Positions 1 to 64,000 of a DNA stretch of 64,000 nt are shown here, in pieces. This DNA is from an uncultured Bacteroidota bacterium. GTDB lineage: Bacteria; CLD3; SB21. The stretch covers positions 15,094 to 79,093 of the forward strand of contig CAZRTJ010000007.1 in assembly GCA_964602985.1 (NCBI GenBank). The letters are read 5' to 3'. Position 1 is the first letter of the stretch; the number at the start of each line of letters is the position of its first letter. A model generated the notes under the pieces. That model made no database searches and was not told the origin of the DNA. It was given only the letters and a program-made list of their open reading frames with translations. Both the position numbers and the translations under genes were made by a program.

Positions 1-981
1 ATTGGCAAACGCTTCCAGCATCTCGACGTCGTTTTGCGAAAACAGCATGGTGGTGAGGTTGGAGCCGACGTACAGGACACCCAAGATCTTCTGATTCTTG
101 TTTCGCAGGGGAGCGCAGATGACGGACCGGATTTGGTTGGAGATGATGCTCCGTCCCTGGCGAAAGCGATCGTCCGTCTGTGCATCGGATGTCAGGATGC
201 TGGTACCGGATTCGGCCACCTGTCGAGCGATGGTCAGGCTGAACGTGGCCGAAGATGCGGAAAACTCGTCGGCTTCCATCTTCCGGGAAATGCGCGGCAC
301 CAATTCACCGGAAGGGTCGTACAACATGATGAATCCGCAGTCCGCATTCATCACTTTCAACGCCAGGTCGATAATGGTTTGGAGGAGTTGATCCTCTTCG
401 AGGATCAGATTGATGATCTTGCCAACTTCGTAGAGCGTATGCAATCGCTGTTGAAACCGCTCCGACTGCTTCAACTGGTCGTCCAGGATCTGAAACATCT
501 TTTCCAATTCAGTGATATTGCGAACGATCGCAGGCCGGTCCGGTGATTCGGAAATGACGAGTTGTCGTACAGATTTGAACAGATCGGAGAAGTGCGTGGA
601 GTCAAAGTCCTTGTAATCCAGATTCGCCACCTGGCTGACAGGGGCCTCGACGCCGTTTCGCGTTTTTTCCACAATATTCACGGGCACATTGTCATTGGCT
701 TGGAAGATGAATTCGACGCCACCGATGCTGATTTGATCGTTGTGTCCGATCGGTCGGGATTCGTTCAGCCGCACGCCATTGACAAACGTGCCGTTGGTGC
801 TGCCCAGATCCGTGAGGACGAAGGACTCCGCCTCCTGCCGGACTTCGGCGTGGTGAGCGGAGACCATCATGTTGGAAACGAGAATGTCGTTATCGGGGCG
901 TCGTCCGATTCGCAGACGAGCCTTTTCAAGGGGATAGCGTTGACCGGGTTGGTTGCGGTCAATGAGAATGAGTGCCGGCAT
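1..981 (-). CDS. FHA + GAF domain signalling protein (partial, runs off window start; C-terminal output domain not visible)
   Basis: Not in the ORF track. My translation from ATG at 981 (TAATG overlap with the upstream stop): MPALILIDRNQPGQRYPLEKARLRIGRRPDNDILVSNMMVSAHHAEV...DLGSTNGTFVNG (FHA motifs GR, S-x-x-H, NGT), then RLHTLYEVGKIIN...IRSVICAPLRNKNQKILGVLYV (GAF). The frame is open to position 1. Confidence 0.9.
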   Translation of the reverse strand, partial: MPALILIDRNQPGQRYPLEKARLRIGRRPDNDILVSNMMVSAHHAEVRQEAESFVLTDLGSTNGTFVNGVRLNESRPIGHNDQISIGGVEFIFQANDNVPVNIVEKTRNGVEAPVSQVANLDYKDFDSTHFSDLFKSVRQLVISESPDRPAIVRNITELEKMFQILDDQLKQSERFQQRLHTLYEVGKIINLILEEDQLLQTIIDLALKVMNADCGFIMLYDPSGELVPRISRKMEADEFSASSATFSLTIARQVAESGTSILTSDAQTDDRFRQGRSIISNQIRSVICAPLRNKNQKILGVLYVGSNLTTMLFSQNDVEMLEAFAN

Positions 982-1673
982 TACTTGCGAAACTCCCGTT
1001 GCGCTTGTTCGTACAGCGGTGTCCATACCGGATTCCCATACTCCGCCTTGTCGAGTGCGAATCGAGGATCGATTTTCAGGGCGGACAGAAACGCCTGCCT
1101 GGCCTCTTCGGGGCGCTTCAGCAATGCGTAGGAAAAAGCAAGCAACTTGCACGCCTGTACTCGATCTGGAACGGCGGCATCCAAGCGTTGGGCCACCAGG
1201 GTCAGATAGGAAAGGGCCGCTTCGTACTTGCGCTCCTTGTAGTGGCGCTGTCCCATCTGCAGCAACTCGGCGACGGGTAGTCGACGCAGACTGGCCAAGG
1301 ATCGGGCTCGTTCGTACGCGGGCATCCACGTTGGATTCCCCATTTCCGCGGATTCCAGCGCAAAGAGAGAATCCAGCTCGTATGCGCGTCCGAATTCCAT
1401 TTCCGCCAGTGTGTCTCTGCGCTGAATGGCGAAGACAAAAGCACGAACTTTGTGCGCAACGGTCTTTTGGCGCGCGGCAGCGTGCGGCGACTGAGTGAGG
1501 CTGTCCAGCGTCGCGAGGGCACGATCGTATTCACGAGATTTATAAGACGTGAGTCCGCGTTCGAGTAGCGGGTTCATGTCGGGAGTCCTCTTAGCGGAGC
1601 GCATCGCACAACTCGCAATGGTCCACGTGGCGGCAATTGTCCATAACCATCGTGTGAATCTACTTAAACTCAT
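981..1673 (-). CDS. TPR-like lipoprotein with two duplicated ~100-aa modules
   Basis: Signal ending in TIASC (lipobox-like); helical repeats; repeated motif EMGNPTWMPAYERAR / EYGNPVWTPLYEQAQ. Confidence 0.75.
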   Translation of the reverse strand: MSLSRFTRWLWTIAATWTIASCAMRSAKRTPDMNPLLERGLTSYKSREYDRALATLDSLTQSPHAAARQKTVAHKVRAFVFAIQRRDTLAEMEFGRAYELDSLFALESAEMGNPTWMPAYERARSLASLRRLPVAELLQMGQRHYKERKYEAALSYLTLVAQRLDAAVPDRVQACKLLAFSYALLKRPEEARQAFLSALKIDPRFALDKAEYGNPVWTPLYEQAQREFRK

Positions 1674-3813
1674 GTTGCAAGGTCGTCGTCGTTCCCGCCT
1701 TTACGGTGATCATTTTCCGGACGGGCGCAAAGGCAGGGTTCTCCAGTTGAATTTCGTACGTTCCTGGTTCCAGTGCGAGATTATCCAGGGGCGGTGTGGC
1801 GCCCTGATTGCGGCCATTCACAAACACAGTCGCCCATGGATCGACCAACAGCCGAACGATTCCAATCGAAGCCTGAAGCGACACGTGCGTCTTGGCCTCC
1901 CGGTTTTCGTCGACGAGCACGCGCTTGACTGAGAACAGTTGACCCTTTTGAATCCGGACCAGATGAACGCCTGCGGGGAAGCGATCATCCCGAAATGGGG
2001 TCACACCGATTCGTTTGCCGCCGGTGTATATCTCTGCGCCGGGAGGATCGCTGGAAACAACCAACGCGCCGAAAATGGGTTCAAGGGAAATCGTTGGACG
2101 AAGGGTGTCTTGGTCGTTGATTTGCAGAGGCCGGCTCAGGGAACGGAATCCTGTTTTCTGGAAAGTGACCTCGTGATTTCCGACGGGGATCATCGCAATT
2201 CCAGAGTTGCGTGTGGGCCGGTACGCGATTCCCTCGATGAGAATCTCCGCACCCTGAGGTTGCACACCGGCCATGGACAGGGCGCCTTTTCGGAAATCCA
2301 AGACGGGTCGCAACTTCCGCTCACCGCGTTTGCGCAAATCCAATTCGAGCGTCTTGTTGAGATAATTATCCCGACTAAACAGCAACGTGTGTTTGCCGGA
2401 CGGGAAGGGGATTCTATGGAGCGGTGTGTAGCCGATCAAACGTCCCGTGGTCGTCAAGACCCGCACCACCTCGGGCACTGACGTGACTGTGAGATAAGCG
2501 GTATCGATCCCTTCGGGTATGCGCACCGGGGCGAGTTGAAGTTCGATTTCGAAGTCCTTGTTCTCATGTTCAGCGAAGAGAAGTCTCGTCTTGTACGGCC
2601 GGTAAGCTTCATGAGACACGACCAATTCATATTCACCGGCGGGGATGTCGTTCCATTCCACTTTCTGATTGCGGATCTCCCGGGGAAGAGAATCCAACAT
2701 AACCGTTCCTTCGAGGATATTGGTTCGCAAAGTCAGGGAGGCCGTTCCTCCCGGCAACAGTTTCTTTTTCTCGCCGGTGGGACGAAGGAAAACGTATCCG
2801 ACCGCCAGTAGAAGCGCGACGGTCCCGCCGACAACCCAGGGATGTTTCCACCAGGATGGTTTGGCTGATCCGGACGGCTTGTCTGCCGCGGCGGTCATGA
2901 TCATCGTTGCCTGCGTAGGATCGTTTAGGATCATCGTCGCCTGGACGTCGGCAGCCGACATCACCTGCGTCTCGCTCATACTGGTCGATTTCAGGTGTCG
3001 ATGGGAGACGATATCCGCGGCCATTTCGGAGGCCGTCTGGTATCGATCGGCCGGATTCTTGGCCACGGCTTTTTGAATGATCAATCCAAATTGCGCGGGT
3101 GCAGACATGTTGACGACGGAGAGAGGCGTAGGATTCTCATGAACGACGCGGTACATCACCGTGGTGATGTTGTCTCCGGGAAAGGCCTTTTCGCAGGTGA
3201 GCAATTCGTACAGGACAGCCCCCGCGGAAAAAATATCCGTCCGATGGTCTATCAACTTTCCTGTGATTTGTTCGGGGGACATGTAGCTGGGGGTTCCTAC
3301 CACCATTCCGGTCATTGTAGCGGTTGAGGAGGAGAATTTGGCGATGCCGAAATCGGTAATCTTTGCGACGTTGGCCGTGGTGAGTATGATGTTTGCCGGT
3401 TTGATGTCGCGGTGAATAACGCCCTTCTTGTGCGCATAGTCCAGGCCTTCACAAACCTGCGTCATGATGTGGACGATATCGTCAATCGAGAAAGGATGTT
3501 TCTCCGCGATCAGCGTACTCAGCGGAAGGCCGTCGAGATATTCCATCGCGAAGTAGGCCAGGCCGTTTTCTTCTCCATAATTATAAATCTGAACGATGTT
3601 GGAATGAGAAAGAAGTTCGGCGGATTTCGCTTCTTGCACGAAGCGACGCTTGAAGTCGTTTCGTTGTTCTTCCGACAGCGCCGGATTGGCTCGCAAAGTC
3701 TTGATGGCAACGGATTTGCCGGTCGTTCCATCCAAGCCTTTGTAGACGGTTCCCATGGCCCCCTCGCCAAGAACATCCTCAATCCGGTACGGCCCAATGT
3801 GAGTGGGAGTCAT
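1660..3813 (-). CDS. Membrane Ser/Thr protein kinase (Hanks type) with C-terminal PEGA repeats
   Basis: LGEGAMGTVY, VAIK, HRDIKPAN, DFG, GTPSYMSPEQ; one TM helix; PEGA repeats (VVSSDPPGAEIY...IGVTP). Start set at MTPTHIGPY (3813). Confidence 0.95.
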   Translation of the reverse strand: MTPTHIGPYRIEDVLGEGAMGTVYKGLDGTTGKSVAIKTLRANPALSEEQRNDFKRRFVQEAKSAELLSHSNIVQIYNYGEENGLAYFAMEYLDGLPLSTLIAEKHPFSIDDIVHIMTQVCEGLDYAHKKGVIHRDIKPANIILTTANVAKITDFGIAKFSSSTATMTGMVVGTPSYMSPEQITGKLIDHRTDIFSAGAVLYELLTCEKAFPGDNITTVMYRVVHENPTPLSVVNMSAPAQFGLIIQKAVAKNPADRYQTASEMAADIVSHRHLKSTSMSETQVMSAADVQATMILNDPTQATMIMTAAADKPSGSAKPSWWKHPWVVGGTVALLLAVGYVFLRPTGEKKKLLPGGTASLTLRTNILEGTVMLDSLPREIRNQKVEWNDIPAGEYELVVSHEAYRPYKTRLLFAEHENKDFEIELQLAPVRIPEGIDTAYLTVTSVPEVVRVLTTTGRLIGYTPLHRIPFPSGKHTLLFSRDNYLNKTLELDLRKRGERKLRPVLDFRKGALSMAGVQPQGAEILIEGIAYRPTRNSGIAMIPVGNHEVTFQKTGFRSLSRPLQINDQDTLRPTISLEPIFGALVVSSDPPGAEIYTGGKRIGVTPFRDDRFPAGVHLVRIQKGQLFSVKRVLVDENREAKTHVSLQASIGIVRLLVDPWATVFVNGRNQGATPPLDNLALEPGTYEIQLENPAFAPVRKMITVKAGTTTTLQHEFK

Positions 3814-3920
3814 GTGTTGAACCTGGTCGCCATGCAGCAAAAAACTTATTGCAAAGGCGGGCCAATAGCAAGTGACGAAGCGGTTGCATCCTACCGGGAG
3901 TACGGTATATTCGTCTCTCG

Positions 3921-4775
3921 ATGGGCATGGATCGTGATCTTGCAGAAGGGTATCGAGTTTGTCACCGGATCGCGCGGGAGAGGCGTGAGAATTTCCTGGT
4001 CCTGGGACCTTTCACTCGCCCGGTCCTGCGAAAGAGCCTGGCGGCCTTGTATGCATACCTGCGTGTGTCGGACGACATCGCCGATGCCAACGGTGCGGTC
4101 GCAGAAAAGCTGAATCGCCTCCTCCAATGGGAAGCGTCGGTGCGCAGTTGCACCCGCGGAACGCCCCGTCATCCAATCCTCAAGGCGTTGCAAGACACGA
4201 TTCGTCGGCACGATCTGCCCATGGACATTGTGCTGGGTCCGCTGCAGGCGTTCAAGGTGGACCTGCTGAAGAGCCGGTACAGGACATTTTCGGAGTTGGA
4301 GGAATATTGCCGTTGGTCGGCCAATCCCGTGGGGGAACTGATCCTGCGAGTCTACGGTTACCATACCCAACCCTCGTGGAAGTCGTGCCTGCAGGCGTCG
4401 GACGCCATCTGTACGGCCCTCCAACTGGTCAACCATCTTCAGCACCTACTGCGCGACCGCTCGCTAAATCGGTTGTACTTCCCACTGGATGAGATGAACG
4501 GATTCACGGAAGACGACTGGATTCACGGCCGCACGGGCAACGGCTTTCCTGAGTTTCGCCTGTCCCAGCTGACGCGCATTCGCGCGCTTCTGACGGCAGG
4601 CCGTCCACTGATGTCTCTGACGAAGGGTTTGCTCTCTCGATACGTCAGAACGGTGTGGAACGCGGCCCACATGCTCGCAGACAAGATCGAAGTTCATGAT
4701 TTCGCTGGCTTCCCGGACGGGCCGGTTCGGACAAAACTCGATGCAATGAAATTGATTTGGCGGTCCTTCACATGA
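3921..4775 (+). CDS. hpnC: Squalene synthase HpnC
   Basis: RENF...LYAYLRVSDDIAD, YCRWSANPVGELIL, SDAICTALQLVNH; first gene of a hpnCDE cluster. Confidence 0.85.
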   Translation: MGMDRDLAEGYRVCHRIARERRENFLVLGPFTRPVLRKSLAALYAYLRVSDDIADANGAVAEKLNRLLQWEASVRSCTRGTPRHPILKALQDTIRRHDLPMDIVLGPLQAFKVDLLKSRYRTFSELEEYCRWSANPVGELILRVYGYHTQPSWKSCLQASDAICTALQLVNHLQHLLRDRSLNRLYFPLDEMNGFTEDDWIHGRTGNGFPEFRLSQLTRIRALLTAGRPLMSLTKGLLSRYVRTVWNAAHMLADKIEVHDFAGFPDGPVRTKLDAMKLIWRSFT

Positions 4776-5599
4776 TTACACCGGAGACGCGAAAGAGCCA
4801 TTTTTACCTGCCCATGCTGACGCTGCCGTTGGATCGACGCCAGGCCCTTTTGTCAGTCTATGCTTTTTGCCGACACGCGGACGATCTGGCGGACACGGCA
4901 AAAATTAGCGCAGAAGAAAGAGTTCATTTGTTGTGCGAGTTGGAGCAGAAATTCCGACAGACGTGGCGAGAAGGCACAGGCGGTGGATGGTTGCACGCAG
5001 TGGCGGTGGCGGCAAGGCAATACGATCTGCCGTGGGAGTGGTTTCAGGACTTTCTTTGCGGGATTCAAGGAGACATTGTGGGCTGGCGGCTTCGTACGGA
5101 TAACGACGTACGTGAGTATTGTCGCAAAGTCGCCGGGACGGTGGGGTTGATGAGCATTCGCATCATGGGCCGGCCGGAGGCTGAGGACTATGCGGTGGGA
5201 TTGGGTGAGGCGCTACAACGCACGAACATCCTTCGCGACTTTCTGGAGGACACACAACGCGGTCGAGTTTACTTCTCCGAAGAGCGACTGGAACGGTTTG
5301 GTTTGACACCCGATGCGGTTCTGCAAAATCCGGATACCCGTCAAACGTTACAACTGCTTCACGACGAGTGTATGCGAGTCGAGAAGCTCTATGACGCGTT
5401 GGAAAGGACCTATTCTGTACACCGGGCGAAGTCTTTGTTGTCCGCACGATTGATGCACGGGATTTACAAATACGTTTTCGATAGGATCTGCACGAACCCG
5501 GGATTGGTTTTTACCAAGCGCATCCGCATGAGTCGTTGGCGGCAGATGCAGACGATCAGCCGGATCGTCTTCAGAGAGTGGGGTCTGGGTTGGTCGTGA
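4772..5599 (+). CDS. hpnD: Presqualene diphosphate synthase HpnD
   Basis: SHFY...VYAFCRHADDLAD, YCRKVAGTVG, LQRTNILRDFLED..RGRVY; ATGA overlap with hpnC. Confidence 0.85.
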   Translation: MITPETRKSHFYLPMLTLPLDRRQALLSVYAFCRHADDLADTAKISAEERVHLLCELEQKFRQTWREGTGGGWLHAVAVAARQYDLPWEWFQDFLCGIQGDIVGWRLRTDNDVREYCRKVAGTVGLMSIRIMGRPEAEDYAVGLGEALQRTNILRDFLEDTQRGRVYFSEERLERFGLTPDAVLQNPDTRQTLQLLHDECMRVEKLYDALERTYSVHRAKSLLSARLMHGIYKYVFDRICTNPGLVFTKRIRMSRWRQMQTISRIVFREWGLGWS

Positions 5600-6795
5600 T
5601 CATCGGAGCCGGTGTGTGCGGACTGGCCACCGCATCGATGCTGGTCAAAGCAGGAGTCGAGTGCACGCTTGTGGAAGCCGGGTCGCGACCGGGAGGGCGG
5701 TTGCACTCGTTCCTCGATCACGCTTCGGGCCGGACCTTGGACAACGGTCAGCACGTTTTGGTCGATGCCTGCCAAGAGACGTTGGATTGGTTAGGTGAGA
5801 TCGGTGTGGCTGACTTTCCATTTGATCGCGTAACTTCCATCCCATTTCGTTCGACGACCGGCCGACAAGGTGTCCTGACGACCATGCACTCGCTGAGCCT
5901 TTTCACCGGATTGCTGGGTTTTGGATTACTGCCAATATCCGACCGCCTTCAGACGATTCTTCACTTCGTGCAATTACGTCGCGTACATGCGTCGTCATTG
6001 CGAACAGCGTTGCATGGATTTGGCGCATCCGGCGAGAGCATGCGGTACGTATGGGAACCCCTGTGCCGGGCTTTTTTCAGCCGAGACCTGGAGGAAGTGG
6101 ACGTTGTTGATTTCTCCCGACTTCTCGACGAATTTGTTCGACGCCCGACGCTGTTGATGCCGACAAAATCTCTGGAGGACACATTCATCCGTCCGGCGAT
6201 GACTTTTCTGACGCGGAATAGGGTACGAATTCGGTACGGTTCACGCGTAAGGAAATGGGTGGTTCAGAACGGGTTCGTCCGCCGAATTCTGTTGTCGTCT
6301 GAAAATGACATTCGATGCGACATCGTTGTTTCAACAATCCCTCCGCGATGCCTGGCAGAGATTGATGCCAATCCGATGGAAAGTCGTTCCTCGGCGATCG
6401 TATCGGTTTATTTTTGGTGCGACCATTTGGAAGCGCCTCCCGCGACGGCGCTGGTAGACTCCGCAGGACAGTGGCTGTTCAACAAAGGAGGCGGATTGTA
6501 TCAGGTCACCATCAGTCGCGCGGACCGATGGCTCGACTTGGCGAATGAGGAATTGATGGCACTCTTGGTCCAGGAACTGAACCAATGTGGAATCGCTGTT
6601 CCACACGGCGTGCGATATCGCGTGATCCGCACACGTCAGGCGATTTACCATGGAGTTGGCGCGTGCGCGTCGTATGCCAATCTACACGTCGGTGGAGACT
6701 GGACGAACACGGGTTTGCCTGGGTCGATCGAGAGCGCCGTTCGGAGTGCGCGTCAAATCACGAAGAACATCCTGCAGGGAGACATCGAATGCTAA
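5590..6795 (+). CDS. hpnE: Hydroxysqualene dehydroxylase HpnE (FAD-dependent oxidoreductase)
   Basis: VIIGAGVCGLATA Rossmann, GGRLHSF, DNGQHVL, GDWTNTGLPGSIESAVRS; start inferred (TTG 5590 or GTG 5596). Confidence 0.88.
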   Translation: MVVIIGAGVCGLATASMLVKAGVECTLVEAGSRPGGRLHSFLDHASGRTLDNGQHVLVDACQETLDWLGEIGVADFPFDRVTSIPFRSTTGRQGVLTTMHSLSLFTGLLGFGLLPISDRLQTILHFVQLRRVHASSLRTALHGFGASGESMRYVWEPLCRAFFSRDLEEVDVVDFSRLLDEFVRRPTLLMPTKSLEDTFIRPAMTFLTRNRVRIRYGSRVRKWVVQNGFVRRILLSSENDIRCDIVVSTIPPRCLAEIDANPMESRSSAIVSVYFWCDHLEAPPATALVDSAGQWLFNKGGGLYQVTISRADRWLDLANEELMALLVQELNQCGIAVPHGVRYRVIRTRQAIYHGVGACASYANLHVGGDWTNTGLPGSIESAVRSARQITKNILQGDIEC

Positions 6796-7247
6796 AGAAG
6801 GGACAACGGGTGACGGATTTTCGATTGGTGACCTCCACCGGAGCCGCCTTCGGTATGGATGAGCTGTCCCGTTATCGGGCGACGGCGCTGTTTTTCTATC
6901 CGAGGGACTTCACGACGATTTGTACCGCACAGGCCTGTCATTTCCGCGATCGGTATCGTGAAATCCAAGAGTTGGGCGGGAGGGCATTTGGAGTCAGTAC
7001 GGACGGGGATGATCGTCATACTCAATTTCGAGAGCGACACGCCTTGCCGTTTGAATTGGTGCAGGATGAATCGAAAACGCTGGGTCGCTTATTTGGCGTG
7101 TTGCGGATGGCGGGATGGTTTGGACATAAACGCGCGACGTTCGTCCTGGCGCCAGACGCCACTCTTCTCGACGTGATTCACAATGAAATGAACGCAACCA
7201 TTCACGCCGATCGTTTCATAGACGTCCTGAGGTCGCTGAAGGCTTAA
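6789..7247 (+). CDS. bcp: Peroxiredoxin, BCP/PrxQ family
   Basis: FFYPRDFTTICTAQACHFRD (CxxxxC); start reset to ATG 6789 overlapping the hpnE end. Confidence 0.88.
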   Translation: MLKKGQRVTDFRLVTSTGAAFGMDELSRYRATALFFYPRDFTTICTAQACHFRDRYREIQELGGRAFGVSTDGDDRHTQFRERHALPFELVQDESKTLGRLFGVLRMAGWFGHKRATFVLAPDATLLDVIHNEMNATIHADRFIDVLRSLKA

Positions 7248-9340
7248 GTCCGGTACATGCGGTCGCTGTATTCGGCGACCATGCGGTCGGTATTGTACAC
7301 CTGGATGAGGGTAATCATGGCCCGGCGAATGCGCTGGATCCACGCGGAGGGAATACCGTCGCCATTGCGGTTGAAGTAGGCGGGGAGAATCACCTCCGTC
7401 AATGTCTTGTACAATTGTTCTTCGTCTACCTTGTCCTGCGTTTCGACATCGGGGATGGAGTAATCCTCTCCGATGGCAAATCCATTCGTCTGGTCGTAGG
7501 CCTCACGCCACCAGCCGTCCAGTGTCGAGAAGTGCAGGCATCCATGGATGGCTGTCTTCTGTCCCGACGTGCCGCTTGCCTCGTGGGGCCGACGTGGGTT
7601 GTTGAGCCAGATATCGCAACCCGATATCATGTGACGGGCGACGTTAATGTCGTAGTTTTCCAGGAAAACAACTTTTCCAAAGAGTTGAGAGTGCTTGGTC
7701 AGTTCGACGATTCGTTTCACCGCCGCCTTGCCGATGTCATCTTTGGGGTGCGCCTTGCCGGCAAAAATGAACTGAACAGGGCGGTCGATGTCGTTACACA
7801 AGCGAACGATTCTTTCGAGATCCGAAAAAATCAGACCCGGTCGTTTGTATGCGGCAAATCGTCTGGCGAATCCGATCGTCAATGCGTCGGGCGAAAGGAT
7901 GGTGTCGATGAACTTACTGGCCGCAAACGTAGCGGCCTCTTGCACGTGGAGTCGCCGGCGGACAAACTCGACCAAGTCCCTCCTCAGGCCGTACCGAAGC
8001 GCCCAGATTTCTTCATCTGAAATAATTTCCGGATCGGCGACCCGATTCCAGAAATCCGGCTGCATGATGTGTGTTTCCCAGTCCTCTCCCCAAAATTTTC
8101 TCCAAAATTGCCTCGTACGATGTTGCATCCAGCTCAGAATGTGGACGCCGTTCGTGATGTGAAGGATGGGTACGTCTTTTTCCGATTTGTCTGGGTACAG
8201 TTCTTTCCACATGTTGCGCGTCACCTGACCATGAAGTTCGCTGACCGCGTTCGAAGCGCGGCTGTGCTTGAGGGCAAGGACGGTCATGCAGAAAGTCTCA
8301 TTCGGGTCGGACGGATGGACGCGGCCAAATTCCATCATGCGATCGATGGATATTCCGCTCATACCGGAATAATGCGCAAACGCAAACGCCATCAGGTCTC
8401 TGGAAAATCGATCGTGACCGGCCGGAACAGGCGTGTGTGTGGTAAACACGCACCGTGGTCTCGTCCATGCGATGGCGTCATCGAAACTCTTTCCGGAGAG
8501 CAGTTGCTCGCGAATCAGTTCAAATATGAGGAAAGCGCTGTGACCCTCATTCAGATGATACACGGATGGGTCGATATTCAATTGGCGCAGCAGTCGGACG
8601 CCGCCGATGCCGATCACCATTTCCTGACAAATGCGGGTGGTAATGTCTCCGCCATACGTACGTGCCGTGAGATGGCGGTACAGTTCCTCGTTATCGGGAT
8701 GATTGCTGTCAAGCAGGTAGACTTTGTTGCGACCGACAGACACTTCCCATGCCGCGAGGGTCACCATGGAATGTCCGATTTCCACCCGAGTGAGGACAGG
8801 ACTGCCGTTGCGATGGACCACCGGGCGAATCGGCAAACGTTCTGGCAAGTTTTCCGGGTAATTCTCAACCTGCGTCCCTTCGACGGCCACGGACTGCTGA
8901 AAGTATCCCTGGCGATAGAAGAGTCCAATGCCGATCACTCCCAGGCCCAGGTCACTCGCGGATTTCATATGGTCCCCGGACAAGATCCCGAGGCCACCGG
9001 AATAGATCGGCAGACACTCGTGGATGGCAAACTCCGGACTAAAATAAGCGACCGGATGGATGGACAACTGCGGGGCGTGCGTACGGCCCCAAGTTTTTTC
9101 GCGGGCCAGGTATTGGTCAAATTCGTCCAAGACGTCATTGGCCAGTTCGCTCAGTTCAGACTCTTTCAGTCGGGCGTGCAGTTCCTGATCGCTGACCCCG
9201 TTCAATACCGCGACGGCATTGTGATAGGAATCGCGCCATGTTTGCGGGGCAAGGGTCTCAAAAAGACTCTGAGCCTTGGGATTCCAAGCCCACCACAGAT
9301 TTTTGGCAAGGTCGTGAATGAGTTGTACGCGCTTGTCCAC
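7244..9340 (-). CDS. glgP: Alpha-glucan (glycogen/starch) phosphorylase
   Basis: YFSPEFAIHECLPIYSGGLGILSGD, TTHTPVPAGHD, GFARRFAAYKR, EASGTSGQK PLP motif. Confidence 0.95.
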   Translation of the reverse strand: MDKRVQLIHDLAKNLWWAWNPKAQSLFETLAPQTWRDSYHNAVAVLNGVSDQELHARLKESELSELANDVLDEFDQYLAREKTWGRTHAPQLSIHPVAYFSPEFAIHECLPIYSGGLGILSGDHMKSASDLGLGVIGIGLFYRQGYFQQSVAVEGTQVENYPENLPERLPIRPVVHRNGSPVLTRVEIGHSMVTLAAWEVSVGRNKVYLLDSNHPDNEELYRHLTARTYGGDITTRICQEMVIGIGGVRLLRQLNIDPSVYHLNEGHSAFLIFELIREQLLSGKSFDDAIAWTRPRCVFTTHTPVPAGHDRFSRDLMAFAFAHYSGMSGISIDRMMEFGRVHPSDPNETFCMTVLALKHSRASNAVSELHGQVTRNMWKELYPDKSEKDVPILHITNGVHILSWMQHRTRQFWRKFWGEDWETHIMQPDFWNRVADPEIISDEEIWALRYGLRRDLVEFVRRRLHVQEAATFAASKFIDTILSPDALTIGFARRFAAYKRPGLIFSDLERIVRLCNDIDRPVQFIFAGKAHPKDDIGKAAVKRIVELTKHSQLFGKVVFLENYDINVARHMISGCDIWLNNPRRPHEASGTSGQKTAIHGCLHFSTLDGWWREAYDQTNGFAIGEDYSIPDVETQDKVDEEQLYKTLTEVILPAYFNRNGDGIPSAWIQRIRRAMITLIQVYNTDRMVAEYSDRMYRT

Positions 9341-9352
9341 GGATTGTGTCTG

Positions 9353-10492
9353 TTAGGTTGCGTTGAGAAGATGAGTAAAATGGGAATCAATTTGAAGTCC
9401 AATTTTATTCGCGTCGTGTTGGGCGGAAACGTACTCGCGCGCTCGTGCGCCCATTTCCGCTCGAAGGCTTGGATTTGCGATTAAGCGATCCACATCGGCA
9501 ATCAACTGTTCGAAAGAGCGGGAATGAAAGCCCATCTGTTGAGTTTCGAGAAGTCCATCCGGATCGCAATCCAGCGTGACGACGGGCGTTGCGTGGATCC
9601 AAGCCTGCAGGTACGTGTTGGGAAACCCTTCGCGGTCGGGCAGTGAGGTGTTGACAACGATCGAGGCGCGTGCGAACCAATTTTGCGATTCGTCCCAGGA
9701 TAAGGGACCCACGTGAACGATGTTTGGAGTTGTCCTCATGAGTTCATCTATTTCGCTGCGATAGGAAGCATCCGGAACCGTTCCGGCTGCGACAAACCGG
9801 ACACGATGATGCGACAATGCGGCCGCCAATCGCACAAATATTTCCAGCCGTTTGCGCCGACCCGCGTGCGCGATCCACAGGACGACGGGGGGGGTGTCCT
9901 TTGTTGCGGAATGCCGAGGAATCTCGATCGGCGATCGCACCAATTCTGCATTTCGATGAAACGTTTGTTCACAACGAACGCGCTGCCATTCCGTCTGAGC
10001 AAAACGCAGTGCAGCGCTACGGATGGTCATGTCAAAGAGTTTTCGCTTCAGCAGGTTCTGACATCGCATCAGGAGGCGAATCGGCCAGGGAGATTTGTGA
10101 AAATGATCGGGTAGAAAAATATTCGGATCGAAATCACTGTCTTCCGCGAAGTGATACACGGTCGGAAGGCGCAGGATATTCGCGGCAATCCATCCCACGA
10201 GGGAGGCGGTCAGGTTGGATCGTCCGCGTTGATACACGAGTGAAGGTCGGCGACGGCGCAGAATCCGCAGGATGTCCAGACGCACCAGGTCAAAATACCT
10301 GGATCGACGAACGTACTCGCAGTGCGGATCGTAGGGGGAGTCCGCCGGCGAGGGAGCGGTAGCGATATACCATATTTGCCACCCTCGACTGCGGAGTTGT
10401 CCCGCGATTCGGTCGATCTGCATTTCAACACCACCGGTTTTCTGACTGGCGATACGCGTGGCGAGAAAGAGGACAGACTTTTGCGTCGTCAC
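9353..10492 (-). CDS. Glycosyltransferase family 4
   Basis: TGGVEMQ N-terminal motif; VNTS..REGFPNTYLQAW (ExxxxxxxE-like) GT-B motif. Confidence 0.85.
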   Translation of the reverse strand: MTTQKSVLFLATRIASQKTGGVEMQIDRIAGQLRSRGWQIWYIATAPSPADSPYDPHCEYVRRSRYFDLVRLDILRILRRRRPSLVYQRGRSNLTASLVGWIAANILRLPTVYHFAEDSDFDPNIFLPDHFHKSPWPIRLLMRCQNLLKRKLFDMTIRSAALRFAQTEWQRVRCEQTFHRNAELVRSPIEIPRHSATKDTPPVVLWIAHAGRRKRLEIFVRLAAALSHHRVRFVAAGTVPDASYRSEIDELMRTTPNIVHVGPLSWDESQNWFARASIVVNTSLPDREGFPNTYLQAWIHATPVVTLDCDPDGLLETQQMGFHSRSFEQLIADVDRLIANPSLRAEMGARAREYVSAQHDANKIGLQIDSHFTHLLNAT

Positions 10493-11430
10493 GCTCCCGG
10501 CCCCAGGGATGCAAATACAGCGCGCAGTCCCTGTGCAAAGTGAACGGACGGTTCGTATCCCAGATGAGCCCGGGCTTTGTCAATGCTGGCTAGAGAGTGG
10601 AGCACATCACCCGGTCGCGCAGGCTCGAAAGTCAGGATGATCGCGGTTTTACAGATCTGATTCAGATGTTGCACCAGATCGAGTAGTGTAAATCGTTCTC
10701 CGCACGCAATGTTGTACACCTGTCCGGCAGCCCGAGGTTGGTGACAGGCAAGCACGTTTGCCTCGATTACATTGTCAATGAAGGTGAAATCACGCGATTG
10801 TTTGCCATCTCCGTAAATGACAGGGGTGTGTTGAAGTTTCATCATCTTGGCAAACTTGATAATGACAGCCGAGTAGTGTGAATCGGGGTCCTGACGCGGT
10901 CCAAAGACATTGAAGTATCGCAGACAGACCGTTTCCAATCCGTACACGGAATGATAGATCTGACAATAGCGTTCCGCTGTGTACTTGGATAACGCATAGG
11001 GGGATAATGGTTCAACTTTCATGTCTTCCGTTTTGGGCAAGGAGGGGTTGCTGCCGTACACCGAGGAGGAGGAAGCATAGACCACGCGGCGAATGCGGAA
11101 CTCGCGGGCGGCTTCCAGGACATTCAGCGTGCCCAGGATATTCACGTCGTTTGTCGTGATGGGATCCTGAATCGAACGATACACAGAAGGCAAGGCGCCC
11201 TGATGAAACACAAAATCGATATCGCGCATGGCCGCCCGAACAATATGAAAACTTCGAAGGTCGCCCTCCACCAGTTCGAAATTCTTATGCGCGACAAAGA
11301 AGGCCGCATTGGTTCTCTTCCCGGTTGAGAAATTATCCAGAATGCGGACGCAATGTCCGTCGCGAAGCAGACGATCTACCAAATGAGAACCGATGAATCC
11401 GGCTCCGCCGGTCACGAGATACGACGCCAT
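10489..11430 (-). CDS. NAD-dependent sugar epimerase/dehydratase (extended SDR, WbpP/GalE-like)
   Basis: TGGAGFIGSH, YASSSSVYG, SPYALSK, LRYFNVFGPRQ, RDFTFI. Confidence 0.93.
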   Translation of the reverse strand: MASYLVTGGAGFIGSHLVDRLLRDGHCVRILDNFSTGKRTNAAFFVAHKNFELVEGDLRSFHIVRAAMRDIDFVFHQGALPSVYRSIQDPITTNDVNILGTLNVLEAAREFRIRRVVYASSSSVYGSNPSLPKTEDMKVEPLSPYALSKYTAERYCQIYHSVYGLETVCLRYFNVFGPRQDPDSHYSAVIIKFAKMMKLQHTPVIYGDGKQSRDFTFIDNVIEANVLACHQPRAAGQVYNIACGERFTLLDLVQHLNQICKTAIILTFEPARPGDVLHSLASIDKARAHLGYEPSVHFAQGLRAVFASLGPGA

Positions 11431-11572
11431 CCTTTTTCTTCCCTGTCTTTTTTTCTATTTTGTCAAAACTAACGCCACCCGATCCATTTTTCAACCACGC
11501 CTTCGCGATTCTTGCGAATCTGCAACGTTTTGGCTAAGTTTTACGCGACACCGCACCCATCAGGTCTTGCAC

Positions 11573-12730
11573 ATGACAATACAAAATTCCACTGAAAAGA
11601 AGTATACGATTCTGATCGTCGATGACGAAGAGCTCAACGTCAAATTTCTGAACACGTTCCTGACGCGCAAGGGCTACCGAATCGTGTCCGCCCCAACGGG
11701 CAAGAAGGCTCTGGCCACGATTGAACGCGAACTTCCGGACGTCGTTCTCCTGGATGCGATGATGCCGGAAATGGACGGCTTTGATGTTTGCAAGGCCCTG
11801 CGAGCGGATGAGCGCACGAAGTCTTTGCCGGTGATCATGGTAACGGCCCTCCACAGCGTCGAGGATGAAGTGCGCGCCCTGGAGTCAGGAGCCGACGATT
11901 TTCTTTCCAAACCGATCAACAACCTGGAGCTCATCGCCCGGCTTCGCTCGCTGTTGCGGATCAAAGACCTGCATGATCTGCTCCGTCAAAGCAAGGACGA
12001 GGTCGATGCAAAGAATCGGCAATTGCTCGAGTTGCAGGGTTTTCGGGATACCCTGACTCAAATGATCGTCCACGATCTCAAAAATCCACTCACCGGCATT
12101 ATGGGGTGTGCCGAACTGCTGACGATGACTCCGGAGAGTCTGACTGAAAAGCAGATGACCATCATCAAGAAAATGGAAGAAAGTGCGTCGACCATTCTGA
12201 AGATGATCACGGAGCTGCTCGACATAAGCCGAATGGAAGAGAACAAAATGGTCCTTCGCAAAGAGCCGCTGAATCTCGGCGAACTGATCGAAGCCAACGT
12301 CAATGAACTGTCCGTGATGATGATGAAATCAGGGATATCGTGTCGTTCTGCTGTAGAACCGAACGTGCCGCCGATCCTGGGCGATCGCGACCTGATCTCG
12401 CGTGTGATGGCCAATCTCCTGCACAACGGTATCAAACATAGCCATCGCGATGGCGTGATCGAAATCGAAGTCGGCGTAGAACCGATGCTGCATCAGGTGG
12501 AAGTGACTTTCCGCGATCAGGGCGAGGGCATCGCCGTGGAATACCGCGAGAAGATCTTTGAGAAATTCACACAAGCTGACTTGAAGAAATTGGGATTGAA
12601 AACCGACAGAGGACTGGGGCTGACGTTCTGCAAGCTGGCAGTCGAAGCGCACGGAGGAAAAATCTGGGTCGAAAGTGAGGTCGGCAAGGGCAGCGAGTTC
12701 AAGTTCAGTCTGCCCCTGGGAACTCCATGA
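11573..12730 (+). CDS. Hybrid receiver-histidine kinase (REC-HisKA-HATPase, no sensor domain)
   Basis: ILIVDDEE...LLDAMMPEMDG...KP; VHDLKNPL H-box; NLLHNG, DQGEG, GLGLTFC. Start reset to 11573. Confidence 0.93.
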   Translation: MTIQNSTEKKYTILIVDDEELNVKFLNTFLTRKGYRIVSAPTGKKALATIERELPDVVLLDAMMPEMDGFDVCKALRADERTKSLPVIMVTALHSVEDEVRALESGADDFLSKPINNLELIARLRSLLRIKDLHDLLRQSKDEVDAKNRQLLELQGFRDTLTQMIVHDLKNPLTGIMGCAELLTMTPESLTEKQMTIIKKMEESASTILKMITELLDISRMEENKMVLRKEPLNLGELIEANVNELSVMMMKSGISCRSAVEPNVPPILGDRDLISRVMANLLHNGIKHSHRDGVIEIEVGVEPMLHQVEVTFRDQGEGIAVEYREKIFEKFTQADLKKLGLKTDRGLGLTFCKLAVEAHGGKIWVESEVGKGSEFKFSLPLGTP

Positions 12731-13065
12731 TCCTTGCGGCCATTCCCGATCTGCTCCTCTTATCACGGGTCAATGCCGCCGCCGTGCAAGCGGGGGAATC
12801 TCTGCGAAACGAATCGGCTTCCCTTGAACAATTCCTGCTCTGCGTGCGGGATACGAAGCCCCGTTTGATTGTTTTGGACCTGGATAGAGTGTCGTGGAAT
12901 CTGAAACTCCTGATTTCCCAAATCCGACCTCATCCTGCGATCATAGTGGGTTTTGGATCCCATGTTCACGTCGAGACTCTGCAGGCGGCGCGTGACGCCG
13001 GGGTGGACGCGGTTGTCTATCGCTCACAACTGTTCGACGAACTCAATCGTCTACTGAGTTCATAA
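12727..13065 (+). CDS. Atypical single-domain receiver-like protein
   Basis: PRLIVLDLD, GFGSHV, AARDAGVDAVVYRS; REC-like fold but lacks the conserved KP; ATGA overlap. Confidence 0.65.
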   Translation: MILAAIPDLLLLSRVNAAAVQAGESLRNESASLEQFLLCVRDTKPRLIVLDLDRVSWNLKLLISQIRPHPAIIVGFGSHVHVETLQAARDAGVDAVVYRSQLFDELNRLLSS

Positions 13066-13721
13066 TGCGCGCCTGGATTCGTTCACTGCTTTTGTTTTTC
13101 TATCCTTCCGTTTGCGGACAGTGCCGGGCGGTTGTGGATGACGGTGAAGAGTTTTGCCCATCGTGCTGGTTGCATTTGGTACGGGCGGCTCCCGATGCGC
13201 ACACCGGCATCCGGGAAGCCGATGCGATCGATGAGCTGGCCTTTGGCTTCGTGTACAATGACTTTGTTCAGCATGTGATTCACGCTGTGAAGTATGAGCA
13301 ATTTCTAAGCGGTGTCGCCGCTCTGGCGAACCACTGTCCACGACCCGATTTTGTCGGGCCCGAAGCCATTCTTGTCCCGGTTCCCCTGCATCCTGCGCGG
13401 CTGCGGGAGCGAGGATACAACCAGGCGGCTCTTTTTGCAGAGGCTTTGGCCGAGCGTTGGTCGGTGCGATCCGAGACGGACATGCTGTGCCGGAAGGCAA
13501 ACAACGAATCGCAGACGGTGATGGACTCTCCCGAAGAGCGCAAGAAGAACGTCGAAGGAATATTTGCCGTGAGGAACAAGTCCATGGTGGGGCGGGACAT
13601 CGTGTTGATCGACGACGTGGTTACCACTGGAGCAACAGTCAACGAATGCGCCAATGCCCTCAAACGCGGAGGGGCGCGAAGGGTCTTTGTTTTTGGCATT
13701 GCCCGACCGGAATTTCAATGA
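13065..13721 (+). CDS. ComF family double zinc ribbon + phosphoribosyltransferase protein
   Basis: CGQC...CPSC, VPVPLHPARLRERGYNQA, VLIDDVVTTGAT. Confidence 0.92.
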   Translation: MRAWIRSLLLFFYPSVCGQCRAVVDDGEEFCPSCWLHLVRAAPDAHTGIREADAIDELAFGFVYNDFVQHVIHAVKYEQFLSGVAALANHCPRPDFVGPEAILVPVPLHPARLRERGYNQAALFAEALAERWSVRSETDMLCRKANNESQTVMDSPEERKKNVEGIFAVRNKSMVGRDIVLIDDVVTTGATVNECANALKRGGARRVFVFGIARPEFQ

Positions 13722-14461
13722 TCCGTCGGGTTGCGCTCTGTCAATTTCCCTGCGATTCAGAACTGAACAGCGATCGGGTGGGTCGGATCGAGGCCCTGCG
13801 GCCAGACCTTGTCTGTCTGCCAGAGTATTTCTTCATGCATGAACATCGGACCCATCAGGCGGAGGCACGCTACCGGGAGGAAAATATCGCTGCGATTCGC
13901 GAGTTGTCGGAGCGCTTGCGTTGTGCCGTGATTGGCGGCAGTTTGGTCGAAGAGAGGGATGGGAGATATTACAATGTCTCTTATCTCGCTGATCGCGGCG
14001 CCGTCGTAGGGTCGTACGTGAAAAATCATTTGTTCCACGCGGAAGAGAAAGCCGGGATGACTGCAGGGACAGGGTGTAACACGTTTCACGTGGGAAATGC
14101 CGTGATCGGCATACTGATCTGTGCGGACGTCTTGCAACCATCGGTTTGGAAACACCTCGCGAAATTTCACTGCGATATTGTTTTTGTCCCAACGACGTCG
14201 CCGAAGAAAGTAGAAACGACAGAAGAAAAATATCGTCGGGACGAGGAGATCTTTGTCAACGGCGCCAGGGTCAGCGGAAGTTACGTCGCAAAATGCTGTG
14301 CCGTAGGGACGATTTTTGGGAATCCCCTTCAGGGGCGTTCTCTCATCGCATCCCCAGACGGCATCCTCGTCCGTGCCACTCCCAACCAGGAGGCTGAGGA
14401 ATTGATCTTATGTGCGGACTTGGATCTGGCAACTGTGTCACAGTGGCGTGAAGAATCATGA
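13718..14461 (+). CDS. Carbon-nitrogen hydrolase (nitrilase superfamily)
   Basis: LPEYF (Glu), YVKNHLF (Lys), ICADV (Cys) triad; start reset to ATG 13718 (ATGA overlap). Confidence 0.88.
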   Translation: MIRRVALCQFPCDSELNSDRVGRIEALRPDLVCLPEYFFMHEHRTHQAEARYREENIAAIRELSERLRCAVIGGSLVEERDGRYYNVSYLADRGAVVGSYVKNHLFHAEEKAGMTAGTGCNTFHVGNAVIGILICADVLQPSVWKHLAKFHCDIVFVPTTSPKKVETTEEKYRRDEEIFVNGARVSGSYVAKCCAVGTIFGNPLQGRSLIASPDGILVRATPNQEAEELILCADLDLATVSQWREES

Positions 14462-15342
14462 AAATCGGGTTCATTATCAATCCGCACGCGGGAGTCGCAC
14501 GTGATTTGGAGGGCGAAGTTCGAAAATGGGCGAACGTCCATTTGCAGGCCGAAGCGTCTTTTGCCCGCACGGAAAAGAAAGGACACGCCACAGAGTTAGC
14601 CTCGGAGATGGCCGCTCGCGGGGTCGAGGTCGTCGTGGCGGTCGGCGGGGACGGTACGGTCAATGAAACGGCACGCGGCCTGCTGGGATCCTCGGCGGCG
14701 CTCGGAGTGGTTCCATGTGGTTCGGGTAACGGCCTGGCTCGAGGGTTGGGAATTCCGCTGAGCATGCGGAAGGCCGTGGCCGGTTTGAAGAACCATCGTA
14801 CCAGCAAGATCGATGTGGGCATGATCACGAATGGCTCACACAGGAGATTTTTCTTCGGTTTCTCCGGAATTGGCTTCGACGCTTATGTGGGCAGTCAGTT
14901 TAACAAACGCAAAGGCCGACGCGGTCTTCTGCCATATGTCTTGCTGTCTCTCCGCGGGTACTGGAAATTCAAGCCGGTGCCCCTGCGCGTTACGCTCGAC
15001 GACCGGCTGGTCGAATCTCGTCCGTTTGTCTTGGCGGTTGCCAACACGCGGGAATACGGGAATGGAGCCATCATCGCCCCGGCGGCAAGACCCGATGACG
15101 GCCTGCTCGATGTCAGCATCCTGCGAGAATTCGGATTTCTGCATGGCCTGTGGAATGGATGGCGCCTCTTCAATGGGACCATCGACCGAATCCCGGAGAT
15201 GTCCACGTACCGCGTGACCCGTGTTCGCGTTGAGTGCGATCGTCGATTTCTGTTTCACGCAGACGGCGAGGTGGAGGAATCGGACGGACAGGTTGAATTC
15301 GAAATTCACGGAGAGCAACTCCGAGTCGCGCTTCCCGGTTAA
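14458..15342 (+). CDS. Diacylglycerol/lipid kinase family protein (YegS/BmrU-like)
   Basis: IINPHAG, VGGDGTVNE, PCGSGNGLAR, YGNG..IAP.A..DDG. Confidence 0.92.
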   Translation: MKIGFIINPHAGVARDLEGEVRKWANVHLQAEASFARTEKKGHATELASEMAARGVEVVVAVGGDGTVNETARGLLGSSAALGVVPCGSGNGLARGLGIPLSMRKAVAGLKNHRTSKIDVGMITNGSHRRFFFGFSGIGFDAYVGSQFNKRKGRRGLLPYVLLSLRGYWKFKPVPLRVTLDDRLVESRPFVLAVANTREYGNGAIIAPAARPDDGLLDVSILREFGFLHGLWNGWRLFNGTIDRIPEMSTYRVTRVRVECDRRFLFHADGEVEESDGQVEFEIHGEQLRVALPG

Positions 15343-15387
15343 GGAATCGCTGTTGCGGCAATCCATCGATTTGACTACATTGCGCCC

Positions 15388-16089
15388 ATGTCATCAGGAG
15401 TTTCCCACACCGAACGCGCCCGCTTTCTGAAGCGGGTTCCGATTTTTTCGGAACTGGCGCCCAAGGATCTGGAACGAATTTCGGCTGTTGCGCATTTGCG
15501 CACGTACTCACGGGACCAGATGATCCTGATCGAAGAGGATACGGGCCAAACACTATTCATCCTGATGTCGGGACAAGTCAAGATCTCTCGTATCAGTGAA
15601 GAAGGACGCGAAGTCATCCTGGCGGTTATGGCCGAGGGTGATTTCTTCGGCGAGCTTTCTCTGCTGGACGGACAATCTCGTTCGGCCAACGTGACCGTCA
15701 TCAAAGAGGCAGAAATTCTACTGATTCACCGTGAAGATTTTCTCAACTTGTTGAGCGAATTTCCCACCATTGGGATCAATCTCCTGAAAGAATTGGCAAG
15801 CCGGATTCGCAAATCAGATGCCCAAATCAAGAGTTTGTCCCTTCGCAACGCGACCGGCAAGGTGGCTTCCACGCTGCTCCGATTGGCCGAGGATATCGGA
15901 GAGCCGTCCGGAGTTTCCATCAAGATTGCCAATCTGCCGACCCAGCAGGATTTGGCCAACATGGCCGGCACTTCCCGTGAGACCATCAATCGCGTCATCC
16001 AACGCCTCATGACCGACGGGTATATTTCGCGTGGCACGAATGATCTCACCATCGTCAATTTGCAAAAATTCAAAGAAGATTTTGCCTGA
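15388..16089 (+). CDS. Crp/Fnr family transcriptional regulator (cNMP-binding)
   Basis: GDFFGELSLLDGQSRSANV cNMP pocket; TQQDLANMAGTSRETINR HTH. Confidence 0.93.
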   Translation: MSSGVSHTERARFLKRVPIFSELAPKDLERISAVAHLRTYSRDQMILIEEDTGQTLFILMSGQVKISRISEEGREVILAVMAEGDFFGELSLLDGQSRSANVTVIKEAEILLIHREDFLNLLSEFPTIGINLLKELASRIRKSDAQIKSLSLRNATGKVASTLLRLAEDIGEPSGVSIKIANLPTQQDLANMAGTSRETINRVIQRLMTDGYISRGTNDLTIVNLQKFKEDFA

Positions 16090-16170
16090 TGTTTTCTGCA
16101 AAGAGTCTGCTGTATGGCCAATCGGAGGTTCCGGTTGGCTTTCGTATTTTCGAACCGTTGAGGTAATTGC

Positions 16171-18270
16171 GTGACCGGTGTTCCGTCCCGCGTATTGTTG
16201 TGTGAGATCAATCGCAAGAATCAGGCAGATGTGGCAGCTGCGTTGACGGATCAGAATCATACCGTCGATGCGGTGACCGATGGCCACGAAGCCTTGGACG
16301 CTGTGGCGGCGCGGTCATACGACTTGGTCATCTTGGCCGCAGACATTCCATCGATCGACGGCTACCAGGTTTGCAGGCTGATCAAAGAGTCCGACCGTAC
16401 GCGAAACGTGCCTGTTATGATCATGTCTTCGGATATGGACCATATGACTCGCGTGCGGGCCATCGAATCGGGCGCCGACGAATTTCTCCTTCTTCCGCTG
16501 AATCGCGTTGAATTGGCGGCTAGAGTTCTTACACTGGTTCGCCAGAAGGCCCTGCAAGAAAAGCTGGAGCGCCAAATCGCCGAGAATGAGGCCGAACGCG
16601 CCAAGCTGGCGAGGAAGAATACCGAACTGCGGGTACTCTCGGAGGTCGCCCGCTTTGTCCTCTCGGTCAAAGATCAACGAAAAGCGCTGCGCGACATGCT
16701 CACGTTGATAGCCTCGGAATTTGAGTTTGGCGGATGTTGCCTTTTCTCCTGTGATTTGCAATCCTGGCGGGTGGAAGCGATTTCGGAATCCCTTCCGTCG
16801 GAATTGGTGGGCAAGCTGTTTCCGCAGGTCGAGATCCTGGACTCCTGCAGGAAACAGGAGAAGCCCATCTGGGTCGATGATTGTGCAAGAGACGCCCGGA
16901 CTCCGCGGGAATTTGTCCAGCAGTTTGGAGTAGGGATTCGCTCCATGATCTCCTGCCCCGTCTCGGTTCGTGGAGAGACCATCGGGATCTTGCTTATGGT
17001 TGGGAAGACAACGTACAACGTGGACATCGGCCTGTTGATGACATTATCAGGACAAGTGGCGCTCGCGATGGAGAATATCCAGCTGTTCACCAAGTTGTCC
17101 GACTTCAACCTGAATCTCCAGAATCAAATCGGTGAATCAACCCGCGCACTGGAGGAACTGACCCAGTTTAATGATAGTATTTTGCAGAGCATCGGATCGG
17201 GCATTATGACGGTGGACTCAAACGAGATAGTGACGTTCCTCAATCGTACTGGTGAAAGTATTCTTTCCACGACCAGCGAGGAGGTTGTCGGACAGGCGCT
17301 GTCAGCGATTTTGGGATCGGTGCCCGTGTCCAAGGTGCTTTCCGCAACCAGCGAGGACTCGATACAAGGCGCTGAGTTGGAACTACGGTTGCCCGCCGGC
17401 AAGAGAATTTATCTGGGATTTCGCACGAACAAACGTCTCACGCGCGAAGGCCAGGAGGCGGGATACATCATCCATTTTCGGGATATTTCCCAAGTGCGGG
17501 AAATGAGAGAAACGATGTATCGCATGGACCGGCTCGTGTCTCTGGGTATGCTGACCAGTGGGATCGCGCACGAAATCCGGAATCCACTGGCGGGGATTAA
17601 GACGATGGCGCAGGCGTTGGAGAAGGAAATGCCGGCGGATGATCATCGCACCGAGTACGTGCAGAGAATTGTCAAGCAGATCAATCGTCTGAACGATCTG
17701 TTGAAATCGTTTTTCTCGTATGCCCGTCCCTTGAAACCCAACCGCGAATACTGCGATTTGCGCTCCATCGTTGGGGACATTACCACGCTTTTGAAATCAC
17801 GAATGGTCAATGAGAACATAACGATTGAAGAATATTACGATCCAAAGATTCCGCGGTTGTATGTCGATGGAAATCAGATTGAACAAGTCCTGATGAACCT
17901 CTTCATCAATGCGCTCGACTCGATGAAGCCATATGGAGTGTTGACGTTTTCGGCGGTTCGCAAACAGCGCAACATTCCGCCGTATTTCTTTGACCCGCGC
18001 GACGTGGTCGAAATCACGGTTCACGATACAGGCGCCGGTATCAAACAAGAACATCTTTCGGCGATCTTCGATCCGTTCTTCACAACCAAACCCAACGGTA
18101 CGGGCTTGGGTCTTTCCATTGTATATCGTATCATTCATGAGCACCACGGACATATCGAGGTGCAAAGCGAACTAGGAAAAGGAACGACGTTTCTGATCTG
18201 TCTGCCGCTGACTGAAAAGGCGATGCCGACGGATTCGCTTGAGACGCCAGCAAAGGCAGGTGAGTCATGA
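16171..18270 (+). CDS. Hybrid sensor kinase REC-GAF-PAS-HisKA-HATPase
   Basis: N-terminal REC; GAF ([16 protein letters not shown]); PAS ([10 protein letters not shown]); [36 protein letters not shown]. Confidence 0.93.
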
Positions 18271-19358
18271 AGAAAAAAGTACTGGTCGTGGACGATGAGG
18301 AAGACCTCACGTGGAGTATTTCGAAGAATCTCTCTCGTGACAAGGATAACTTTGAAGTCATCTGTGTGAACAGCGGCGATGAGGCTCTGAACTTGCTGGC
18401 CCAGGTACCGGTCGACCTCGTCGTGTCGGACATTCGCATGCCTGGAATCAGCGGCCTGGATTTGCTCTTGGAAATCAAGAAGGAATATCCGAACACCCGC
18501 GCCATCATTATGACGGCGTTTGGTTCAGCGGATGTCCAAAAGGAAGCAACGGAGCGGGGAAGTCTCTTCTACATCGAGAAGCCGTTTGAAATCGACGATC
18601 TGAGGGGAATCATTCAGAAGGCGCTCAGCGAAAAGAAGGGATTTGACGGCAAGGTGACGGATTTCCAACTGAGTGACTTGATCCAGATGAATATCCTCGG
18701 CCGTATGGTGGCCGCCCTGATCGTGAACAAGGACAACCAGCAAGGCATCATCTACTTCAGTGAGGGCAATATCACCCACGCGATGTGCGGGTCTTTGAAG
18801 GGCGATGAAGCGTTTTACAGGATCATGTCCTGGGAGGACGGAAAATTTGAATTTCGCAAAGGCGAGATTCCGGAAGAAGAGTCCATCACCAAAGGCTGGC
18901 AGAGTCTGTTGCTGGAAGGGATGCGTCGAAAAGACGAGGTCAATCCGGAGTCAAAGACGCAAATGAAAGAGGACTCCCGCCAAGAGAGTCTGGAGAAGGT
19001 CCGGAGCAGCCTGGCCGATTTCACGAAGATCAAAGGTGTGGACGTCGTGGCGGTGGTTGACGAATCCGGTTTTGTCCGAGCCTCCGCAGCCAACGACAAG
19101 AAGCCGGATGCTTTTGACCTGACCCTGCTGGCGAATTTCTACCCGCAAGCGGTTGAGTTCGTCTCCAAGACGGACAAGGAAACCGGAGGGGGTCAATTGC
19201 GGTTCATGACGATTGAGTTGCAATCCAGGACACTGTTCATGATCGCCATCCCGAATCGCAAAGAAACGCTGTTTGTTGTCACCGAACCGGACGTCAACCT
19301 GGGCGCGATTCGTCTTGCGTCCAAGAAGCAAATACCAATCCTCGCAGAATTGATTTGA
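18267..19358 (+). CDS. Response regulator: REC + DUF4388/PATAN + C-terminal Roadblock/LC7 (MglB-like) domain
   Basis: VLVVDDEE..SDIRMPGISG..KPF; GKVTDFQLSDLIQM...GIIYFSEGNITHA (DUF4388); KIKGVDVVAVVDESGF...NLGAIRL (Roadblock). Confidence 0.85.
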   Translation: MKKKVLVVDDEEDLTWSISKNLSRDKDNFEVICVNSGDEALNLLAQVPVDLVVSDIRMPGISGLDLLLEIKKEYPNTRAIIMTAFGSADVQKEATERGSLFYIEKPFEIDDLRGIIQKALSEKKGFDGKVTDFQLSDLIQMNILGRMVAALIVNKDNQQGIIYFSEGNITHAMCGSLKGDEAFYRIMSWEDGKFEFRKGEIPEEESITKGWQSLLLEGMRRKDEVNPESKTQMKEDSRQESLEKVRSSLADFTKIKGVDVVAVVDESGFVRASAANDKKPDAFDLTLLANFYPQAVEFVSKTDKETGGGQLRFMTIELQSRTLFMIAIPNRKETLFVVTEPDVNLGAIRLASKKQIPILAELI

Positions 19359-20185
19359 GCGCAGGTACCGCCGATCTCCACCTCCATTCCCGTTTTTCCG
19401 ACGGGAATCTGACGCCAACCGAAATTGTCGCGCTCGCAAAAGAAAAGAACCTGGCCGCGATAGCGTTAACCGATCACGACACCGTGAACGGAATTCCCGA
19501 AGCGATGCGGGCTGCGGACGCGTGCAATCTGGAACTCATCTCGGGAATCGAGTTATCTGCGACGTGGGAAGGGAAGGACATTCACGTTCTCGGATATTTC
19601 ATCGATATAGGCTGTCCAGCGCTGCTGCAGGCTCTTCAGCGCTTTGTGGCGGCACGAAGAGAGCGGGCGGAGAAGATGGTGCGAATCCTGCAATCAGAGG
19701 GAGTGGAGATCGGTTTTGATGAGGTCATCGCGGAAGCAGGAGAGGGAGCTTTCGGACGTCCGCATATCGCCACCGTCCTCATGCGAAAGGGGTACGCCAG
19801 GAACGTCTATGACGTCTTCAAAAAGTATCTCGGATACGATTGCATCGCGTACGTAGAGAAATTTTCTGTGACTCCAGCCGAAGCCATTGAATTGATCCAC
19901 AGTGCCAATGGGCTGGCGTTTCTGGCGCATCCGAGTTTCTACATGAAGGAAAAACACTACATGCACGTGATCGAGTCCGGTATCGACGGAATCGAGACGA
20001 TTCACCCAAACCATTTTCCCAATTCCACCGAACACTTCAGGCGCCTGGTCCAGCGATATCACCTGTTGGAGTGCGGGGGTTCAGACTGCCACGGGCGTGC
20101 TGATGCGCTCCAGATTGGCGAATTTCCCGTGCCGTACGAAACCGTCCTGCGAATGAAAGAACGATTGGGCCAGTTCCCCACATGA
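19355..20185 (+). CDS. PHP domain phosphoesterase (YciV/TrpH-like)
   Basis: DLHLHSRFSDG, ALTDHDT, GIELS, GRPHIA, AHP, GSDCHG; TTG start overlapping the upstream TGA. Confidence 0.92.
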   Translation: MSAGTADLHLHSRFSDGNLTPTEIVALAKEKNLAAIALTDHDTVNGIPEAMRAADACNLELISGIELSATWEGKDIHVLGYFIDIGCPALLQALQRFVAARRERAEKMVRILQSEGVEIGFDEVIAEAGEGAFGRPHIATVLMRKGYARNVYDVFKKYLGYDCIAYVEKFSVTPAEAIELIHSANGLAFLAHPSFYMKEKHYMHVIESGIDGIETIHPNHFPNSTEHFRRLVQRYHLLECGGSDCHGRADALQIGEFPVPYETVLRMKERLGQFPT

Positions 20186-21231
20186 CAACCGTTACCGCGC
20201 CGATCATGGGCACACATCTGAGACAAATCACTGTCAGTGACCTGGAGGCCATTCGTACGGTACTCTCCGGGGATTCCGTCATTGACTGGTTTCGGCTGAA
20301 TTTTGAAACCGCTCATGAGGTGGAGTTGTTTCTTCGCGTCAACGGATATGACGTGCACAATGTATCGGATTTGCATCGATTGCATCGTATTCGCCAGGAT
20401 GCTGCAGCCTTCCTGCACCAGGCCCTCGGATACGAGATACCGGATTGCATCACGGACCCTGCCGTGACGATCGTGGACATGCTGCTGCGGGCTTCGCGCA
20501 GTCGGCGGCGGGATCCTGAGCAGAGCATCACCTGTCTGCTCCTGAAAGTCATGCACACAGTTCATCATCTGGATGCCCGGGAGTTGCAACATCGCTGCGA
20601 GTTGAGTGAGTCAGAGGTCTATGGCGTGGTCGTGAAACGGGTCGAATCGGCGATTGAGACGATGAGACGGGAGAATTTTCATATTGTCGAGTATTATGGC
20701 AGTCACAAGGACAAAGCCTCCACGGTGACGAAGTTGTTGGCCAAAAAGGAGAACCACGCGGCCGCCATCTATGACAAGATTCGCTTTCGCATTATCACGC
20801 AAACGCAAGCGGACATCCTGTCGGTCCTATTCTTCCTGGGACGCACCGTGTGTCCGTTCAATTACGTTATCCCGGGAGCTTCTCACAATAACCTCATTTC
20901 CTTTGCGGAGATGGCCGGGTTGATCCCGCGGTTTCAGCATTACGCATCGTACGTCCGTCGAAAGCAACGACAAGAAAAAACAAAATCGTCCGACAATCCT
21001 TTCACCAGCGACGCATATCGGGTGATCAATTTTGTATCAGACATTCCCATTCGTGTCGACGAGATGTTGTACACTCCAGATTTTGTAGAACTGGGTCGCA
21101 TCATCTTTGTTCCAGTTGAGTTTCAGGTATTGGATGCTGATACGTATCGGCAGAATGAGTCTGGAGAGGGAAGTCATCATCAGTACAAATTCCGTCAGGT
21201 GGACGCGGTTCGCAAAAGACTGGGAATCTGA
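20182..21231 (+). CDS. TIGR04552-like protein; nucleotidyltransferase with RelA/SpoT-synthetase-like motifs
   Basis: LSGDSVIDW, LLKVMHTVHH, KDKASTVTKLLAKKE, IYDKIRFRII, YRVINFV.DIP, VEFQV, SHHQYK.RQ, as recalled for the TIGR04552 family. Confidence 0.8.
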   Translation: MTTVTAPIMGTHLRQITVSDLEAIRTVLSGDSVIDWFRLNFETAHEVELFLRVNGYDVHNVSDLHRLHRIRQDAAAFLHQALGYEIPDCITDPAVTIVDMLLRASRSRRRDPEQSITCLLLKVMHTVHHLDARELQHRCELSESEVYGVVVKRVESAIETMRRENFHIVEYYGSHKDKASTVTKLLAKKENHAAAIYDKIRFRIITQTQADILSVLFFLGRTVCPFNYVIPGASHNNLISFAEMAGLIPRFQHYASYVRRKQRQEKTKSSDNPFTSDAYRVINFVSDIPIRVDEMLYTPDFVELGRIIFVPVEFQVLDADTYRQNESGEGSHHQYKFRQVDAVRKRLGI

Positions 21232-21935
21232 TGGTCCGCGTTTCCGTTGTGATTCCCATTCTGAACGAGGCCGATCGGATCGAGCGGTTGGTTGAGTGCT
21301 TGCGGGCGGCCGGGCCGTGGTACGAAGTGATCTGCGTGGACGGGGGTAGCACGGATCTAACGCGTGAGCGGATCGGTAAAGTCGGCGGAGCCATCAGGCT
21401 TCTGCACGATCCGTCCGTCCGGGGCCGCGCGAGACAAATGAACCACGGCGCTTCTTTCGCCACGGGAGATGTGCTTCTTTTCTTGCATGCTGATTGCGAG
21501 TTGCGGCCAGGATCCTCTGCAGCCGTGGAAGAAGCCATGCGCATTCCGGGCGTCATTGGCGGGGGATTCGTGAAGAAATACTCCCATGAGACGTGGTTCC
21601 TGAGGCTGTATCGGATGCTGGTGAACGGCGTACGGACACGACTTCTCGGCAATCTCGTGGGGACCAATGCCATGTTCATACGCCGCACGGAATTTCTGAA
21701 TCTCGGCGGGTATGCCGATATTCCCATTCTGGAGGACGTTCTTCTGTGCGATGCCATGAAGCGTCGTGGCAAGCTCCAGTTTCTTCGGCCTCATGTCATT
21801 TGCAGTTCCCGACGCTATGAACGGTCCGGATCGTGGAAGCGGATGTGGATTGCGTGGAAGATTCTGACTATGTTTCGCCTCGGTCGTGCCTCGTACGAAA
21901 GGCTCAAGTCGATGTACCAACGGGAATCTTCATGA
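21231..21935 (+). CDS. Glycosyltransferase family 2 (TIGR04283-like)
   Basis: SVVIPILNEA, VDGGSTD, GRARQMNHGA, LLFLHAD, SSRRY. Confidence 0.88.
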   Translation: MVRVSVVIPILNEADRIERLVECLRAAGPWYEVICVDGGSTDLTRERIGKVGGAIRLLHDPSVRGRARQMNHGASFATGDVLLFLHADCELRPGSSAAVEEAMRIPGVIGGGFVKKYSHETWFLRLYRMLVNGVRTRLLGNLVGTNAMFIRRTEFLNLGGYADIPILEDVLLCDAMKRRGKLQFLRPHVICSSRRYERSGSWKRMWIAWKILTMFRLGRASYERLKSMYQRESS

Positions 21936-22582
21936 ATTCGGGGCTTCAAGCGGTCCTATTCGACTTCGATGGCGTTCTGGCCTCCACCATCGAAGATCAC
22001 CATCACTCGTGGAATGAGATCTTCAAGGAGTACGGCGTGCAGATCGGATGGGAGGAGTTTGCCCGTCTGGAGGGTCAAAGTCTGTTTTGGATCAGCGAGC
22101 GATTGTGCGCTCACCACGGTATCGGCGAAGACGCAGCACGGGACATCGCAGTTCGCAAGAACGAACTGTACAAGCGCACGAAGACGCCACGATTCTATCC
22201 CGATGCAAATGGGGTGTTGGATCGATTGCAGGGACGGCTCCGGCTGGGGCTGGTCACCGGTGCGCACGCAGATCGATTTGTCTTGTCGACCAGCGACTCC
22301 TTTCGCTCGCGTTTTGGAGCGATCGTCACGGCTGATGACGTCGTTGAGCGCAAGCCCCATGCACAGCCTTATGAAAAAGCCATGGAGCAACTGGGGGTCG
22401 AACCCGGAGGGGTTATTGTCGTTGAGAATGCACCCTTTGGGATTCAATCGGCGATCGCCGCGGGGGCGCGTTGTGTCGCCTTGCGTACGACGCTTCCCGA
22501 TGACGACTTGCAGGAAGCGGACTGGATCGTAGACAACCTGACACAGGCGGAACTCGTGATCCGAAGGGAAGCGGGATGGTAG
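21932..22582 (+). CDS. HAD family phosphatase (beta-PGM-like)
   Basis: LFDFDGVL (DxD), VTG, RKPHAQPY, VVENAPFGI; start reset to 21932. Confidence 0.9.
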   Translation: MNSGLQAVLFDFDGVLASTIEDHHHSWNEIFKEYGVQIGWEEFARLEGQSLFWISERLCAHHGIGEDAARDIAVRKNELYKRTKTPRFYPDANGVLDRLQGRLRLGLVTGAHADRFVLSTSDSFRSRFGAIVTADDVVERKPHAQPYEKAMEQLGVEPGGVIVVENAPFGIQSAIAAGARCVALRTTLPDDDLQEADWIVDNLTQAELVIRREAGW

Positions 22583-23313
22583 AATCTCGTTCGTATTCCA
22601 GCATCGCAGCGATCTATGACCGCATGATGGAGCATGTGGATTATCGGGCATGGACTGCCTATATTCGAACACTTTTTGATCGACACGGCCTTCGGCCGAA
22701 GAGGATATTTGAAATGGCGTGTGGAACCGGATCGTGTGCGGTAGAGCTAAGCCGTTGTGGGTACGAGATGTCATGCAGTGACGTTTCGCCGGAAATGATC
22801 GAGCAGGCAAGAAGGAAAGCCGAGGCGGCGGGTTGCGAGATTTCTTTTCAGATTGCCGACATGCGATCGGTCGACATTCCTCGACAGGCCGACTGTGTGA
22901 TTTGCCTGTATGATTCCATCAACTACATGACCGACGCCGCATCCGTCGGAGGGGTACTGTCGAATGTGCATCGAAAATTGCGGACAGATGGATACTTTAT
23001 CTTCGACATGTGCACGCATAAGAACTCGATGGACAATTTCAAGGGTCGGTACGAACAAGACTCCGACGTCGGTTACACACGCGTAAGCACCTATATGGAA
23101 TCTCAGCGAATGCAGGTGAATGAAATTCGTCTCCGGGATGGAGGAGCCATCTACTGCGAAATCCATCGGCAAAAGATCTACCGACTCAGGGAAATGAAGG
23201 CGATGATTCGCGATTCGGGGATGCATTTGGAAAACTGCTACGCTGATTTGACGCTGTCGCCCGGAACGGAGAAGGCTGATCGAATTCATTTTGTGGTTAG
23301 AAATTCCGCATGA
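22576..23313 (+). CDS. Class I SAM-dependent methyltransferase
   Basis: FEMACGTG, SDVSPEMIEQA, ADMR, YDSINY. Confidence 0.9.
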   Translation: MVESRSYSSIAAIYDRMMEHVDYRAWTAYIRTLFDRHGLRPKRIFEMACGTGSCAVELSRCGYEMSCSDVSPEMIEQARRKAEAAGCEISFQIADMRSVDIPRQADCVICLYDSINYMTDAASVGGVLSNVHRKLRTDGYFIFDMCTHKNSMDNFKGRYEQDSDVGYTRVSTYMESQRMQVNEIRLRDGGAIYCEIHRQKIYRLREMKAMIRDSGMHLENCYADLTLSPGTEKADRIHFVVRNSA

Positions 23314-24632
23314 TTCCTTCCGAAATGATTATCCGCAAACGCGATGGACTCAGCCATACGTCGGATGAAATCCGTGAATGGATTGACCGTTTTACGCGCG
23401 GGACGATCGATGATTCCCAGATGGCCGCCTGGCTGATGGCGGTGTATTGGCGCGGCATGACCCGGGAAGAAACGCGAACCCTCGTTGCCGCGATGCGAGA
23501 TTCCGGATCCCGTGTGGACCTGAGTTCCGTATCCGGAAAAAAAATCGACAAACACAGTACGGGCGGAGTTGGAGACAAGACATCCATCCTCTTGGCGCCC
23601 TTGCTCGCATCTCTTGGCGTCCGAGTCCCCATGATTAGCGGAAGGGGATTGGGTCACACCGGCGGTACCCTGGACAAACTGGAATCCATTCCGGGATTTC
23701 GAGTGCGCGTGGAGATGGACGAGTTCATCCGGCTCGTCAGGACAGTCGGTACCGCGATGATCGGACAGACCGCAGACCTGGCCCCTGCCGATCGCAGGAT
23801 GTATGCTCTGCGGGATGTAACTGGTACCATCGAATCTCTGCCCCTGATTTGCGGCAGTATTCTAAGCAAGAAGTTGGCCGCAGGAATAGACGGATTGGTT
23901 CTGGATATCAAGGTTGGGAACGGCGCCTTCATGAAAACGGAGTCCAATGCGCGCGAGTTGGCGGAGTGGCTGGTCGGAATTTCCGAATCGATGGGGGTTC
24001 GGACCGAGGCGATTTTGACACGAATGGACCAACCTCTGGGTCAGGCCGTTGGTAATTGGCTGGAAGTCAGGGAGTGTTTAGACATTCTGGAAGGCGGTGG
24101 ACCTGATGACGTTCGGGAATTGACACTCGAGCTTGGGCGCAGGATGTTTCAGATCGCATTTCCCGAAGAGAGCGCGGACCGGGCAAGGGAACAGTGCGAG
24201 AGGAATTTGCGCAACGGTCGTGCGATGGATGTGTTTCGCCAGATGGTGAGCGCTCAGGGAGGAGATCCCCGCGACTTGGAGCAGGACTATCCCCTGGCGG
24301 ATGCAGTATTCGACGTGCCTGCTCCGGACAGCGGGTATCTGGGACGCATGGACACATACGGCATTGGAATGATGGCCGTGGAGCTGGGGGCCGGTCGCAT
24401 GCGGGCAGAAGATGCCATCGATCCACGGGTTGGAATGGTGTTCCTGAAGAAACTGGGTGATCCTGTGCAAAGAGGGGAACCTTGGGTCCGTGTAAGTGCT
24501 CCCTCGCATGCGGATCCAAGCCACGTTGCCGTTCGACTGAACAGCCTCCTGCAGATTGTGAAGGAGCGGCCCGTTGTTCCCGGACTCATCATCGGCAGTT
24601 TGAACGCAAGTAATTTGTCTGGAACAACTTAA
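23310..24632 (+). CDS. pdp: Pyrimidine-nucleoside (thymidine) phosphorylase
   Basis: DKHSTGGVGDK, MISGRGLGHTGGTLDKLESIPG, APADRRMYALRD, SILSKK. Confidence 0.95.
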   Translation: MIPSEMIIRKRDGLSHTSDEIREWIDRFTRGTIDDSQMAAWLMAVYWRGMTREETRTLVAAMRDSGSRVDLSSVSGKKIDKHSTGGVGDKTSILLAPLLASLGVRVPMISGRGLGHTGGTLDKLESIPGFRVRVEMDEFIRLVRTVGTAMIGQTADLAPADRRMYALRDVTGTIESLPLICGSILSKKLAAGIDGLVLDIKVGNGAFMKTESNARELAEWLVGISESMGVRTEAILTRMDQPLGQAVGNWLEVRECLDILEGGGPDDVRELTLELGRRMFQIAFPEESADRAREQCERNLRNGRAMDVFRQMVSAQGGDPRDLEQDYPLADAVFDVPAPDSGYLGRMDTYGIGMMAVELGAGRMRAEDAIDPRVGMVFLKKLGDPVQRGEPWVRVSAPSHADPSHVAVRLNSLLQIVKERPVVPGLIIGSLNASNLSGTT

Positions 24633-24636
24633 CGAT

Positions 24637-25311
24637 ATGGCCGTAAGAAAACCCAAGAAGAGCGTATCCGCCCCTGTGCCCGAAAAGAAACTGGCAGAAA
24701 AAGCGGTTCTGGATGAGCAGGAAAGGCGCGAGCGGATTCGGAAAGAAGACTTTGCGCTGGTGAAACGTGCCGTTGCGGGAGAACAGAAAGCCTATGAAGA
24801 GCTGGTCACGAGATACCGGGGTCCCCTCCAGAATGTCATGTACCGGATGGTGCGCTCTATGGAAGAGTCCGAAGACCTGGTTCAGGAGGCTTTCATGAAG
24901 GCCTTTGCATCATTGTCAAATTTTAATTTTGAGTATTCGTTTTCCACCTGGCTCTATAAGATCGCAACAAACAACTGCATCGATCACCTGCGGCGGAAGA
25001 AACTTCAGACCACGTCCATTGATGCGCCGATCGAATACAAAGACAGCTCCTACACATTCGAAATTCCGGATCTGACGTATTATCCGGACAAAGAGATGAT
25101 GCGAAATGAGCGCAACTCGTTGATTAAGAGAGCGATTGACAGCCTGCCGGAAAAGTACAAGACCGTGATTTACCTTCGTCATTCCGATGAGTTATCCTAC
25201 GAGGAGATTGCGGAAATGCTCAAAGTCCCGATCGGTACGGTCAAGGCGCGGATTTTTCGTGCGCGCGAGATGTTGAACCGGTTTCTCAAAGGAAAGGTTG
25301 AACGAAATTGA
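24637..25311 (+). CDS. ECF RNA polymerase sigma factor (SigW-like)
   Basis: EDLVQEAFMKA, FSTWLYKIATNNCIDHLRR, LSYEEIAEML..PIGTVKARIFRAR. Confidence 0.93.
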   Translation: MAVRKPKKSVSAPVPEKKLAEKAVLDEQERRERIRKEDFALVKRAVAGEQKAYEELVTRYRGPLQNVMYRMVRSMEESEDLVQEAFMKAFASLSNFNFEYSFSTWLYKIATNNCIDHLRRKKLQTTSIDAPIEYKDSSYTFEIPDLTYYPDKEMMRNERNSLIKRAIDSLPEKYKTVIYLRHSDELSYEEIAEMLKVPIGTVKARIFRAREMLNRFLKGKVERN

Positions 25312-26138
25312 AGACCTTGTTGCTCACCGGCTGGCTCCTGATCACGGGGGTTCTCGTCGCGCAGGAGGGGGTCCGGAGAATCGATCGGACGGATGAGAAG
25401 GAAGTAAAGATTCGACTCACGTATGCGGCCGGGCAAATCAAGGTCGGACGCGTGGAGGCAGATGCGCTCGCTGAGGTGATCGCGTCCCGTTCCACGCTGA
25501 GACCCAGTGTAAAGTACACCAAGTCTCGTGAAACAGGGTACCTGGATATCGACATCGCGGACGGCGACGATGTGGGAATGGCTGAATTTGGTGAACAAGA
25601 TTGGTTTGTGGGTGTCACCGAGCGCATCCCCACGACGCTGAAATGCGACTTTGGCGCCTGCCGCGGCGATCTCGATTTGTCTGGCCTGCGTTTGCAAAAT
25701 CTCGATATTTCGGTGGGCGCCAGCAAGATGTTGGTTCGTTTTGATACGCCCAATCGTGAAACCATGCACACCATGAAGATCGAGGCCGGAGCATCGAATA
25801 TGCGTCTGGTGGGGCTGGCCAACTCCAACGCCAAACGGATTGAGTTTGAAGGAGGGATCGGTTCTTTCCTGCTTGATTTCAGCGGCTATCTTCAATCCAG
25901 CATGACTGCCAAGATCAGTCTGGGCGTGGGCAAAGCCAATATCCGAATTCCTCAGGATACAAATGTCCGGATTCGGCTCACGGACAATATCTTTTCTGTT
26001 TGCTCCATTGAGTCTCGCGATTTTGATCGGCGTTCGGATAATGTGTACGTCAGCAAGTCGTTCAATGACCAGGCTCCGATCCTGGATATTGAGCTGGAAG
26101 CTGGATTTGGCAAATTCAAAATCGATGTGGATCGATGA
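25308..26138 (+). CDS. Exported beta-helix/'toast rack' (LiaF/DUF4097-like) protein
   Basis: Signal peptide; repeated G(A/V)-S-hydrophobic beta motifs (GACRGDLDL, VGASKM, AGASNM, GGIGSF, LGVGKA). Confidence 0.6.
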   Translation: MKTLLLTGWLLITGVLVAQEGVRRIDRTDEKEVKIRLTYAAGQIKVGRVEADALAEVIASRSTLRPSVKYTKSRETGYLDIDIADGDDVGMAEFGEQDWFVGVTERIPTTLKCDFGACRGDLDLSGLRLQNLDISVGASKMLVRFDTPNRETMHTMKIEAGASNMRLVGLANSNAKRIEFEGGIGSFLLDFSGYLQSSMTAKISLGVGKANIRIPQDTNVRIRLTDNIFSVCSIESRDFDRRSDNVYVSKSFNDQAPILDIELEAGFGKFKIDVDR

Positions 26139-27946
26139 GATCGCTCTTCCTTTTGTGGATTTCCGTCTTTTCAGTTGCGGCCCAGACTTTTGAGCGCGAA
26201 TTGGAATTGGCAGTCGCTCTGGAGAGAGACGGCCAACTCGAAAAATCCCTGACGATCTATCAGAAGCTCTACCGTCTGGACTCGGCGCATGTCCAGGTGC
26301 TTCAAGGGCTCAAGAACGTTTACAAGAGTCTGGGCTACCATGATGCACGACTGCGCCTGATTGAATCCATTGTAGCCAGAGATACCACCCAATTGGTCAA
26401 TCGTATCGAAAAAGTGGACGCGCTCTACCGGGCCAAGCTGGAGCGAAATGCCAAAGCAGAAGCGATACGGGTGATCAATCTGTCCACCGCGACAGAGCAG
26501 ATCTATCGACTCCTTGCGTCCACGATGATTGAGAATCGACAGTTGGATGATGTCGAGGCGGTCTATCAGCATGGACGAGAACGTTTCCGCAACGAGGGTC
26601 TGTTCACGCTGGAAATGGCCCGCTTGCACACGTACCGCGGAGATTACTACCGTGCGACGCGGGAGCTGATCCGATTCTTGGGTGGACAGGAGGACGTTTC
26701 CTATCTCGAATCTCAGATCGGCCAGTTCCCCGAGGGCAAGAATGAAACCGAACAAGTCATTCGTGCGCTGAGGGAATACCTGGCCACGCAGCCCAACCAC
26801 GTTGGTCTGCATCGATTACTGCTTCGCATCTTGATCGGCGCGGGACAATACGAGCAGGCTTTGGACTTGGCCACGATCCTGGACAAGAGACTCAAACGGC
26901 AGGGCGTGGAAATCCTGCTTTTTGCAGATCAGGCTCGCGGGGCCGGTGAATACACTTCTGCCAAGAGTGCCTACGAATTTTTCCTGCGGCAATATCCCAA
27001 CAGTCCGCAAGCGGAACTGGGGTTGGCGATTTGCTATGAATTTCTGCCGGATACAAGACGGGAGGTCGACCTGGCAAGAGATTCCCTGCGCAACGAGCGA
27101 CAGGTCCGCGATGAGGCCATTCGAAGGTATCGAGAACTGGCGCAACGCTATCCGGGAACAGAGTGGGGTGCCGAAGCGCGAATTCGCTGTGCCGACCTGT
27201 ATCTGCTTCACTATTTCGATGTGGATGCGGCGTTGTTGCAGTATCGACAGATTGTGGCGGAATATCCGACCAGTCCGCTTCGAATGCGTGCATGGCTCCG
27301 CATTGCCGAGTCTCTGATCATGACCAACGATCTCGCGGGCGCGGAGCAGGAGCTGACGAAGGCAACCAATCAATTGAGCCGGAAGGACGAATCTTCGGAT
27401 GATATCCAATTTCGACTGGCAGAGATTGCGTTCTACCAAGCGGACTTCGCAAAGGCCAAGGACATTCTGAAACCCTTTGTCGGGAAAAAGCGGGGGCGTG
27501 TGGTGAATGACGCGTTGTCGCTGCTCCTGGTGATTCAAGAGAATCAGAAGGATAAGGCCGATTTGGAGGCCTTTGCCAAGGCGAAGAAGCTCGCGGTGCA
27601 GAAACGCAATGGCGAAGCACTGGCCATTCTCGACGCGTTTCTCAAGTCACACTCTCTGGCCCCGCTGACCGATGACGCTCTTTTTTTGCGTGCTGAGATT
27701 CTGACGGAACAAAAGAAGTATGCCGACGCCGAGAGATCGTATGAATTCCTTAGCAGCGGTCTTCAGTCTCCCCTTGGAGATCGAGCGCTGTTTCGAAAGG
27801 GAGAAGTCGCCGAGATTCAGCGGGACTATCGATCCGCGATTCGAGCCTATAAGGATCTTCTCATTCGCTATCCGCAGAGTATTTATGGTACCGAGGCCAG
27901 AAAGCGGATTCGAACACTCGAAGCGAAGATTCAAAGCTCATCGTGA
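26135..27946 (+). CDS. Exported tetratricopeptide repeat protein
   Basis: Signal peptide; many TPR/YfiO-like repeats (QYPNSPQAELGLA, RYPQSIYGTEARKRI). Confidence 0.85.
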   Translation: MRSLFLLWISVFSVAAQTFERELELAVALERDGQLEKSLTIYQKLYRLDSAHVQVLQGLKNVYKSLGYHDARLRLIESIVARDTTQLVNRIEKVDALYRAKLERNAKAEAIRVINLSTATEQIYRLLASTMIENRQLDDVEAVYQHGRERFRNEGLFTLEMARLHTYRGDYYRATRELIRFLGGQEDVSYLESQIGQFPEGKNETEQVIRALREYLATQPNHVGLHRLLLRILIGAGQYEQALDLATILDKRLKRQGVEILLFADQARGAGEYTSAKSAYEFFLRQYPNSPQAELGLAICYEFLPDTRREVDLARDSLRNERQVRDEAIRRYRELAQRYPGTEWGAEARIRCADLYLLHYFDVDAALLQYRQIVAEYPTSPLRMRAWLRIAESLIMTNDLAGAEQELTKATNQLSRKDESSDDIQFRLAEIAFYQADFAKAKDILKPFVGKKRGRVVNDALSLLLVIQENQKDKADLEAFAKAKKLAVQKRNGEALAILDAFLKSHSLAPLTDDALFLRAEILTEQKKYADAERSYEFLSSGLQSPLGDRALFRKGEVAEIQRDYRSAIRAYKDLLIRYPQSIYGTEARKRIRTLEAKIQSSS

Positions 27947-28969
27947 CCCGACACTGCCCTCCGCCAATTTTTCCCTGGCGAGATCCAGTCTTCGTTTCAC
28001 TTCTTCCGATGGTTTCAGCCGCATGGACTTAGAGAGATACTCTACCGCCTTGGCGTAGTTCTTCGCTTTGAAATAACCCCAACCCAGGATGTCCGTCGAT
28101 TCAAGATTGTTCGGCTTCATTTCATCGGCAGCGTGAGCGAGCTTGAGGCCCCACTCGTAGTCAACGTCCTTGTCGATCAAAGCCCAGGCAACCGAGTTGA
28201 AATTGCGAAATTTGTTGCCCGTCGGGCTTTCAAGAACCTGGTTCAGCAGGTTCTTGGCCTTGGTCTCCTCACCATCTTTCCACATGGCAACCGCGTAATT
28301 TACGCGATTGGATGCTTCCTCCGGCTGAATCTTTGCCAGCGTGCCAAAATACTCGGTTGACTTGGAGTAATTGCCGACAGCAAAAAACAATTCGCCGAGA
28401 TTATACAGGATGGTAACATCGTCCGGGCGGAGTTCGGATGCTTTCACGTATTGTTCAATACATTTCGCCGTCTCAGACCGGTTGTTGTACAAGAAACCAA
28501 GAGTCGTGTGGAGGGCAAAATTACTGACTCCCAGTTCTTGCGCTTTTTCCAGTTTTTCCTGTGCGGGGTCGTACTGATTCTCTTCGAACGCAAGAATGCC
28601 CAGAACGTAAAACGCGTAGCCCTCGTCCGGCTTGGACTCTAGCGCTTGAGCGACATACGTGCGCGACTGTTTGAACATTTCGTCGCGCATTTTCGTGTTG
28701 TTGGTCGCCTTGTGTCGGATACCCGCCATCGCGTAGGCTTCGGCCGCTTTGGCGCTGGCATAGGAGAACGTCCCATCCATGTCAACCGCCTTCAAATACA
28801 GGTCGAGGGCGGATTCCAGGCGTTGTGCGGCCAGGGAATCATCCCCCTGCTTGACCAAGGCGACGGCTTGTTTGGGAACACCCGGAAATTCACCTTTCTT
28901 GCATCCGAACGACGCCACTCCGAGTACACAAGCTCCGAGGATCCATGAACGCAGTATGCGGCTGACCAT
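27938..28969 (-). CDS. TPR lipoprotein
   Basis: Lipobox SFGC; TPRs; terminal DILGWGYFK..NYAKAVEYL motif. Confidence 0.85.
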   Translation of the reverse strand: MVSRILRSWILGACVLGVASFGCKKGEFPGVPKQAVALVKQGDDSLAAQRLESALDLYLKAVDMDGTFSYASAKAAEAYAMAGIRHKATNNTKMRDEMFKQSRTYVAQALESKPDEGYAFYVLGILAFEENQYDPAQEKLEKAQELGVSNFALHTTLGFLYNNRSETAKCIEQYVKASELRPDDVTILYNLGELFFAVGNYSKSTEYFGTLAKIQPEEASNRVNYAVAMWKDGEETKAKNLLNQVLESPTGNKFRNFNSVAWALIDKDVDYEWGLKLAHAADEMKPNNLESTDILGWGYFKAKNYAKAVEYLSKSMRLKPSEEVKRRLDLAREKLAEGSVGSR

Positions 28970-29008
28970 TATTAAACTCCTTTTGCAGAAAATGAGTGGT
29001 TTTGCATC

Positions 29009-31687
29009 TTATTTGGCTTCCAACCAATTGTCACCGACGCCAAGATCTACCTCAAGCGGCACGTGAAGCGTGGCGGCCGATTCCATCTGGACTTTCACAA
29101 TCTCTTCCAATTCGTCGACCTCGCTCCGATCGGCTTCAAAAATCAGTTCGTCATGCACCTGAAGGATCATTCGGGATTGAAGTTTTCGTCGAGAGAGTTC
29201 CTCATGAATACGAATCATCGCGATTTTGATGAGCTCGGCCGCAGTTCCCTGAATTGGAGTATTGATTGCCGCCCGCTCTGCATTTTGGCGGACGGCGTAG
29301 TTGCGGCTCTTGAGATCGGGGAGAAACCGTCGCCGTCCAAACAGCGTGGTGACATAGCCATTTGACTTTCCCTGGTCCAACGTCGTCTGGATGAATTCCT
29401 TGACACGCGGATATTTGGAGAAGTAGTTTTGGATGAATTCCTTGGCCTCTGATTGGGACATGCCAATGCGAGACGCCAATCCAAAAGGAGAAATACCGTA
29501 TAGGATCCCGAAATTAATATCCTTCGCCTTGCGACGGAGTTCGCGTGTCACCTGGTCTGCAGGGACATCAAAAACAAGGCTCGCCGTGCTCGTGTGAATA
29601 TCCTGACCGGCGGCGAAGGTGCCGATCAGATGGGGATCGCCCGACATGTGGGCCATGACACGTAACTCGATCTGCGAGTAGTCCGCAGTCAGTATGACAT
29701 GGCCAGCCTTCTGTGGACCGAATGCCTTGCGGATTTCCCGCCCGATGTCTGTACGAACCGGGATGTTTTGGAAATTCGGATTGGAGGAGGACAGGCGCCC
29801 TGTCGCTGCGACCGTCTGGCTGAAGGTGGAGTGAATCCGGCCCGTGCGCGGGTGTATCAACGGCGGCAAGCCATCGACATAGGTGGATTTCAGTTTGGTC
29901 AGCTGGCGATAATGCAATATCGAGTCCACGATCGGCAGAGATTGGTACTCTTCCAAAACGCGCACATCGGTGGAGTATTGGCCCGTTTTGGTCTTGCGGG
30001 GTTTTTCCACACCGGCAATCTTGTGTATCTGCAATTTGTCGAAGAGAATGTCACCCAGCTGAGACGGGGAATTCACATTGAAGGAAAGACCGGCTTCCTG
30101 GTGAATTCGACTTTCCAACTCCGCGATCTTCCGTGAGAACTCCCTGGACATTTCCGACAGGATCGGTGCGTCGAGCCAGACGCCCGTCCGTTCCATGGTT
30201 GCCAGAACAGGAATCAAGGGAATTTCAATTCCCTGATAGACATCTGTGGAGTGAATCTCCTCCAATCTACGGGTCAGAATCGGGTGCAAGCGGTGCAACG
30301 CATGTGTCTCTGCGACGACCGCCTCCGCCGTTATCGAGGGATTCGAGTCGTCGTACGACAATTTGCCGTTTTCTATTTCAGATGTGGTCGTTGGCACGGA
30401 CTCAGACAGGTATTCTTCTGCGAGGTTTTGCAACGTCGGGTTGCGATCACTGGACAACAAATGACCCGCAATGGAAACGTCAAATAGGGGCCCCTCGATC
30501 CGTGCGCCACACTCTCCCAATAAGATCGCGGATTGTTTGGCGTTGAAGAAAATCTTCTGATGTTCTCCGATGAAAAGCGGAGCGAGATTCGGCATCATCG
30601 ATTCGGCCGGACCTGTGAACGGGACAAAGAAGCCGCTTCCGTCTCCTCGGGTCCAAGCCACGCCGCGCAGTTGTGCCCGCATGGGCTCTACCGAATCAGA
30701 GACAAGCGTGCACGAGACTGATCCAGACGATGAATCCCACGCGGTGCGCATGTCTTCCGGCGTTGGCAGGATGCGAAATTGCGTGTCGCGCCGTTGCGGT
30801 TTGTTCGAAATCGTCTTCTGAAGACGAGAGATCAGGGAGTGAAAGCCATACTCCGTCAACAGCGCGACCAGTCGATCGTCAATGTGCGGCCGCAGAGTCA
30901 GTGTGTCCGGACGGACATCCAGGGGAACATCCGTATCGATAACGGCCAGCTCGCGCGACAGAAACGCGTTCTTGCGATCCGCTTCGACGTTTTGCTTGAG
31001 TTTTCCCTTGAGCTTCTCCGTATTTTCGTATAAGGCGCGGATGGAACCGAATTCGGAAATCAATTTGGCCGCTGTCTTTTCGCCTACACCTGTGACACCC
31101 GGAATGTTGTCTGAAGAATCACCCATCAGGCCCAGAATATCCGGGACCTGCGCGGGTCCAACTCCGAATTTCTCAACAACACTTGCTTCATCCAGAATCT
31201 CAGGGTTTCCGTCTTTTCGAATCGGGTTATAGATGAAAACGTGAGGGGAAACCAGTTGCATGAAGTCCTTATCGGCCGTGACCATAAATACATCCATCCC
31301 GTCCCTGGCAGAACGAACGGCCAGGGTCCCGATGATATCATCTGCCTCGTACCCTGGTACTTCGAGAATCCGGATGCCCATGGCTTCGGTAAGCTCTTTC
31401 AATCGCGGGAGTTGGGGGCCGAGTTCTTCCGGCATCTTCTCACGGGTTGCCTTGTAGGATTCGTATTTTCTGTGGCGGAATGTGGGTTCCGGCGTGTCGA
31501 ACGCGACCGCAAGATGGTCGGGTTTTTCGTCGTTCATGATTTTCAGTATCGCATTGGCAAAACCAAAAATCGCGCTGGTATTCTCGCCTTTTGAATTGCG
31601 CAAAGGATTGTTGATGAAGGTGAAAAATGCGCGGTAGGCGATGGCCATACCGTCCACGAGGAATAGTCTGGGACGAGCGTTTGTCAT
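29009..31687 (-). CDS. polA: DNA polymerase I
   Basis: LFLVDG..YRAF, GYEADD (5'-3' exo); ADYSQIELR, KDINFGILYG, LQVHDEL; start 31687 or 31708. Confidence 0.98.
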   Translation of the reverse strand: MTNARPRLFLVDGMAIAYRAFFTFINNPLRNSKGENTSAIFGFANAILKIMNDEKPDHLAVAFDTPEPTFRHRKYESYKATREKMPEELGPQLPRLKELTEAMGIRILEVPGYEADDIIGTLAVRSARDGMDVFMVTADKDFMQLVSPHVFIYNPIRKDGNPEILDEASVVEKFGVGPAQVPDILGLMGDSSDNIPGVTGVGEKTAAKLISEFGSIRALYENTEKLKGKLKQNVEADRKNAFLSRELAVIDTDVPLDVRPDTLTLRPHIDDRLVALLTEYGFHSLISRLQKTISNKPQRRDTQFRILPTPEDMRTAWDSSSGSVSCTLVSDSVEPMRAQLRGVAWTRGDGSGFFVPFTGPAESMMPNLAPLFIGEHQKIFFNAKQSAILLGECGARIEGPLFDVSIAGHLLSSDRNPTLQNLAEEYLSESVPTTTSEIENGKLSYDDSNPSITAEAVVAETHALHRLHPILTRRLEEIHSTDVYQGIEIPLIPVLATMERTGVWLDAPILSEMSREFSRKIAELESRIHQEAGLSFNVNSPSQLGDILFDKLQIHKIAGVEKPRKTKTGQYSTDVRVLEEYQSLPIVDSILHYRQLTKLKSTYVDGLPPLIHPRTGRIHSTFSQTVAATGRLSSSNPNFQNIPVRTDIGREIRKAFGPQKAGHVILTADYSQIELRVMAHMSGDPHLIGTFAAGQDIHTSTASLVFDVPADQVTRELRRKAKDINFGILYGISPFGLASRIGMSQSEAKEFIQNYFSKYPRVKEFIQTTLDQGKSNGYVTTLFGRRRFLPDLKSRNYAVRQNAERAAINTPIQGTAAELIKIAMIRIHEELSRRKLQSRMILQVHDELIFEADRSEVDELEEIVKVQMESAATLHVPLEVDLGVGDNWLEAK

Positions 31688-31740
31688 TTGCGGCGAGCAA
31701 AGTAACATCCGAGTCGCTAAATAACAAGCGCCAAAAAGGG

Positions 31741-31769
31741 TTGTAAGCGTCGGTCGCCCCGTCTATATT
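31741..31769 (+). promoter_or_regulatory. Putative sigma70 promoter for the symporter gene
   Basis: TTGTAA (31741-46), 17 nt, TATATT (31764-69) in the polA/symporter divergent gap. Confidence 0.5.
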
Positions 31770-31817
31770 CCTCAGCAAGTTCGAGAACCCACGACATCAT
31801 TCTTGGATTGAGGTTGT

Positions 31818-33113
31818 ATGCAATTGCATTCGAAAATCCTGCTGGGGCTTGTGATCGGGCTCGCAGCGGGAATTGGCACCAACTGGATCGTCTCCGATGT
31901 CGTCGAATGGCGCGAGGCCGTAGAATTTGTCATTCGCAACGGGACCGATCCCGTGGGTCAGGTTTTTCTTCGCCTGTTGTTCATGATCGTTATCCCGCTG
32001 GTGTTTGCATCATTGACTCTCGGGGTATTTCAGCTTGGCGATCTTCACAAACTGGGTAGGATCGGCTTCCGTACGATTGGTTTCTTTGTTGGTTTGACTG
32101 TCGTGGCGACTGTCCTCGGACTCCTTTTGATCAACATGGGCCACCCGGGAAAGGGATTTGATGAGGCCACGCAAAAGCACCTGATGGAGTTGTATGGTGG
32201 GAACACCAGCACGGTGATCGAAAAGAGTCGTTCATTGGAATTCACACTGATGACCTTTATCGATATGATTCTGCCGCGGAATCTGTTGAGGGCAGTCGTC
32301 GAAATGCAGATGTTGCCGCTCATCCTCGTGTCGATCCTGTTTGGCTACGTGATGACGACAATGCCGGCGAGTGTGTCCGGTTCTTTGTCCCGCGGATTGA
32401 CGGGCCTGAACGAATTCAGTATTCGTGTCGTCGGCATGGCGATGAGGTTGGCCCCGTACGCCGTTCCGTGCTTGGTATTTGGGATCACGGCGCGTTTCGG
32501 GTTCGCCATTCTCAAGCCGTTGGGCATGTATGTCATTCTGGTGTTTCTCGGGTATGTTCTCCATCTTGTCGGCGTCTATTCGATCGTTTTGCGGCTTCTG
32601 GCCGGCGTTTCGCCATGGAAATTCTTCTCCCGAATCAAACCCGTGATGATCACGGCATTCTCCACTTCATCGAGCAGTGCGACTTTGCCGACGACCATAC
32701 AGGTTGCCGAAACGGATTTGGGCGTGTCTCCCACATTAGCCGGGTTCGTCTTGCCGCTGGGGGCAACCGTCAATATGAATGGAACGGCGCTGTATGAGGG
32801 CATGACGGTTCTGTTCATCGCAGAAGTGTTTGGCGTCGACCTCAGCATCGGTCAGCAGGCGTTGGTCGTCGTGATGGCGGTCTTGACAGCGATCGGCACG
32901 GCCGGAATTCCGGGAGGATCCTTGCCCCTTATCGTTTTGGTGATGCAGGCGGTTCACGTGCCCGCAGAGGGGATCGGCATCATCCTGGGCGTGGATCGTA
33001 TCCTGGATATGGGCCGCACCGTGCTCAACGTCACCGGGGACGTTACAGCTGCCGCGGTGATTTCGCACTGGGAGGGGGAGACGTTGCGACTGGACCGGAA
33101 GGTTGCGTCTTGA
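31818..33113 (+). CDS. Dicarboxylate/amino acid:cation (Na+/H+) symporter, DAACS/GltP family
   Basis: AFSTSSSSATLP, PLGATVNMNGTALY, AIGTAGIPG, VDRILDMGRTVLNVTGD. Confidence 0.95.
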   Translation: MQLHSKILLGLVIGLAAGIGTNWIVSDVVEWREAVEFVIRNGTDPVGQVFLRLLFMIVIPLVFASLTLGVFQLGDLHKLGRIGFRTIGFFVGLTVVATVLGLLLINMGHPGKGFDEATQKHLMELYGGNTSTVIEKSRSLEFTLMTFIDMILPRNLLRAVVEMQMLPLILVSILFGYVMTTMPASVSGSLSRGLTGLNEFSIRVVGMAMRLAPYAVPCLVFGITARFGFAILKPLGMYVILVFLGYVLHLVGVYSIVLRLLAGVSPWKFFSRIKPVMITAFSTSSSSATLPTTIQVAETDLGVSPTLAGFVLPLGATVNMNGTALYEGMTVLFIAEVFGVDLSIGQQALVVVMAVLTAIGTAGIPGGSLPLIVLVMQAVHVPAEGIGIILGVDRILDMGRTVLNVTGDVTAAAVISHWEGETLRLDRKVAS

Positions 33114-33149
33114 TCGCGCGATTCGTATGTTCCAGAAAAAGGAGTTCCC

Positions 33150-33560
33150 TTGCTTACACCACGTAACAAAGTTCTAATCGGGGTTGCCTTGGTGGTCGGA
33201 GTGTTGTCATTTCTGGCCTACACCGGGTTTGATGAGGGAAAGTCGTACTACAAGTTTGTCGATGAATTGAAGGCAATGGGACCGGACGTACACACCAAAC
33301 GTCTGAAAGTACACGGCAACGTCGTCCCCGGAAGCATCAAGAAGGAGGGCTCGAAGCTCGAGTTCTTGTTGACCCGTAATGGAGCCACCATCCCGGTCAA
33401 GTATGTCGGCAAGGATCCGGTTCCCGATACGTTCAAAGATGACTGCGAAGCGGTCATCGACGGACGCTATCTGGAGAGCGGAGTCTTCGAAGGAGAAGTC
33501 ATCCAGGCCAAATGCGCTTCGAAATACGAGGCGGACTACAAAGAACTAAAAAAATCGTAA
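33150..33560 (+). CDS. ccmE: Cytochrome c maturation protein CcmE (CxxxY variant)
   Basis: N-terminal TM, V.G.VVPGS, PDTFK, AKCASKY heme-handling motif. Confidence 0.85.
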   Translation: MLTPRNKVLIGVALVVGVLSFLAYTGFDEGKSYYKFVDELKAMGPDVHTKRLKVHGNVVPGSIKKEGSKLEFLLTRNGATIPVKYVGKDPVPDTFKDDCEAVIDGRYLESGVFEGEVIQAKCASKYEADYKELKKS

Positions 33561-34097
33561 TCACAGTTTCTTGACGCGCTCGGGATGCGCGGCGACAAAG
33601 TCTTTCCAGGATCGCACACGTGACCGGGGAGTGAGACTCCGTCGGGCCTGACAGAGAGCCAGTGCGAGCGCGTCTGATTCGTCTTCCTGCAATTTCTTCC
33701 CGATCTCCAGCAGCTGACCCACCATAAATGCCACCTGTTTCTTCGATGCGGCTCCGTTGCCGACAATCGCGAGCTTGACTTCCCGTGGCGAATACTCTGT
33801 AATCCGGACATTTGCGTGGACGGCAGCGAGGATGCAGGCGCCGCGCGCCTGACCCAGTTTTAACGCGCTCTGGATGTTGCGACTGACGAAAATGTTTTCT
33901 ACCGCACATGCATCCGGCGGATATTGCCTGAGGAGCGTGCTGAGTTCTGCGTAGATCTTCTCCATACGCACCGGCAGGGGATCGGCACTGCGCATCCGGA
34001 TCGTTCCGCTCGCGACGTATTGGACGCGGCCGTTGTTCCGTGTGACGATGCCGTATCCCGTCACCTGACTTCCCGGATCGATCCCCACGATCGTCAT
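33561..34097 (-). CDS. ruvC: Holliday junction resolvase RuvC
   Basis: VGIDPG..TGYG, AVENIF, LKLGQARG, EYSP.EVK, DESDALA. Confidence 0.96.
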   Translation of the reverse strand: MTIVGIDPGSQVTGYGIVTRNNGRVQYVASGTIRMRSADPLPVRMEKIYAELSTLLRQYPPDACAVENIFVSRNIQSALKLGQARGACILAAVHANVRITEYSPREVKLAIVGNGAASKKQVAFMVGQLLEIGKKLQEDESDALALALCQARRSLTPRSRVRSWKDFVAAHPERVKKL

Positions 34098-34462
34098 GGC
34101 CGAACCCGGAAGTACGCCTGACGCTCTCCGGAAAAGCGCAAAATCATTTGCGAGAAATTCAGTTCCTCGATGACATAACTGAAAATAATCTCCGGTGGGG
34201 AATCGCCTGTCGTCAGGTAGAGGATACCGGCATCGATGAAGTAGCTATAGGTCGAGTCAATCCCCAGGCTCGGGTTCACGATGTGGACATCTTTGACAGA
34301 AGAAAACGTCAGGGTGATGGTTTCCTGCGTCACCGAGTTGGTGTATTGCCACATGCCGACAATCAGGTCTTCATACCGGAGGTCCGTGGTGTCGCTGAGG
34401 GATTCCCGACAGGCAGTCGCGGCGAAAATCCCCGCGACGAACAAAAGGCTCACACGGCTCAT
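34094..34462 (-). CDS. Small lipoprotein, lipocalin-like
   Basis: Lipobox ATAC; LIVGMW beta-barrel start; coupled to flanking genes. Confidence 0.6.
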   Translation of the reverse strand: MSRVSLLFVAGIFAATACRESLSDTTDLRYEDLIVGMWQYTNSVTQETITLTFSSVKDVHIVNPSLGIDSTYSYFIDAGILYLTTGDSPPEIIFSYVIEELNFSQMILRFSGERQAYFRVRP

Positions 34463-35271
34463 GGTCGCGACTTTCGTGGAGAAACTTCCTCTTTGCAGTA
34501 ATTCGACAAAGCGTCATACATGTTGGCCATCTCCGGAAAATGCTCCCGCAGATACTTCGCGTGCCGTTCAAGAGTTTCGATGTCGCCTCGCCTGGCAGGA
34601 CCTGTCAGGGACGGAGCAATTCCCATGCGGGTCATGTTTTCCAGTGTCTGCCGGACGATCGGTGCAACCAGGTCGAGCGTTTTATTTTCGGAGAATCCCA
34701 GGGAACTGTACAGGCGAGCCGTCATGTGATGGAGCGCCACGAGAAAGTTGGAAATGACGACGGCCCCGAGATGGTAGGGCGTCTTCGAACCGGTCGGAAT
34801 GGGCACGGCATGCGCTTTCAGAATCTTCACGAGTCTTCTTGCGATGCGGCACGCCTTGGGTTCGCCTTCAATACCGAACCAGATACCGGCAAGGGGAGGG
34901 AGTGGGTTTTGACTTGCAAACGTCTGATAGGGATGCATCGAACCCCGGCTAATGATCGAACTCTCCGCGAGGGCATCCGACGACAGAACACCGGACGTGT
35001 GAAGAAAAACTCGTGCGCACTTTGATAGTGATGAACGAACTCTTTCGGACACACTCCCGACATCGGCGTCCGGAACGCAAAAAACGATTACATCGCAGGT
35101 CTCCAGGATCTCTGGTTTGGCTCCGACACGCCTACTCTTCGTCATCTCCCGAACTCGCAGAACATCGGATTCCCGACGGCACAAGACCGCTTCGAGGCGA
35201 TTTCGATTCTTTGCCAAATGACAAGCTAACGCTGTACCCACTTTCCCAGGCCCCACGAGTCCGATTTTCAT
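34459..35271 (-). CDS. Rossmann-like + DUF2520 domain oxidoreductase
   Basis: IGLVGPGKVG, VPDA, HTSG, MHPYQTF, YHLGAV..SNF, LTGPARRGD. Confidence 0.9.
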   Translation of the reverse strand: MKIGLVGPGKVGTALACHLAKNRNRLEAVLCRRESDVLRVREMTKSRRVGAKPEILETCDVIVFCVPDADVGSVSERVRSSLSKCARVFLHTSGVLSSDALAESSIISRGSMHPYQTFASQNPLPPLAGIWFGIEGEPKACRIARRLVKILKAHAVPIPTGSKTPYHLGAVVISNFLVALHHMTARLYSSLGFSENKTLDLVAPIVRQTLENMTRMGIAPSLTGPARRGDIETLERHAKYLREHFPEMANMYDALSNYCKEEVSPRKSRP

Positions 35272-35385
35272 GAAACGAAACTACGCACCGCATCCGCGAA
35301 AAACAAGGTCACAAAAGGGGCAGTTTTGTTGTTGCTTTTCGGCGGGGGTCGTGGTTAGATTGATCACCCTTTGGTAGGAGAACGC

Positions 35386-35607
35386 ATGGACGCATACTAC
35401 GATGACGTCGTCAACGAGGACTTTCAAGAGATTGCCGAAATATATTTCAACAACTACTTGATTCAGTGGTGTCAGGCCAATCACGTCGATTCACGATCCC
35501 AGGAACACATCAAGCGCGTGCTTTCGGATTACTCGGCTTTCTTTTTTGACAGCTTGATGCACCGGATGTATGACGGAGAACAGGGTCAGGATGATTTGAA
35601 GAATTGA
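35386..35607 (+). CDS. Small acidic hypothetical protein (73 aa)
   Basis: GGAG RBS before ATG 35386; TGATG coupling to the next gene. Confidence 0.65.
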   Translation: MDAYYDDVVNEDFQEIAEIYFNNYLIQWCQANHVDSRSQEHIKRVLSDYSAFFFDSLMHRMYDGEQGQDDLKN

Positions 35608-35996
35608 TGCAACGCATTCATGCGCGCCATTTTGCGCTGGAGGAGGCGCAAGCTCTCTTGTGCGTTTTGAAGGAAGACCTGGAGCGGATGGTTCGCCTCC
35701 ATGCCGCGCTGATTCACTTGAATTATGACATCTATAGACATCGATACTTCGGTGGCCGGGGACCCAATGGGGATCATTACCATCCGCAGGAATTGGAAGA
35801 CTTGGTTCAGATTCTCCGCCACGTGGAAATAAACGGTGTTATTGTGAAGAGCATTTCGGAAGGCCTTGTTGATTTTCCGGCACTGCGAAAGGAAGAAGAG
35901 GTTTACCTGTGCTGGAAGGTGGGAGAAGAAGACATCCAATATTGGCACAACGTGACAGACGGGTTTCAAGGGCGAAGACACGTATCCGAGTTTTGA
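35607..35996 (+). CDS. DUF2203 family protein
   Basis: HFALEEAQALL, GVIVKS...GLVDFPA...EEVYLCWK.GE..I..WH...GF.GR. Confidence 0.88.
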   Translation: MQRIHARHFALEEAQALLCVLKEDLERMVRLHAALIHLNYDIYRHRYFGGRGPNGDHYHPQELEDLVQILRHVEINGVIVKSISEGLVDFPALRKEEEVYLCWKVGEEDIQYWHNVTDGFQGRRHVSEF

Positions 35997-36008
35997 GGAG
36001 GATGCATC

Positions 36009-36671
36009 GTGGATGGCAGGAAGTCTAGAACGGTCCGTCGATCGCCTGCGGCTTCGACGAGGCGTGAGAGCGACTTGTTCAATTTCTACTCTGATCTCGC
36101 ATATACAGAAGGAAGATTTCATCAGTACATTCGCCGATACAAGTATTCTCGAAGAGAAATCTCCCTCATCCAAAAGGCCCTTGAGTTCGCCAAGCTGGTC
36201 CACAATGGACAACAGCGTGTGGAGGGAGGGTTCTATGTTCTTCACCCGATCCGGGTCGCCAATATTCTTCTGCACGAATTGTCCCAAATGTCCTCGGACA
36301 TGGTGTGCGCGGCTCTGCTCCACGATGTGATCGAGAAGTCGGGAATTTCCACGCGGGAGCTCAAGAACAACTTCAATGAAAATGTCTCTCACATGGTCAA
36401 ACAGTTGAGTGTCGATCCCAAGGTCGAGAATTCAAAAGCCGTGTACGTGCAGCAAATTGCCAATGCCGGAGACGGTGTCCGAATGATCAAGCTCTGCGAT
36501 CGATTGGACAATTTGCGAGCGCTCCGCTATCAGGACAACAAGACGCGCATTCGCCGGTACACGCTCGAGACGGAGAAGAAATACCTCCCCATGGCGGAAA
36601 AGACGGCGCTATACTTGTTTCGGGAGATGCGTGGCGAGATTCATCACGCCAAGGCAAAGTTGAAGAAATGA
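36009..36671 (+). CDS. Stand-alone RelA/SpoT-type HD domain protein (small alarmone hydrolase-like)
   Basis: ALEFA...HNGQQR..G..YVLHP..VA, AALLHDVIE, IKLCDRLDNLR. Confidence 0.85.
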   Translation: MDGRKSRTVRRSPAASTRRESDLFNFYSDLAYTEGRFHQYIRRYKYSRREISLIQKALEFAKLVHNGQQRVEGGFYVLHPIRVANILLHELSQMSSDMVCAALLHDVIEKSGISTRELKNNFNENVSHMVKQLSVDPKVENSKAVYVQQIANAGDGVRMIKLCDRLDNLRALRYQDNKTRIRRYTLETEKKYLPMAEKTALYLFREMRGEIHHAKAKLKK

Positions 36672-36877
36672 AACCCTGTCCGGAGTGCGTGGATGAGGAG
36701 ATAGGAAGGCGCATGCTGTTCTGCAAGGACTTCGATTTGACCTGTTTTTCGCTCCTCGATCCACAAAGGTGCAAGCAAGGAGTTTCGGTGTATCTGGGAG
36801 GGAGGGTGTACTTCACGCAGCCGATCCAATCGATCTGCCCACTGTCGGACCCCATCCCGGACGACAGCCTTTCGTAA
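36668..36877 (+). CDS. Small Cys-rich hypothetical protein (69 aa)
   Basis: ATGA overlap with the HD gene; CPEC plus 4 more Cys. Confidence 0.55.
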   Translation: MKPCPECVDEEIGRRMLFCKDFDLTCFSLLDPQRCKQGVSVYLGGRVYFTQPIQSICPLSDPIPDDSLS

Positions 36878-36889
36878 GACTGGATTCTG

Positions 36890-37186
36890 TCAGAGTCGCG
36901 ACAAAAAAGAACGAATCGTTTCTTTCGATGGCGCCTGCGGCGTTTGTCGGGTCTTCAACGTTCCCTCAAAAAAAGCGGCGACAGATCGGGAGCGCGGGGG
37001 AGCGGCTCGTCGGATCTCCATTCCAAGAGGTCCGAGAAATTCCGTGATGGTCAGGTATTGCTTGTCGAAGAACGTACTCACCGGATTTGCATCTTCCAGG
37101 GCCTCGGGAGGATGTGTGGCCCGAAAGAACTGACGTAAAAGTTCTGCCGCGATTCTTGTCTCCGGAAATTCCCTGATCGGCTTCAT
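36890..37186 (-). CDS. Hypothetical protein (98 aa)
   Basis: ATG at 37186 overlaps the V4R gene stop (ATGA); ORF-track start 37324 is probably too long. Confidence 0.55.
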   Translation of the reverse strand: MKPIREFPETRIAAELLRQFFRATHPPEALEDANPVSTFFDKQYLTITEFLGPLGMEIRRAAPPRSRSVAAFFEGTLKTRQTPQAPSKETIRSFLSRL

Positions 37187-37806
37187 GAGGAGGAAACCTC
37201 GGTCTGGAATGCGCGAAAAGCATCGAGGGGCGACAGGGTCTTGGCCCGCAGGGACGTCAGACGGCTCAGCGTTTCCGTGGTGTCCAGGAGAAAGGAACAA
37301 TTGTTGTATCCGTCGTGCTGACACGTGATCTCACAGCACCCCAGTTCCATCTCCGAAATTCGTCCGAAAATCCCGGCGAAGAACCCCGCATACAACTCAC
37401 ACGAGGTCGGTCGTTCCTTGGGCAGAACTTCAGCGGTGGCGGAGGAATGCAAATCAACAAAGAGGAAATCATCCCGCTTGGCCAATTCGAAATGTCCCCA
37501 ACCCAGCGCGGACAGATGTTCCGTGAACAGTCGCTGAAAGTCGGCCATGGATAAATCCCGAAGGTTCGGCGTTTGCGGAAATACCGTCCGCACCAGACTC
37601 TCAAGATACATGAACGCCTGATGTCCCCAAAGATACCCCATCCGGTAGAGGACATCCGCGCTGTCTTGCTTCCACACGCCCGTGACATGAGTCGACAGCG
37701 TTCGCAGGAAGCAGGCGTCCACCGCAAAAATGCGTGAGGATTGATTCAAGAAAATCTCCGCCGTGACGGGCGAGAACTTGATGTACTGGTCTGGTAATAG
37801 ACTCAT
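37183..37806 (-). CDS. V4R (4-vinyl reductase) domain protein, Cys-type
   Basis: LYRMGYLWG, LGWGHF, SCELYAGFFAGIF, CCEITC...CSF. Confidence 0.85.
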   Translation of the reverse strand: MSLLPDQYIKFSPVTAEIFLNQSSRIFAVDACFLRTLSTHVTGVWKQDSADVLYRMGYLWGHQAFMYLESLVRTVFPQTPNLRDLSMADFQRLFTEHLSALGWGHFELAKRDDFLFVDLHSSATAEVLPKERPTSCELYAGFFAGIFGRISEMELGCCEITCQHDGYNNCSFLLDTTETLSRLTSLRAKTLSPLDAFRAFQTEVSSS

Positions 37807-37821
37807 GTGGCTTCCAATCGG

Positions 37822-38628
37822 TTAGGCTATGGCGGCTGTTCTGACGAGCAAGGTTCGAATTTCTCGAGCAATCTCCCGGTACGCCAGCAATCCTGGTGAA
37901 GCGTGCCGAAGGTCCATCAACAGTTCCTTCAAATCGTCGTATCCGGCAAAAAGAAAATTCAAATGCGGATCTCTCGGCACCACCGTCCGGAAGACCAGTT
38001 CGCGCTGGAAATGTTGAAACACCTGATCGCGTACGGCAATGGACATCGGGCTCTCCTCGTCGAACATCGTGAGCACAATGCCGAGCATCTCCAATTCAGA
38101 ATGAGCGCGACTCCGAATTTCCAACATTTGCTGAATCAACTGGGCGACGGTACGCAGACTGAGCGGCTCGCATTGCAGCGGCAGGAGGACATGGGAAACC
38201 GACTGCAGGACGGCATCCGTCACGATCCCTAGGCCTGGCGGGCAATCGATCAGAATCAACTGGAAGTCGGTCGCGGCGGTTTGCAAAGCCTCTCGCAGAA
38301 GACCCGGCGCACGGAATACCTCTTCGAACAACTGCGCGTTGTGTGAGGTGTGCTCCAGACCGGAATCGACAATAGCCAGGTGATCGACAAACGTCCCGTG
38401 GGCCACTGCCGGAAGATCTTCTTCGCCAGCGAGTACGTGGTAAATCCCTTTCCGAGCGCGAATCCGCTGTGGGTCCTGCAAGCCGTGGATGACTCCCCCT
38501 TGCGGGTCCGCGTCCAAAATGAGGACAGACACCCCTTCCTCCGCCAGTCCCAACGCCAAGCCTACGGCCGAAGTGGTTTTACCGACTCCGCCTTTCTGAC
38601 TCACAATGGCGACACTCGGTATCATCAC
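37822..38628 (-). CDS. Orphan ParA/Soj family ATPase
   Basis: SQKGGVGKTT deviant Walker A, LDADPQG, IDCPPGLG, PLQCE..SL; no parB nearby. Confidence 0.92.
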   Translation of the reverse strand: MMIPSVAIVSQKGGVGKTTSAVGLALGLAEEGVSVLILDADPQGGVIHGLQDPQRIRARKGIYHVLAGEEDLPAVAHGTFVDHLAIVDSGLEHTSHNAQLFEEVFRAPGLLREALQTAATDFQLILIDCPPGLGIVTDAVLQSVSHVLLPLQCEPLSLRTVAQLIQQMLEIRSRAHSELEMLGIVLTMFDEESPMSIAVRDQVFQHFQRELVFRTVVPRDPHLNFLFAGYDDLKELLMDLRHASPGLLAYREIAREIRTLLVRTAAIA

Positions 38629-39260
38629 GTTGCGATCAGATGCGGGTTGTCATAGGCGGCCGCGATGTCTGCAAAAGAATCTTGGTCCGTCATGTGCTGA
38701 CGAAGTTGCGACGCAAATTCGTCGGTCGTCAGGAGGTAACGCACGTCCGACTCGTGGAATATCGGAACCACAGTCAATTCTCTTTCGGACACCGATGAAA
38801 ACAGGCCCGCAAAGAAGCCAGACATGAGAGCGTTAGTCGCAGGTCTCATCGCGGCATCCATCTGGTCGAACGGAGAGTTCCTCAAATCGACGACGTAATA
38901 CCGATTGGCTTCCGTGATCCGGAACTGACCGAGACCCGAGTAGCTAAAGAAATGATTCAGATGTTCGACAAATTCATCTTTGATAAAATCCTTCAGTCGG
39001 TGGGCGGGGGCTGTGGGAGATAACGCAATTTTCGCTTCGATTCCGGCGGCCATCTGGCGGGCCCAGGAAATTCCAAAATCATAAAACATATCCGCGCCGT
39101 GTTTCGGAAGTCCGGGTATTTCAAGAACGGCCTGAAAGAGACTCGTCAGAAACCCCGGGTCAACCAGCATGGCCCTTTCCGCGAAGCCGGTGAACGCGTT
39201 GTGGATTTCCAGCCGTCCGGTTTCCTCGGCATAGTTTATCCGTTGGAGTGATTCGTGCAC
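38625..39260 (-). CDS. Degenerate V4R-like protein (no Cys)
   Basis: FYDFGISWA, SGLGQF, VDLRNSPF, LMSGFFAGLFS align to the 37183 V4R protein. Confidence 0.7.
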   Translation of the reverse strand: MHESLQRINYAEETGRLEIHNAFTGFAERAMLVDPGFLTSLFQAVLEIPGLPKHGADMFYDFGISWARQMAAGIEAKIALSPTAPAHRLKDFIKDEFVEHLNHFFSYSGLGQFRITEANRYYVVDLRNSPFDQMDAAMRPATNALMSGFFAGLFSSVSERELTVVPIFHESDVRYLLTTDEFASQLRQHMTDQDSFADIAAAYDNPHLIAT

Positions 39261-39327
39261 GGGATTCCTTGTGAATAACCTTCTGAAATCAAACTATTAT
39301 TTTCGAGTGTGTAAATCAAGGTGCGCT

Positions 39328-40218
39328 TCACTCTCCTCGGCGGGATTCACGAAGATAGGCCAGGGCTTCCGTGGGATAGTCCATCGCCTCACTGATCCTG
39401 GCGCGCAAAATCATAACCGGGTTGGCGGGGGACTGCACAGTGGACAAGACGACGGATGCCTCGTCATACAGTTCAAAAGACATCAGCAACCGAGCCTGCA
39501 GGCATCGATAAGCGGCCGAAGTGGTATCGTCCAATAAATCGCGCACGAATCGCTCTTCTCTTTCCAGGGAGTCGAGCTGAGTCGCGGTAAGGACACGAAA
39601 CCAGACGCTGGCGCCCAAGGCGGTCGCGTCAGAATACAACACGTTCCAGTGAAAGACCTGCCCGGGCTGGACGTCGCGCGTAACGCGCGCCAACTCGACT
39701 CGATTGCTTTCCGTCGTGTCGTCCCATCGGAAGTCAGTCTCATAGCATCTCAACGACACATGAAACGGTCGACGCGGCGAGCCGATCCATTCGAGATGGT
39801 CCGGGGAAGTCCGGTACGCGCTGTTGCGGGGCCGGGTGGGTACCAATTGCCTGGCGCTGTCGGATCGGTAACGCAATTGTCCCTCGGCGTCTGGCAGCCA
39901 TCGATCGATCGTCTCAGCCGTCTCCAGAATGCGCACGACACCGGGGTGCGGCCGTAGGCCAGTACGGACGATGCGAACCGATCTCGTGAACTCCTGAATG
40001 TCGCCCCCGATGGTGAGAATGCGGACCAAACACTGCTTCGGAACATACAGACTGTCCTGATCGAACAGCAATGCTCCTTCGACGGCCTTTTCTTTCGCAC
40101 GAGATCGGTGGAGGATCACATTGCCCTTTGCGTCCATGATCAAACCAATGGGCTGAGACTGGCCGTAACCGGATGTCGCAAGAATCGCCCCCAGGATTAC
40201 CACGATCAGAGTGTTCAC
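39328..40218 (-). CDS. Exported hypothetical protein (FecR-like N-terminus, DUF928-like C-terminus, tentative)
   Basis: Signal peptide; AKGNV.L...G.LL...D; P.N..Y.T.P...W, PGQVFHWNV, WFRVL. Confidence 0.55.
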   Translation of the reverse strand: MNTLIVVILGAILATSGYGQSQPIGLIMDAKGNVILHRSRAKEKAVEGALLFDQDSLYVPKQCLVRILTIGGDIQEFTRSVRIVRTGLRPHPGVVRILETAETIDRWLPDAEGQLRYRSDSARQLVPTRPRNSAYRTSPDHLEWIGSPRRPFHVSLRCYETDFRWDDTTESNRVELARVTRDVQPGQVFHWNVLYSDATALGASVWFRVLTATQLDSLEREERFVRDLLDDTTSAAYRCLQARLLMSFELYDEASVVLSTVQSPANPVMILRARISEAMDYPTEALAYLRESRRGE

Positions 40219-40228
40219 AGGTCCCTCC

Positions 40229-41494
40229 TCATTTTTTCTTCAAGATTAGTATCGTAATATCGTCCGATTGCTCGGCGCCATCTACAAAGTCTGTAACCTC
40301 CCTTGACAACCGATCAAGCAGCTCGGAAGCGGTCAGTTGACGATGGGCGATGCAAAAAGCCTCCAGCCGCTCGTCATCGTAAAACTCGTCATCCGGATTG
40401 GCCGCCTCCGTCACTCCGTCGGTAAACATAACAAGGAGATCGTTGGACTGCAGCACCGTCGTCTCTTGTTCGTATGCATCGAATTCGACCATCCCGAGAG
40501 GGATACCTCCCGCCGTCAGTTTGGACATCTTGCCGTCGCGTATCAGCAAGGGCGGATTGTGTCCGGCATTCACGCAGCGCAGTGCGCCCGTCTTCGGATT
40601 CAGGATCGCGAGAAAAAACGTGATGAATTTGTCCTGCGTCGAATTGCGGAGGATGACACGGTTTAGCTTGGCCACGAGATCGGGTAACTGCCATGGACTT
40701 TCCAAATAGGCGTGCATCGCCGCGTGCAGACTGGAGACGAGCAGGGCGCCGGGCACACTCTTGCCGGAGACATCAGCGATGACCAGGGCGACTTCACCCG
40801 AAGGCAATGCGATCGCGTCATAGTAATCTCCGCCGACCTGCCGGCTGGGATCGTTCTTTCCGGCGATTTCATACCCGGGTGGTTGGTCAATCGTCTTGGG
40901 CAGAATCATGCGCTGGATGGTCGAAGCGACTTCGAGTTCCTTTTCGATGCGTTCCTTCTCGAGGGCCTGTTCATGCAACTGCGCATTTTCAACCGCAATG
41001 CACGCGTCCACCGACAGGGTTTCCAGGAACCTCACGTCATCGTCGTCAAAGAGGCCGTTCTTCTTGTTGATGATCTGAAAAACTCCGACCATGCGCGCAT
41101 TCCGATTCTTCATGGGCATGCACAGCATGGTTTTGGTGCGGTATCCGGACTTCCGGTCCACGTCCGGGTTAAATCGACTGTCTTCGTACGCGTCCTCCAG
41201 CATCACGTGCTCACCCGACTGGGCCACGTATCCGGCAATTCCTTGTCCTACGGGCAGTCGGATTTCAACCTTCATGTCTCCCTGCAGAACCTTTGACCAG
41301 ATCTCCTCTCGCTGCGGATCGATCAGATAGACGGTTCCGCGATCTGCGCGGAGATTGGAAACGGCGGTTTCCAAAATGATTTCCAATATTTTGTCCAGAT
41401 TGAGTGTGGAGTTTAGCAGTTTCCCCACCTCCACAACGGCCATCAGGCGAATTGCCTCATCCGTCACTTGCTTGAGTTTTTCAGCCAAGTCCAT
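40229..41494 (-). CDS. GAF + PP2C/SpoIIE (RsbU-like) Ser phosphatase
   Basis: GAF (GYRTKTMLCMPM); VGGDYYD, IADVSGK, NAGHNPP, FTDGVTEA, DDITI. Confidence 0.95.
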   Translation of the reverse strand: MDLAEKLKQVTDEAIRLMAVVEVGKLLNSTLNLDKILEIILETAVSNLRADRGTVYLIDPQREEIWSKVLQGDMKVEIRLPVGQGIAGYVAQSGEHVMLEDAYEDSRFNPDVDRKSGYRTKTMLCMPMKNRNARMVGVFQIINKKNGLFDDDDVRFLETLSVDACIAVENAQLHEQALEKERIEKELEVASTIQRMILPKTIDQPPGYEIAGKNDPSRQVGGDYYDAIALPSGEVALVIADVSGKSVPGALLVSSLHAAMHAYLESPWQLPDLVAKLNRVILRNSTQDKFITFFLAILNPKTGALRCVNAGHNPPLLIRDGKMSKLTAGGIPLGMVEFDAYEQETTVLQSNDLLVMFTDGVTEAANPDDEFYDDERLEAFCIAHRQLTASELLDRLSREVTDFVDGAEQSDDITILILKKK

Positions 41495-42086
41495 TTGCAG
41501 ATTCCAGAAGTTTCATGAGTTGGGAGTGCGGAAATCCTGTTACGGACAGCCCGTCGGGGGCAATGACGATTTCACATTCGGTCGCGTTCTCCACGTCGGA
41601 GTTCTCCGTGGGTCGGTATCGGTCTGTGAGAAAGTGTACCGTCTGGTTGGCCGAGCTGCGCCACAAAGAAGTGATGATCTGATCCTTTCGGAATTCGCCG
41701 TCGACAAGGATATCCAGACAGGACAAGAGCCGGCGATCCCTCTCAGGGCGACGAAGGAGGTCATCGAGAGTGAACCCGGAGAACGCCATGAAAGTCAATC
41801 GGGGGTGGAGAAGCGCCGCGAGTTCTGCCAAGGAGGGTGCTTGAGAAAATGGTTCACCTCCTGTGAATGTCACGCCTTCCAATTGATGCCGGTCGGCGTC
41901 TCCCAGAATGCGCTCTGCCAGCGAATCGATCGCTATGGGATTGGACTTGTCAAAAGGCAGGAAATCAGGATTCCAGCAGGCCGGACATCGTTTCGGACAA
42001 CCTTGGACCCAGATGACCGCTCGTCGTCCGGGCCCATTGACTTCAGAAATAGGTTCATAATGGGCGAGATAAAGGAGAGTATTCAT
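41481..42086 (-). CDS. Radical SAM protein, NrdG/activase-like (4Fe-4S single cluster)
   Basis: NGPGRRAVIWVQGCPKRCPACWN (CxxxCxxC), TFTGGEPF, DILVDG.F, SSANQ. Confidence 0.9.
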   Translation of the reverse strand: MNTLLYLAHYEPISEVNGPGRRAVIWVQGCPKRCPACWNPDFLPFDKSNPIAIDSLAERILGDADRHQLEGVTFTGGEPFSQAPSLAELAALLHPRLTFMAFSGFTLDDLLRRPERDRRLLSCLDILVDGEFRKDQIITSLWRSSANQTVHFLTDRYRPTENSDVENATECEIVIAPDGLSVTGFPHSQLMKLLESANGLG

Positions 42087-42104
42087 CAGATTGTCGCCCC
42101 GGAT

Positions 42105-42599
42105 CTATGCGTCGATTACGCCCCGGCCTGTCTTCTGGATTTTGCCCGCCTTCCGCAGTCTTTCGAAGACGGCGTCGAGTATGCCGTTGATAAACTTTGA
42201 AGATTTCTCCGTACTATAGCGCTTGCTGATCTCAATGACTTCATTGATCGACACTTTCGGCGGGATGTCATCACAATTCAGGAATTCATTGATCCCGATC
42301 CGCATCAGAATGCGGTCAATGAGCGCTATGCGTTCAAAATCCCAATTGTCCGAGTGTTCCCGAATGAGTTCGTCCAAGGCATTCCTCTGGTCGATGACTT
42401 GCCGGACAGACTCTCGAACGAATTCCATGGCGGAATCGGAAAAACGATCGCAAACGTCCTCCGTGATCTGGGAGGGGGTGGCGGCTGTGAATTCGTATGC
42501 ATACAGAATCTGCAAGACCGCCTCCCGGGCTTCTCGCCGGCTATTGCGGGGCGCCGTGGGTTCGGTAGAACGTGTGTCATCGCGCAGAAGTGGATTCAT
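42105..42599 (-). CDS. nusB: Transcription antitermination factor NusB
   Basis: RREAREAVLQILY, NWDFERIALIDRILMR, VSINEVIEISKRY, KFINGILD. Confidence 0.96.
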   Translation of the reverse strand: MNPLLRDDTRSTEPTAPRNSRREAREAVLQILYAYEFTAATPSQITEDVCDRFSDSAMEFVRESVRQVIDQRNALDELIREHSDNWDFERIALIDRILMRIGINEFLNCDDIPPKVSINEVIEISKRYSTEKSSKFINGILDAVFERLRKAGKIQKTGRGVIDA

Positions 42600-42608
42600 G
42601 AATCTTGA

Positions 42609-43715
42609 TTAGAACCCTTCCAGGCGACGCATGATCGTCTCGGGTCGGCTGACGTATCGCTGACGCAGACGGCCTACCTGACGAATGCGTTCCTCGGCAA
42701 TTTTGTTACTCGCCACATGCGTCGGCACTTTCTCCCTGTCCGCATAGTCGAGGATTCCTTTGACAATGTCGAAGATCCCCTTCGCCTGAGACAACGCTTT
42801 CTCCTGATTGTATCCCTCCAGTTCGTTGTACACATTGATCAGGCCGCCCGAATTGATGACATAATCGGGGGCGTAGATGATGCCGCGCTCCATCAACTGC
42901 TGACCGTGTTTGTCTTCGTCCGCGAGTTGGTTGTTGGCCGCTCCGGCGATGATCTTGAACTTGAATTTGCCCAGTGTTTCGTCATTGACGATCGCACCCA
43001 GGGCGCAGGGTGCAAAAATATCTGCATCCACGGAATAGATCTTATCGTCTTCGATGAACTCCGCACCAAATTCCGAGGTCACGCGCTTCACTCGATCGGT
43101 ATCGACATCGTTGACGATCAGCTTGACGCCCTCATCGTGCAGATGACGGACCAGATAATAGCCGACGTGGCCGAGACCCTGCACGGCCACCCGCAATCCC
43201 TTTAACGACTGTGTGCCCGAGAGTTTTTCGACGCAGGCTTTTATCCCGCGGTAAACCCCCAGCGCAGTCACCGGAGAGGGATCACCGCTGCCGCCCAGCG
43301 CTCGTGAAATGCCCGTGACATATCGGGTCTCCATACGGACCCACTCCATATCCGTCACGCTGGTACCGACGTCCTCTGCCGTGATATAGCGCCCGCCAAG
43401 GCCCTGAACAAATCGCCCAAACGAGCGGAACAGAATTTCATTCTTATACTTCTTGGGATCTCCGATAATGACGGATTTACCTCCGCCCAGATTCAAACCG
43501 GCCACGGCCGCCTTGTAAGTCATCCCTCGTGAAAGGCGCAATACATCGTGAAGAGCTTTTTCAGTAGAATCATACGGATACATCCGACATCCCCCCAGCG
43601 CGGGACCCAGCGTACTATCGTGAATGGCGACGATCGCGCGCAACCCGCTGCGCTTGTCGCTGAAGAAGACGACTTCTTCATGCTCTTTTTCTTCCATCAT
43701 TTCAAACGGTTTCAT
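42609..43715 (-). CDS. Leucine dehydrogenase (Glu/Leu/Phe/Val dehydrogenase family)
   Basis: LGPALGGCR, LSRGMTYK, GGGKSVI, ITAEDVG, QGLGHVG, GAANNQL, APDYVINSGG. Confidence 0.93.
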   Translation of the reverse strand: MKPFEMMEEKEHEEVVFFSDKRSGLRAIVAIHDSTLGPALGGCRMYPYDSTEKALHDVLRLSRGMTYKAAVAGLNLGGGKSVIIGDPKKYKNEILFRSFGRFVQGLGGRYITAEDVGTSVTDMEWVRMETRYVTGISRALGGSGDPSPVTALGVYRGIKACVEKLSGTQSLKGLRVAVQGLGHVGYYLVRHLHDEGVKLIVNDVDTDRVKRVTSEFGAEFIEDDKIYSVDADIFAPCALGAIVNDETLGKFKFKIIAGAANNQLADEDKHGQQLMERGIIYAPDYVINSGGLINVYNELEGYNQEKALSQAKGIFDIVKGILDYADREKVPTHVASNKIAEERIRQVGRLRQRYVSRPETIMRRLEGF

Positions 43716-43729
43716 CTGTCGCTCCTGCT

Positions 43730-44878
43730 TTAGGCGTTCAACACACTGCGTGCGATGACCACGCGTTGAATCTCCGACGTTCCTTCATAAATCTCGGTGA
43801 TTTTGGCGTCTCGCATCATTCTTTCGACCGGATATTCCTTGGTATAGCCATATCCTCCATGCAACTGTACGGCCTGGGTCGTGACCCACATGGCTGACTC
43901 TGATGCAAACAGCTTGGCCATTGCGGCTTCCTTGCCGTACGGCTTCTTCTGATCACGCAACCAGCAGGCGCGATGGAGAAGCATCTTCGACGCATCGACG
44001 CGTGTGGCCATGTCCGCGATCTTGAATTCGTTGGCCTGAAATTTTGCAATCGGCTGACCGAATTGCTCTCGTGTCTTCGAGTACTGGATCGCCTGCTCCA
44101 AGGCGCCTTCGGCGATCCCGACCGCCTGAGCGGCAATGCCGATGCGGCCTCCGTCGAGGGTTTCCATCGCGATCTTGAATCCGAGACCTTCCTGGCCCAG
44201 GATGTTCTCTTTGGGAACCATGCAATTTTCAAATACGAGTTCCGTCGTGTCGGAGGCCCGGATGCCAAGCTTGTTTTCCTTCTTGCCGACCTTAAACCCG
44301 GGGAAGGACTTTTCCACAATGAAGGCCGTGATGCCCTTCGTCTTTTGGCTTTTGTCCGTTCGGATGAAACAAACGACGTAATCAGACGAAGCCCCGTTGG
44401 TGACCCACATCTTGGTCCCATTCACCAAGTAGTGGTCACCCTTCTTTTCCGCAAAACACTGAAGGCTCGCGGCATCGCTGCCACTCACGGATTCCGATAG
44501 ACTGTATGCGCCGAGCGCCTTGCCGGTGGCCAGGGGACGCAGGTATTTTTCCTTTTGGGCGTCGGTTCCGTACTTCTCGACGTTAAAACAAACCAGCGAG
44601 TTATTCACACTGCAGATGGTCCCCACAGAGGCGTCCACCTTCGACAATTCCTGGATGACCAGTACGTAAGTCTGTGTATCCAACCCGGCGCCGCCCCATT
44701 TTTCGTCCACCATCATGCCCATGAAACCCAGCTCCCCCAGTTGGGCAACCGCCTCTGTCGGGAAAGCCTGTGCTTCATCGCGCTCCTGTGCATGTGGAGC
44801 CAGGTGTTCCTGCGCAAAATTCCGCGCAGTTTCCTGGATCATGAGTTGCTCTTCCGTTAGAGAAAAATCCATGATCAA
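43730..44878 (-). CDS. Acyl-CoA dehydrogenase (short/branched chain)
   Basis: SE..SGSDAA, NGTKMWVTNG, KENKLGIRAS, LDGGRIGIAAQ, RDAKITEIYEGTSEIQR. Confidence 0.96.
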   Translation of the reverse strand: MIMDFSLTEEQLMIQETARNFAQEHLAPHAQERDEAQAFPTEAVAQLGELGFMGMMVDEKWGGAGLDTQTYVLVIQELSKVDASVGTICSVNNSLVCFNVEKYGTDAQKEKYLRPLATGKALGAYSLSESVSGSDAASLQCFAEKKGDHYLVNGTKMWVTNGASSDYVVCFIRTDKSQKTKGITAFIVEKSFPGFKVGKKENKLGIRASDTTELVFENCMVPKENILGQEGLGFKIAMETLDGGRIGIAAQAVGIAEGALEQAIQYSKTREQFGQPIAKFQANEFKIADMATRVDASKMLLHRACWLRDQKKPYGKEAAMAKLFASESAMWVTTQAVQLHGGYGYTKEYPVERMMRDAKITEIYEGTSEIQRVVIARSVLNA

Positions 44879-45109
44879 GAATCCTTTGTGCTTTATGAAA
44901 AAATCATGATTTCTGAAGGCCGAGCAATATAGTCAGGCACTCCAGAATAATCAAGTTTGCAATCGCCGATTTCGCGCATCCGTGATTTCCAGAGGCAGAG
45001 CGGTCGCGCTCCGGTGTGACATGTCCCCTGGAGACTCCGCTCATACACGCCGGCGAGTCGGGATGGAAATACGCCTTCAGAGGGCCGACGCGGCTTGTCT
45101 AACCCGTTC

Positions 45110-45138
45110 TTGACATTTTTTGGGCCGTTTGATACTTT
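45110..45138 (+). promoter_or_regulatory. Putative sigma70 promoter of the ABC operon
   Basis: TTGACA (45110-15), 17 nt, TACTTT (45133-38) with a TGn extension; AAAGGAG RBS before ATG 45173. Confidence 0.65.
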
Positions 45139-45172
45139 CAGCCCGCTTTTTTTAGAGGGCTAAAGGAGACGT

Positions 45173-46114
45173 ATGATTCGTGTAGAAAATCTCGTCAAGG
45201 ATTACGGAACCGTGCGGGCATTGCACGGGATCAGTTTTGAAGTGGGAGACGGGGAAATCGTTGGCTTCCTCGGACCGAACGGGGCAGGGAAATCCACGAC
45301 CCTGAAGATCGTCACATCGTTCCTGGCTCCTACGTCAGGGAACGTGTATGTCGATGATCTCAACATCCTCGAAGACTCGTTCGAAATCCGGCGACGCATC
45401 GGATACCTGCCGGAGCTAAATCCGCTCTATGCGGAAATGCGGGTGTATGACTATCTGGAATTCGTCGCGGCGACCCGGGAGATTCGCGGAAAGGATTTTC
45501 GCAAGCGACTGGGCGAAGTTATCGACATGTGCGGCCTGAAAGGCGTGGTCCACAAAGGGATCGCCGAGCTGTCCAAAGGCTACCGCCAACGAGTGGGTCT
45601 GGCGCAGGCCATCTTCCACGATCCGGAAATCCTGATCCTGGACGAACCGTCCACCGGACTCGATCCCAATCAGATCGTCGAAATCCGCGAACTGATCAAA
45701 CGCCTCGGCAAGAAGAAAACGCTCATCATGTCCAGCCACATCCTGCAGGAAATCCAAATGACGGCCAATCGAATGATTATTATCAACAAGGGCCAGATCG
45801 TCGCCAACGGAACCACCGAGGAACTCATGAGCAGTTTCCAGGGCAAGACGGTTGTGCACCTGGAATTGCAGAACGCACCCGAAGATGTGGTCCGTTCGAT
45901 GAGCCTGCCCGATGTGCGAATTACAAAAACCGCGGCCGGCGGCGGAGCCGTGAGCGTCAGCCTCGAATTTCCGAACACGGTCGATCGACGCAAGGAAATC
46001 TTCGAATACGCTGTCTCGCAGAAATGGATCATCACGGAAATGACGCGCCATCGAACCAGTCTGGAAGATATCTTCCGAACGCTGACGGTAGAAGGAGAAA
46101 CGACCCATGCATAA
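45173..46114 (+). CDS. ABC transporter ATP-binding protein (GldA-like)
   Basis: GPNGAGKST, LSKGYRQRVGLAQA, LILDEP..GLDP.Q. Confidence 0.95.
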   Translation: MIRVENLVKDYGTVRALHGISFEVGDGEIVGFLGPNGAGKSTTLKIVTSFLAPTSGNVYVDDLNILEDSFEIRRRIGYLPELNPLYAEMRVYDYLEFVAATREIRGKDFRKRLGEVIDMCGLKGVVHKGIAELSKGYRQRVGLAQAIFHDPEILILDEPSTGLDPNQIVEIRELIKRLGKKKTLIMSSHILQEIQMTANRMIIINKGQIVANGTTEELMSSFQGKTVVHLELQNAPEDVVRSMSLPDVRITKTAAGGGAVSVSLEFPNTVDRRKEIFEYAVSQKWIITEMTRHRTSLEDIFRTLTVEGETTHA

Positions 46115-46820
46115 CATCCGACTGATTTATCGCAAGGAAATGTCTGCGTTCTTTCACAGTCCCGTTGCCTACATCGTCTTGTTTGTGTTTGTTTTCATTA
46201 CGGGATGGTTCTTCTCTCAGTTTTTCTTCTTGTCCAATCAGTCCGACCTGCGTTCGTTGTTCGAAGTTGTTCCGTGGGTCCTGATTTTCTTTGTACCCGC
46301 CATTACGATGGGACAGATTGCCCGGGAAAGAGGGGCGGGGACGCTGGAGTTTTTGACCACCCTGCCGGTCACGGATTTGCAAATCGTGCTCGGTAAGTAC
46401 TTGTCCGCTGTCGTGATGATCGGAATTGCCTTTTTGTTCACAGGCATGCATCTGATGACCCTGTTGGCGACGGGAACCAATGTAGACATAGGCGCTACGC
46501 TCGCGGGCTACCTGGGGCTCTTCCTGGCGGCAGCCGTTTACTCGGCCATCGGCGTGTTTGGGTCCTCGATAACAGGCAATCAGATCACAGCTTTTCTGAT
46601 CAGTTTTCTGATCATCGCGATTCTCTGGTTCCTGGAAAAACTGCTTCTGTTCATGCCGGGATTCCTGGTCGGCGTTCTGCAGTACATCAGTATGGATTAC
46701 CATCTGAGCAACATGTCCCGCGGGGTTCTGGATACGCGAAATCTGATTTACTTTGGATCCATGATCGCCTTCTTCCTGCTCCTGAGCACACGAATTCTTG
46801 AAATGAGGAAGTGGAGATAA
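46107..46820 (+). CDS. ABC-2 type permease (GldF-like)
   Basis: FHSPVAYIV, VPAITM..IARERGAGTLEFL.T.P, GKYL; 6 TM segments. Confidence 0.92.
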   Translation: MHNIRLIYRKEMSAFFHSPVAYIVLFVFVFITGWFFSQFFFLSNQSDLRSLFEVVPWVLIFFVPAITMGQIARERGAGTLEFLTTLPVTDLQIVLGKYLSAVVMIGIAFLFTGMHLMTLLATGTNVDIGATLAGYLGLFLAAAVYSAIGVFGSSITGNQITAFLISFLIIAILWFLEKLLLFMPGFLVGVLQYISMDYHLSNMSRGVLDTRNLIYFGSMIAFFLLLSTRILEMRKWR

Positions 46821-46821
46821 C

Positions 46822-48393
46822 ATGCAGATTACAAATAAGAATCAGTTTTTGAACTACCTTCTCCTAGTCGGAGGAATCCTCGTATTGCTCAATCTCGTCG
46901 GCCGGACGAGTTTTCTGCGCTGGGATATTACCGACGGCGGCATTTACAAATTATCCAGTTCCAGTAAGGACGTGATCGGTCATTTGGAGGAATCCCTGAC
47001 GGCGAAGGTGTTTTATTCAGGCGATCTGCCAGGGCCGTACGCCAATTCGCGTCGATACCTGCAGGATCTGTTGGAGGAATTTGAGGCCTATTCCGGCGGG
47101 AAATTCCGATTCGAATTTATCAATCCCGATAAAGATCCAAAGGCCCAGGATCAGGCACGCACCTACAACATCCCTCCGGTCCAATTGCAGGCGCTGGAGA
47201 ACGACAAGATGGAAATCAAGAACGTCTACATGGGCATGGTATTGAACTATCGCGACAAACGCGAGACCCTACCCGTCATCCAGGGCACGCAGGGATTGGA
47301 ATACAACATCACGGCGACCATCAAGAAGGTGACCGCCAGCGGCCTGAAAACCATCGGGCTAATCAGTGAAGAAAACGAGGAGATTTCCACACAAAATCTG
47401 AATCAATTCCTCTCGCAATTATACACCGTGCGGCGTGTGAATCTACACGTCCCTGTCGATCCCCAGGTGCAGGTCCTGTTGATGAATGGCGCGACCGATT
47501 CGATCCGCTCCGAAGGCCTGTATCATCTCGACCAATTTCTCATGCGCGGGGGTAAGCTATTCATTGGTCAGACGACGATCCGGGACATGCTGCAGCAGGG
47601 ATTTGCCCTTCCCATCCAGTCGGATATTTTTTCGTTTCTGGAACACTACGGGGTGCGGGTCGGCACAGACCTGTTGATCGATCGCTCCTGCAGTCAGATC
47701 CAGGTTCAATCCCAGCAGGGCATGTTTGTCTTTCGAAATGCGATCGACTATCCGCCCTTTCCTTTGATCAAGAAATTCAACCGGGAGCACATGATTTCTG
47801 AAAACGCTTCCATAGCGCGGTTGTTTTTTTCCAATGAGCTGACGAAAGCGGAATCTTCGGATCCGGGCATCCTGTTCACGCCGCTGATGTATACATCCAG
47901 TCAGACGGGCATTCTGCAGCCCCAGCAGGGTTCGTTTTACATGATCAATCCATCGCAAAATCCGATGATGCAGGTGTTTCCCTTCCCGTCCAAGGTGGTT
48001 GCCGCAATCGTGGAAGGCAAGGTCAAGAGCTACTTCGAAGCGGACACAGCCTTCAGCAAACGACCCGGCTTCATCTCCTCCTCCCAGTCGTCTTGCGAAT
48101 TCGTCATCGTTGCTGATAATCAATTCTTCAACGACCGCCGTGCAGGAGGGGCGGAGGAGAACGTTAATTTTATTCTGAATGTGGTGGATTATCTTGCGAA
48201 CGATCGTGAATTGATCGCACTGCGAGCGCGGAACATCAAGATCCAACCGCTGGAGAATGTCAGCGACGGCGCGCGGCAGACGTGGAAATGGATCAATGTC
48301 GTGATCCCGGCGGTCCTGGTGTTGGTTCTCGGCGCATGGAATTGGCGTCGACAAAAAGCAAAACGAAAATCTTTGGAAGAAATGTATGGATAA
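46822..48393 (+). CDS. GldG-like ABC auxiliary component
   Basis: RWDIT....YKLS..S, DLLEEF, FEFINPD, LEY.IT..I.K, NFILNVVDYL; N- and C-terminal TM. Confidence 0.88.
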   Translation: MQITNKNQFLNYLLLVGGILVLLNLVGRTSFLRWDITDGGIYKLSSSSKDVIGHLEESLTAKVFYSGDLPGPYANSRRYLQDLLEEFEAYSGGKFRFEFINPDKDPKAQDQARTYNIPPVQLQALENDKMEIKNVYMGMVLNYRDKRETLPVIQGTQGLEYNITATIKKVTASGLKTIGLISEENEEISTQNLNQFLSQLYTVRRVNLHVPVDPQVQVLLMNGATDSIRSEGLYHLDQFLMRGGKLFIGQTTIRDMLQQGFALPIQSDIFSFLEHYGVRVGTDLLIDRSCSQIQVQSQQGMFVFRNAIDYPPFPLIKKFNREHMISENASIARLFFSNELTKAESSDPGILFTPLMYTSSQTGILQPQQGSFYMINPSQNPMMQVFPFPSKVVAAIVEGKVKSYFEADTAFSKRPGFISSSQSSCEFVIVADNQFFNDRRAGGAEENVNFILNVVDYLANDRELIALRARNIKIQPLENVSDGARQTWKWINVVIPAVLVLVLGAWNWRRQKAKRKSLEEMYG

Positions 48394-48901
48394 AAAACGA
48401 AATCCCTGGCTGCCGTACCTCGCCATTCTGGCGATTCTGCTGATTTGGTTTGTATACAATCAGTTCAGCGGGAAACAGTATGAAGTGCAAATCCTTCCTC
48501 TCTTTGACATCAAACCCGACAAGGTGACTCGCGTTGTGATTTCCAAAGATGGCGAACGAGTCACCCTTGTCCGCATGGACTCCACCTGGACTTTTGCCGA
48601 GCCGGACACGGGACGGCCGGCCGAATTCAGGATCGAACAATTCGAGAAAGATGTGCTCCGCGGTGAACGGGAAGGATCGATTACGTCCGATACAGCCGCG
48701 TACCGCTCATACGGAGTCGCGGACGATGCGATGCATTTGGAAATTTGGGCGGGTGACAATAAAGTGGGCGGGGTCCGGGTCGGGCGATCCGGAAAAGACT
48801 TCAGCTTGGAATATGTGCGATACGACGAGGATCCACATGTCTATCCAAGCCGTCAGCGAATGCTCAACAGAGTCGGATCGACCGCAGACTGGTGGCGATG
48901 A
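48386..48901 (+). CDS. DUF4340-like protein
   Basis: N-terminal TM; W...P...R, YG, VGRSG...YVR; typical position after GldG. Confidence 0.75.
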   Translation: MDKKRNPWLPYLAILAILLIWFVYNQFSGKQYEVQILPLFDIKPDKVTRVVISKDGERVTLVRMDSTWTFAEPDTGRPAEFRIEQFEKDVLRGEREGSITSDTAAYRSYGVADDAMHLEIWAGDNKVGGVRVGRSGKDFSLEYVRYDEDPHVYPSRQRMLNRVGSTADWWR

Positions 48902-49335
48902 AGAGATTCTGGTTTCCCTTTTCGATCGGCTGTTTCCTGATCGTACTCCTGATGGTATTCAATCTGCATCTGTTGTTGTACCCTGCGGTGACCACTGAGA
49001 AATTCGCAACGCTGTATCCGATAGTGTCCAGCCTTCTGCTGACCGCGGTGGTTGTCGTGACGAGTTGGGGAGATGTCGTAGCGTACAGGGCGTGGTCTCG
49101 CGGCGGTTCCCGCATCCTTCTACTGGGACCGGTTGCGGTGGCCGGTGTGTTCGTCGGGTTCGTCCACTTCGTGCAGGTTCCCTTGCAAACCGCGCGGGCT
49201 GTCGAGGCGGGCCTCTCTCTCAGTGTTCGACATGAACATCACACTTGGATCGTGTGGGCGGGGTCCGTCGCGGTCTGGGGGTTGACGTTCGTGGTCACTC
49301 GCGCAGGTGGGGGGCATTCCAAAAGAACTGCGTAA
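48898..49335 (+). CDS. Hypothetical membrane protein (about 4 TM)
   Basis: ATGA overlap with the DUF4340 gene; hydrophobic segments. Confidence 0.6.
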   Translation: MKRFWFPFSIGCFLIVLLMVFNLHLLLYPAVTTEKFATLYPIVSSLLLTAVVVVTSWGDVVAYRAWSRGGSRILLLGPVAVAGVFVGFVHFVQVPLQTARAVEAGLSLSVRHEHHTWIVWAGSVAVWGLTFVVTRAGGGHSKRTA

Positions 49336-50944
49336 CCCCGGCATTGGTGCCAAACCAAACGTAATCTCCATCCAGCGCAATACTTTGAATCTGGTCGCCC
49401 GCCAATCCATCCTGCGTGGAATAGAAGTACCATTTCTGCTTTTTCCGCAGATAACGGAGAAGCCCGGCATTCGTGCCGATCCATATGTTGTGTGGGTCGC
49501 ATTCCATCGCGTTCACTCCGGATTGGAGAAACTGGATGTTGACGTTCACAGACTCCCATTTCTGGGATTGTGGATCGTACGTCACCAGGCTCCTCTGCGA
49601 TGCAAAAAAGATCGTCCGTTCATCGGCGGCAATTCCACCGACCGTCGATGGGGTGAGCGTCCGTTCTCCGATTGAATTGCCAATCCCGTCGTAGTGAAAC
49701 CACTGGCCACGCCGCTCGTCGATGCAGTAAATCCCGTTGTCCGTTCCGAGCCAGATCGCATCATCTTTCAGGAGAATCTTCAGAATCGCGATATTCCGGA
49801 TGGCAGAAATCTCGACAGGGTGAATGATCCAGTCTTTCTCTCCCTGTGTCAGGACATTGAGACCGGAGGAAGTGCCGACAAAGATACGCGTCCCATCGGT
49901 GGCGAGGCTGAGGATCGCGTTATCGGACATTCCGGCATTGCGGCCGTACACGGTCCAGTTTTGCATGAACTTGTCTTTGCGAAGAAGGCCCTGGTCCGTT
50001 CCGGCCCACACGTTGGACGTATCGACCAGCATGCAGGTGACGGTTTCGACAACATTCAAAGGGATATACGTGAAGAGGTCTTTTTCCTGATTCCATGACG
50101 TGACCGCATGGCCGACGGGTGAAAGACTGCCAAACTGGCTTCGTCCACCAAACCACATCGTCTCGTCGCGAATCGCGATGGCGCGGACATCGCCAGAAGC
50201 CACGCCGTAGGGAAGCGGTCGGGCGGCCAGCGTCACTCCGTTCACCAGCCAGCCTCCTGCGCCGTAGGTGGCCACCCAGAAATTGCCCTGATTGTCGGTT
50301 GTGTACGACACAATCGGAAATTTTCGAAATTCCCGATCGACGATCGAGGAGGATGCCAATTCATAGAAATAACCGAATTCTTGTCGCGGCAGGAAGTGGG
50401 GAAGCTTCTGCCGACTGGCGAGTGCGCCCTGCCAACTGACACCGGGATCGGGCGACGCCGTTGCGCGAGACGGACTCAGAGCGGAAGTGGGAGATACATA
50501 GAATCCCTTGGTCGTTTGAATCCATGTTTGCGAAACATCAAACCCAATCGACAAGACGCGTTCATTCAGATCGATCCCGCTGGCCGCATACACGCTCTTC
50601 ATCATGACTTCGGCCTGTGGATTGTACAGATTGAACCCAAGCCGTGTGACAACCCACACCCAGCCGGTTCGCGGATCAACGGCGACCAAGCGAACTTCAT
50701 TGTCGAGAAGGCCGGAACTCGTCGTGAGGGGAAATGAATACTGATCCGATGTCCAGTTGTATCGAATCACTCCGCCGAGCGTGCCGATATACACATCGCT
50801 GTAACTGACGGCAATCGATGTGGCCAGCTGCGTTTCACCGATCGTGATCCAGTCTCCTGGACGGTAATTCAACTGAAAATGCATGCGATCGCCCTGCGCC
50901 TGCACAGCGCACGCCGTCAGTAGGATCGCGAGGAGTCGTTTCAT
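49295..50944 (-). CDS. Exported beta-propeller protein (two-component-regulator-propeller-like repeats)
   Basis: Signal peptide; repeated W-(I/V)-G-T-x-x-G-(L/V) blades with GLxxNxV/I linkers. Confidence 0.8.
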   Translation of the reverse strand: MKRLLAILLTACAVQAQGDRMHFQLNYRPGDWITIGETQLATSIAVSYSDVYIGTLGGVIRYNWTSDQYSFPLTTSSGLLDNEVRLVAVDPRTGWVWVVTRLGFNLYNPQAEVMMKSVYAASGIDLNERVLSIGFDVSQTWIQTTKGFYVSPTSALSPSRATASPDPGVSWQGALASRQKLPHFLPRQEFGYFYELASSSIVDREFRKFPIVSYTTDNQGNFWVATYGAGGWLVNGVTLAARPLPYGVASGDVRAIAIRDETMWFGGRSQFGSLSPVGHAVTSWNQEKDLFTYIPLNVVETVTCMLVDTSNVWAGTDQGLLRKDKFMQNWTVYGRNAGMSDNAILSLATDGTRIFVGTSSGLNVLTQGEKDWIIHPVEISAIRNIAILKILLKDDAIWLGTDNGIYCIDERRGQWFHYDGIGNSIGERTLTPSTVGGIAADERTIFFASQRSLVTYDPQSQKWESVNVNIQFLQSGVNAMECDPHNIWIGTNAGLLRYLRKKQKWYFYSTQDGLAGDQIQSIALDGDYVWFGTNAGVTQFFWNAPHLRE

Positions 50945-52140
50945 AAAATCTTTCGGATTCGCTCGTCGGCGTCACGAAGACAGTCGGCGGAGGTCTTCTT
51001 CCCGTACAGCGCTTGTTCAACTTCGTCTTCGAGAATTCGCTCGATCGCCTGCCACTGAGGATGAAGCGGGGACGGCCTGGCATGCCGCAGTTGCTCCAGC
51101 AACACTCGATCGCCTGGATGTTCCACAAAAAAAGAATCCGCCGCCGCGGACCGATCCGACGGCACCGTCACGCGCGACAGCACAGACAGGCGCATTGCGC
51201 GATCCTTGCCAAGCAGGAAGCGGATGAACTCTTGCGCCACTGCGGATCGTTCGGATTGGGCATTCACGGCGAGATACTGGCCTCCGAAAAAACTGATGCC
51301 GCGGTCCTGTTCAGATTCTCCGGGGAAAGAAATCACCGCATAGTCCAGAGACGGATTTTGCAATTCGATTTTTCGCAGCAACCACCCACCGGATATGACC
51401 ACACCGATACGGCCCTCTGTAAATCGCTCATCCAGAATTTTCTGACTTTCGAGCAATCCATGTTTGCAGAGTTCCAGATAGAAATTCAATGCGCGAAGAT
51501 TGGCTTCACTCTGCACCGACACGGCGCCGGACGAATCCACCACGTCGCCTCCTGCCGTCCAGAAGAACGGCAGAAATTTCTTATACAGCTGATGCGGTTC
51601 TCTCTTCGTACTGCCAAATCCGTATCGCTCCTGCTCCGGACGATGTGCCGACTGTACGGCGCGGAGTAATTGCGGCCATGTGCGAATCGAATCTGCGTCG
51701 GGAACGAGCCGGCGATTGACAAACAAGGCCCGGGTACCCAGAAGCCACGGATACGCATACCGGCGTCCGTTCAGCGTGGACAATGCCCACCCGTCATGTG
51801 AGGCGAGCAGGTCGTCGGTTTCTTGGGTGACATCGCGCAGTACGGAACGCGACGCGAATTCGTAAATCCAGTCCGAACCCAGCTCGACGACATCCGGCGC
51901 GCGACTCGCCGCGAAAGCGGTTGCGATCTTGTCATGTCCGCTCTGCCATGTAAGTTCGCTCGCCTCGATGGTCACTCCCTTGTGTTGAGACTCGAATTCC
52001 CGGATCAGTTCCTGCACAACGGGTTTCTGATACGGCTCTGCCCAAAAATGCCACCAACGGAGCGTCTGTGCTTCCTGAGGGCGGCCGCATGACAACGCGA
52101 GCAGGAACAGGGAAAGGAGTCTATTTGGAAAGGTCTTCAA
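50941..52140 (-). CDS. Extracellular solute-binding lipoprotein (carbohydrate family 1)
   Basis: Lipobox LALSC; WWHFW, FE..H.G, PDVVELGS, YAYPW; start inferred at TTG 52140. Confidence 0.88.
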   Translation of the reverse strand: MKTFPNRLLSLFLLALSCGRPQEAQTLRWWHFWAEPYQKPVVQELIREFESQHKGVTIEASELTWQSGHDKIATAFAASRAPDVVELGSDWIYEFASRSVLRDVTQETDDLLASHDGWALSTLNGRRYAYPWLLGTRALFVNRRLVPDADSIRTWPQLLRAVQSAHRPEQERYGFGSTKREPHQLYKKFLPFFWTAGGDVVDSSGAVSVQSEANLRALNFYLELCKHGLLESQKILDERFTEGRIGVVISGGWLLRKIELQNPSLDYAVISFPGESEQDRGISFFGGQYLAVNAQSERSAVAQEFIRFLLGKDRAMRLSVLSRVTVPSDRSAAADSFFVEHPGDRVLLEQLRHARPSPLHPQWQAIERILEDEVEQALYGKKTSADCLRDADERIRKIL

Positions 52141-53506
52141 TAGTCTGGCCCACCCGGAAGCACAGGCTCTCGTCAAAGAAATTACCGATGACTTGAATTC
52201 CAATGGGCATCTTGTCTGAGTCAACGCCGACGGGCACGGACAGGGCCGGCACTCCCGCGATGTTGATGTTCACGGTGTAGACATCCGAAAGATACATGGC
52301 CAGTGGATCGGCGACCTTCTCGCCGAGGCGGAAGGCGACAGTGGGGGACGTGGGCGCGACGATGCAGTCGACCGCCGGATCGCCCGTGAAGGCATTGACA
52401 AAATCTCGCTTGATCAGCGTGCGGACCTTTTGCGCCCGTCGATAGTAGGCATCGTAATATCCAGCGCTCAGAACATATGTGCCGAGCATGATTCGCCGCT
52501 TCACCTCGGAGCCAAATGCTTCCGAACGCGATTCGACGAAAAGCTCTTTCGCGCTGTCGGACTTCTTCGCGCGGTGTGTGTATCGAACACCGTCATATCG
52601 GGCCAGGTTTGAAGACGCTTCGGCCGTGACGAGGATGTAATAGGTCGCAATTCCGTATTCGGTGTGCGGCAATGAAATGTCGCAAATCTCCGCTCCTTGA
52701 GCAGCCAGACCTCGTATGGTTTGTTCAATCGCCTTCTGAACGGCGGGTTCCATGCCCGAACCGAAATATTCCTTTGGAACGCCGATCCGAAGACCCCTGA
52801 CGCCGCCGCCGCAGAAATTTACATAAGTCGGCACCGCTACCGGTGCGGTCGTACTGTCGCGCGGGTCCTGACCCGCGATGACCGAGGTGATGGCGGCCGT
52901 TTCTCGGACCGTTTTCGCCATAGGGCCGATTTGATCAAACGACGACGCGAATGCGGCCAAACCATATCGGGAGACACGACCGTACGTCGGTTTCAATCCG
53001 ACGACGCCGCAAAATGAAGCGGGGAGGCGAACCGATCCGCCCGTTTCCGAGCCAAGCGAACCGTTACACATTCCCGCGGCGACTGCGACAGCGCTTCCGC
53101 CGCTGGAGCCACCGGCGACCCGCTCGGGATCGATCGGATTCCGGGCCGGACCGTAGGCGGAGTTCTCATTGCTGGAGCCCATCGCGAATTCGTCCAGGTT
53201 GGTCTTTCCGATGATCAGGGCATCGGCCGCGCGCAGCCGTTCAATGACCGTCGCAGAATAGGGGCTGATGTAATTTTCGAGAATCTTCGACCCGGCCGTC
53301 ATGCGCACGTCGGCAACGCAGATGGCGTCTTTGATGCCCATGATGACGCCGGACAAACGGCCGGCATTGCCATCGTGGGCCTTCTGGTCAATGGCGTCCG
53401 CCTCACGGCGCAACGTGTCTGCGTCGCGAACGGTCAGAAAGGCATTCAGATTCTGTTTCTGGGAAATAGCGGCGAGGCAAGCCTCAAGATTCTTGCGGCA
53501 GGACAT
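52121..53506 (-). CDS. gatA: Asp/Glu-tRNA amidotransferase subunit A
   Basis: IKD, GKTNLDEFAMGSS.E.S, GGSSGGSA, GSETGGSVR, KPTYGRVSRYG, EVKRRIMLG. Confidence 0.97.
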   Translation of the reverse strand: MSCRKNLEACLAAISQKQNLNAFLTVRDADTLRREADAIDQKAHDGNAGRLSGVIMGIKDAICVADVRMTAGSKILENYISPYSATVIERLRAADALIIGKTNLDEFAMGSSNENSAYGPARNPIDPERVAGGSSGGSAVAVAAGMCNGSLGSETGGSVRLPASFCGVVGLKPTYGRVSRYGLAAFASSFDQIGPMAKTVRETAAITSVIAGQDPRDSTTAPVAVPTYVNFCGGGVRGLRIGVPKEYFGSGMEPAVQKAIEQTIRGLAAQGAEICDISLPHTEYGIATYYILVTAEASSNLARYDGVRYTHRAKKSDSAKELFVESRSEAFGSEVKRRIMLGTYVLSAGYYDAYYRRAQKVRTLIKRDFVNAFTGDPAVDCIVAPTSPTVAFRLGEKVADPLAMYLSDVYTVNINIAGVPALSVPVGVDSDKMPIGIQVIGNFFDESLCFRVGQTIEDLSK

Positions 53507-53516
53507 TCGACAGAGG

Positions 53517-53699
53517 CTACTTCTTGTCCGAGCCTTCGGTCAATCCCTTTTTGATTTCGTCTTCCGTGTCACGCATGGCGCGTTTGAATTCGCGAATTCC
53601 TTTTCCCAATCCCTGGGCGAATTCGGGAATCTTCTTTGCGCCGAAGAGTATCAGCACCGCGACACTGATGACGATGATTTCCGGCATTCCGAGATTCAT
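53517..53699 (-). CDS. tatA: Twin-arginine translocase subunit TatA/E
   Basis: MNLGMPEIIVI..LILFGAKKIPEFAQGLGKGIREFK; GGAGG RBS; real start 53699. Confidence 0.95.
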   Translation of the reverse strand: MNLGMPEIIVISVAVLILFGAKKIPEFAQGLGKGIREFKRAMRDTEDEIKKGLTEGSDKK

Positions 53700-53741
53700 G
53701 TTTCCTCCATGGTAACCGCATCTTGTCGATGCGGGATAGTG

Positions 53742-53812
53742 CTGGAACGCAGGGATTCGAACCCCGATTAATGGATCCAGAGTCCACTGTCCTACCGTTG
53801 GACGACGTTCCA
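53742..53812 (-). tRNA. tRNA-Gln (anticodon CTG)
   Basis: TGGAACG-TC-GTCCAACGGTAGGAC-A-GTGGA-CTCTGGA-TCCAT...GGGTTCGAATCCC-TG-CGTTCCA-G; U1:A72 as in Gln tRNAs; CCA not encoded. Confidence 0.96.
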
Positions 53813-53863
53813 ATGACGATGGGTAGATAAAGAAATTTTGCGTTTCATGCAACATTGAAATGG

Positions 53864-54081
53864 CCCCCAACCCCTCCCATCTCCCTTCCCTTACGCACAT
53901 GGAAATCTCGGGTAGGTCAAATCCGAGTCGCGCAACCCCTCCCATCTCCCTCCCTTACGCGCACCGAATCAGGCGATACGTAAAATCTGACTCGCGTAAG
54001 GGGAGGGCAGGGTGGGGTTATATCCGCCTCACGCACATATGATTGCTTGGCGCAAGATCAACATCGCGTAAAGGGGACGGC
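53864..54081. repeat. Palindromic (REP-like) repeat cluster 1
   Basis: Left arms AACCCCTCCCATCTCCCT(T)CCCTTACGC at 53869 and 53934, right arm CGCGTAAGGGGAGGGCAGGGTGGGGTT at ~53993-54019, conserved tail. Confidence 0.9.
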
Positions 54082-54263
54082 AACGTCGGATTGGGTGGGT
54101 TAGGTTGCACGGACAAGGCTTGCGCATCCCGCTATCGAGTAGCGGCAACCTTCGATTCAAATCCTGTCTTCTTATGCGAACCGTCGCAAAAAGGCTTGTT
54201 CTCGCTGCGTCCAAGGGGCCCGTTGTACTCACAGTCAATTTCATGTCCGGTATCGCCGGCCCC

Positions 54264-54617
54264 TCAGTGGTGAATTGTAATGGAATCGCGCGTCAATTCG
54301 ACCACATGGCTCGTTTTTAGAGCGTCCGTCACTGCCCTAAGGTGGTCCGAGAAAATCTGCATCAGCTGACTGTTCCGTATATTGCCTGTCGTCACAAGAA
54401 GAAGCTTGTAGGGCTGTCGGTGAAGAAGGAATGTGTCCAAGAAATCGTGGTCCTTCGTAATAACGACTCTCCGTTGTTGCATTGACAATCTTATGATCCG
54501 GGCGTCAGTCGTCAAATTCTTCTGAGGTAGCTCAAGCGTATGGATTGCATCATGTGCCTCCTCCCTAAGGAACTCGGCAAGCCGCAAGGGAAGTTGAGCA
54601 TCAACCACAAACTTCAT
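54264..54617 (-). CDS. DUF5615 PIN-like toxin (VapC45-like)
   Basis: MKFVVDAQLP..LA..L, HDA.H, D..I, RVVITKDHDF. Confidence 0.9.
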   Translation of the reverse strand: MKFVVDAQLPLRLAEFLREEAHDAIHTLELPQKNLTTDARIIRLSMQQRRVVITKDHDFLDTFLLHRQPYKLLLVTTGNIRNSQLMQIFSDHLRAVTDALKTSHVVELTRDSITIHH

Positions 54618-54856
54618 GAAACAAGCCTATGCACCGTCTTCACACGAGTGAGACTTGAAGCATAGGACAAGGCGGCCAGGATGTCTTGTCTGTCGAGGTC
54701 AGGATAATCATTGAGAATCTCGTCAATGGTCATCCCGGAACTGAGCAGTTCGAGGATATTCTCGACCGGATATCGCAGGTTGCGAATAGTTGGCTTGCCG
54801 TGGCAAACGTCAGAATTGATTGTGATTCTATTCAGTAAATTTCTTTTCTTGGCCAT
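54614..54856 (-). CDS. DUF433 antitoxin (VapB45-like)
   Basis: RITINSDVCHGKPTIRNLRYPVENILELLSSG.T..EIL.DYP.L...DI.AAL.YA; GGAGG RBS; start 54856; ATGA overlap with the toxin gene. Confidence 0.93.
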   Translation of the reverse strand: MAKKRNLLNRITINSDVCHGKPTIRNLRYPVENILELLSSGMTIDEILNDYPDLDRQDILAALSYASSLTRVKTVHRLVS

Positions 54857-54921
54857 ATCAAACCTCCACATGCAACATAAGGAAGTGAACGGACAAAGAC
54901 AAAAGACCGTTTTTTTGGTCC

Positions 54922-55515
54922 AACCCCTCCCATCTCCCTCCCTTACGCGCATGGAAATGTCGGGTAGGTAGAATCTGAGTCGCGTAACCCCTCCCATCTC
55001 CCTTCCCTTACGCACATGGAAATGTCGGGTAGGTAGAATCTGAGTTGCGTAACCCCTCCCATCTCCCTCCCCTTACGCGCATGGAAATGTCGGTCAGGCA
55101 GAATCCGAGTCGCGTCAACCCTCCCATCTCCCTCCCCTTACGCGCACCGAATCAGGCGATACGTAAAATCTGACTCGCGTAAGGGGAGGGCAGGGTGGGG
55201 TTATATCCGCCTCACGCACACCTATGATTGCTTGGCGCAAGATCAACATCGCGTAAAGGGGACGGCGGTGCGATGTTGCGCGGCCGGTGCATTCGACAAG
55301 GAACGAACATTCGTTCCTCTACACTGTCCTTGAGCTTTTGCCTTTACGGATGACATGTCTGCGTCAACCCTCCATCTCCCTCCCCTTACGCGCATGGAAA
55401 TGTCGGTCAGGCAGAATCTGAGTTGCGTAACCCCTCCCATCTCCCTCCCCTTACGCGCACCGAATCAGGCGATACGTAAAATCTGACTCGCGTAAGGGGA
55501 GGGCGGGGTGGGGTT
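54922..55515. repeat. Palindromic repeat cluster 2 (three tandem ~65-nt half units, full hairpin, spacer, half unit, full hairpin)
   Basis: Left arms at 54922, 54986, 55051, 55117, 55366, 55429; right arms ending 55202 and 55515. Confidence 0.92.
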
Positions 55516-55532
55516 GGCAGATCAACTCGTGG

Positions 55533-55565
55533 AAAAATAAAAAACCCCGACCGAAGTCGGGGTTT
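55533..55565 (-). terminator. Rho-independent terminator of the Ig-like lipoprotein gene
   Basis: Minus strand AAACCCCGAC-TTCG-GTCGGGG-TTTTTTATTTTT; C(UUCG)G tetraloop; 21 nt after the stop. Confidence 0.92.
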
Positions 55566-55586
55566 AATGGCAGAAGAAAAACTAGA

Positions 55587-57470
55587 TTAGAACGTAAGCG
55601 TGTCGCCATTCGGATCGATACCGTTACCGGCCAAATCCGTCAAACCATTTCCAATATCCAGAACATCGCCACCGTCGATTGAACCGTCTGTGACGGTCAG
55701 CCGGACTACGTACTGGTTCGTGAAAATTCCAACGCTGGTATAACCGTAGTACACTGCCCCCGAAATGACCGTCGCAACTCCGCCGCCGGCATTATCGATG
55801 CTGTAGTTACCAATGGTTTCGGCATCGGCTTCATCGATGGGCTCGCTGAACGCGACGTACACGTAATCACCGTTTCCGGCAAGAACATCACCCTCTGTAT
55901 TAAGGTCCCAAGTTCCATCGAGAACGGGCTCGACAGCATCGTCCACTGTGATCGTGTTGCTTGCGGCTCCGACGACCAGATTCACGCTGACCGCACGAAC
56001 CTGATAGGAAACATCCAGCGCGCGACGTGGGTCGTTACCGCCCGTATGCAGTGCGCCTGTGTTGTCCGTGTAGTAAGTCTCAGTAGTACGGTCGATTTCG
56101 TCAAACGCCGTCTCACCAGCGGCTCGTCGGTAAATGATGAATTCTTTGACCGCGATCGAGCTCTCGTCGATCGTCCACTCGAGAGTTACGTTACCGCCAG
56201 TATAATCGAGATCGACTGACGTCGGATCTTTCGATACGACTGGAGCGGCCGGCGCAGTCGCCGAGCCCTGGGTCGTGAAGTCGAGGGCCTCGAAGTCACC
56301 CGTGATATCAGCATTGTCCACGGTACCATTCCCAGCTCCGTCCGTGAAATTGCTGATCGCGGATGAGAGATCGAAGGTGTAATCCGCATTCGGAGCAAGA
56401 GCCGTTCCGGGTGTGAAGGTCAGAGTAGTATTTCCGTTGGACCAGGCGGCGGTAAAACCAATCTCGGCAAAGGACTTCTTCAGACCATTGTAGGTAAAAG
56501 AAATATCGTCGAGGAAGGTGTTATTGCCGATCGGGAGAGCCGTATTGGTATACGCATTCTGTTTGATTGGCTCACTGAAGGTAAACACAATCGCCGTTGC
56601 GGTGGCGACGTCAGCGTCGTTTTCCGGAGTGATCGACGTCACGAAGGGCTCAGTATTGTCGCGATTCGACAATGCCAACCGCTCGGCCGAGACCTGAGTC
56701 AGCAGCATCGGATCCTGCCCGCAAGTAAGGCTCACGGAGATGTTATCCGTGAAGATTTTCGTCGCATCCCATGCTTCGATCGTCAAACCGCTGCGGCCGT
56801 TTTCGACGTTCGTGAACGTGTAGTTGCCGTTTGCGTCTGTCGTCGTCGACTTGACCACATACGTGTTACCGATGCCGTTGCTGTGCTTCAGGAGAACTGT
56901 AGCACCAGCCGCAGCCGCGTATGTTTGTCCGTCCACAACCTGACCCATGATGGTCGTATTCAAGGCGCCGACTTCGATGTCCGTCATGCTGGACACGATT
57001 CCATCAACCGGCGTGTCCGCACCAGAGCCAGACTCGCCGTCTGTGCCAGCGCTGTTATCCCCGTCATTGAGATCGGCAAAATACACTTCGACGTAGTCCT
57101 CGTAAATGTCCGGGTACTTCAGCGAATCCGGCTTATTCTTGTTATAATCCCGGAAGTCCATCAGAACCTCATATCCATCCCAGTACGTCCAATCGCCGTT
57201 GCTGTAAGTGGCTTCACTGGTGACGGGCACATCACGGAATACGAATTCACCGTTTGAATTCGTCGTGACCTCGGACTTGCCAGCCAGGTTGACCTTCACG
57301 CCCGCAATAGGGTGTCCGGAACAGCGATCGAGCACGCGGCCCAGAACCGTTCCCAGGAAATTCTTCGTTGACGGATTCACGCTGGCGATGTCTTTGTTGA
57401 CATCGTCGCAACCCAGGCCGCCCACGAAGAGGCTCAGCGCAACCAGCGCCAAGAACTTGACGTTCTTCAT
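55587..57470 (-). CDS. Large acidic surface lipoprotein with carboxypeptidase-regulatory-like and Ig-like (Big) domains
   Basis: Lipobox GLGC; GRVLD..SGHPIAGVKV..TNSNGEF.F and GQVVDG..TTTDANGNYTF; DNTEPFVTSITP..I.FTFSEPI and VAFSEPID..TDLAGN (Big_5-like); D/T/N/G-rich; GAGGAGG RBS. Confidence 0.85.
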   Translation of the reverse strand: MKNVKFLALVALSLFVGGLGCDDVNKDIASVNPSTKNFLGTVLGRVLDRCSGHPIAGVKVNLAGKSEVTTNSNGEFVFRDVPVTSEATYSNGDWTYWDGYEVLMDFRDYNKNKPDSLKYPDIYEDYVEVYFADLNDGDNSAGTDGESGSGADTPVDGIVSSMTDIEVGALNTTIMGQVVDGQTYAAAAGATVLLKHSNGIGNTYVVKSTTTDANGNYTFTNVENGRSGLTIEAWDATKIFTDNISVSLTCGQDPMLLTQVSAERLALSNRDNTEPFVTSITPENDADVATATAIVFTFSEPIKQNAYTNTALPIGNNTFLDDISFTYNGLKKSFAEIGFTAAWSNGNTTLTFTPGTALAPNADYTFDLSSAISNFTDGAGNGTVDNADITGDFEALDFTTQGSATAPAAPVVSKDPTSVDLDYTGGNVTLEWTIDESSIAVKEFIIYRRAAGETAFDEIDRTTETYYTDNTGALHTGGNDPRRALDVSYQVRAVSVNLVVGAASNTITVDDAVEPVLDGTWDLNTEGDVLAGNGDYVYVAFSEPIDEADAETIGNYSIDNAGGGVATVISGAVYYGYTSVGIFTNQYVVRLTVTDGSIDGGDVLDIGNGLTDLAGNGIDPNGDTLTF

Positions 57471-57638
57471 CGTAACCTCCTCTAAGTTAAAGGGTAATGT
57501 TTAGGGAAAATATTCACGACAGAGAGTAGAAACAGAATTTTTAAATCAAGTAGTAACAATTACTTAATTTGCCTCACCGTTGTTGGTTTCGTATACGTTT
57601 CATAATGCGACGAACCAGTTCGCATTGTAGGGCACGGG

Positions 57639-57667
57639 AGAATAAGCAAAAGTCGACGCCATGTCAA
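57639..57667 (-). promoter_or_regulatory. Putative sigma70 promoter of the Ig-like lipoprotein gene
   Basis: Minus strand TTGACA (57667-62), 17 nt, TATTCT (57644-39); followed by a ~160-nt AT-rich leader. Confidence 0.65.
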
Positions 57668-57707
57668 GCCCATGTTCTTTTTTTCTTAGGTTTATTACTG
57701 GACCCAC

Positions 57708-58048
57708 AACCCCTCCCATATCCCTCCCCTTACGCACTTGAAAGGTCAGGGACATAAAATCCGAGTTGCGTAAGGGGAAGGTCGGGGTGGGGTTGCGTCC
57801 GCTTACGCACATCGATGATTGCTTGGCGCAAGATCAACATCGCACAAAGGGGATGGCAGCGCGGTGTTGCGGCGCTGGCGCATTCACAAAGAGCGATCAT
57901 TCGTGCCTCCGGAGTTACAGCGTCCTTGGGCTTTCGCGTTTACGGATGACATGTCTGCATCAACCCCTCCCATATCCCTCCCCTTACGCGCACCGAATCA
58001 GGCGATACGTAAAATCTGACTCGCGTAAGGGGAGGGCAGGGTGGGGTT
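57708..58048. repeat. Palindromic repeat cluster 3 (hairpin-tail-spacer-hairpin, homologous to 55117-55515)
   Basis: Left arms at 57708 and 57962; shared tail GATTGCTTGGCGCAAGATCAACATCGC and TTTACGGATGACATGTCTGC. Confidence 0.9.
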
Positions 58049-58065
58049 GGCAGATCAACGCGGGG

Positions 58066-58100
58066 AAAAACAAGAACCCCGACCGAAGTCGGGGTTCTTG
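58066..58100 (-). terminator. Second copy of the UUCG-loop terminator, downstream of the truncated paralog
   Basis: CAAGAACCCCGAC-TTCG-GTCGGGGTTCTTG-TTTTT on the minus strand. Confidence 0.88.
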
Positions 58101-58117
58101 ATCCAAGGATATATGGA

Positions 58118-58254
58118 TTAGAACGTGAACGTGTTGGCGTTCGTATCCATCGCATTGCCCGCCAAATCCGTGACGCCGGATAGGGTGAGGACTTCCGTCG
58201 CGACAACGGACGCATTATCCACCGTCAGACGGACACAGTAGCCGTATCCGAATC
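58118..58254 (-). pseudogene. 3'-terminal fragment of a paralog of the 55587-57470 Ig-like lipoprotein
   Basis: My translation: GFGYGYCVRLTVDNASVVATEVLTLSGVTDLAGNAMDTNANTFTF* versus NQYVVRLTVTDGSIDGGDVLDIGNGLTDLAGNGIDPNGDTLTF*; both end ACGTTCTAA; no start; abuts repeat DNA at 58255. Confidence 0.85.
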
Positions 58255-58478
58255 CAGGGACATAAAATCCGAGTTGCGTAAGGGGAAGGTCGGGGTGGGG
58301 TTGTATCCCCTTGCGCGCACGGAACTGTCGCGTAGGTAGAATCTGAGTCGCGTAACCCCTCCCATCTCCCTCCCCTTACGCGCACCGAATCAGGCGATAC
58401 GTGAAATCTGACTCGCGTAAGGGGAGGGCAGGGTGGGGTTATATCCGCCTCACGCACACCTATGAGTGCTTGGCGCAA
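58255..58478. repeat. Palindromic repeat cluster 4 (begins mid-unit)
   Basis: 58255-58303 is identical over 49 nt to 57747-57795; degenerate half unit; full hairpin 58354-58440 plus tail. Confidence 0.9.
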
Positions 58479-58602
58479 ATTCATCATGGAAATTCTCCAC
58501 CAAACAGTATTAGCTTCGACTGCCAGTAGGCAGCTATCGACATTCCGTGCGCTGGCGAAAGGGTAACGCACTTCATCAATGAATTTTTGAAATGGTAAAC
58601 GT

Positions 58603-59820
58603 ATGAGAACCGCAGAAATCGTGGAAAGCCTGGCCCAACGGACCGAATCCAAGATCGTTTTGCTCGTCCTGGATGGGTTGGGCGGCATTCGGACGCAGAA
58701 GGCGCCGAAGACTGAACTGGAGTTGGCCAATATCCCTAATCTGAATCAACTCGCAAGGAATGGAGTGTGCGGTCGGATCACGCCCGTTTCGCCCGGAGTT
58801 ACGCCGGGAAGCGGGCCGGCTCATTTCAGCCTCTTCGGATATGATCCCACCGAGGAATCCATCCAGATCGGACGGGGTGCGCTCGAGGCACTGGGATTGG
58901 GCATGGATCTCAAAGCCGGAGACGTGGCGACCCGCTGTAACTTTGCGACCATCGACTCGCAAAGCCGTCTGACGGATCGCAGGGCGGGCAGAATCCCCAC
59001 CGAGGAATGTGTCCGATTGTGTCAATTGCTAACCAGGTCCCTCCGTCGCATCGACGACGTGGACGTCGTGATCGAACCCGGAGAGCAGTATCGCTTTGTC
59101 GTCGTCTTCAAGGGACCGGGTCTGGGTGGAGAAATCGAGGACACGGATCCACAGGTGACGGGCGTACCGGCCCTGTCGGCCGTTCCGCGCAACGAGGCCT
59201 CGCGCAAAATGGCCTCCCTTGCAGACCGCTTCATCGCGCAGGCAAACGCCCTGCTCGCAAAGGAGACGAAAGCCAATTCCATCCTCATGCGCGGCTTTTC
59301 TGCCATGCCACACGTGCGATCCATGTCTGACCGGTGGAAATTGCGCCCGGCCTGTATAGCGACGTATCCGCTGTACCGCGGGGTCGCCCGAGTCGTCGGG
59401 ATGGAAATTCTGCAAGCGGGGACGGAGATTGCAGACGAATTCGCCGCACTGGAAAAGCACTGGAATGATTTCGATTATTTCTTCATTCACATCAAGAAGA
59501 CCGACTCCTACGGCGAAGACGGCAATCCGCAGGGAAAGATCAAGATTCTGGAGGAGGTTGACGGCCACATCCCGATGATTGAAAAACTGAACCCAGCCGT
59601 GATCATGGTCACGGGCGACCACTCCACGCCGCCGCCGATGAAAAGCCATTCGTGGCATCCGGTGCCGTTCTTGTTGAAAGCGGAACACTGCGGCATCGAC
59701 GACGCGGCGGCATTTGCAGAAGCGGAATGCTCGAAGGGTCAGTTGGGTGTCTTCCCATCCTATCACATCACGGAACTGGCCCTCGCCAATGCCGGCAAGC
59801 TGAAGAAGTTCGGCGCTTGA
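58603..59820 (+). CDS. apgM: 2,3-bisphosphoglycerate-independent phosphoglycerate mutase (ApgM type)
   Basis: VLLVLDGLGG, TPGSGPAHFSLFGYDP, GRGALEALG, HIKKTDSYGEDG, VTGDHSTP, SHSWHPVP. Confidence 0.93.
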   Translation: MRTAEIVESLAQRTESKIVLLVLDGLGGIRTQKAPKTELELANIPNLNQLARNGVCGRITPVSPGVTPGSGPAHFSLFGYDPTEESIQIGRGALEALGLGMDLKAGDVATRCNFATIDSQSRLTDRRAGRIPTEECVRLCQLLTRSLRRIDDVDVVIEPGEQYRFVVVFKGPGLGGEIEDTDPQVTGVPALSAVPRNEASRKMASLADRFIAQANALLAKETKANSILMRGFSAMPHVRSMSDRWKLRPACIATYPLYRGVARVVGMEILQAGTEIADEFAALEKHWNDFDYFFIHIKKTDSYGEDGNPQGKIKILEEVDGHIPMIEKLNPAVIMVTGDHSTPPPMKSHSWHPVPFLLKAEHCGIDDAAAFAEAECSKGQLGVFPSYHITELALANAGKLKKFGA

Positions 59821-60758
59821 TGAAATCGGCTCGTCAGGTGGCCCGGCAGTTGTGGCGCGAGAAGATTCGGCGATGGCGCAGGGAGCGCAGGCGTTTGCGG
59901 TCGCGCGTGACGGAGGAAGCCATTCATGAATTTCGCGTAGCCACGCGTCGCCTGCGGGTTGCGCTGGGAGTATTTGCACCGCTGACGGCTCACCCGCCAG
60001 TCATCCGCGATCTGCGCAAGCGGCTTCGTGCGGCGGCATCCGTTCTCGGTGCGGCAAGAGATGCGACGGTCCACGGACAACACCTCACGCGTCACCTGAA
60101 CTCTCTCCATCTGCAAGAGGTCCTGGCGGATTGGATGTCCATCCGTGCGCATGAAAAGGCCAAGTTATTCCAAGCCGCGGCCGACATGGACACCGCAGAA
60201 GCCGAACGACGTCTGGAAGCCTTCGAGCGATATCCGCACTTGTGTCATGAGTCCGGATCGGGAGGGGAGTACCTTTTGCACCGCACGCGTGAGGCGTTGC
60301 AACCGGTGGCCTTGTTTGAGAATTTTCGCGAATCGGTTGGCGATCCGCACCGGATGCATGATTTGCGGATTCGAATCAAACGATTTCGCTACGCGTTGGA
60401 AATGCTGAATTCCATCCGGGAAAACGAGCTGGAGGAAATGGTTCGGACCACGAAACGATTGCAGGATCATCTGGGCATTATCCACGATCTGGACACGCTG
60501 GCAGACCGTATCCGTGCCGACGTGTCGTGGCTGAATGACGAGTCGCGCGTGGCGGACATCCTGCGCACGCCCGCCGATGACGACGACATGCGACGACTGA
60601 CACTCGAACTGTCCGTGAAACAAACCGGAGTCGTGCGCGACGCGTTGTTACGCCTCTTCACGGCGATGATGGAGGAGCGACAAGAACACGTGAAGGCGTT
60701 GCTGTCGGACTGGGCGCCGGCGATGAGTCAGTTTTCCAAAATCATGGAGGATGAATGA
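59820..60758 (+). CDS. CHAD domain protein (polyphosphate-binding)
   Basis: EAIHEFRVATRRLR, LGAARD..V, MHDLRIRIKRFRYALE, LQDHLG.IHD; start reset to 59820 (TGATG). Confidence 0.9.
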   Translation: MKSARQVARQLWREKIRRWRRERRRLRSRVTEEAIHEFRVATRRLRVALGVFAPLTAHPPVIRDLRKRLRAAASVLGAARDATVHGQHLTRHLNSLHLQEVLADWMSIRAHEKAKLFQAAADMDTAEAERRLEAFERYPHLCHESGSGGEYLLHRTREALQPVALFENFRESVGDPHRMHDLRIRIKRFRYALEMLNSIRENELEEMVRTTKRLQDHLGIIHDLDTLADRIRADVSWLNDESRVADILRTPADDDDMRRLTLELSVKQTGVVRDALLRLFTAMMEERQEHVKALLSDWAPAMSQFSKIMEDE

Positions 60759-61249
60759 ACCTCTACATCTTGCGTCATGGTATGGCCACCGAGGTGGGTG
60801 GCAAGATCAAGCGTGATTTTGACCGCCCGTTGTCCGAAGAGGGAATCGAAAGCCTGAAAATTTCAGCGCGAGCGATGAAACGACTCGACGTCAAGCCGGA
60901 CCTCATTCTGAGCAGTCCGCTGGTTCGGGCTAAACAAACCGCAGAAGTCGTCGCCACAATCCTCGACGCCGAAGATCGGATCGAGATTTGCGAATCACTC
61001 GGGATACCGTGTGATCACACGGCTCTCGCCGATCGATTGGGAAACATTTCGGACAGGCAGACGCTCATGCTCGTGGGACACGATCCGGATATGAGCCGGT
61101 TGCCGGGATGGTTCGTCGGCGTGCCGGAACTCGTGCTGCCATTCAAGAAGGGAAGTTTGTGCTGTCTGGAAACCACGTTGCACCGTAGAAAATTCACCGG
61201 CAGCATCCGGTGGTTCCTGCATCCGAAACAGCTTAAGTTGATGGCGTAA
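60755..61249 (+). CDS. sixA: Phosphohistidine phosphatase SixA
   Basis: LYILRHG.A, DFDRPLS.EG, ILSSPLVRAKQTA, LVGHDP. Confidence 0.92.
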   Translation: MNLYILRHGMATEVGGKIKRDFDRPLSEEGIESLKISARAMKRLDVKPDLILSSPLVRAKQTAEVVATILDAEDRIEICESLGIPCDHTALADRLGNISDRQTLMLVGHDPDMSRLPGWFVGVPELVLPFKKGSLCCLETTLHRRKFTGSIRWFLHPKQLKLMA

Positions 61250-61264
61250 ACGACGGAAGGTAGA

Positions 61265-62827
61265 ATGAGGAGCAGAAGCCATCCGTATTTAGCGGCGATT
61301 GACATCGGGACCAATTCGTTTCATCTGGTCATCGTCGAGATGTTGCCTTCTGGGAAAATCAAAATCGTTGACCGGGAGAGAGAATCCGTTCGTCTCGGGC
61401 ATGGCGCGAAGGACATGAAGGAGATTTCCCCCGAGGCCATGCAACGTGGGATCGTGGTCTTGAGGCGATTCCATCACCTCATCGACAGCTACAAGGCGCC
61501 GGTCCGTGCCGTCGCGACCAGCGCCGTGCGCGAGGCATTGAATCAAAAAACGTTTCTGCAGCGTGTCCATCGCGAGGCGGGCATTCGCGTCGAGGTGGTA
61601 TCCGGAACGGAAGAGGCGCGTTTGATTTATTTGGGCATCCTGCAAGCGCTGCCGGTTTTCGATCAGCGCGTCTTGCTGATCGACATCGGAGGAGGAAGCG
61701 TGGAATACGTGAACGGTTACAAAGGCGAGCCTCGATACGCGACGAGTTTGAAACTAGGATGCATTCGTCTGACACAGAAGTTCTTTGGGAAGACCACACG
61801 CCCCAAAGATATCAAGGCCTGTCGGGAATACGCGCGTGGATTCTTGGAAACCGCCCGGCGCGAGATGCGTCGTCTCGATTACGAGTACGCGATCGGTAGC
61901 AGTGGGACCATTCAGAATATCGGCAACATGATCCGTGCGGCGCGGGGCGAGATCCTGACGGCGTCTTTGAATAACGTGTCTTTTGAACGAGCGGAACTGG
62001 ACCACATCGTCGGGGAAATCGTTCATGCCCGCACGAGACGCGAGCTTTTGGCGATCCCCGGACTCGATCCGAAACGCGGCGACATCATCCTGGCGGGTGC
62101 GCTCGTACTGCAGGAATCGTTCCGGGTGTGGAAGATCGATCGGATGACGATATCCGATTTTGCTCTTCGGGAAGGAATTATATTCGATTTCCTGAAGAAC
62201 CGCCTGGCCAAAGAAGGATCCGAACATCTGTCGAATTTGCGGTACCAGAACATCCGCAGGCTGGGGGAGGCCTTTCACTACGACAAGGGGCATGCGGACC
62301 ATGTGACGCGGCTGGCCTTGCAATTGTTTGACCAGTTGGGTTCGCTCCACGAACTCAGTCGGCAGGAAAGGGACGTCTTGGAATACGCGTCGCTGCTGCA
62401 CGAAATCGGTTTTTTCGTTTCCCATGCTCAGCATCATCGACACTCGTATTACCTGATCCGAAACGCGGAACTCATGGGGTTCACCGATACCGAGAAGGCC
62501 ATCATTGCCAACGTGGCCCGCTATCACCGCAAGAGTCATCCGAAAGCGAAACACGAGGGATTTGCAGACTTGCCCATGCGGGAGCGGGACGTGGTTCAAA
62601 AGTTGGCGGCCATGTTGCGTATTGCGGACGGGTTGGATCGATCGCACATGGGTCACGTCAGAGACGTCAGATGCAGAATCGGCCGGAAGGAGGTCACCGT
62701 GCTGGCCCGCACCAAACAAAAGAACATCGATCTTGAGATTTGGGCGGCCAATCTGAAAAAGGGTCTGTTTGAAGAAGTCTACGGCCGGTCGATCACCATC
62801 CGCAGGACAGCGACGAGGAAGACCTAA
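61265..62827 (+). CDS. ppx: Ppx/GppA exopolyphosphatase with C-terminal HD domain
   Basis: AIDIGTNSFHL, VATSAVREA.N, G.EEARLIY, DIGGGS.E, GSSGT, ALREG, HEIG...HHRHSYY. Confidence 0.93.
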   Translation: MRSRSHPYLAAIDIGTNSFHLVIVEMLPSGKIKIVDRERESVRLGHGAKDMKEISPEAMQRGIVVLRRFHHLIDSYKAPVRAVATSAVREALNQKTFLQRVHREAGIRVEVVSGTEEARLIYLGILQALPVFDQRVLLIDIGGGSVEYVNGYKGEPRYATSLKLGCIRLTQKFFGKTTRPKDIKACREYARGFLETARREMRRLDYEYAIGSSGTIQNIGNMIRAARGEILTASLNNVSFERAELDHIVGEIVHARTRRELLAIPGLDPKRGDIILAGALVLQESFRVWKIDRMTISDFALREGIIFDFLKNRLAKEGSEHLSNLRYQNIRRLGEAFHYDKGHADHVTRLALQLFDQLGSLHELSRQERDVLEYASLLHEIGFFVSHAQHHRHSYYLIRNAELMGFTDTEKAIIANVARYHRKSHPKAKHEGFADLPMRERDVVQKLAAMLRIADGLDRSHMGHVRDVRCRIGRKEVTVLARTKQKNIDLEIWAANLKKGLFEEVYGRSITIRRTATRKT

Positions 62828-63105
62828 TAGGCTGCTGAAAAGTGGATTTGCGCACGCGTCGAAAGCGGATGAACATGTGTCATGTTTAGTGTAACACCAT
62901 AGCTCACTGTCACAGGAGCCACCAGACGGTGCGCGGCAGAGATTCTCGCCCACCGGTCATATTCAACTGCATTTCTCAAGAACATCGAATCGCCAACGAC
63001 CATCCGTTGCGGCCATTGCGTGAGATGGTTGCTACGTTCGCCCTCGTTGTGAAGTGAAGCGTTGAAGAAAGGGGTTTGTTATCCGAATTTCTTCAAGACC
63101 AGGCG

Positions 63106-64000
63106 TCAATCCTCGACAGACGAATCCGCCGATCCTTTGCGTGCGTTTCGTAGCCGCGCGTAGAATTCCTGCAAGTATACGTTCGCCACTTCCCGGTCGC
63201 GCAGAACAACGAAATTCTCGTCGTTGCTCAGATTGGCATTCTTGCTGAAGTTGAAGGAGCCGGTGATCAGAACAGGAATATCTTTGGAATCGGGATTTTC
63301 CGCGTCGATCAGAATATACTTATGGTGCAATTTTCCGTCTTCATTCGACAGCAACGCCTCGACACTTCCTTTCCACGGCGCCGCGGCCGAGGCTGTGCCA
63401 GCCATGTTGTGATAACTGCTGAACCGCTGCTTCCCAAGCGTATTATCGAAGACGGCCTTTAGATCGACGCCGCGCGTTTCAATCTTCTCACGAATCGCAT
63501 CCTCCAGGTCTGTTCCAGCCGTAAAGGAAAAGGCACAAATCCGAATGTCGTGGTCGGCTTCGCGCGTCACCAGGTCGGCCAGGACATGCAGGAAATTGGG
63601 TTTCTGCTTCCCCAGATCCATGGGCGCGAATGCCACGTAGGCCTCCCGGTCTCCCGTGATTCGTGCGTTGGATGCGGATACGGGAGGCTTGGATGCATGG
63701 AATTTGGATTTGCCCACGTCCGGCTTGTCTTGCGATCCACCCCACAGGATCTCAAACTCCTCCGTGTACAAGGAGGCCAATTCTGCGCTTCTTATGTACA
63801 AGAGATTCTGCGCGCTGATCATTCCGGAAATCGTGAAATTGTACGACCCCATCCAGACGACATCGTCCTCACGTGATTTCGACAAGCGATCGATCACCAG
63901 GAATTTATGATGCATGTCTGCATCGTAACCGGACAGTCGGCCTTTCTTGTCACGGATCAATGGAAAGCCAGAATCGTCCAGATAGGGAACATCGTACTTC
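63106..64000 (-). CDS. Phospholipase D-like (two HKD motifs) protein, partial (N-terminus beyond window)
   Basis: MHHKFLVID..GSYNFT and LHHKYILID..TGSFNFS..NDEN; frame open to the window end (KYDVPYLDDSGFPLIRD). Confidence 0.88.
   Translation of the reverse strand, partial: KYDVPYLDDSGFPLIRDKKGRLSGYDADMHHKFLVIDRLSKSREDDVVWMGSYNFTISGMISAQNLLYIRSAELASLYTEEFEILWGGSQDKPDVGKSKFHASKPPVSASNARITGDREAYVAFAPMDLGKQKPNFLHVLADLVTREADHDIRICAFSFTAGTDLEDAIREKIETRGVDLKAVFDNTLGKQRFSSYHNMAGTASAAAPWKGSVEALLSNEDGKLHHKYILIDAENPDSKDIPVLITGSFNFSKNANLSNDENFVVLRDREVANVYLQEFYARLRNARKGSADSSVED

Follow-up and report, generated by a model that had tools for sequence, protein, structure and literature searches.

Between positions 53864 and 58478 of the window (the whole stretch of DNA that was analysed, 64 kb), a family of intergenic repeats was delimited. 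It is probably a lineage-specific, non-coding and non-autonomous mosaic repeat, resembling REP/BIME, pneumococcal BOX and E. coli BoxC elements, that amplifies locally and destabilises its locus. The family adds a new case to an ordinary class of intergenic repeats in bacteria.

The family consists of 11 C-rich left arms (L) and seven G-rich right arms (R), every one on the + strand. These counts and the common orientation had been given in a preliminary description of this DNA, and a fuzzy search of the window recovered all of them (11/11 L and 7/7 R). With arm patterns allowing ≤3 mismatches, nine L and five R matches were found in the 64 kb; the expectation from shuffles was 0. The other 59 kb of the window yielded no L or R copy with either the arm patterns or the fuzzy search. 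The earlier statement that the arms are found nowhere else therefore holds inside the window; beyond it, contig depth and loose ends reveal further copies in the same metagenomes.

The L block is a 20-nt C-tract, CCCCTCCC-ATCT-CCCTCCCC, and the R block is a G-tract in inverted orientation, GGGGAGGG-CA-GGGTGGGG. The inverted 7-mers TTACGCG and CGCGTAA alternately bracket the 20-nt tract block and a 30-31-nt insert. As a general rule, already recognised in the preliminary description, the L arms terminate in TTACGC(A/G), followed by the insert and (T/C)GCGTAA; the closings at 53929 (CGCGCAA) and 55111 (CGCGTCAA) are the two exceptions. The inserts have conserved ends and a variable core and belong to a few homologous types with near-identical variants. 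The arrays are mosaics of the form [L-insert]n-L-insert-R, with n = 0-3 and a 65-nt period; the half-unit periodicity noted before was measured at 64-65 nt. The elements are strictly extragenic. They sit between an intrinsic terminator and the next promoter and end up after the terminators of minus-strand genes, upstream of promoters. The preliminary description had overlooked the modular grammar, the fact that a segment of the locus was duplicated and parts of it deleted, and the G-quadruplex/triplex character of the arms. The features of the locus are:

53864..54095, + strand: cluster 1, L(53868-53897)-insert A'-L(53932-53961)-insert B-R(53993-54019), then a degenerate X module
54020-54095, + strand: the degenerate X module of cluster 1, L'-insert D-R'
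54130..54244, - strand: zf-CDGSH pseudogene (one internal deletion, one frameshift); the relative L017 has an intact gene
54264..54856, - strand: DUF433 (antitoxin-like)/DUF5615 PIN-like (toxin-like) gene pair, between two L-B-R-X blocks
54916..55270, + strand: cluster 2a, three tandem 65-nt L-insert A units (L arms 54920, 54985, 55051); in its 3' part L(55116)-insert B-R(55176-55202), then an X module (55203-55270)
55271..55361, + strand: Y spacer, copy 1, a non-coding linker ~80% conserved versus 57861-57959, within the duplicated block
55362..55517, + strand: cluster 2b, L(55365)-insert A-L(55429)-insert B-R(55489-55515)
55542..55565, - strand: intrinsic terminator of gene1, AAACCCCGACTTCGGTCGGGGTTT then a T-run
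55587..57470, - strand: gene1, a 627-aa secreted protein with CarboxypepD_reg and Big_5 domains, repeat clusters on either side
57703..57860, + strand: cluster 3a, L(57707)-insert C-R(57767-57794) and an X module
57861..57959, + strand: Y spacer, copy 2
57960..58050, + strand: cluster 3b, a complete L-insert B-R hairpin
58071..58100, - strand: intrinsic terminator of gene2 (the lost paralog), nearly identical to that of gene1
58118..58252, - strand: remnant of gene2, the tandem paralog of gene1, with the final 44 codons left
58255..58478, + strand: cluster 4, a truncated insert C with R(58275-58302) and an X'-like unit with an A-type insert (58311-58355); in its 3' part L(58354)-insert B-R(58414-58440) and a truncated X

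Cluster 1 adjoins the -35 region of the tRNA-Gln promoter, cluster 2b lies directly downstream of the gene1 terminator on minus-strand reading, and cluster 4 stops 125 nt upstream of apgM.

The locus has been rearranged repeatedly. The block 55196-55590 is duplicated at 57789-58120, and the duplication of this ~390-bp block took in the 3' end of a tandem gene pair and its terminator. Between the two copies, L-B-R and the terminator are near-identical, whereas the coding 3' ends next to them have visibly diverged far more; the gene1 terminator and its GGCAGATCAAC linker belong to the conserved part. The 5' side of the gene2 remnant is fused to an insert C at a point midway in the insert (58250/58255). 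This join is a deletion junction, and most of the tandem paralog has been deleted. Furthermore, the short-read contigs of four runs (X1-X3, X20) skip one 65-nt unit, and in X2 the depths of the two forms sum to a single copy. The form lacking the unit is likely a second haplotype, hence a unit polymorphism, but could alternatively represent a paralogous locus.

In the sister lineage L018 (~89-90% nucleotide identity), the family is present in a shorter, different arrangement with another unit number. Against L018, identity is 90-95% across L-B-R and its surroundings and 96.6% across the non-repeat promoter region of gene1, and a higher conservation of the repeats than of their flanks was rejected on these values. 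The more distant L017 (~70% nucleotide identity) has the order gene1-terminator-CDGSH-tRNA-Gln-tatA-gatA, without the repeats and without the toxin-antitoxin pair. None of the other relatives carries the family, and those at ~70% identity are also devoid of analogous repeat families. The summed word depth (~370-450 on the L arm and ~200 on the R arm, versus ~20 for single-copy sequence) suggests ~20 L and ~10 R arms genome-wide, 11 and 7 of them at this locus, figures that derive from assembler word depth in metagenomes rather than from a closed genome and that co-occurring strains could inflate. Diverged copies also form the ends of two other contigs at genome depth, and copies with other flanks do exist.

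Scans with the 20-mer CCATMTCCCTYCCCTTACGC through 596 Gb of GTDB genomes and through JGI metagenomes returned only single chance matches inside unrelated genes. A gapped hairpin pattern retrieved one unrelated terminator-like hairpin from viral contigs, blastn against plasmids gave no match, and a word-indexed search with the six-frame repeat peptides, used as bait for mis-called ORFs at other copies, came back empty. An exhaustive HMMER search with a 111-aa repeat ORF produced three multi-stretch matches only, which are read as low complexity. Judged from these sequence searches, the family appears confined to a single uncultured bacterium from sludge and to its sister lineage.

Such a distribution can be pictured as follows. 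Unequal crossing-over or replication slippage between the 65-nt direct repeats would change the unit number, segmental duplication would add further copies at the locus, and the few more diverged copies at other loci may stem from transposition in trans. The arms, as hairpin or cruciform, G-quadruplex and triplex-type blocks, would stall replication and promote rearrangement.

Among known systems, the BOX element of S. pneumoniae, boxA-(boxB)n-boxC, is a close parallel. BOX is modular with a variable number of boxB, longer arrays are more variable, and no transposase is encoded (PMC3049150). Both are composite intergenic repeats whose terminal modules pair with each other and whose internal module occurs in variable tandem number; in both, the length differs between strains and no transposase is encoded. 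The sequences themselves are dissimilar on inspection. Moreover, the 65-nt tandem unit of the present family includes the full left arm, leaving many left arms unpaired, the tracts are GC-rich C/G tracts, and the ~20 copies lie mostly at one locus, compared with >100 dispersed copies of BOX. There is no terminal inverted repeat with a target-site duplication, and the complete units have no duplicated flanks.

The second parallel is BoxC of E. coli (also PIT or TMECO), an intrastrand-triplex motif of the form CCCTCNCCC-N3-6-GGGNGAGGG-N3-GGGNGAGGG, which is associated with loci rearranged between strains (PMC4666352). Here too, a C-block is followed by a complementary G-block and a second, mirror G-block with A replaced by T, and the elements are strictly intergenic, often in inverted pairs, without a mobile-element gene. 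The blocks are, however, 8 nt long and of another sequence (9 nt in E. coli), and the 34-37-nt consensus CCCTCNCCC...GGGNGAGGG does not occur. The first loop is a 45-nt stem-loop (TTACGCG-N31-CGCGTAA) instead of 3-6 nt, both arms are double blocks (C-C ... G-G), and the lineage is unrelated and uncultured, with a triplex that is predicted from sequence.

Complete L-insert-R units (n = 6) fold with -49 to -55 kcal/mol as RNA and about -29 as DNA, at z-scores versus shuffles of -5.6 to -6.6 and about -6, respectively; the hairpin of cluster 3b reaches -52.8 kcal/mol as RNA and -29.5 kcal/mol as DNA (z about -6). According to these folding models, the complete units can form a ~90-nt hairpin or cruciform, and they contain the two-inverted-arm hairpin that characterises REPINs (~70-110 nt). 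Half units are no better folded than shuffles (z -0.75 and +0.35), and most left-arm units are without a partner arm.

The preliminary description had regarded the structure as under selection, from base changes in two stems. For the innermost pair, the bases given there are right: A:T in units 55008 and 57730, G:T at 55386 and A.C at 53891. When the degenerate D-type units are counted, A occupies the 5' closing position six times, opposite T in two and opposite C in four, and the covariation score is 0.066 versus 0.068 in shuffles (266/500 equal or higher); co-variation is thus not above chance. In the proposed second inner stem, the TCAG of B inserts and the TCGG of A inserts are offset by three columns and hence do not occupy homologous positions, and pairing is seen in only 58% of the helix cells; here too, co-variation above chance was not confirmed. 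In the long L:R stem, 17 of 24 pairs are invariant and one compensatory change, common to two orthologous copies, was found; the remaining variable positions disrupt pairing. The R arm shows uncompensated changes, GGGGAAGG in C-type copies and GGAGAGGG in L018. With covariation not above the controls, mostly unpaired half units and these uncompensated changes, the claim of selection on the structure could not be upheld: nothing indicates that selection maintains base pairing, nor that the element encodes a functional RNA. This analysis rests on ~8 distinct full hairpins only and has little power, so weak selection on the structure might still be present.

A genuine REP/REPIN family, mobilised by a RAYT (Y1 HUH transposase) encoded elsewhere in the genome and piled up here in a BIME-like manner, is unlikely. 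The extragenic location, the imperfect hairpin of REPIN size made of two inverted arms, with its conserved mismatch and internal loop, and the copies with different flanks elsewhere would all suit it; mosaic clusters with conserved linker motifs, positioned after terminators, are likewise known from REP/BIME. On the other hand, the individual arms are non-palindromic, unlike REPs, their ends are without the conserved GTAG-type 5' tetranucleotide, and the tandem units are direct and co-oriented where BIMEs alternate. REPINs have tens to hundreds of dispersed copies; here, the depth estimate gives a low copy number (~20 L and ~10 R arms), more than half at one 4.6-kb locus. None of the ORFs of the 64-kb window encodes a transposase, a Y1_Tnp (PF01797) RAYT, an integrase/tyrosine recombinase or a cas gene. 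The earlier remark that no RAYT, transposase or DUF559 partner is present is borne out for all substantial window ORFs. The general class proposed at that time, a REP/REPIN-like, non-autonomous palindromic element, stands as the best reading; a structured ncRNA, named there as another possibility, is unlikely.

The arms have a marked potential for non-B DNA. Each is a four-tract G-quadruplex motif on one strand and also a triplex-type mirror block, and 15 of the 16 G-quadruplex motifs in the window fall within arms. In B-type copies, L2 CCCTCCCC, R1 GGGGAGGG and R2 GGGTGGGG (antiparallel, T opposite A) fit the C-G-G / T-A-T triad pattern, in comparison with the motif published in PMC4666352. 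G-quadruplex, triplex and cruciform structures are known to stall replication and to favour rearrangement; by analogy they would do so here, and this potential would fit the deletions, pseudogenes and strain-to-strain rearrangements at the locus; alternatively, the presence of direct repeats alone could account for the latter.

It is quite unlikely that these arms are functionally selected, as recombination or replication-pausing signals or as transcriptional insulators, promoting the exchange of surface-gene segments or isolating transcription units. Besides the concentration of G-quadruplex motifs, such a function would be consistent with the T.T mismatch conserved in the hairpins, a requirement of a purine-motif third strand as in BoxC/TMECO, and with the L-C-R hairpin of cluster 3a, ~40 nt upstream of the gene1 -35 hexamer (57667). 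It would also suit the replacement of the C-terminal ~370 aa of gene1 in sister strains that have kept the N-terminus, the promoter and the repeat block downstream. However, several copies have eroded G- and C-tracts with no compensating change, and neutral repeats acting as portable homology predict the same pattern. Within the population, no variation of gene1 was seen (in X1-X3 it lies on one 2,262-bp contig of genome depth), and its only 'silent' copy is the 44-codon stump.

A more specific proposal is that selected non-B-DNA arms and the conserved terminator-repeat block drive a cassette-like replacement of the C-terminal ~370 residues of gene1, a pilE-G4-like surface variation in an uncultured FCB-type lineage; this is highly improbable. 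The pilE G-quadruplex of Neisseria, as reportedly described by Cahoon and Seifert in 2009, acts together with the Sma/Cla repeat in pilin antigenic variation. The likeness consists of a G-quadruplex motif upstream of a surface-protein gene with a variable 3' part, and of a 3' partial paralog that has a conserved downstream repeat in common. Here, a donor repertoire is missing apart from the 44-codon stump, no variation within the population was seen, and the G-quadruplex motifs are many and on both strands; the comparison is purely an analogy.

A structured non-coding or cis-regulatory RNA on a + strand transcript is very unlikely, even if the hairpins are very stable and the + strand G:T pairs would become G:U wobbles. 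Covariation does not exceed that of shuffles and half units are unstructured. In Rfam, tRNA alone passes the gathering threshold; the hairpin has no family match even at permissive thresholds, the best sub-threshold hits being generic hairpin noise (miRNA models, 27 bits versus a gathering threshold of 77). The elements lie behind the terminators of minus-strand genes and no promoter-like site is directed into the arrays, the sole + strand candidate being inside gene1. Moreover, L018 differs from the window in unit number, which probably also varies inside the X1-X3 population. One metatranscriptome contains fragments of tatA and gene1 (few low-depth contigs) and none on the repeats, at a coverage far too low to decide.

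Sites of attC type from a sedentary integron remnant (CALIN), with the toxin-antitoxin pair and gene1 as cassettes, are still less plausible, and this reading, like that of a MITE, was rejected on defining features. The repeats are indeed co-oriented, structured, imperfect palindromes of ~90 nt that start with AAC and finish with GTT, and short gene-bearing segments, one with the toxin-antitoxin pair, lie between them. Yet the R boxes (GTTATAT, GTTGGCA, GTTGCGT, GTTGTAT) agree with RYYYAAC/GTTRRRY in the AAC/GTT triplets only, the tandem half-sites are foreign to attC, and no tyrosine recombinase is encoded in the 64 kb. Neither the breakpoints that separate the window from L018 nor the deletion junction 58250/58255 fall at the G|TT crossover point, and gene1 has a promoter and a terminator of its own. 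As for a degenerate or orphan CRISPR array (34-nt repeat, 31-nt spacers), it is effectively refuted: despite the CRISPR-like 65-nt period and segment lengths, the 'spacers' are homologous to one another, in a few near-identical variants whose ends are conserved, the 'repeat' is also found inverted, as the R arm, and the window is without cas genes.

The mosaic repeat is of practical importance, as the region is a repeat-driven assembly breakpoint where every short-read assembly examined breaks. The repeats would also cause false calls by CRISPR finders and ORF callers, and annotation as an RNA gene is inadvisable. A new mechanism would be at hand only if the non-B-DNA or the surface-variation reading were true. 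With this family, an uncultured sludge lineage adds an example of a low-copy mosaic repeat combining a hairpin, G-quadruplex and triplex-type blocks. The repeat coincides with a locus of duplication, deletion, pseudogenisation and allele replacement, and this coincidence agrees with a proposal made for E. coli BoxC/TMECO, namely that motifs of this type are markers of locus instability.

The repeats of this locus are best read as a lineage-specific, non-autonomous mosaic repeat, which we regard as a fairly probable interpretation. The family reported in the preliminary description is real: it comprises 11 C-rich left arms (L) and seven G-rich right arms (R), all co-oriented. By direct reading of 53500-58900 and by repeat finders, which returned a period of 64-65 nt, it is limited to 53864-58478 within the 64-kb window. 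The left-arm core CCCTCCCATCTCCCTCCCCTTACGCG has nine matches and the right-arm core GCGTAAGGGGAGGGCAGGGTGGGGTT five, at up to three mismatches and all on the plus strand, against 0 expected from dinucleotide shuffles. The indel-tolerant search of the 64 kb recovered every arm and found no arm-like sequence outside 53864-58478. The repeat region breaks all short-read assemblies. Its junctions with unique sequence are reproduced in short-read contigs of several independent metagenomes; hence, it is not an assembly artefact.

The palindromic unit first described holds, but its modularity had been underdescribed. Two inverted 7-mers, CGCGTAA and TTACGCG, alternate through the arrays and enclose, by turns, a 20-nt tract block and a 30-31-nt insert. 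In the L arm, this block is made of C-tracts (CCCCTCCC-ATCT-CCCTCCCC); in the R arm, it lies in inverted orientation and is made of G-tracts (GGGGAGGG-CA-GGGTGGGG). Inner units with the pattern TTACGCR-N31-YGCGTAA can be read 16 times in the window. Their inserts, conserved at the ends and variable in the core, belong to four types: A (six copies), B (five, essentially identical), C (two) and the degenerate D (three, plus one truncated). The arrays follow the formula [L-A]n-L-B-R, with n = 0-3, or L-C-R, often followed by an X module (a degenerate L'-insert D-R' unit) and a non-coding Y linker of ~90 nt. More insert variants and other flanks are seen where contigs from the metagenomes have loose ends.

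On the minus strand, the genes and repeats of the locus are arranged in the following order, with apgM at the far side:

apgM, plus strand, far side of the region, adjoining the gene remnant
58118-58252, minus strand, remnant of a lost tandem paralog of gene1 (its final 44 codons and terminator)
repeats
55587-57470, minus strand, gene1 with its promoter, CDS and terminator, encoding a 627-aa secreted CarboxypepD_reg/Big_5 protein
repeats
54264-54856, minus strand, DUF433/DUF5615 toxin-antitoxin-like pair
54130-54244, minus strand, zf-CDGSH pseudogene (an intact 70-aa gene in the relative L017, 2243-2455)
repeats
tRNA-Gln, tatA and gatA

The earlier statement that no RAYT, transposase or DUF559 partner is present was borne out, as none of these domains (Y1 included) was detected in any substantial ORF of the 64-kb window. 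A true REPIN family, driven by a RAYT, is a doubtful alternative. From the gene order, the elements are placed downstream of intrinsic terminators, shortly before the next promoter: 40 nt separate a repeat element from the -35 hexamer of gene1 and, by direct reading, ~12 nt from the -35 region of tRNA-Gln. That they constitute a selected recombination or insulator signal is slightly less probable still. The terminators at 55542-55565 and 58071-58100 (minus strand) have a common stem, AACCCCGAC...GTCGGGGTT, ending in AACCCC/GGGGTT, the same ends as those of the L...R hairpin. This terminator is older than the repeats, since it also occurs in the repeat-free L017 (2143-2170). The DUF433 (80 aa) and DUF5615 PIN-like (117 aa) genes overlap by 4 nt, a typical type II toxin-antitoxin arrangement. 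Two co-oriented L-B-R-X blocks of ~160 bp flank this pair, which could be excised via homologous recombination between them.

Complete L-insert-R units are predicted to form ~90-nt hairpins. Folded as RNA, they have energies between -49 and -55 kcal/mol; folded as DNA, the value is about -29 kcal/mol. Both strands fold well beyond shuffles (z about -6), and the palindrome is real. Half units, composed of L and an insert without R, do not fold better than shuffles (z = -0.75 and +0.35). Selection on the structure had been deduced from compensatory changes in the innermost pair and in a second inner stem. Among 15 of the 16 inner units (the truncated insert C at 58255 was left out), the covariation score is 0.066 vs. 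0.068 in shuffles, 266 of 500 shuffles reaching or exceeding the observed value. The innermost, closing pair is G:C in six distinct rows, A:U in two, G:U in one and unpaired in three. Only 58% of the cells pair in the second stem, and its TCAG and TCGG versions are offset by three columns, so that the positions said to co-vary are not homologous. Eight full hairpins were compared, of which the window supplied six and the sister lineage L018 two: 17 of 24 pairs are invariant; a two-sided change was found at one pair, in two orthologous copies and therefore as one event, and the remaining variable positions disrupt pairing. With covariation at the shuffle level and one compensatory event, the proposed selection is unsupported. 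An Rfam search gave no family match for the repeats, and a structured RNA is an unlikely explanation.

L018, with ~89-90% nucleotide identity to the window in apgM and the 5' part of gene1, has the same repeat family in a shorter arrangement (apgM, [X'-R-C-L], gene1 promoter), without the remnant paralog and the second block. Its R arm carries a slipped deletion inside the G-runs. The repeats are 90-95% identical between the two, and conservation above other intergenic DNA was rejected because the gene1 promoter region is more identical (96.6%). In L017 (~70% nucleotide identity to the window; gene1 ortholog 82% identical), the order is gene1, terminator, intact CDGSH, tRNA-Gln, tatA and gatA, with neither repeats nor toxin-antitoxin pair. 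This locus approximates the ancestral empty state. Comparable repeats were not found in the other relatives examined. The apgM-CHAD-His_Phos_1-Ppx/GppA-PLD block (58603-62827) is syntenic in all relatives (L012, L014-L016). The DNA upstream of apgM is different in each: one relative has HD_4 there, a second has ribosomal protein L31, and the window has the repeats, which locates the repeats at an old synteny breakpoint.

Several rearrangements are visible at the locus. A segmental duplication (55196-55590 and 57789-58120) spans the X, Y and L-B-R modules together with a linker, the terminator and the gene's 3' end; between the copies, the non-coding parts are near-identical, whereas the coding tails are, on inspection, much more diverged. 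The remnant tail resembles most the upstream paralog of an intact tandem pair in the relative L019 (25 of 40 residues), indicating that a tandem pair once existed and that its upstream gene was mostly deleted. The deletion junction at the 5' end of the remnant falls inside an insert C. In the CDGSH pseudogene, the N-terminal codons (MKLTVSTTGPL) and the C-terminal part ENKPFCDGSHKKTGFESKV are joined in different frames, with ~30 codons deleted, among them the first Cys cluster. Furthermore, four metagenome runs (X1, X2, X3 and X20) contain a contig form in which 58308 is joined to 58374, a loss of precisely one 65-nt unit. The X2 depths for this form (8.2) and for the window form (5.7) together approach the single-copy depth of 13, which suggests two co-existing haplotypes differing in unit number; the shorter form may instead represent a paralogous locus.

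The C-terminal ~370 aa of the gene1 product are strain-variable (window 55587-57470, minus strand; L018 1066-2967; L017 222-2120). Residues 1-250 of L018 are 86-98% identical to the window and those beyond 25-48%, whereas L017, though more distant, shows ~82% identity throughout. Contigs of strains X6 and X10 also fail to align to the 3' part. The pattern suggests a replacement by an allele or paralog through recombination.

Four-tract G-quadruplex motifs are concentrated in the arms, with 15 of the 16 in the window: five on the plus strand (R arms) and 10 on the minus strand (L arms). Each L arm forms a homopyrimidine mirror repeat; in the R arm, GGGGAGGG precedes a mirror copy of itself in which T replaces A. 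The T.T mismatch that results, conserved in seven of the eight full hairpins (every one with a surviving outer arm), fits the requirement of a purine-motif third strand (T.A-T triad). Triplex, G-quadruplex and cruciform structures at the arms are a predicted potential. The blocks follow the grammar CCCTCNCCC-N3-6-GGGNGAGGG-N3-GGGNGAGGG of the E. coli BoxC/PIT/TMECO motif, which is intergenic, frequently found as inverted pairs, not linked to mobile-element genes and associated with loci rearranged among strains (PMC4666352). In the present family, a 45-nt stem-loop replaces the first loop of the motif. That the G-quadruplex/triplex arms drive the strain-level replacement in gene1 seems very improbable.

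Pattern scans covering GTDB, with each species represented by one genome, and the JGI metagenomes gave chance matches only, and neither the viral-contig scan nor the plasmid search returned anything relevant to the family. The source organism is present in sludge and bioreactor metagenomes; its ApgM has at most 72% identity to any other recorded protein, and proteins of Krumholzibacteriota and WOR-3 are ~54% identical to it. In run X1, the summed word depth is ~370-450 for the L arm and ~200 for the R arm, compared with ~20 for single-copy flanks, suggesting a total of ~20 L and 10 R arms. Two contigs at genome depth (10,039 and 21,961 bp) terminate in more diverged repeat copies (~87% identical). 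Over half of all arms appear to lie in this locus, with a few older copies at other sites.

Integrase and Cas domains are likewise absent from the substantial ORFs of the window; an attC/CALIN array is very improbable, and a CRISPR array can practically be discounted. The analysis demonstrates the module grammar and its potential to form hairpins, the segmental duplication and deletion junctions at the locus, the family's lineage restriction and the absence of a partner gene from the window. In architecture, the mosaic repeat is nearest to the pneumococcal BOX, whose end modules pair around an internal module repeated in tandem a variable number of times (PMC3049150), and in arm composition to BoxC/TMECO. 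How it amplified, by which route copies came to other sites and whether non-B structures had a causal part are matters of inference: local amplification would have occurred through unequal recombination or slippage, plus segmental duplication, and the repeats would supply substrates for deletions and rearrangements of this locus. The family, for which structural selection is unsupported, adds one more to a kind of intergenic repeat already known from bacteria. Its importance would grow only if the arms were proven to drive the replacement of the gene1 C-terminal part.

Follow-up and report, generated by a model that had tools for sequence, protein, structure and literature searches.

A silent type-C gene fragment beside a surface-lipoprotein gene: probable relic of a tandem paralog array in an uncultured member of Bacteroidota / FCB group

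Does a silent gene fragment next to a full-length surface-lipoprotein gene, each trailed by a similar terminator and repeats, belong to a system for varying the protein, or is it what a gene array left behind? The question was raised by a preliminary description of a 64-kb stretch of DNA (hereafter the window) from an organism that is an uncultured environmental member of Bacteroidota / FCB group. The elements it had described, namely the full gene, the fragment, the junction, the terminators and the repeats, were all found where it had placed them. We consider it probable that the locus is the wreck of a tandem array of surface-lipoprotein paralogs, decayed by deletion and by recombination between conserved flanks, and overlaid by a hairpin/G4 repeat.

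The full gene (55587..57470, minus strand) encodes a 627-aa protein. Its order is a signal peptide, the lipobox Cys21 followed by DD, two CarboxypepD_reg domains, a linker, a Big_5 domain, an FN3-like domain and a C-terminal Ig-like domain. The Pfam scores (PF13620, 60.8 bits; PF13715, 44.5 bits; PF13205, 39.1 bits) all exceeded the gathering cut-offs, and the GC-DD motif was invariant across the family alignment. From its sequence, with these Pfam domains and the lipobox cysteine, the protein is assigned to the Big_5 / CarboxypepD_reg lipoprotein family. It shares its Pfam domains with the multi-domain beta-sandwich lipoproteins of that kind in Bacteroidota, and its predicted fold is likewise a row of beta-sandwich domains, in which the linker (aa 251-272) was modeled with low confidence. 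The acidic residues after its signal-peptide Cys resemble the Bacteroidetes lipoprotein export signal, which consists of acidic residues after the Cys (PMC5080379). A protein database search with the full-length protein gave a small close family of 17 proteins. The wider architecture family comprised 143 clusters at E<=1e-30, and source names, present on few cluster members, were '5-hydroxyisourate hydrolase-like protein (transthyretin family)' or 'Ig-like domain-containing protein'. We call the protein's C-terminal half type A. The promoter and 5' leader of the gene (57471..57702, minus strand) contain a predicted sigma-70-like -35/-10 pair at 57667-57639, and this region was 98.7% identical to that of the sister strain L010.

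The fragment (58118..58254, minus strand) consists of a stop codon and about 45 codons of a paralog named type C, and its translation ends in GFGYGYCVRLTVDNASVVATEVLTLSGVTDLAGNAMDTNANTFTF before the stop. Upstream of codon -45 the sequence is repeat, and the junction at 58254/58255 falls mid-hairpin, where the fragment abuts the latter half of the loop. The fragment has no start codon, the promoter scan showed no promoter-like site there, and the ORF scan gave no ORF of at least 40 aa ending at 58118. A tblastn search with residues 583-636 of P0007 matched it at 74.5% identity (E 3e-14). Partial in-frame homology to the family, together with the missing start, promoter and remaining coding sequence, marks a pseudogene relic, and the fragment is a silent one. 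It is free of frameshifts and internal stops, indicating that it was truncated recently or has been kept for some reason.

The preliminary description had called the fragment a diverged paralog. Over the gene-derived part, 35 of 43 residues (81%) were identical to P0007, a type-C protein, and 32 of 43 to P0008, compared with 21 of 41 (51%) for the adjacent full gene. Against the C-terminus of P0006 it was 25 of 40, and P0006 was nearer than its tandem partner. The fragment is indeed a paralog, but these alignments place it in a separate, anciently diverged clade, type C; it is not a diverged copy of its neighbor. Further paralogs had also been envisaged; tblastn with family proteins found no family sequence anywhere in the 64-kb window beyond the full gene and the fragment.

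Both the full gene and the fragment are trailed by a UUCG terminator, GGCAGATCAAC and a 93-nt hairpin. The terminator scan located CCCCGAC-UUCG-GUCGGGG with a U-run at 55565-55542 and at 58100-58071, both on the minus strand. The GGCAGATCAAC motif and intrinsic terminator of the full gene (55517..55565, minus strand; stem 55542-55565, UUCG loop, U-run) had a fold of -11.5 kcal/mol (z -4.35), and the stem is also present in L010 and L018. The corresponding element downstream of the fragment (58050..58100, minus strand; 13-bp stem 58071-58100, UUCG loop) had a fold of -16.2 kcal/mol (z -5.33). Between the two copies of the module, identity was 94.7% in hairpin H_a, 76.8% in H_b, 79.4% in the C-element, 87.8% from GGCAGATCAAC to the terminator, 47.6% in the spacer between terminator and stop, and 62.5% in the coding 3' end, which contained no long identical tract.

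Two repeat blocks had been claimed; four were found, extending beyond the range described before, all on the plus strand. Block 1 (53864..54110) holds one C-rich arm unit, a full hairpin (53929-54020) and the start of a C-element. Block 2 (54916..55516) holds three 65-nt C-arm units, H_b (55111-55203), a C-element (55204-55362), one further C-arm unit and H_a (55424-55516); TRF reported a period of 65, 3.5 copies and 92% matches. Block 3 (57703..58049) consists of H_b' (57703-57795, loop subtype 2), a C-element (57796-57956) and H_a' (57957-58049). Block 4 (58255..58487) begins with half a loop and a G-rich arm (58255-58303), a direct repeat of 57747-57795, and continues with a degenerate unit, a full hairpin (58349-58441) and the start of a C-element. 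A 65-nt direct repeat, D5, is present at 57747-57811 and 58255-58319 (92% identical).

The repeat core had 9 matches in the window versus 0 expected, no repeat copy lay outside 53864-58441 within the 64 kb, and scans of two public DNA collections (genome_contigs and metagenome_contigs) for exact copies of the core gave no match. A stretch of 4.6 kb contains all 16 repeat arms; the remaining 59 kb of the window has none. The six full hairpins are all intergenic (-23 to -29 kcal/mol, z -3.9 to -6.6). Fifteen of the 16 G4 motifs in the 64 kb fall within the hairpin repeats, and they are predicted both upstream of the promoter, at 57710-57729 on the minus strand, and downstream of the gene. Like REP/REPIN elements (PMC3116915, PMC3337134), the repeats are extragenic, have two inverted arms of about 28 nt around a spacer that form a stable hairpin, occur also as singlet arms and as ordered tandem arrays including flanking sequence, and often lie just past terminators. 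Differences are that the arms are confined to 4.6 kb of the 64-kb window rather than dispersed, that no RAYT gene was present among the window ORFs scanned, and that the arms consist of C-rich and G-rich G4 motifs. The repeat is REPIN-like, specific to this lineage and amplified locally, and it probably promotes rearrangement only passively. Its local concentration is a feature that simple decay leaves unexplained.

The variable locus has conserved borders. The downstream border is tRNA-Gln(CTG) (53741..53812, minus strand; ARAGORN; Rfam 62.8 bits), 87-88% identical in nucleotides to that of relatives. The upstream border is apgM, encoding cofactor-independent phosphoglycerate mutase (58603..59820, plus strand; Pfam), 88.8% identical to that of L010. 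A zf-CDGSH gene relic (54141..54212, minus strand) was recognized by tblastn (79% aa identity, E 3e-10), by blastn against L003/L004 and by synteny; residues 43-66 are left, and the relatives' protein at that position has 70 aa. A toxin-antitoxin-like pair (54264..54856, minus strand; DUF433 at 54614-54856, Pfam E 8e-26; DUF5615/PIN-like at 54264-54617, Pfam E 1e-22) stands where the 5' part of zf-CDGSH would be, and it was not found at the L003/L004 loci. The zf-CDGSH relic is the second 3'-only gene relic within the same 4.6 kb, indicating that rearrangement is recurrent here.

The comparison of C-termini across strains, which the preliminary description had proposed, was informative: the C-half differs (A versus B) between conserved flanks. 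The sister strains L010 and L018 (about 90% nucleotide identity) have the same promoter, N-half and terminator/hairpin around a non-homologous type B C-half. Identity of L010 to the window was about 90% over the N-half, about 55% from around 56700 to 55566, and 95-97% from the terminator on; L018 repeated this pattern (92.8% and 97.5%). The swap boundary lies at aa ~233-279, and the low-confidence interdomain linker falls in the same region. N-halves were 92% identical between P0001 and P0003 and 90% between P0002 and P0004, versus 77-80% across lineages. C-halves were 82.5% identical between P0001 and P0002 (type A) and 67.7% between P0003 and P0004 (type B), versus 40-43% between A and B. 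The same dimorphism was observed in a second lineage (L003/L004), which has no repeats, and in the repeat-free relatives' genomes the lipoprotein gene occupies the same syntenic position. Cassette types are common to lineages whose flanks are only about 68% identical in nucleotides. As judged from these alignments, the C-half of the expressed gene has been swapped among strains over evolutionary time, with conserved flanks on either side. The A and B strains are about 10% apart across the flanks, indicating that the exchange is old. The A/B differences may reflect differential paralog loss or allelic replacement.

Terminator stems tracked lineage and not cassette type. In lineage 1 the stem CCCCGAC/GTCGGGG follows A, B and the C fragment, and in lineage 2 it is CCCCGGC or TCCCGGC. 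The terminator/hairpin flanks are alike because flanks follow genome lineage; this likeness would be kept by concerted evolution, or crossovers may fall inside the flanks.

A tandem arrangement was found in the distant relative L002 (and L012), where full-length P0006 and P0005 lie head-to-tail 330 nt apart, with P0006 upstream. The N-halves of this pair were 74% identical versus 45% for the C-halves, and N-halves of tandem copies were more alike within a genome (74%) than between genomes (about 60%). The window's own lineage yielded no genome in which a C-B-A or C-A array is intact, and full-length type-C genes elsewhere (P0007) are in another context (Hpt-gene-asparaginase). L010 has no fragment and is missing exactly 508 bp between two 65-bp D5 direct repeats. 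Such 65-bp direct repeats around a 508-bp segment would fit insertion or duplication as well.

We infer an ancestral array, with deletion rather than insertion as the direction of events. Its unit would have been a hairpin, promoter, gene, UUCG terminator and hairpin/C-element repeat. The genes share their 5' part (promoter and N-terminal two-domain half) and their 3' flank (terminator onward), and differ in anciently diverged C-terminal three-domain halves of types A, B and C. In this genome a microhomology-type deletion, with one end in the upstream hairpin's loop and the other at codon -45, would have taken away an upstream type-C gene together with its promoter, sparing only the final ~45 codons. 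The terminator and repeat block belonging to the relic would have stayed, directly upstream of the surviving type-A gene. In the sister strains the same promoter, N-half and terminator enclose a type-B half, and one of them would have shed the relic cleanly by recombination between the two 65-bp direct repeats. A tandem array contracted by repeat-associated deletion had been the most cautious suggestion of the preliminary description, and it is favored by the L002 pair, the separate old clade of the fragment, the endpoint in the hairpin loop and the 508 bp missing from L010.

Tandem surface-protein paralogs commonly evolve by birth and death while their conserved parts evolve in concert, as in paralogous outer-membrane adhesin genes, for example babA/babB of Helicobacter. 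Shared with it are a conserved 5' part and 3' flank around a diverging internal or C-terminal module, tandem N-halves more alike within than between genomes, and gene relics left by deletion. Here, by contrast, the exchanged unit is the entire three-domain C-terminal half, cassette types are common to lineages with flanks only about 68% identical in nucleotides, no second full copy is visible in this genome, and no gene conversion was seen.

Insertion in place of deletion is unlikely. A composite repeat, moving or duplicating locally, would have carried 137 nt of a type-C 3' end with its terminator into the hairpin upstream of the promoter, creating the 65-bp direct repeat. The 508-bp segment bounded by such repeats and missing in L010 agrees with this, as do the different locus of other genomes' full type-C genes and the C-element/hairpin composites at four places, including beside the unrelated toxin-antitoxin-like pair, the CDGSH relic and apgM. 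However, neither the ORFs scanned nor the genes called at relatives' syntenic loci included a transposase or recombinase, target duplications of 65 bp do not resemble known transposition, L010 can be derived just as well by homologous deletion across the repeats, and the L002 tandem pair has its C-like gene upstream.

Two readings would give the locus a function in variation. A modular exchange system for the three-domain C-half is quite unlikely; in it, promoter plus N-half and terminator plus hairpin/G4 would serve as anchors, donors would lie elsewhere in the genome or come from relatives, and the 45-codon piece would be a decayed donor. If true, it would be a system for antigenic or phage-receptor variation that has not been described before, found outside pathogens in uncultured Bacteroidota-like bacteria. 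Very unlikely is programmed high-frequency variation, in which silent C-terminal cassettes, each with its terminator/hairpin module, would enter the expressed gene by gene conversion with hairpin/G4 repeats as initiators or anchors. Its attraction is that the C-half differs between sister strains with conserved flanks, that in lineage 1 one and the same terminator-GTTGATCTGCC-hairpin stands behind types A, B and C, that G4 motifs are predicted on both sides of the gene, and that the layout is similar to the Neisseria pilin system, where silent cassettes come before an expressed gene that has a G4 upstream and ends in a 66-bp 3' repeat (PMC4023411). With pilE/pilS (PMC4023411; PMC10094033) the locus shares a promoterless partial copy upstream of the expressed gene, a predicted G4-forming motif upstream of the promoter, and a conserved repeat of about 65 nt at the 3' end of both copies, where Neisseria has the Sma/Cla repeat.

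The differences weigh against it. Instead of a repertoire of cassettes, the 64-kb window holds a single silent piece of 45 codons with no other family sequence; it represents the protein's least variable end and shares with the gene only the 3' flank (terminator, hairpin), with no 5' homology block. At 62.5% identity to the gene's 3' end, it offers no long identical tract. Among the family members returned by the whole-database protein search with the full-length protein, only P0003, from another sample, has a window-like N-half. L001, the only independent assembly of the same strain, was 100% identical over the gene, and variants within the strain were not observed. In L010 a 10-nt deletion has removed the G4 motifs from the equivalent upstream hairpin; the A/B dimorphism exists also in repeat-free lineage 2, and the ~10% flank divergence points to old exchange. 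No recombinase was present among ORFs of at least 220 aa in 1-40 kb of the window; most of 40-64 kb matches relatives' loci, among whose called genes there was no recombinase or transposase. Programmed cassette variation, as proposed earlier, was therefore not supported, given one fragment, no recombinase in the ORFs scanned, an identical L001 and a degenerate G4 in L010.

It is highly unlikely that the true genome has a full type-C paralog, or additional units, which metagenomic assembly hid by a collapse or misjoin across the repeats. The locus is rich in repeats, all short-read contigs of this and related strains (L001, L016, L017, L018) end inside them, independent contigs end inside block 4 at 167 nt upstream of apgM, and the count of 65-nt units per block may easily be wrong. 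Repeat-induced misjoins, however, arise within shared sequence and not at a unique/repeat boundary, and at 58254/58255 unique coding sequence meets repeat with a possible overlap of at most ~6-7 nt. The protein database contained no full type-C protein bearing a lineage-1 N-half. L001 and L018 both end exactly at a 29-mer present twice (57707-57735 and 57961-57989), which fits a real block 3.

An integron-like cassette array lacking its integrase, with the hairpins as attC-like sites behind the fragment, the lipoprotein gene and the toxin-antitoxin-like pair, is scarcely credible: the imperfect palindromes have AAC...GTT ends and bulged bases and follow each gene in one orientation, and the toxin-antitoxin-like pair lies between two repeat blocks, but no integrase was present among the ORFs scanned, the lipoprotein gene has its own predicted promoter and the same syntenic position in repeat-free genomes, tandem C-arm units without a partner arm are unlike attC, and the flanking heptamers, read directly from the sequence, fit RYYYAAC/GTTRRRY poorly.

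The lipoprotein gene (55587–57470, minus strand) has its own promoter and encodes P0001, a protein of 627 aa with a signal peptide ending in GC and then DD, two CarboxypepD_reg domains and a Big_5 Ig-like domain. Because acidic residues follow the lipobox cysteine much as in the lipoprotein export signal of Bacteroidetes (PMC5080379), the protein may reasonably be taken to be surface-exposed. AlphaFold modeling of the lipoprotein (eight family members; mean pLDDT 69.7) predicted five β-sandwich domains, with residues 251–272 as a low-confidence linker. A PDB fold search matched generic Ig/FN3 domain strings and S-layer proteins; neither this search nor the structure prediction gave a functional clue. 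In a whole-database protein search, the close family comprised 17 proteins, derived from metagenome-assembled genomes of uncultured "Bacteroidota" and Ignavibacteriales. The wider architecture family comprised 143 clusters at E ≤ 1e-30.

The gene was compared with those of an independent assembly of the same strain (L001) and of two sister strains, L010 (Logan SRR26868042) and L018 (SRR34141493). The L001 gene was identical to the window gene. For L010, nucleotide identity to the window was 88.8% in apgM and about 90% in the N-terminal half, dropped to about 55% from ~56700 to 55566, and was 95–97% again from the terminator onward. The N-half of its protein, P0003, was 92% identical to that of the window protein, whereas the C-half was 40% identical to the window's, designated type A. 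L018 was 92.8% identical up to 56632 and then carried a diverged C-terminal half, type B, followed by a terminator and hairpin with 97.5% identity. The 5′ boundary of the exchanged half, at about aa 233–279, coincided with the interdomain linker predicted in the AlphaFold model. The promoter/leader (57432–57731) was 98.7% identical between the window and L010 (296/300), markedly better conserved than the coding DNA around it.

The A/B dimorphism was also found in a second lineage, with the gene order lipoprotein gene, zf-CDGSH, tRNA-Gln, TatA and gatA. Type A was present in L003 (P0002) and type B in L004, L005 and L006 (P0004). The N-halves of P0002 and P0004 were 90% identical and their C-halves 43%. 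The flanks of the A and B loci were about 77% identical in nucleotides to each other and about 68% to the window. Since both lineages show the same dimorphism, types A and B predate their split. No hairpin repeats were found at the lineage 2 loci, indicating that the repeats are not needed for the A/B difference. The A–A identity (82.5%) was about equal to the N-half identity (80.5%), giving no sign of recent lateral transfer. In the distant relative L002 (GCA_013359335.1), two full paralogs, P0006 and P0005, stand head-to-tail. Their N-halves were 74% identical to each other versus about 60% to those of other lineages, which we take as a mark of concerted evolution in the conserved part. All four lineage 2 contigs with the orthologous gene ended 200–470 nt upstream of it (L003 1–222; L004 1–199; L005 and L006 1–469). 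An assembly-breaking feature, possibly another paralog, may lie there.

The full gene is followed, 21 nt past its stop codon, by an intrinsic terminator (55565–55542, minus strand; CCCCGAC-UUCG-GUCGGGG plus a U-run), then by GTTGATCTGCC (GGCAGATCAAC on the opposite strand) and a 93-nt hairpin, one arm of which is a C-rich and the other a G-rich G4 motif. This series of terminator, motif and hairpin is also present downstream of the 3′ fragment of a second paralog. The preliminary description of two tandem modules was correct in every particular, including the fragment and its junction. Between the two modules, identity was 94.7% in hairpin H_a, 87.8% from GGCAGATCAAC to the terminator, 47.6% in the 21-nt spacer between terminator and stop codon, and 62.5% in the coding 3′ end. 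The terminator stems sorted by lineage, not by C-terminal type.

The translation of 58118–58300 (minus strand) was ...VPGFGYGYCVRLTVDNASVVATEVLTLSGVTDLAGNAMDTNANTFTF*. Its gene-derived part, 58118–58254, consists of the stop codon and about 45 codons. From 58255 on, a hairpin takes over with the second half of its loop and its G-rich arm, and this part repeats 57747–57811 directly at 92% identity (family D5). No ORF of at least 40 aa ends at 58118, the scan gave no promoter-like site upstream of the fragment, and by look-up there was no record of the spurious 91-aa ORF spanning it. Family proteins hit the fragment in tblastn at E 3e-14. Identical residues were 35/43 with protein P0007, 32/43 with P0008, 25/40 with P0006 and 21/41 with the adjacent P0001. 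Judged by these similarities, the fragment is of an old paralog type, C, not a copy of the neighboring gene. That the 3′ end of the adjacent gene had been duplicated recently was rejected, as the fragment is 51% identical to its neighbor versus 81% to P0007. The full type-C genes of other genomes have a different genomic context; in the L002 pair, the upstream P0006 is the one nearer to the fragment's C-terminus. Taken alone, the fragment is no more than a common kind of gene relic.

The ancestor probably carried a tandem array in which each unit began with a hairpin and a promoter, continued with the N-half and a variable C-half, and closed with the terminator and the repeat. C-halves would be lost or substituted when the conserved 5′ and 3′ parts recombine homologously, whether through gene conversion, unequal crossing-over or an allelic replacement that draws on relatives. 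The window lineage would have undergone an illegitimate deletion with its endpoints in the hairpin loop and at codon −45 of a type-C gene, leaving a relic with its own terminator; a possible microhomology of about 6 nt around GTCCCTG can be read from the sequence. L010 has no fragment. Block-4-like DNA with one complete hairpin leads directly to the promoter there, and the upstream sequence is that of the window with 508 bp taken out between the D5 repeats (57747–57811 and 58255–58319). Homologous recombination between these two 65-bp repeats has probably deleted the entire segment cleanly in L010. The same arrangement could arise if the 508-bp segment had been inserted, which we consider rather improbable. 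The contracted tandem array, the most cautious of three readings offered in the preliminary description, was best supported, by the paralog type of the fragment, the L002 tandem pair and the 508-bp loss in L010.

An assembly collapse at the repeats, which would hide further paralogs, is unlikely. No independent contig crossed the fragment junction, and contigs carrying apgM ended inside block 4 (58255–58487). However, the junction is unique sequence meeting a repeat, where de Bruijn misjoins do not occur, and the L001 and L018 contigs break exactly at a 29-mer present twice in the window. Programmed variation, in which silent cassettes recombine into the expressed gene, had also been proposed. 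In layout it would resemble pilE/pilS, which has an upstream G4 and, 3′-terminally, the 66-bp Sma/Cla repeat (PMC4023411). This proposal was not supported: there is a single short fragment without 5′ homology, local tblastn found no family sequence in the window besides the gene and the fragment, and the L001 gene is identical. The G4 motifs are lost from the upstream hairpin of L010, no recombinase was present among the ORFs of at least 220 aa scanned in 1–40 kb, and most of 40–64 kb matches relatives' loci, with housekeeping genes called there. An integron-like array (attC) or another site-specific-recombinase system (shufflon) is likewise unlikely, given the same scan and matches, a lipoprotein gene with its own promoter and the synteny kept in repeat-free relatives.

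The repeats form four blocks (53864–54110, 54916–55516, 57703–58049 and 58255–58487), each with a composite of C-element and hairpin, and extend beyond the coordinates first described. Nine copies of the C-rich core and seven of the G-rich arm occur, in a single orientation, all within 53864–58441. The remaining 59 kb of the window contains none, and none is expected by chance. Units of 65 nt with a single arm are present in blocks 1 and 2, in tandem in block 2 (TRF). The full hairpins (n = 6) had folding energies of −23 to −29 kcal/mol and z-scores of −3.9 to −6.6. Of the window's 16 canonical G4 motifs, 15 lie in the local repeat arms, on either strand (53871–58438), and one lies at 48766–48784. 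A CRISPR reading of the 65-nt periodic units was rejected, as their "spacers" are themselves 85–92% alike. At gathering thresholds, Rfam matched tRNA-Gln only; over the repeats it gave sub-threshold noise at E ≤ 1.

The C-element, about 160 nt, lies between hairpins, in full at 55204–55362 and 57796–57956 and in part at 54020–54078 and 58441–58487. Identity between the full copies is 79%; both contain small hairpins and one invariant 29-mer (ATGATTGCTTGGCGCAAGATCAACATCGC), and the element had no Rfam match. GGCAGATCAAC looks like a shortened version of the C-element end. The L001 and L018 contigs, independent short-read assemblies of different strains, both start at window position 57736, in the arm variant CCCATATCCC, which has exactly two window copies (57707–57735 and 57961–57989). 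This shared start suggests that the L018 strain has a second copy of the variant, too.

A second 3′-only relic lies in the same 4.6 kb. It is a zf-CDGSH relic (54141–54212, minus strand), covering residues 43–66 of 70 with 79% amino acid identity to the L003 copy. In place of the zf-CDGSH 5′ part is a DUF433/DUF5615 (PIN-like) toxin–antitoxin-like pair (54264–54856, minus strand), which the relatives lack, and a C-element/hairpin block follows again. These features indicated that rearrangement at the locus is recurrent, with repeats at each scar. Since the hairpin/G4 repeats are tightly clustered at three scars, namely those of the TA insertion and of the paralog and CDGSH relics, they are a candidate local promoter of rearrangement. 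They may cause the rearrangements through hairpin/G4 stalling or may merely accumulate there.

Known processes, namely tandem paralog decay, modular surface-protein diversification and REPIN-like repeats, have a new example in this locus. Two points are noteworthy. One is the old, cross-lineage A/B/C polymorphism: in a little-known family of multi-domain, putatively surface-exposed lipoproteins of uncultured Bacteroidota-like bacteria, the outer three domains come in no fewer than three old, interchangeable types, framed by conserved flanks and recurring across lineages whose neighboring genes are only about 68% identical in nucleotides. This is the pattern to be expected if diversifying or frequency-dependent selection acts on a surface structure, for instance an adhesin, a phage receptor or a target of grazing. 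With this locus, the maintenance of such diversity among environmental bacteria can be studied on a concrete case. The second point is a repeat family concentrated at one rearrangement-prone locus, whose core (CCCTCCCATMTCCCTYCCCTTACGC) had no exact match in two public DNA collections (one genome per species; JGI metagenome contigs).

Elsewhere in the window, a Ser/Thr protein kinase with C-terminal PEGA/CarboxypepD_reg-like domains (1660–3840, minus strand) lies beside two genes of the squalene/phytoene synthase family and, after these, one for a flavin amine oxidoreductase (3921–6795, plus strand). The latter three are presumably arranged like HpnC/HpnD/HpnE of squalene synthesis. For a CHAD-domain protein (59652–60758, plus strand), the longest ORF begins with GTG, encodes 368 aa and shares about 170 nt with the end of apgM. 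The gene on an independent contig (L016 1385–2323) was called at 312 aa, which probably places the true start downstream of this GTG.
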